A stretch of DNA of 64,000 nucleotides from Orbicella franksi (GCA_964199315.1 OZ116698.1:9796001-9860000); one strand, 5' to 3'. Positions 1-64,000 are shown, counted from the stretch's first letter. Numbers and translations are program-made. Notes: a model not told the origin generated them from the letters alone.

Positions 1-11800: not shown

Positions 11801-14054
11801 GGCTCGACAAACCGGTATGGGCGCCTTTAATCAAGTCAGACAACAAGGAATGGGAGCTTTAGGACAAGTACAGAATATGGGACAGCAAGGCTTTCAACAG
11901 GTATGCCAGGGTTATATCACTTGCGTCTTAGATCGCTGAGTCCTAAATCGCAGTTATATCAGCTGTAGTTCAACGAAAATAGCTTAAACAAGACTACTTA
12001 AGACCAAGTTACGTTGTCCTTGCCACTGCCATGCAGTTTATTATGCAATTATTGACGGCTTATCAGGTAAATATTGCGTGCACATACATGTTTGATACAA
12101 ACATGGTGCAACCACACTGTTTATTTCTTAGGTTTTGGAAAATAGTGAAATTATACAAACGAAATGATCAAACCTCTTATAGCTTGCAAAAAGCCTCGAT
12201 GAAATGAAAGGAACGAAGGTGGAAGGTGTAGTTATTTCGATCATTTTAGCTTTAAGTTGTCAATTCTGAGAAGTTTACAACGGGACTCCATGTATGTTTA
12301 CACAATTTAACGCGAAATCTTTCTCAATAAGCTTCCTGTCACCGTTTTCTTTTCAACATATGGTAGGAAGGTTCTTTGAATCCCAATCCTCTTATAAAGT
12401 CTTACAAGACAGATCGTGAAAATGAATGTATTTGAACACAAACGATATTCTTTCGAGCATCTTGAAAGCTGCGAGGCACACTGTAACCTGATCGAGCGTT
12501 TGTTTTGCCCTAAGGTGCAAAATCTCCAAGGCCAGCTCAGGCAGACTGGTCAAGGATTATATGGTCAAGCACAAGGTATGGCCCAAGGGCTACAGGGTCA
12601 GCTAATGCAGCAAGGTCAGGGACTGTACGGTCAGGCTCAGAGAATGGGAGGAGGCTTACAAAGCCAGTTAATGCAGCAAGGACAGAATCTGTACGGTCAA
12701 GCGCAGAGCATGGGTCAAGGCGCCTTTCAGCAGGGGATGAACCTTGGCAGTCAACTGCAGCAGCAAGGACAAAATGCTTTCCGGCAAGGAGCTGGAATGG
12801 CACAGGGTCTCCAAGGTGCGTTTTTCAGCAAAATAAAATTAAAAAAAACTCTCTGTTAGGCTACCACCCTTGGTCCAGGAAAAAGTTGTTGCTCAAGAGA
12901 AACGGTCGTCGAAGAGAGTGGTCGTTAAGAGATCTATAAAATTGACTTTATATCAAAACCGTTTTCGCAGTTGCCTTATGTTTATTGCATCGTACTACCG
13001 ATTACTTCTGAGTTCTTGCAGTTTACACAAATATCTGTTACTAGCTCAATGGAACTGCCTTGTCACCTAATAACCCAAGTTTAATTACATTATTAAGAAA
13101 ACAGTTCACCTTTTTCCTTGACAATGAATGTTAAACTGCTGTTTAACAGAGTTCAACAGTTTCTTACCTTGGCTTGCTCCCAATGTGTTACATTTACAGG
13201 CATGGGATCAAATTATTACGGGCAGGCTATGAATATGGGTCAACAATTTCAACAACAAGGCCAGCAACTCATGAACCAGGGACAACAGCTGTCACAGCAG
13301 TTGGCAGGCAAGTGTATATGACTTTCAAACCCACCAAAGGAATGTTTTGATCTTACCCTTTTTCCGAGAGGAAGGAATTTAATCATCATTCAGAAGTTGA
13401 TGATCTGTTCCACGTTCGAAATTTTCTTTGCAATTTACGTTAGGAGTATCAGTGAGAAAAAGGTGGCGTTACAGTGGTCTGGTCTCGACAACCTAATCGG
13501 AAGTCGTCTTCTGAAGAGTAATGTAGAAAACCGTGTCTGAGGTGAGGTCAACAATCTCCGACTGTTGACCTAATTGATAATTTTATCATGTTTGATCGGT
13601 ATTTACATTTCATTCATTGGTACTTTTCCCGGTCCTGCATTCATTTTCTTTTCCTAGCCAATGCTGAGTGGGTGCTGTGTCTGAAAAGCTAAAAATGTGA
13701 AGGACCTGGTTTTCCACCCGTATATTTCACGTTTTTGCTTTTGATTTTCGAACAGTATAGTGCAACTCAAAACGTTAGTCCAAGCTAATTTGTTATCAAT
13801 CAACTTTTATAGGAATGGGATCAAATTATTATGGACAAGCTCTGAATATGGGTCAAGGATTCCAACAGCAAGGCCAACAACTCATGAACCAAGGTCGACA
13901 AATGTCAGGGCAAGTGGCAGGCCAGGTACCGAGCCCTCAACAGCAGTGGCAGCACCTGATGAATCAGGGACAGAAACTTCAGAAACAGGGCCAGAGTCAG
14001 GGAGAGGCCCTCAAGAAACAAGGCGAACAGGCGGCCGGTGGTGGCTCCAAATAG
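947..14054 (+). CDS. Gene 1 (5'-incomplete, 17 exons, ~1,100 aa): F5/8 type C domain + F-type lectin fold + Gln/Gly/Met-rich 11-mer repeat protein
   Basis: Phase-consistent exons with AG/GT borders: 947-1126, 4646-4779, 5668-5809, 6032-6121, 6564-6872, 7061-7224, 7767-7914, 7987-8691, 9291-9376, 9574-9594, 9702-9777, 10682-10986, 11271-11448, 11764-11900, 12515-12815, 13200-13307 (GC donor), 13813-14054 (TAG). They join into one open frame. The first visible exon starts at an acceptor, so the start codon lies upstream of the window. Confidence 0.85.
1247..2828. mobile_element. Non-autonomous DNA transposon, Kolobok-like (TTAA target site)
   Basis: TTAA at 1243-1246 and 2829-2832, with 10-bp terminal inverted repeats GGTATCAGTA/TACTGATACC. 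No intact ORF. GG...CC termini with a TTAA target fit Kolobok better than piggyBac (CC...GG). Confidence 0.7.
3426..4450 (+). mobile_element. 5'-truncated Penelope-like retroelement (RT C-terminus + GIY-YIG endonuclease)
   Basis: ORF 3473-4291: INFTMEVE...LPFLG...VFVKPT...LHYHSH (PLE RT thumb region) and VVYNFKCDQCDAGYVGYT...RVDGH (GIY-YIG). It sits in an intron of gene 1. Confidence 0.9.
4355..4392 (+). ncRNA. Minimal hammerhead-ribozyme-like motif at the 3' end of the Penelope-like element
   Basis: TTGACAA (4357-4363; U3/A8 variant of CUGANGA), stem II GGCG/CGCC, GAAA, palindromic ACGT stem III and a GUC site. Stem I is only 2 bp. Confidence 0.6.
4819..5114 (-). mobile_element. tRNA-derived SINE
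   Basis: Minus strand reads GGGAGCAGGGATGGCGTAGTGGTGAGAGCG (A box) ... GGTTTAATCC (B-box-like), then a body and a (TTTACA)n tail. Confidence 0.85.
6032..6872 (+). CDS. Gene 1, F-type lectin (fucolectin/FTP) fold, 2 exons
   Basis: VNLASNTTAEQSST...ASRAIDGN / SC...NPWWRVDLG...FEIRIGNS...NEKCG...IRC...GQYINIRIP...LSLCEVVPYG matches the F-type lectin consensus. Confidence 0.9.
7061..14054 (+). CDS. Gene 1, Q/G/M/N-rich 11-residue repeat region with a central charged helical segment
   Basis: Repeats such as LQGQGMGMVNQ, FQNQGAGMANQ, GMGALNQARQT and GQGLYGQAQGM (ORFs 8022-8735, 11289-11480, 12416-12859, 13815-14054). The charged segment is in exons 9574-10986. Confidence 0.85.
10267..10540. repeat. 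Interspersed repeat, unclassified
   Basis: Imperfect internal inverted structure (ATATCCAAACAC / GTGTTTGGATAG) and no coding signal. Family assignment is from recollection only. Confidence 0.4.
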
Positions 14055-15721
14055 AAATTATATGGCAACCAAACTGCTTTTAATTCTCAAGTGGGCAGTC
14101 AAGATAAACCAAAGTGAATTGAATGTGCTACAAATGGTCTATTACGTTTACTATTAAGTTCTATAATTGCGGCTCTTGAGACATTTTGGAATGTTTCGCG
14201 GTTAAAGTAAAAAACGTGCTAGTGAAGCTGCTGTTGCCATGCTTACGTACCCTACCAATCAAAGGCGCCTCTAATAATTCTGCTAAGTTTGCAAAATTGC
14301 TTTTTCTTCCTCCATGCAGTAAGAATCGAGGAGAGTTTGACTTCAAAATTTTAAATTCCCTAGCGAGAGAGGTAGTAGTTTTAAACGAGTGTATTATTTC
14401 CAGTGTCCTTTCCTGACCACAATCTTCAAGTTTTCGCTTCATGAGAGCAAACGCTAACCGACAACAGCTAAAGATAGCTAGGAATTTTTCAAGTTGTTAC
14501 ATTACTTACTATTTTTAGGGCCAAGTCCCATCAATAATAGCTTGCTTTAGCAAAAACAAGGCTGCGTATGGGTTGAGAAGCAACAATTTGTAGTTGAAGT
14601 TACACGTAAGCGTTTGCTTCGATAAGCTATATATCGAAACATATATTTAAATTGATGTGCGACTTTTATCGTTTCTTGTAAGGTGAACTAAGCCTCTCAT
14701 TTGATGCCGGAATTATACTCACATACTACTGTCGGTACTCCCTGGGATAGTGCTTCGGCATATTCTTTACTGGTTCTCAGAAACACAAATGATATAGGAC
14801 GAGAGTACATTAAAGCGGGTTGAAATCGACAATCACAGGTCAGGACCAAAGCTAATACACCAAAAAAAAAAAAACAAAAAAAAAACAAAAAAAAAACACT
14901 TTGTATTAACGTGGCCACACCCTGATATTATCGTTTCCTTTTGTCCTTCTTTACCCCTTTTCCTTTCCCGCTCAGGTCAGTTCCCTAGCAGCATCTCTTC
15001 GTCAGTCAGGTTCACAGGCTGTCTATATTGAATTGGAACAGTGGTGGTGTTCCCAATGCTTTCCCACGATAAATCAGCGGCATAAGGGGCGATTACTTTT
15101 AAAACGCGGAATGTGAGAATTACGTTTTACTCCAACATGGAAATCGCATTTCAACTTTAATTTCGTGGTTACATGATGTTTTTCGATCCAGACGAACGAA
15201 AAAGAAAGCATCGATACTTAACGTCAAGTCTGGTCAGTACGCGATTTACATTCATGCTCTCCTAGCAATGAAAACACTACACTTCACTTTTGTTTAAAAA
15301 AAAATCCCTTTTATTCCTTTCACATCATATTGCAAGTGTTTTACCTGGGGTTATTGAAAGTCATTAAACACATTGCAGAAAATAAACAATAATATCACTA
15401 TGATTGGATTTTCTCGTTGCTATATTTTTCTTGAGAAACATTCACTTTTCATTCTGAAAGAGCTCTCTACCTCACCGTCTCACAATGTACGAGTACAAAT
15501 ACAACATAATACAAATATATATAGCTTGTAAAACTCAAACTGCAATGTTGTTGAATCCGGTAATCCACCTGTCACTCGCTAATTATCTGTAAAAAAAAAA
15601 AAGAGATAAAATGAGAATTGAGAAATCCATCAGTGCAATATGTACGAAATGGTAAGATGAAACAAGGAGAGCAGAGTAAAGATCTTTTAAAGTTAAACAG
15701 TACTGAACTGGTTGTTCATCA

Positions 15722-15813
15722 GGCCCCGGTTGTTCGAAGGCTGGATAACGCTATCCACCGGATAAATCGCTATTCAGTGGATAAGAGTTAACAAAACAAA
15801 CCACGCTATCCGC

Positions 15814-15848
<35 letters not shown>

Positions 15849-15868
15849 TCTTTCAAACAACCCGGGCC
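15722..15868. mobile_element. MITE (near-perfect hairpin)
   Basis: GGCCCCGGTTGTTCGAAGGCTGGATAACGCTATCCACCGGATAAATC is mirrored by GATTTATCCGGTGGATAGCGTTATCCATCTTTCAAACAACCCGGGCC. Confidence 0.85.
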
Positions 15869-16422
15869 ATAAACGGAAGAAAATAGTACCATGTTTTAGG
15901 CGATAACTAAAATAAATTTTTATGATCAAATACATTTTAAAAACACCGACCTTCGTCTCTTTTCTTACCATTTCCCCCGACAATTCTCTTTTAGAGTAGT
16001 TTCTCGTTTTCTTGTCTACTATTGCAAACAGTCCGGCGTGTAATGATTAAAAGCATTAACATTCAAACATGGGCCGGCTTTCGAATTTCCTTACGGTCGA
16101 GGCTGGTAACGCGGTAGGAAGAGAAAGAGCCTCAAATCAATCTTTCTTTAAATTATGTATCAGGAGCTTATTGAGCTGGCTATGTGGAATCTGATTTCAT
16201 AACTCTAAACCTTATATATTCATTAGTTCACATGCTGAAGACGGGTTGTGGGCTGTCACATACTCGTATCTGTTCTACAGTCCGTCGTAATTGTGTATAA
16301 GTCATGTCATGAAACAAAAACGTAAATAAATTAACATTGTTTTTTTTCTTTAGAGTTTATTCTTTTTTGTATCACAAGAGTGTAAAAACCCTGCTGATGC
16401 CGCGAATAATTTGCAGGCGTAT

Positions 16423-17489
16423 TTATCTTCTAGGTTTTTCGGAACAACTTAAAGCTGACAACATGCCGCACAATTGTCTTCGCTTCTTTTTTAAATTACC
16501 TTTGCCAAAAAAATTACGTTTCTGGGCTACGACTCTCTTCCCTGGTTTTCTTCTGTGAAGAATTTTACTCCGTCTCGCGAGGCCTCCATTATCCAAACGC
16601 GACACACGTGCACTCTTTGGCTTTGCCACACAGCATTCACGTGAGCAAGCCTTGGTGCAATGCCGAGAACAAATGACTGGACACGGGGAGGAGGAAGCAG
16701 TTGGAGTTGATATTAGTGGGGACAGAGAGATTGGGGGAGGCTGGACAGCACTTGACGATTCTTTCTGATCATGTTGATGAAGATGAGTGTCTGGTGTTAC
16801 CGGTGTCAGCGACTTTGCAACATTTTGATGATGATCCCTTGCACTTGCTAGGCGTCTAAGATTGTCCAATACGGATCTGTCGCAGCAGTGAATTGGGCAT
16901 GTACTTGCACACCTAGATCTACATACCGCAGGGCACACTGTCGGCCAGGGTTGCTGTTGTGGCTGAAAATATGGTGGTGGTGGTGGTTGCATGTAGTACG
17001 CTGGTGGAGCTGGTGCAGGGGGTGGGACATAAAAACGTGTTGCCGGTAACGAAGCAAATTTGGTGCAGCATGCGACGGGGCAGGAGCCCATGCATACGGT
17101 GTTACAAACTGCGGGACATGTTGCAGGTGGTCCTGACGCCACTGGGTAGGTCGAGGGCGGTCCTGGAACAACATAAGGTGGAGGGGGTGGAGGGTAAGGA
17201 GCAGAAATGTATATTGGAGGAAGGGGTGGAGGAGGTGGAGGTGGAGGCGGAGGCGGAGGTGGTAGAGGGGCAGGGGCGGGAGGAGGGTTTTGAATAACTG
17301 GCAGAGGAAGGACGCAACATTCATCAGGACAGGTTGGCTTGCAAGAATGCGCACAGTACGAGGGACAGGAGCTCGTTGAGGTACAACAATGGGCTGGACA
17401 CGAGTCGTCACACTGTGATTGACAGTTGCCAGGGCAGGGTACATTGACGTGGAAATGAATGCTTTCTGTTGGCTTTGGTTCGGCCGCAA
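16423..17489 (-). CDS. Gene A terminal exon: five minicollagen-type CRDs, polyproline, basic tail
   Basis: CPGNCQSQCDDSCPAHCC, CPSYCAHSCKPTCPDECC, CPAVCNTVCMGSCPVACC, CPAVCRSRCASTCPIHCC, CPVICSRHCTKACSRECC. Confidence 0.9.
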
Positions 17490-20400
17490 CTGTAAATAGA
17501 CAGTGCGCATGGCACTTTTAGCAATCATGCAATTGAGAGACCAAGAAGTAGTACTCACCAGAATCTAAGTGTTCTCTAATAAGTCTGGAATGAAGGAGAA
17601 GTGAGCCTATACAAGACTGTGTTAACTTGCGGCCTGTCTGGCGTTTATTTTCTTGCATGAGACAATCACCATTATATGGTTGCAAAGTAACTGCTATTTT
17701 AACTCTAAAACAAGTCTGAAAACTTCACTGTGCATTTTAGTACGTCGAGCAGTCGCCGTTACGTCCTAACTAAAACCGTGGCAGTCCGTCTGTTTGAATA
17801 AAAGGGCTCACTTTGCCTTCAGTGCATTTACACTACAATTAAATTTGCTTTCTTTCATATTGCTAACGACAATAAATGGAATTGCGTGTTTTGATGTTGT
17901 TTGCTCACTTCCTTTATGAATGAGGTGCATTAAACTTGAACCCTCCAATACAGTGTAATGTTGAATTAAATGTAGCCCCATAAAAAAGATTTTCACTTTT
18001 GTGTATTTCAGTCTTGTACAGAAGTGTGCATCGTTACGTGGAACATAGTTGGCGTAGTTTAGTGTATGTTGGTTTCAAGGTCTGTCAATCTTAAAGCTAA
18101 GAAAAGCTAATACAAATCTGTAGGTTTTAGCCGCAGAATAGTGATTGATGCCTTTAATATAAGACAAGAATACCAACCTGTTCTTATGACATTGTCCCAA
18201 CCCCAATATGGCGAAAGAATATGTTTACACGTTTATTGGAAGAGAAAGGAACGCTAGCAAGTGGGCTGCTACCCTCTCTAAGCTCCCGCTTTAAATCCTA
18301 TTCTTAAATTTAAGTCCTTAGAAGATCAAAAGCGACTCTATACACTGCTAACCTTTCACTTTACAGAAGCCCCATTTGCCGTCCCGGTCATAACTGTATG
18401 TTGTACCGCACCATGGCTTGACTTGGTCTCCTCGAATGCAGTGATGATACATCATGCCGTTGTACGTGAAGGGAAACTGACAGCATGCTCCGTGAGCATT
18501 TCCACCGTACGTGTGATGGCAATCTAGACACCATGCAGACAAGTTAGCAGTTTTAGTTCAAGCATCAGAGCCAGTATCATCGGCATTTCAGTTTTAGCGT
18601 CTTTAAGAAATTGTCAATCTGTAATTTTTAATTAACAACTGGTAAATGCTTAGAGGTTATGCTTATTTAATGGGAAGAACCTAGTCCCAATCAGGAGAGA
18701 GGTCACCCCAATGTTTTTGAAAAAAAAAAGAAAATAAAACAAAAATGTTATTTCTGAAGTTCTGGTTAAACATTGATTGGAATAAAAGTTTTGCTTTCTT
18801 TCGTTTTTATAGTTTTAGCGGCCATTGGCTGGTGAAACATTTGTGTTTCTCGCTTTTTATTTTCTGGGACGTGAATTCTGGAAGGCTTTTACTTACTTCC
18901 ACAGTAACCCCATTTATTGTCCGTGTCGTAGTCTTTCGTGGTAGCGCACCACAGCCTTCTACTGTCAACGTTTGAACAGCTGTTGTAATCTTCTCCATTG
19001 TAGGTGAATGGGAACATACAGCAAGCTCCTTCTGAGTTTCCACCATGCGTCGGAGTACATCCTAGCACTGACAAAAACCAAAAGATATTCAAATGCAAAT
19101 AGAACCTGGTGACGCGCGGATTAAATAATGGCAATTTCCAGATCTGTTGGTGGCGATGAAACATGACTTGCACAGGTAGTTTCGGTGTACATGTATTGTT
19201 CCTTTTCTCCCAACATGCTACCTTTTATTCATGGTCGTTTTTAGTTTTTTTGTTTACATTTTGTCTAGATCACTAGGAACGAGATTTCCCATTTTTTAAA
19301 ACCGTCGCTGTACCTGCTACCCAATGTTGACTTTTTACTGCATAACAGTCTTCTTAACTTCTCTTCTTTAAAGCCCTTTGCTAAAATGACTTGCTTTGAC
19401 AATAAGGACTATTCAATATCCTGTCATTACAGCAATGAAATGATCTGAAAAGCTTGTTGCCCTTAATTATTGAGGAAACTATACAGAATGTTCCATTGCG
19501 CAAGTCAATCTTGATCCGCACAGTTTTTTTAATCAACTTTTCAAGTGAACGTATGGTGTATTATAAACATCAGAAACAAGTGATTTATCTGTTTATCTCA
19601 AAACTCACAATATCTTCAATGCCATTTAAATACAATAAATAACAGTTGCCACTGCGACGACCATCCTGAAAATGGATTCTTCTTATAATCGGCTTCAACA
19701 ACGGAACTTTGCTTTATTCCCTTCAAACTTCCAAACAATTCTCACTTAACTGACTTACTGATTTTGCCTGAAAAAAGTATCTATGTATAGCATTATATAC
19801 AAACCGGCAATGTTCCAAAACAACACTATAGCACACTGTTTACCCTTAAGAAAGATTACGATCAGAAAATGCTCTATCATTTTAGCTTATCTGCGATTGC
19901 CACCAACGTGGTACTTTATATGTTTTTTGGTTTGGCCTTTATGTGTGTTCCTTTTTGGAATTCCTCCCTTTCTATCCGAATTAGCTCTTGAATTAGTAGC
20001 ATGTAACGTCTTTTTCTCCATAACGGCATATTCTGGCTCAGTATCGTCATCAGAATCGTTAAAAGGTATATCATCATTGTCATCTTCACTATCGCTGTTT
20101 ACATCGTTTCTTCCAAACGGGGAATTCCTTTGGCCTAAATCATTAAGATCATTCCGATCAATTTCAACGGGGACGTTGTACATCATGTTGCCAGGCGCTT
20201 GGTTGTTAATCTCGTTTTTCTGGTAATTTTCATTTTGCATTCCGTTAGACAGCTGGTCTTCCTGGTTTCCCTGGAGGTACATCATTTGTTGGCCATCTCC
20301 AGGGCTGTCTTGTAGCGTATTTCCATCTTCGGTGAAGACTAGCTTAGAGAGCACATTCTGCAGCTGGTTAAGCAAACCAGAAGCTTGAACTGGCTCTCCG

Positions 20401-23400
20401 TTCGGGAACGCCTCTGAGTTTAATTCTCCTCCATAATCTGAAGCTGTAGGTGCTGTTGGTGCTATTAGTCCTGTTGGTGTTGGAGCTGTAGGTGAAAGAT
20501 CTTCAGCTCCTTTATTTTTCTTCAGAAGTAGCATAATAAGTTGCCGGGCTTGCTCGAACAGAGCTTGTTCTTTAGACACTTGGGCCGCCAGGTCTGTTTG
20601 CTGCTTGGCCAAGAAACTTTGTTGAGTTTGGATCTCAGCTATTTGCTTCTTAATAAGTTCGATATCGATCATAGTTTGCTGATTGACTGGTGGCTGAGAT
20701 GTCGTCGGCGGTGCTTGGGTTGCGTTGGAAGTGGTGATTGTAATATTGACATCATCGTTATGTGAATGATTCAGTCCAGCTCTAACTGGACTAGGCGTGG
20801 CAACAGCATCATGCGTAGTGCCAGTCTTCGTCATGGCTTCCTCCTCTCGTGTCAGTAAACTTTCCAAATGTTCCTGCTGATCCTTAAGTTCGTCTTGCTG
20901 TTCTTGCAAAAGCTTTAAGGCATTCTCTTTTCTCCGGAAATGCTGATAATTGTTCAGCATCTTGTCAATAAAATTGACCCGCTCGTCCTTCAACGATTGG
21001 CCTTTTTGCTTTGCCTTATGGCCATCAACACTGTATTCTTTCATCCATTTCGTAAACAAACGTTTTATTTTATTCATCTCTTTAGATCCAATATGTGGAT
21101 GCGAAAATTTCTTCTGTCCTTTTCTATCCTGCAGACGAGCAGTGATCTTTTTTGCGTCCACCTTGGCTGCGTCTCTATTGTCAGGATGACAAGTACATTT
21201 CTCGTGACACTTTCCATTGTCCCGGCCATCACATTCCATGAGGCAATTGCAGCTTTCCCGATTGACCTTTGGCCTTTCCAAGGAAGGCATTGGTATTTCT
21301 TCATGTTTTAGAGCGTTTAGGGATTGAATTTCGTCATATCTTGCGGGACTACAGCATACGATTGGACAAGTCGGATGACATGGCGAGTGCGACGTGTGAC
21401 AAATGGGGGCGCAAGGTTTTAATTTACCTGAAAAGAACGCAGCTTTTCAGACAAGTTTCATGTTCCATTGATATACAAGAAAATGCAACAATTAGGAAAA
21501 TAACACCTTACCTTTTGTGTTCTGCCTCCAAACACAGTGCTGTGAAACTGCTTGCTGCAGCCGCGAAATCCATCTCTATTATCTCAGTTTTTGGTTTCCA
21601 AACCGTCGAAAACTCGTTCGCTCTTTGCAGCAGAATATCGTACTCTTTGCAAATACTTTTGGATGCACAATTAACTACATAGATTCTCGTGCTAATCGGC
21701 ATCGTGCATTGTAAAGGAATATCATCTTCAGCGGGTCTTAGGTCCTTTTTTTAACTTTTTTCATTCCAATTTGCTTATGAACACTTTCGCGGCTGAGCGA
21801 GTCAGTTGCCCAGAGCATTGCGTTTTTGACGCAGGACATTAGGCAAAGCTACGTGCCTATAACACGAGATTCCATGTTAAGTTATGTAATTGCTATTTTG
21901 TTTTTTTGCGCACTTAGACTGCAAGGGCTAGAAATAATATAATAGAGTCCAATAGACAGAAATCAGAAGGAGAGGGACAAAGCAGTCAGTCACTAACTGG
22001 CTCCTGAGTGCACTGAAAGATCTTTATAAAATGAAATGGAAAATCTACACTAGTTGAATATAGACAGAGAATAATAGCAACCATTAACAACCTCATACTC
22101 AGGCATTCCCTGAAAATAATGACATCAGTATTTCTCGGAGCAAACCCATAAAAGCGGTTCATTGTGCTTACATTTTCGATTTAGGCTAGGTTGAATGGCA
22201 TGTCGAGAGATGACATATCAAAAGACAATCGCTCTGCACGTAACACTGAAAACACTGCATGAACGAATATTTAGTTCGGGCAGCTCCATGCAGCGTGAAG
22301 CCAGCTTATGCAAAAGATCCCACCCCACAAACCAAAATGAAAGACCAATTCAAAAATATTAAAGGCTAGAAATAATTGGTCTATTTACCATCAGGGTGGT
22401 AGTGGAAGTGATAGTGTACATCTTTTCCACCTGAAAAAGAAACAAATAAAAGAGAAACATATAAGACCTCGTGCTTTAATTTAACGCGAGAGAGCAAAAG
22501 ATCATTTGGAATATACTGACAAACTGATAAAAACGTATTTTGGTTCGTTCTGTATTACAAAATGTTTGAATATTAATTCGTCTTATGTTTTATGATATTA
22601 TCAAACACTCACCAGTCGGCGGAGTGCTTCCAGGCGGAGGGGCAGCTACAAAAAAAATGAATTAATTAAATAAATAAAAATAGAAAATTAAAATTAGGCA
22701 AGACTGAGACCACTTAGAACACGTAACGCTACAACGACATGATAGAGTCCAAAATGAAAGCCGAGATGCAGCTATGAGAAACTTTGGCTTTGGTTGGGTT
22801 TCATCAGCACAGTACAGGAGCAAAAAATAGAGCACCCAATACGAGGGCCAAATGTCCACTAAGTGCCTATGTAACGACCTCAGATGAAACTCAAATCCAA
22901 ATGTTCGGGTTTGGTCAACTTCACATGCACAGCGGGATTGTGGATATAATGTCTATGTCGCGAACAAACACTGTCTTGCAGGAAATGCATGGCCAATACA
23001 ATCATAAACATGAAAAGCATATTGGGTCGATCATCTGTTAACTTTTCTTAATTTCGCTATTTCGCGAGTACATACGTGTATATCGTTTGAAATCAGTGGG
23101 CACGAAGCCCAGAGAAAAGATCTTTGTGAAATAAGGTTTACGGTTACAATCGTTATTTTCAGGTAAATAAGCTTTGGTTATTGCTCATTATAATTTTTTG
23201 CTCTTTAAAACAAAAGTGTTCAGAAAAGAGTAATTCCATTTTAATAATAAGGTTAACTCATTTCAATTACCATTCACTGCGTATTTCACGAGTTTGCTCC
23301 ATTATTAAGTTATTTACGTTAAGCAACAACCGTTAAATAATAACAGATTAAACTTTTATGAAGCTCATTTTCCCTAAAACTACAGCGTCTACCTGTCAGT

Positions 23401-26400
23401 AACTCTCTTCCCAAGAAACATCACTTACCTGTGACTGGAACGGGCGGTGGCTGCTGTGGTGGTGGGGCTGGTGGGGGTGCCACTGGTGGCGCTGCAGGAG
23501 GGGCTAGCGAAGGTGGTGGAGACGGCGGCGGCGGTGGTGGTGGGGCTAGCGGTGGTGGCGGCGGTGGCGATGGTGGTGGTGGTGATGGTGGTGGGGAAGG
23601 TGGAGGTTGAGGTGGAGGTCCTGCTGGTGGTGGAGCTGGTGGAGCCATTGCTGGGGGCTCTGCTGGCGGTGGAGGTGGTGGCGGTGGTGGTGGCGGCGGC
23701 GGCGGTGGTGGTGCAGGTGGTGGTGCAGGGGGTGGTGCAGGCGGTGGTGCAGGTGGAGGAGGAAGTGGTGGGGGAGCTGGAGATGCTGGAGGTGCTGGTG
23801 GCTGCCCTGCAGGAGCCGTTGGTGGTGCTGGTGTTATCTGTGGAGGGGCGGCTGGTGGAGGTGACGGTGGCGCTGGACTCGGCGCTTAAATGACAAAAGA
23901 TAAAATAAATTTCTCACTGGAGAATAACTTTATACAATAATTTAATATGAAGTTATCAAAATAGAGCAGATCAATCAAACCTATTGCAGTTTTCAAGATA
24001 CGACCTCATAATTATATTCAACAACTCGGATAACGCTAAAAACGCATGTAATAAGGAACTGGTTTGTGTTTACCTTACACACATTCCACGCACATTCCAC
24101 ACGCATTCATTCATACGCTCGTTCCACGCATATTTCAATCATCATGATTATCTGGTTGTTTTGAAAACGGCAAGGATTGACCACGTGACTGGCGTGGGTA
24201 CAGCTGCCTGCTCTTCTCAAAAGAGTTCAGTCATGCTAACAAACATCTCATGTTGAGAGTGAAATTTACATTTAAAATTTATGTTTAAAAGCTCAATTAG
24301 CATTCTATTTCGACGGTTAGGCCCACCGTCTACGCTAATCCGTGACGAAAACGGAGCTTTTGAAAAACGCTCTTCAAACCGAAGGAATTTGAAAACACAG
24401 GCTTTACGTTTTAGCATGGACGAAAATCATTTTGAAAACGAAGCTTTTCGAAAACGTTGACGTCACGATAATGCGTTTTCCTCAAACACAAATCCAATCT
24501 GACCTGAGATTGTTGCGTTTTCAAATTTCTCCGGCATAGTGTGAAAGGGACCTCAGTTTAAGAAATTATCTTTTTGACCAAAACAAAGGTCATAATCTAC
24601 CCATTCAAAAATAACGTGTTGCTCGCAACTTGGTCTTTAGTCGTGGCTTGTCACGTGAGGAAAAACCAATATTATTCGGTAGGTTCTGATTGGTCTTTGG
24701 TTTAGAGTGGTTTTCAATTGAGTCATAAATTCAAAACCAAATCAATTACCTACCAGTTAGACCACTAAGCTCTCAAATCGTAGGAAAACCAAAATCAAAA
24801 CCAAAGTAATTGCCTCGTTACGTTAGATACTCAGAATATTGAATAATGTTCTATATCTAATTGCATTAAGATCAGCTAGAGGTAAATATTCCTATCACGT
24901 GATCTTGCCAAAGTAAAACCATACGTCGAACAGAGTCGTTGCTAGGCATGGAAAGAAAGTGACGAACTTTGATAGATTGCCAATTTTTTAGACCAATGTT
25001 TCATGTATAAATTTACAACCTTATGGTGGTTTGAAGGTTTTACGATAAAAGGAGAATTTACGATGAAAACATTGGTGGATGGCACACTTTGCTAAGTCCA
25101 TCTTTCAAGCCATCGTAACATCTTTCACGTGACCATTTAGGCCCTATTCATTGGAGACAAAATTAACATAATTCTGGGAATAAAGTATATCTTTACGATG
25201 CTTAAGTCCAGTTTTTGGCTTCGAAACTCACCTGGTACACCAGTTACTTGAACGTTAATATATTCCGAGCAGTCAGTTCTAGGCATAACTGAAATGGTTT
25301 TGTCACCATCCAAGTGAAGTATGAGCTGTCCGTAAAGATCTTTTGCTCTAAAAGTGATAAACTTGTGAAGGTCAGGGTTTTTGAACGTTAGTCTTATTTT
25401 GAACTCATCCCCAGTAACTTGCCATCCCGTTGCTTTCATGTGTGATATAAGGTGGAACGGATGACCAATCATGTTGATGAAACGAAGTGCAATACATTTG
25501 CCTGTGAAACAAAGTGATATTTTTTTGTTTAATGGGAGGTTCTATTTAAGCCCTTATCATACAGGTTAAGAAATTTCTTCCGCTTTATAGGTTAATAATA
25601 CATTCACTTTCACGAAATAGTTGTAAAGCACCCGAGAGGTTATTGTTATAGATTTTCCCAATAGGGAATAGTACATTCAGAAACAAGATGCGAACGTTTT
25701 TGTCCCACAGTATGTGCAAAAAACATTGTGTTCTTTGGATGGCTAAGACTTTTAAACATTCTAAAATGCCTTTTGGCGTAAAAACAGGAATGGGATAACT
25801 ACATGTAAGGCAAACTATTAGCCAGATTAAGAATGGGAAAGTTGGAGTTGACTGAAGAAAACAAACGCCCTTCGTTAAAGCATGTTATGAATAAAACATT
25901 TTAAAAGTGGCGTCGTTCATGACCCATGTAAAGTAATTATCCTGATTACTTCCTGGCGGTCCGGAGGGATATACAGGTTTTCCAGGAACAGTCGGAGGTG
26001 GCGGTTCCCCAGGTATACTTGGAGGTTGTCCTGGTGGCCCAGGAGGAATCTCAGGCTGCTCTGGTTCTTGTGGACCTATTGTGTCACAATTTTTGTAGGG
26101 ATTGTCGTTCATTGCGTATGGGACAGCAATAAAGGAGCTTTCCAGTGCAAATTCGCTTGTGTGATTGTCGAAAGCCGCTGCTGTTTTCCACGAAGATCCA
26201 ACTTTATCTGAAGCCGTTAAATACCAGCCTTGATGAATCAAGCCAAACGAAAATGTGTCTTTAAGATCCGGACGACGACCAATGTAGAAGGTGGCGTCCT
26301 TAGCTGAAAAGGTAATAACAATAACAATAACGATAACGATAACGATAAGGATAACGATAACAATGGTAACTTTATTTAAGTGTCAAATCAAAGAATATGA

Positions 26401-29400
26401 ATACAGATATTTGGAAGTAAGAGTCTTTCCATGAAAGAGAAAACGACAGAAAAAATAGAGAAAAAAAAGTTAATAAATAGCTTCAGTTTCTTTAAACGTT
26501 TAACAAATTGTATTTAGTCAGACAGCGATTTGCCCGGGAACTTGGCAGAACGGCCAACGTGAAAAATCGCTTCGTACGCTTGGCCCGAGGTGGGTGCGGA
26601 AGGGCGAAAGGGGAGGAGAGGTACCAAACATCGTTTAAACTTAGAGAGTGCCTAAACCGCGTTGCCATCCTTAACATTTCTATACTCCTTCATAAACTAA
26701 CTTTGGTAGAAAAAGTAACCCTTTCCGCATTTGTTTTCCATATAGAATGGTAGTTCTTTCTCATATCTTCAGTAGGCACATTGCATCCTTTTCATCTAAC
26801 CTGGTTTTAGTAATCTCTTAAAAATACTTTGATGATTATCCATTCCGGTACGGTGCATTCTTTTGAGACATTTTGAAAAGGGCCTTTAAAAATACCCAAA
26901 CAGCAGTTTTCCACCATCCAGTTTACATACATACCAACTCACAACATGCCTACCCCTATATACCTTCAGTCGCAAAAAGGTGTTTGTGGACAAGGCCTCC
27001 CTACACAGACCATTATAGGGACTAGAACTCCCTCCTTTGAAACATCTGGACTAACGTTAAACAGCGACAAACCTGTCATTATATCATTGGGCCCCGAGGG
27101 AAACAGTCCGTTTTGTTTTCCCTCGATTTTCCAAGGCTCTTGGGAGAACAAAACTAATTTAATTGTTTTTCAAGGGACCAGTAATTAAGTGTTTTGCTTT
27201 ATAGCTGGAGTTTAGTGTAAAGAAATAAGGCAATATGAACCTCTGCTCAGTGGAAGAGCAGGCGATAATTGCTTGATTGTCGCACTCCGGGCAACATTTG
27301 GATTTAGGCATTGCCACGTGACAATAAATCAACCAATAAGAGTAATACGTGATCTTGAGCAGCTCTGAGAAATCAGAAATTACTTCTTATTATGATGTAT
27401 TCACTGAATATTTACCAAAGTTTAAACTCGCGTGGGTTGCTCTAAGCATAAAACCATATTTCTTTTGCCTCAGGAAATAGCCTCGTTTGCAGTAGGACTC
27501 CAAAGAGATGGTGTTTCGATCCCGGCTGAACCCGGGAACATGTGCAATGAAGTATTGGCCAGCTGGTCCTATCATAAGGTCTTCACCCTTGACGTATAAG
27601 AGTGCGTTCTGTTGGTAATTCTGTGTGGCGGGATGGTTTATAGAGTAAATTAGATACATCGCGCCCTGCCTGACTGAAAAACGAAAGAGAGGAAAAAAAC
27701 AAAAATCAGCAAATGGCTTCCCACTTCTATGGTCAGAATAATTTGACCCTTCTAAAACAGGAACCTTCATCAGCTGCGGTGCTCCGTGCTTCTGCGAAAC
27801 TCGCTGTTAGTTACCCTTTTTATATGCCCCGACGTAAAGAGAGTTGGATTACTGAAGTTCCGAAGTTGTAGAGGCACCTTGCATACATGTAGTGTGATTG
27901 GTTTCAGTCAAGTGAACTCTCGAAAGAAAATTACTTACAGGATTTTGCTGCTCCACTGCTGGTAACCTCCGTCGCTGCAGTGGCACTAGCTGTAGCCATA
28001 GCAGCTGCAGATATAGCGGCTATTGCTCCAGCAGCTCCACCGGCTGATGCTCCTGCTCCTGCTATACTTGCTGCACCTGCTGCAGCTCCGGCTCCAGCTC
28101 CGGCTCCGGCACCGGCACCAGCTCCCGCTCCACCTCCTGCACCAGCACCTGCTCCAGCACCCGCCCCGGCAGCGGCAGCGGAAGCGGCAGCAGCAGCTCC
28201 ACCCCCTCCACCCACAACACCACCCACAATAGGTAGACCAACCGTTACTCCCGCTTCTGCTTCTGCCTCCGCACCGGCTCCTGCTGCGGCTCCACCACCG
28301 GCTGCGGCTCCACCACCGGCTTCGGCTCCACCACCTGCCTCAGCTCCTCCACCTGCCTCAGCTCCACCGGCTCCTCCCCCTCCTCCTCCTCCACCACCAC
28401 CAGCGCCTCCACCAGTGGTTCCTGCCGTGCCAGCTGTACCAGCAGTACCAGCCGTTCCAGCTGTTCCAGCAGTACCACCAGTCGCGGCAGTACCTCCTCC
28501 TCCTCCGCCACCGCCTCCTCCACCACCCCCGCCTCCTGCTCCTTGCGTCGGCTTCTCGGTGGGAGGATGCTGACCGAAAATGTTAAAAGTGCCACCACTC
28601 TGTACTTGTGCCATTAATATTTTTTGAACAGTTTCCAGCGCTATCATGTGGGCTATTCGTTTACCAGCCTCTTCACCAGCTTTCATCCCCGCCTCCAGTC
28701 CAGCTTTTGCCCCGGCTTCGGCTCCAGCCTTAGCTCCCGTCTTTGCTCCTTCCTGGGCCCCGCTGCTGGCTCCTGCCTGGGCTCCTGCGTAGGCTCCAAC
28801 TGTAGCAGCGTGAACAACTGAATTGTTTCCGGTTATTACAGCTGAATAAAAGGGAAAAATGTGACGTCTTCAGTTCTTTTAAAAACCGTTGACTACACCT
28901 CGTCCAGAGAGTGCATAATCCTGTAAAAGAGGCTTCTCTTCTGATTTTTTTTTAAGCCAATCTTGTAGCGATTAATGCAAAAAAAAAAAAAAACAGTTAC
29001 TTTTAGACCAAAAAAAAACTTGCTATAAACGTTTCATCGAAACCTATTATACGTCTGAAATTTGCTAAAACGAAGGACTATCAAATATTTACTCTGAGAA
29101 AATCCCTGAGTATACTTACGAATAGCAGATTCATTTCCACCGGCGTGCGGAATTGAAACACCTGGTATTCCTGACGGTATTCCTGGTATTGAGTTTTTTC
29201 TTTCTTTTCCATGGACTGAAATATGAATTATAAATGCAAATTCGTGTTAAGGTTACAGTATACCTTCAGATCGGCAATTTTCTTCAAATTTGGATTTTTG
29301 GTTCAAACTAATGGTCGAAGAGTAATCTCTAATTTCTGAAAACAAAATTGAAAAAAACCTAATATTGGCGGAGAAATGGATGTTTTACGTTATGGCCGGA

Positions 29401-32400
29401 AGTAAAAGTTCCCTCTTGATTGACAGCCCTATAACGTGTATGCAATCAACCGAGACTACTTTCGCGGGAATATTACCGATATGGATACCACGAATTGGCT
29501 GGCTACTCAGTTAATCAGCATTGTTAATCCAAGCATTTTTCGTGTTAGATGTAATTCTATTAAGTTATAAGTAAACATGGACCACGGAAAACTCCGTTTA
29601 CCAGTTCGAAAGAGCGAAGAATGAATAAAAATACATCAATGAGTGAAGAAGCGAAAGTTGGCCTCGCGGATGAAGCTACGGACGTATCAAGCGGGCAAAA
29701 AGATCGAGTCAAGAGAAGAGAAAGGTTGTGTAAAATTTGGGAACTCGACAGCGATAACAGCGATGTTTACAGTGACTCTTTTGTTGAGTTCGATACCGAT
29801 GAATCATCCAACTCATTGAGATCCATTGCAATATTATCCATGCACATTTGCTCTGCCGCGCTTTCTTTTGTTTGTTCTCGTCGCCCAGCTACTCTAACGT
29901 TCGTATCCTTTTTCGTCTTCCCCGTTTTGCCAAACCAGCTTCAAGAAAAACCCAGCTGCAGAAAAATTATCTCTCCGCCTTGAGCGCATTGCGAAACGCA
30001 AGGTTTTTTTTTTGCAGATTCACGCGTAAATTTCACCGCGAGTTAATGGTAGTAAATTTTCCAAGCGCTGATTGGCTCAGTGATCTGAGAACCCAGTTGA
30101 AGGCGTTTGTGGGCGGAGTTTGTTTGCGAAGTAAGATATTTTTCTTAGCGCTGTTTTCTCGGATAAATTTTTTCACTTGAAGCAGACACTTTAAAAAGTT
30201 ACAACTCAAACGGAATTTGTTTGTTTGCCCTCAAATTTGGACAGTAGCTAGATTAACATATAAAAAACAAAAACGTGTCTGCGAATTGTTTATTTCAAAA
30301 TTTTTTTTATCCGAGAGCGATTTTTGCACGATCACTTCACATTTTTTTAATCCTATTTCGAAAATGTTCTGAAACTTTTTACTACAATTGAATATGGAAA
30401 AACGCAGACACGCTTTTTTAGCGCTTTTTGTCCTGAAACCGAGGAAAAAAATAAATTGGCGAAAAACAAAATTCGCTTTGACTTGTAGCTTCCAAAAGGT
30501 GATTAGGACGCTTGCATTTGGTGACCGTGAAAAAATTGGCAATTCATTTTGTTTCAAAATTTTTGGTATGGTTTGATAGCCAGCTCTATAAGCTTTAATT
30601 TGATATAGGGGCTTAGGTATCTACAGCTTAAACCGGACGCGCTACATGGCTTGGACGCGAGACACCCCTGAAGGTATACGGTAACCTTAAGTCGCTCAAG
30701 TGTGATAATTTACACAATTAATATATTTGCTTGCTTTTGTCCTGGTTTAACCTCATTAAAGGAGATGTACGGCTGGCTGAAGATTTCGGAATAGGAAGAC
30801 GTTACTTTCATACCTTACTTGCATTCATTGTACAGGTGGACTAAGTAGTGTTTGTAGTAACTCGTGGCGTATTTAAGGAGGTGTCCAAAACAAATAGATG
30901 AGTCAAGAAGTGTAACTAAAGCCTTATAGTTTGAAAGGTGTGGAACTTAACTCGTGTAAAGCATAGTTACTAAGTACGTAAAACTGTGGGAGGCAGTATT
31001 TTTACCTTGCTAATGATAAAAATATATGGGAAAGTATGGGATTGAGCACCCGACATCATAATAACGCGGCCAGTGCCATGTATACTTAGTTGTGCCTTAA
31101 AATAAAAAAAATAGTTAAAACTCTGTGGAAGAGTTAGCACAAATATTAAATACTAAAAAAGCCATCCTCTCATGTATAGCACCTCATTTCGCTGTTAGAA
31201 CTACCTGGAAAAATATTTCGGGCCACCTGCAGTGGACTTGCAAGACCCCATGCAAGGCAGCTGGTAAAATTCTTATCCGGTTTTGCTATGGGACCAATTC
31301 TTGGGCTACCTAACATTCAGTCCAACATTCCAATCTGCACTCTAATGCTGACCATTAGATCACTGCGCTTATCATGTTACTAGCTTTTCCTGTTCGCATG
31401 GAACTGTTTCGCGCGATTAGTTTCATAAGTGGTTGGTGTTGACACCACTAACCTCCGGCCAGGATGGAAATTTAGTTTCCACGAATAAAATAATCCTGTC
31501 CTAACCAGAGTAATGGTTCTGGAAGGTTATAAACATTGAAAAATGTAAATAGTTTTCTGTAAATAGGCACTAAAAAGTTTTATTTCTTTGTCTTTATGAT
31601 CCCTTATGTGAGCCTGGAGGCAAACATGTTCTTAAACTGCACCTACCTATCTACCCTCTCAAGTCTTTTCACGCTTGATTAACTTTTAATTTGTTTATAT
31701 CCTTACTTTGTATTTACATCTTAGGCAGATCAAGATAGCTTAATTGTTAAGTGTCCTGACTTCAATCATTTCTTATAACTTGTGATAATTATGAGCAGCA
31801 ATACCGTCAAAATAATTATTATGATACAGTTTTGCATAACAAATTAAGTAAACCCTTACTTTTGGCTAAATAATAAAATAATTGCTCCCCCCAGGCCAGG
31901 GAATTGGCCAGGGCTCGAACCCGGACCACTCGACAGGAGGGCAACGCAATTGCCACAAGGCTAGCGTGCATGTTTTGAACTGTTAATTCTTGACTACTGA
32001 GTAAAGGAAATACCGTAAAATCCCACGTGAAAGTCCTGGGCTTATATAACTCCATAAGGGGTTTTGGGTGGACTCATAAACGGGCGGGAGGGGGGCTTAT
32101 ATCCGGGGGCGCATATCAGCAGAATAAAAACGGAACGACGAGAAAAAACGTATCTGAGAAACGAATTGAAGCTAACATACAATTCCATTTAGAGCTGTTA
32201 CCTTATTACCCATTACCGTATTAATCTATTACCCTATTAGCCTATAACCTTCGATTAAAAATTTTGATCTTTGTAAAAAAAACGTAAAAGGAACGCACTT
32301 ATACTTTATATGGACTTATATGAGGAATAATATCTTTGTTAGCAAATAGAAGGGCTTACATTCGGGAGGGGGGAGGGCTTATAACCGGGGGGGGCTTTAA

Positions 32401-33513
32401 CGTTGGATTTTACGGTATTGATAACGATAAATTTAATTCTTTGAATTCTAAGTACCCGATGCTTCAAAATGCCAGGATTGTGTTGAATTATTGCTTTTTT
32501 TTTTTGTAATTTGCCATAGTGAAAGAACATGACTGCATTTGCTAGATGAGGTTCACTGGTTTTTCAGTGTTTACCGTTGTGAGCTACACTCCATAAATAA
32601 AGTTGATTATTATTATTATTATTATTATTACTATTATTAAAAGGTGCAAGTTTGGCTTCCTTTTATTTTGTGCCAAGCCAAGATTAATACTTACGTCTAA
32701 AATTTGTGACATTTAATTTAGCAGTATACAACTCGGACCACAGAAGCTTAACAGGTAAGACTCCCCCCTGCAATATAACTGTCCACGCTGAGGAAATGTT
32801 CATCATTACACGGAAAGAGTTAACTTTACTTTGAAACCTGGATTAAAATTCAGTTACTAATTAAGGGATGAAACTTCATTTTTTGGCTGCACCGAGGGAC
32901 ACCTGTGATTACATTACTTGTGATTGTTAGGAACGTAGACTCGATGACAGAAATTCTACCCAAACTAATGAACTGCAGATCAACGGTTAAATGTTTTGGC
33001 TGACAGGTTAGTCTCAGATTCCGTAAAATATATGGCCACCCGTGATCCAAGCGTAACTAATAACCTTCTCTCTTTATTTGAAAACACTCTAAGCTGCAAT
33101 GTTTACTCTCTTTTAACGGGGTAAGTACCTTTGAAGGACAAATAAGAAAATGGACTATGTGGAGAGCCCGTGCTCTAGTTTCTGGGAACGATAAAACTGG
33201 ATTGTTTGTGGCAGGTATAAGCCATTTAGGTCGGTTAAAAACGTCGCCATTTATCTGACATCTTTGAGAGAAGCCAAATCGCCTCCGGCTATGGTCAGAA
33301 GTGTTTATCATTTTGTACTGTTTACAATTTCAGTTTATTTTAGGAATCTTCCAGGTGTAAGAACCAGTGATTCAAACCAAGCAAAAAATTCCACCTACCA
33401 ATCGCACGGTGTCTTGCTCCATTGAAACGGCCGTGTGGTTTGGGCTTTCTTCCAGCACTGATCAGCGTCAATGTTAAAACGATGAACACACAGAAACCTC
33501 GAAGAATTTTCAT
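16423..33513 (-). CDS. Gene A, long isoform (~1,310 aa): secreted Gly/Ala-rich + AbfB-like + unnamed domain + polyproline + 2x FN2 + 5x minicollagen-type CRD
   Basis: Exons 33513-33399 (signal peptide MKILRGFCVFIVLTLTLISA), 29215-29120, 28841-27939, 27673-27416, 26303-25950 (donor uncertain), 25501-25232, 23884-23429, 22645-22613, 22430-22389, 19061-18897, 18523-18353, 17489-16423. All junctions are phase 1 and the sum is 3,930 nt. Minus-strand AATAAA at 16356-16361. Confidence 0.75.
18353..19061 (-). CDS. Gene A, two fibronectin type II domain exons
   Basis: GGNSEGACCMFPFTYNGEDYNSC...WCATTKDYDTDNKWGYC and GGNAHGACCQFPFTYNG...PWCGTTYSYDRDGKWGFC. Confidence 0.92.
19887..21427 (-). CDS. Gene A alternative terminal exon: atypical CRD, 6-Cys motif, Gln-rich coiled coil, acidic stretch, basic tail
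   Basis: Acceptor at 21428, open for 1,541 nt to TAA at 19887 (ORF 19887-21290). Phase 1, matching exon 22430-22389. Minus-strand AATAAA at 19713-19718. Confidence 0.8.
23429..23884 (-). CDS. Gene A polyproline exon
   Basis: APSPAPPSPPPAAPP...PPPVPVTG, flanked by an AG acceptor and a GTAAGT donor. Confidence 0.85.
24319..24553. mobile_element. Degraded MITE
   Basis: Imperfect termini AGGCCCACCGTCTACGCTA / TAGTGTGAAAGGGACCT and internal (TTTGAAAAC) motifs. Confidence 0.45.
25950..27673 (-). CDS. Gene A AbfB-like (beta-trefoil carbohydrate-binding) domain + Pro-rich linker, 2 exons
   Basis: HVPGFSRDRNTISLESYCKRGYFLRQ...F/AKDATF resembles the AbfB/CBM42-type motif ISLES..PG.FLR...F..DATF seen in otogelin-like proteins. 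Confidence 0.65.
27939..28841 (-). CDS. Gene A Gly/Ala-rich exon (GAxAG zipper, poly-G, GTA and GA repeats, poly-A)
   Basis: 903-nt exon with a good acceptor and a GTAAGT donor. Its N-terminal GAxAG run is homologous to gene B exon 52349-52108. Confidence 0.85.
29251..30686. mobile_element. Non-autonomous DNA transposon, Kolobok-like (TTAA target site)
   Basis: TTAA at 29247-29250 and 30687-30690. 19-bp inverted repeats GGTTACAGTATACCTTCAG / CTGAAGGTATACGGTAACC (1 mismatch). Lies in the first coding intron of gene A. Confidence 0.8.
32011..32417. mobile_element. MITE, Tc1/mariner-type TA target
   Basis: TACCGTAAAATCC ... GGATTTTACGGTA termini. Confidence 0.75.

Positions 33514-64000: not shown

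Follow-up and report, generated by a model that had tools for sequence, protein, structure and literature searches.

The window, a 64,000-nucleotide stretch of Orbicella franksi DNA, was found to contain gene A on the minus strand, and all gene A coordinates refer to that strand. The RNA evidence consisted of reads and contigs from three studies (raw reads of X24 and assembled contigs of X1 and X5); run X22 contributed no reads. The upstream part of the gene was predicted to contain a series of shared exons, the splice sites and phases of which were read from the sequence, followed by a polyproline exon and two mini exons.

29215-29120, minus strand: predicted upstream shared exon, IPGIPSGIPG
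28841-27939, minus strand: predicted upstream shared exon, Gly/Ala-rich
27673-27416, minus strand: predicted upstream shared exon, AbfB-like beta-trefoil piece
26303-25950 and 25501-25231, minus strand: predicted upstream shared exons, two-Cys domain
23429..23884, minus strand: polyproline exon common to both isoforms, with Pro making up most of its about 150 residues and the frame open into both tails
22613..22645, minus strand: 33-nt mini exon AAPPPGSTPPT common to both isoforms, splice sites read
22389..22430, minus strand: 42-nt mini exon GGKDVHYHFHYHPD common to both isoforms, with the phase-1 donor after 22389 as the branch point

The predicted upstream exons (25231..29215) were found to be collinear and conserved in the coral loci L005 and L006, and the AbfB match among them was weak (E 0.026). 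A signal-peptide-like candidate first exon was observed at 33513-33399 (minus strand). The 3′ end of the polyproline exon was joined to 22645 in X24 reads (as a loose end) and in X5 contig 9, followed by the mini-exon joint 22613->22430 in eight X24 reads and in the same contig. The motif GGKDVHYHFHYHPD occurred once within the window, and the motif together with its donor was conserved in L001, L005 and L006.

The long tail was found to contain two FN2 exons followed by a terminal exon.

18897..19067, minus strand: first FN2 exon of the long isoform, joint 22389->19067, Pfam fn2 PF00040 E 3.7e-18
18353..18523, minus strand: second FN2 exon, joint from 18897, Pfam fn2 PF00040 E 8e-18
16423..17489, minus strand: long-isoform terminal exon with five canonical CRDs, Pro-rich linkers, basic tail and stop, joint 18353->17489

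The two FN2 domains scored 65.7 and 64.6 bits against the PF00040 gathering cut-off of 22.2, and the joint 18897->18523 was supported by 11 X24 reads as well as by contigs. The CRD pattern C-x3-C-x3-C-x3-C-x3-CC was matched exactly at 17436, 17367, 17118, 16935 and 16683, and the composition of two FN2 domains and five CRDs given to this tail by the first-pass annotation was recovered from the Pfam and pattern matches. The six-cysteine pattern of nematocyst-wall CRD proteins was thus found in the long tail, whereas the short tail contained a variant of it. Proline stretches adjoined the CRDs, as the polyproline exon and as the Pro-rich linkers between them. No collagen Gly-X-Y run was found in the translated part of either isoform, and the product was therefore classed as a CRD protein and not as a minicollagen. 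A reading of 19663 (ATGGTCGTC...) as another first coding exon of the FN2 part was considered and rejected; only use of a weak donor would avoid the stop that comes after it, its ATG was not conserved, and no joint was found.

The short tail was found to contain a single 1.5-kb coding exon followed by its untranslated region.

19887..21427, minus strand: alternative terminal coding exon including TAA, with a variant CRD, a second Cys motif, two heptad helices, an acidic region and a basic tail
19151..19886, minus strand: short-isoform 3′UTR, reached by X1 contig 3 to 19151 and by X5 contig 9 to 19257
19718-19713, from 19533 and from 19229, minus strand: candidate poly(A) signals AATAAA, ATTAAA and AATAAA, respectively, read from the sequence and given by the minus-strand first base

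The order proposed earlier, with this exon placed between the polyproline and mini exons and the FN2 exons (19067-18897, 18523-18353), was confirmed. The acceptor ttcttttcag|GTAAAT was followed by 513 open codons to the TAA at 19889-19887, and the exon therefore has the stop of its own that had been claimed for it. The exon was found to be single-copy in the genome. The CRD pattern, the AF2 helices and the net charge all agreed with the earlier description of one CRD, a coiled coil and an acidic domain. The CRD contained the pattern C-x3-C-x6-C-x3-C-x3-CC, with a second loop of six residues. The AF2 helices were placed at residues 145-200 and 249-308 (pLDDT 70-89), and these long helices contained heptad a/d spacing, with invariant residues three to four apart in helix 1 (F152, M156, N159, F163, L170, Q177, L180, Q184, L187, L191) and in helix 2 (I258, I265, L272, L279). 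The complex prediction for three copies of residues 140-312 scored 0.00, a run without controls that gave no verdict. Residues 310-470 were acidic with a net charge of -26, followed by the basic tail. No Pfam family was found for the exon other than a sub-threshold, coiled-coil-like kleA_kleC match (E 0.054), the ESM Atlas search by features returned no usable match, and the cluster look-up of its homologues returned no named protein. The short-tail CRD may belong to the multivalent C-CRD type and not to the capping N-CRD type, because the rule of PMC4863159, applied to its sequence, gives the marks of the former.

The proximal exon carried its own TAA and the three poly(A) signals, and the X24 depth, about 8.8 before 19674, was found to drop to about 2.3 below it; neither poly(A)-tailed reads nor a cleavage site were found. 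The AATAAA previously assigned to this exon was present at 19718-19713 and was not conserved in a relative of 84% identity. The contigs passed beyond it to at least 19151, so that this poly(A) site is at most one of several.

The donor at 22389 was found to be joined in RNA to both tails, with the frame open into each and GT..AG ends at every joint, as had been expected of one phase-1 donor fitting two acceptors. The proximal acceptor stood as described, with the exon starting at 21427, whereas the FN2 exon was found to start at 19067 and not at 19061, since the acceptor in use was the AG at 19069-19068, six nucleotides further upstream and still in frame. The joint 22389->19067 was present in seven X24 raw reads with six start places and in an X1 contig (depth 196). 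The joint 22389->21427 was present in one X24 raw read, an X1 contig (depth 112) and an X5 contig; the raw-read counts come from the single run X24 (166 reads), and the joint to the 1.5-kb exon was otherwise backed by assembled contigs. Both joints of the junction-read check named by the first-pass annotation were thus present. The X1 contigs of both tails opened with an identical 30 letters of the mini exon, which is expected of assembly branching at an alternative splice. By word depth (112-133 against 196 in X1, 17 against 49 in X5), the ratio of short to long form was roughly 1:2 to 1:3, the assembled contigs being unable to give levels or ends. X5 contig 9 (2343 nt) was found to run from the polyproline tail through both mini exons and the whole 1.5-kb exon into the 3′UTR to 19257, and the X24 reads linked the mini exons to FN2, so that both tails were tied to the same transcription unit. 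With both joints leaving one donor, the claim of one gene with two C-terminal versions was borne out, and gene A is very probably a single transcription unit with an alternative last exon and two tails.

An independent start of the FN2 part within 19887-19061 was looked for in RNA and not found, since no other joint and no loose-end cluster feeding the FN2 exon was present in the reads or contigs. The locus could otherwise be two genes, the upstream one ending at the 1.5-kb exon and an FN2-CRD gene having its promoter in the 820 bp between, with 22389->19067 as an occasional conjoined read-through. A depth of about 3 was found to persist at 19101-19291 just before the FN2 exon, X1 contig 3 reached 19151, an in-frame ATG at about 19163 would give a hydrophobic leader as the sequence is read, and in another coral an FN2-CRD transcript (L008) retained 432 nt of the upstream intron. 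However, of roughly ten reads that cover the FN2 exon at its 5′ edge, about seven came from the mini exon, and the depth at 19100-19300 was not above that at 19300-19670, so no start was visible. The candidate ATG at 19663 was GTG in L003, the mini-exon-to-FN2 joint recurred in another species, and the paralogues B and C contained polyproline followed directly by FN2 and CRDs. Two genes are therefore very improbable here. The low depth (about 2-3) was unbroken between the alternative exon and the FN2 exon, and some read-through or retained-intron RNA therefore exists.

The nested exon order was found to be conserved in four distant coral loci (L005, L006, L011 and, in part, L002), with matching splice phases checked in L005 and L006. 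The recurring joint was contained in L009, a spliced transcript contig of another coral, which started with HYHFHYHPE|ILGCSPTHGG across the mini exon and FN2. L001, L003 and L004 were collinear with the genome and uninformative on splicing because their introns were still present, and L002 was uninformative because it is a metagenome scaffold and not a transcript. The exhaustive HMMER search returned 16 representatives and no long gene model with the alternative exon; the full-length architecture in other species was inferred from genomic order.

The short form could also be non-functional noise of premature intronic polyadenylation, and the raw junction reads of X24 (one for the short form against seven for the long form) point in that direction. 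This is extremely improbable, as the 513-codon frame stayed open, the exon was under purifying selection (dN/dS 0.2-0.34), its motifs were conserved in 29 homologues with identity down to 40%, and its position was conserved down to about 30% identity among the coral loci, and the word depth in X1 and X5 placed the short form at between one third and two thirds of the long one. The tail swap is real and old among corals, and it is of an ordinary kind of alternative splicing.

The intron upstream of the alternative exon was found to contain two conserved non-coding blocks.

21503..21581, minus strand: conserved non-coding block, 76 nt upstream of the alternative-exon acceptor, with the core TGGATTTCGCGGYTGCA and a 5′ splice-site-like AAG|GTAAGG end
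21677..21720, minus strand: further conserved intronic block CCTTTACAATG...GCACGAGA

The core TGGATTTCGCGGYTGCA was invariant in seven sequences, including loci at 40-63% coding identity, and a 17-mer of the 21503-21581 block was unique in the 497-Mb genome. No Rfam family matched the intron and exon region, and folding of it gave a z-score of -0.24, so the element is neither a known RNA nor one with an obvious structure. As a regulator of exon choice it is a candidate. As a coding cassette exon the block was rejected; at 62 nt it would shift the frame to a stop in either tail, it contained no RNA depth, and its length differed in L005. The blocks could instead be the promoter and first exon (21503-21720) of a nested gene formed by the 1.5-kb exon, with the joint to 22389 incidental. 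The strong conservation of both blocks just upstream of that exon would fit such a gene, as would the position of the acceptor-side block, which has an invariant AG in front of it and, at its end, a consensus 5′ splice site lying 83 nt short of the acceptor. However, none of the three runs contained RNA depth over the blocks, the 62-nt exon would join the 1.5-kb exon out of frame with a stop after two codons, the ATG of the block was not conserved, the CRD would be left without a signal peptide, and X5 contig 9 ran on directly from the polyproline exon. A nested gene is thus highly improbable.

For gene A as one gene with two tails, the shared N-terminal part would consist of a Gly/Ala-rich region, a lectin-like beta-trefoil piece, a two-Cys domain, the polyproline rod and the two mini exons. 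Splicing of the donor 22389 to 21427, with the transcript then cleaved and polyadenylated within the 3.3-kb intron, would give the short isoform, and skipping of the 1.5-kb exon to 19067 would give the long isoform. CRDs cross-link nematocyst wall proteins (PMC6910907), the walls form by CRD disulfide exchange, CRD valency is set by fold type, and the valency of CRD proteins governs how dense the polymer is and how it behaves mechanically (PMC4863159). The gene A product is probably a stinging-capsule wall protein and may be secreted. The long isoform, with two FN2 domains and five CRDs, would cross-link multivalently through disulfides, as do the proteins from which nematocyst walls are built. 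The short isoform, in which a single CRD is followed by two heptad-repeat helices and a tail that is acidic and disordered, would tie this polyproline rod to the network by its one CRD, and its helices would probably self-associate. It is a tentative and rather doubtful suggestion that the exon choice is an ancient regulated switch in stony corals, run by the 21503-21581 block with its decoy 5′ splice site, which wires the polyproline rod into the cnidocyst wall or tubule either as a five-fold covalent cross-linker or as an acidic-tailed, single-CRD coiled-coil oligomer, the two forms marking capsule types or maturation stages.

Use of an alternative last exon is already a textbook mechanism. 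A conserved exchange of five CRDs for one CRD with a coiled coil on the same rod would be a simple genetic tuning of the wall network, and the two tails supply isoform-specific probes for assigning each form to capsule types or stages. The alternative exon adds a coral-wide, uncharacterised module of about 500 residues without a Pfam family, and the compact conserved intronic element is a testable putative regulator of last-exon choice in a non-bilaterian. For annotation, the locus should be given as one gene with two 3′ ends and not as two genes.

Gene A was found to resemble Hydra CPP-1 (cnidarian proline-rich protein 1, of the nematocyst wall) in layout and pattern, as both combine a rigid polyproline stretch with six-Cys CRDs that cross-link by disulfide exchange; in CPP-1 the polyproline stretch has CRDs on both flanks, and its N-terminal CRD (CPAPCGGDLNCWPTCDATCC) is like the alternative-exon CRD in its longer second loop (PMC6910907). 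Unlike gene A, CPP-1 is small (26 kDa) with one CRD per end, whereas gene A contained no N-terminal CRD, two alternative C-termini, and additional Gly/Ala-rich, beta-trefoil-like, two-Cys and FN2 parts.

NOWA (nematocyst outer wall antigen) contains eight CRDs together with SCP and C-type lectin domains, and it is not known to have a polyproline rod, FN2 domains or an alternative tail. The long form of gene A is like NOWA in that lectin-type or other extracellular domains are followed at the C-terminus by several minicollagen-type CRDs in an array, as in a multivalent cross-linker (PMC4863159, PMC12549020).

In calcitonin/CGRP and in the secreted and membrane forms of immunoglobulin mu, as in gene A, a donor chooses between a proximal terminal exon with a poly(A) site (a candidate one in gene A) and distal exons, although the genes and the lineage are unrelated. 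An intronic 5′ splice-site-like element helps regulate the calcitonin case; the conserved element of gene A, the regulatory role of which is putative, lies upstream and not downstream of the proximal exon. The swap in Nematogalectin A/B exchanges alternative internal exons of like kind, whereas in gene A an internal terminal exon, with a putative 3′ end of its own, exchanges all of the C-terminal domains as a set. Nematogalectin A/B of Hydra nevertheless offers a precedent, being a nematocyst structural gene with two isoforms made by nematocyte-specific alternative splicing, according to Hwang et al. 2010 as cited in PMC4195985.

The window is stony-coral DNA, to judge by the runs that contain it, which are coral metatranscriptomes and coral samples. 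Gene A was found to contain one donor, two acceptors and two open frames, with the exons read from the sequence as follows (the FN2 exons from sequence and RNA).

23884-23429, minus strand: polyproline exon
22645-22613, minus strand: 33-nt exon
22430-22389, minus strand: 42-nt exon encoding GGKDVHYHFHYHPD, phase 1 donor (one codon base left)
21427-19887, minus strand: 1541-nt exon (the 1.5-kb exon), acceptor ttcttttcag, 513 open codons to TAA
19067-18897 and 18523-18353, minus strand: two FN2 exons
17489-16423, minus strand: exon with five CRDs (minicollagen-type Cys-rich domains)

On translation, the frame was open to a stop from the 42-nt exon into the 1.5-kb exon and likewise into the first FN2 exon. 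The FN2 domains of the long tail were matched in Pfam (E 3.7e-18 and 8e-18) and no Pfam family was found in the 1.5-kb exon. By pattern scan, the long tail has five domains of the form C-x3-C-x3-C-x3-C-x3-CC, and the 1.5-kb exon opens with a single one of the form C-x3-C-x6-C-x3-C-x3-CC. The exons, phase-1 donor, FN2 and CRD counts described in the first-pass annotation were therefore correct.

RNA reads and contigs of four runs were placed on window 17000-22700; one of the four, X22, gave no placed reads. In X24, a run of raw poly(A) reads (166 placed), the joint 22389->19067 from the mini exon to FN2 was found in seven reads with six start places and the joint 22389->21427 from the mini exon to the 1.5-kb exon in one read, together with 22430->22613 (8 reads), 18897->18523 (11) and 18353->17489 (7), all with GT..AG ends. 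In the assembled run X1, one contig spans FN2-CRD (word depth 196) and a second covers the 5′ portion of the 1.5-kb exon (word depth 112). Their first 30 letters are identical and come from the 42-nt exon; a k=31 assembly graph that forks at an alternative splice would give just this overlap. A 2343-nt contig of a third study (X5) ran from the polyproline exon tail through both mini exons, the joint 22389->21427 and the entire 1.5-kb exon to 19257. Both mRNA forms of gene A therefore exist, in three studies, and by word depth the short form reaches roughly between a third and two thirds of the level of the long form. The proposal of one gene with two tails was thus borne out by both joints, and a check for an independent start ahead of the FN2 exon found none: in the RNA placed on 17000-22700 the entry of that exon contained no other joint and no loose-end cluster, and depth directly upstream did not rise.

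The FN2 acceptor in use lies 6 nt upstream of the one proposed earlier, with the exon start at 19067 and not 19061, by which Val-Leu is gained. The AATAAA proposed for the short form (19718-19713) was present but marks at most one of several ends, as contigs extend beyond it to 19151-19257. Below 19674 the X24 depth drops to about a quarter, which makes a proximal poly(A) site near this AATAAA plausible. The 3′ region of the exon contained two more poly(A) signals, the AATAAA was not kept in a close relative, and no cleavage site of the short form was seen in the RNA placed on the window.

The 1.5-kb exon was found to be single-copy in the 497-Mb genome and, within the window, missing from paralogues B and C. 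Coral assemblies and transcriptomes contained 29 homologues, down to 40% identity, and a search through all of 1.8 billion representatives returned only 16. Its dN/dS was 0.21-0.34 against three orthologues, with the minimum in the Cys-rich and helical parts. The alignment contained the conserved CRD immediately after the acceptor, two regions with invariant residues at 3-4 spacing, a DDVNITITT.NTT motif, an acidic Asp/Asn-rich stretch, and EKKTLH with a basic tail. A second six-Cys motif, SCxCxMECDG...KCHEKCTCH, was conserved at residues 59-82 (window 21240-21170, minus strand), with no match to the CRD pattern or to a Pfam family. AlphaFold2 with the alignment predicted confident helices at 145-200 and 249-308 and a small beta-hairpin at the second motif, the remainder being disordered (mean pLDDT 47).

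In two other genomic loci of corals, L006 (~51% identity in the alternative exon) and L005 (~41%), the order was beta-trefoil-like exon, two-Cys exon, polyproline, HYH mini exon, alternative exon, FN2, FN2 and CRD exon, and all three phase-1 splice sites, the donor and its two acceptors, are retained. In the genomic locus L011 (25-35% identity) a degenerate CRD opens the alternative exon, behind which lie two FN2 exons and then a five-CRD exon, and L009, a spliced transcript contig of another coral, starts HYHFHYHPE|ILGCSPTHGG. On these comparisons the nested two-tail design is old and maintained.

The 14-residue mini exon, GxKD(V/I)HYH(F/I)HYHP(D/N), was nearly invariant across corals (window 22389-22430, minus strand; L005 7221-7256; L006 9230-9265), while its flanking exons diverged to 41-51% identity; its His/Tyr motif possibly serves in metal binding or cross-linking. 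A third FN2 exon was found past the stop of the CRD exon in L005 (17176-17337) and L011 (12891-13052) and behind paralogues B and C (window 37489-37644 and 60755-60904), and no such match was found in the window downstream of the gene A stop (below 16423). The transcript contig L008, of another coral, contained spliced FN2-FN2-CRD with 432 nt of intron kept ahead of the first FN2 exon (1-432) and a short in-frame MSLKLCPLLVLG ahead of the FN2 domain; these 432 nt point to one of two things, intron retention or a minor internal start.

The intron immediately 5′ of the alternative exon was unusually conserved, being 92-94% identical in relatives with 84-85% overall identity. It contained two non-coding blocks (window 21503-21581 and 21677-21720, minus strand) present in seven of seven sequences and without cover in the RNA placed on 17000-22700. 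Block 21503-21581 contained the 17-mer core TGGATTTCGCGGYTGCA, which does not vary among the seven coral sequences and occurs nowhere else in the genome, with an invariant AG preceding the block and a consensus 5′ splice site, AAG|GTAAGG, at its end. Its inclusion as an exon would break the frame, and no Rfam family or unusual fold was found in it. The block is a candidate cis-regulator of exon choice, a lead rather than a finding.

Further upstream, the exon at 27939-28841 (minus strand) is conserved, rich in Gly and Ala and silk-like, with runs of GAGAGA and GTAGTA. It is collinear in L005 and L006, fits an AbfB-like exon in phase and appears to be part of the gene A N-terminal region. A candidate first exon (33399-33513, minus strand) reads MKILRGFCVFIVLTLTLISAGRKPKPHGRFNGARHRAI with a phase-1 donor and looks like a signal peptide with a basic propeptide, putatively linked to gene A. 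A neighbouring gene (8022-14083, plus strand) contained Gln/Gly/Met-rich repeat ORFs, which recall Cnidoin; such ORFs beside genes A, B and C suggest a cluster of capsule-wall genes. Cnidoin is an elastic, silk-like nematocyst protein (PMC4321713).

The long tail, with two FN2 domains and five CRDs, would act as a multivalent disulfide cross-linker, since CRDs make disulfide cross-links in CPP-1, Cnidoin, NOWA and similar proteins of the nematocyst wall (PMC6910907; PMC4863159); the wall role of gene A is putative. The short tail would combine one CRD with helices that probably self-associate. The first-pass annotation proposed that the short form could cap chains. Among CRDs it is the monovalent N-CRD fold that caps, and Val/Ile at position 4 together with Pro at position 14 favours the multivalent C-CRD fold (PMC4863159). 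In the alternative-exon CRD (CAPIC...CPIVCC) position 4 is Ile and a Pro follows the fourth Cys, so this CRD looks multivalent on sequence alone, a call made uncertain by its longer second loop.

No description of the polyproline-FN2-CRD protein or of the 1.5-kb exon was found in the full-text literature searched. As an alternative last exon, the mechanism is textbook; the two-tail finding is solid, of use in annotation and in nematocyst biology, and in principle unsurprising. Nematogalectin, as cited in PMC4195985, is a precedent for alternative splicing in a nematocyst structural gene.
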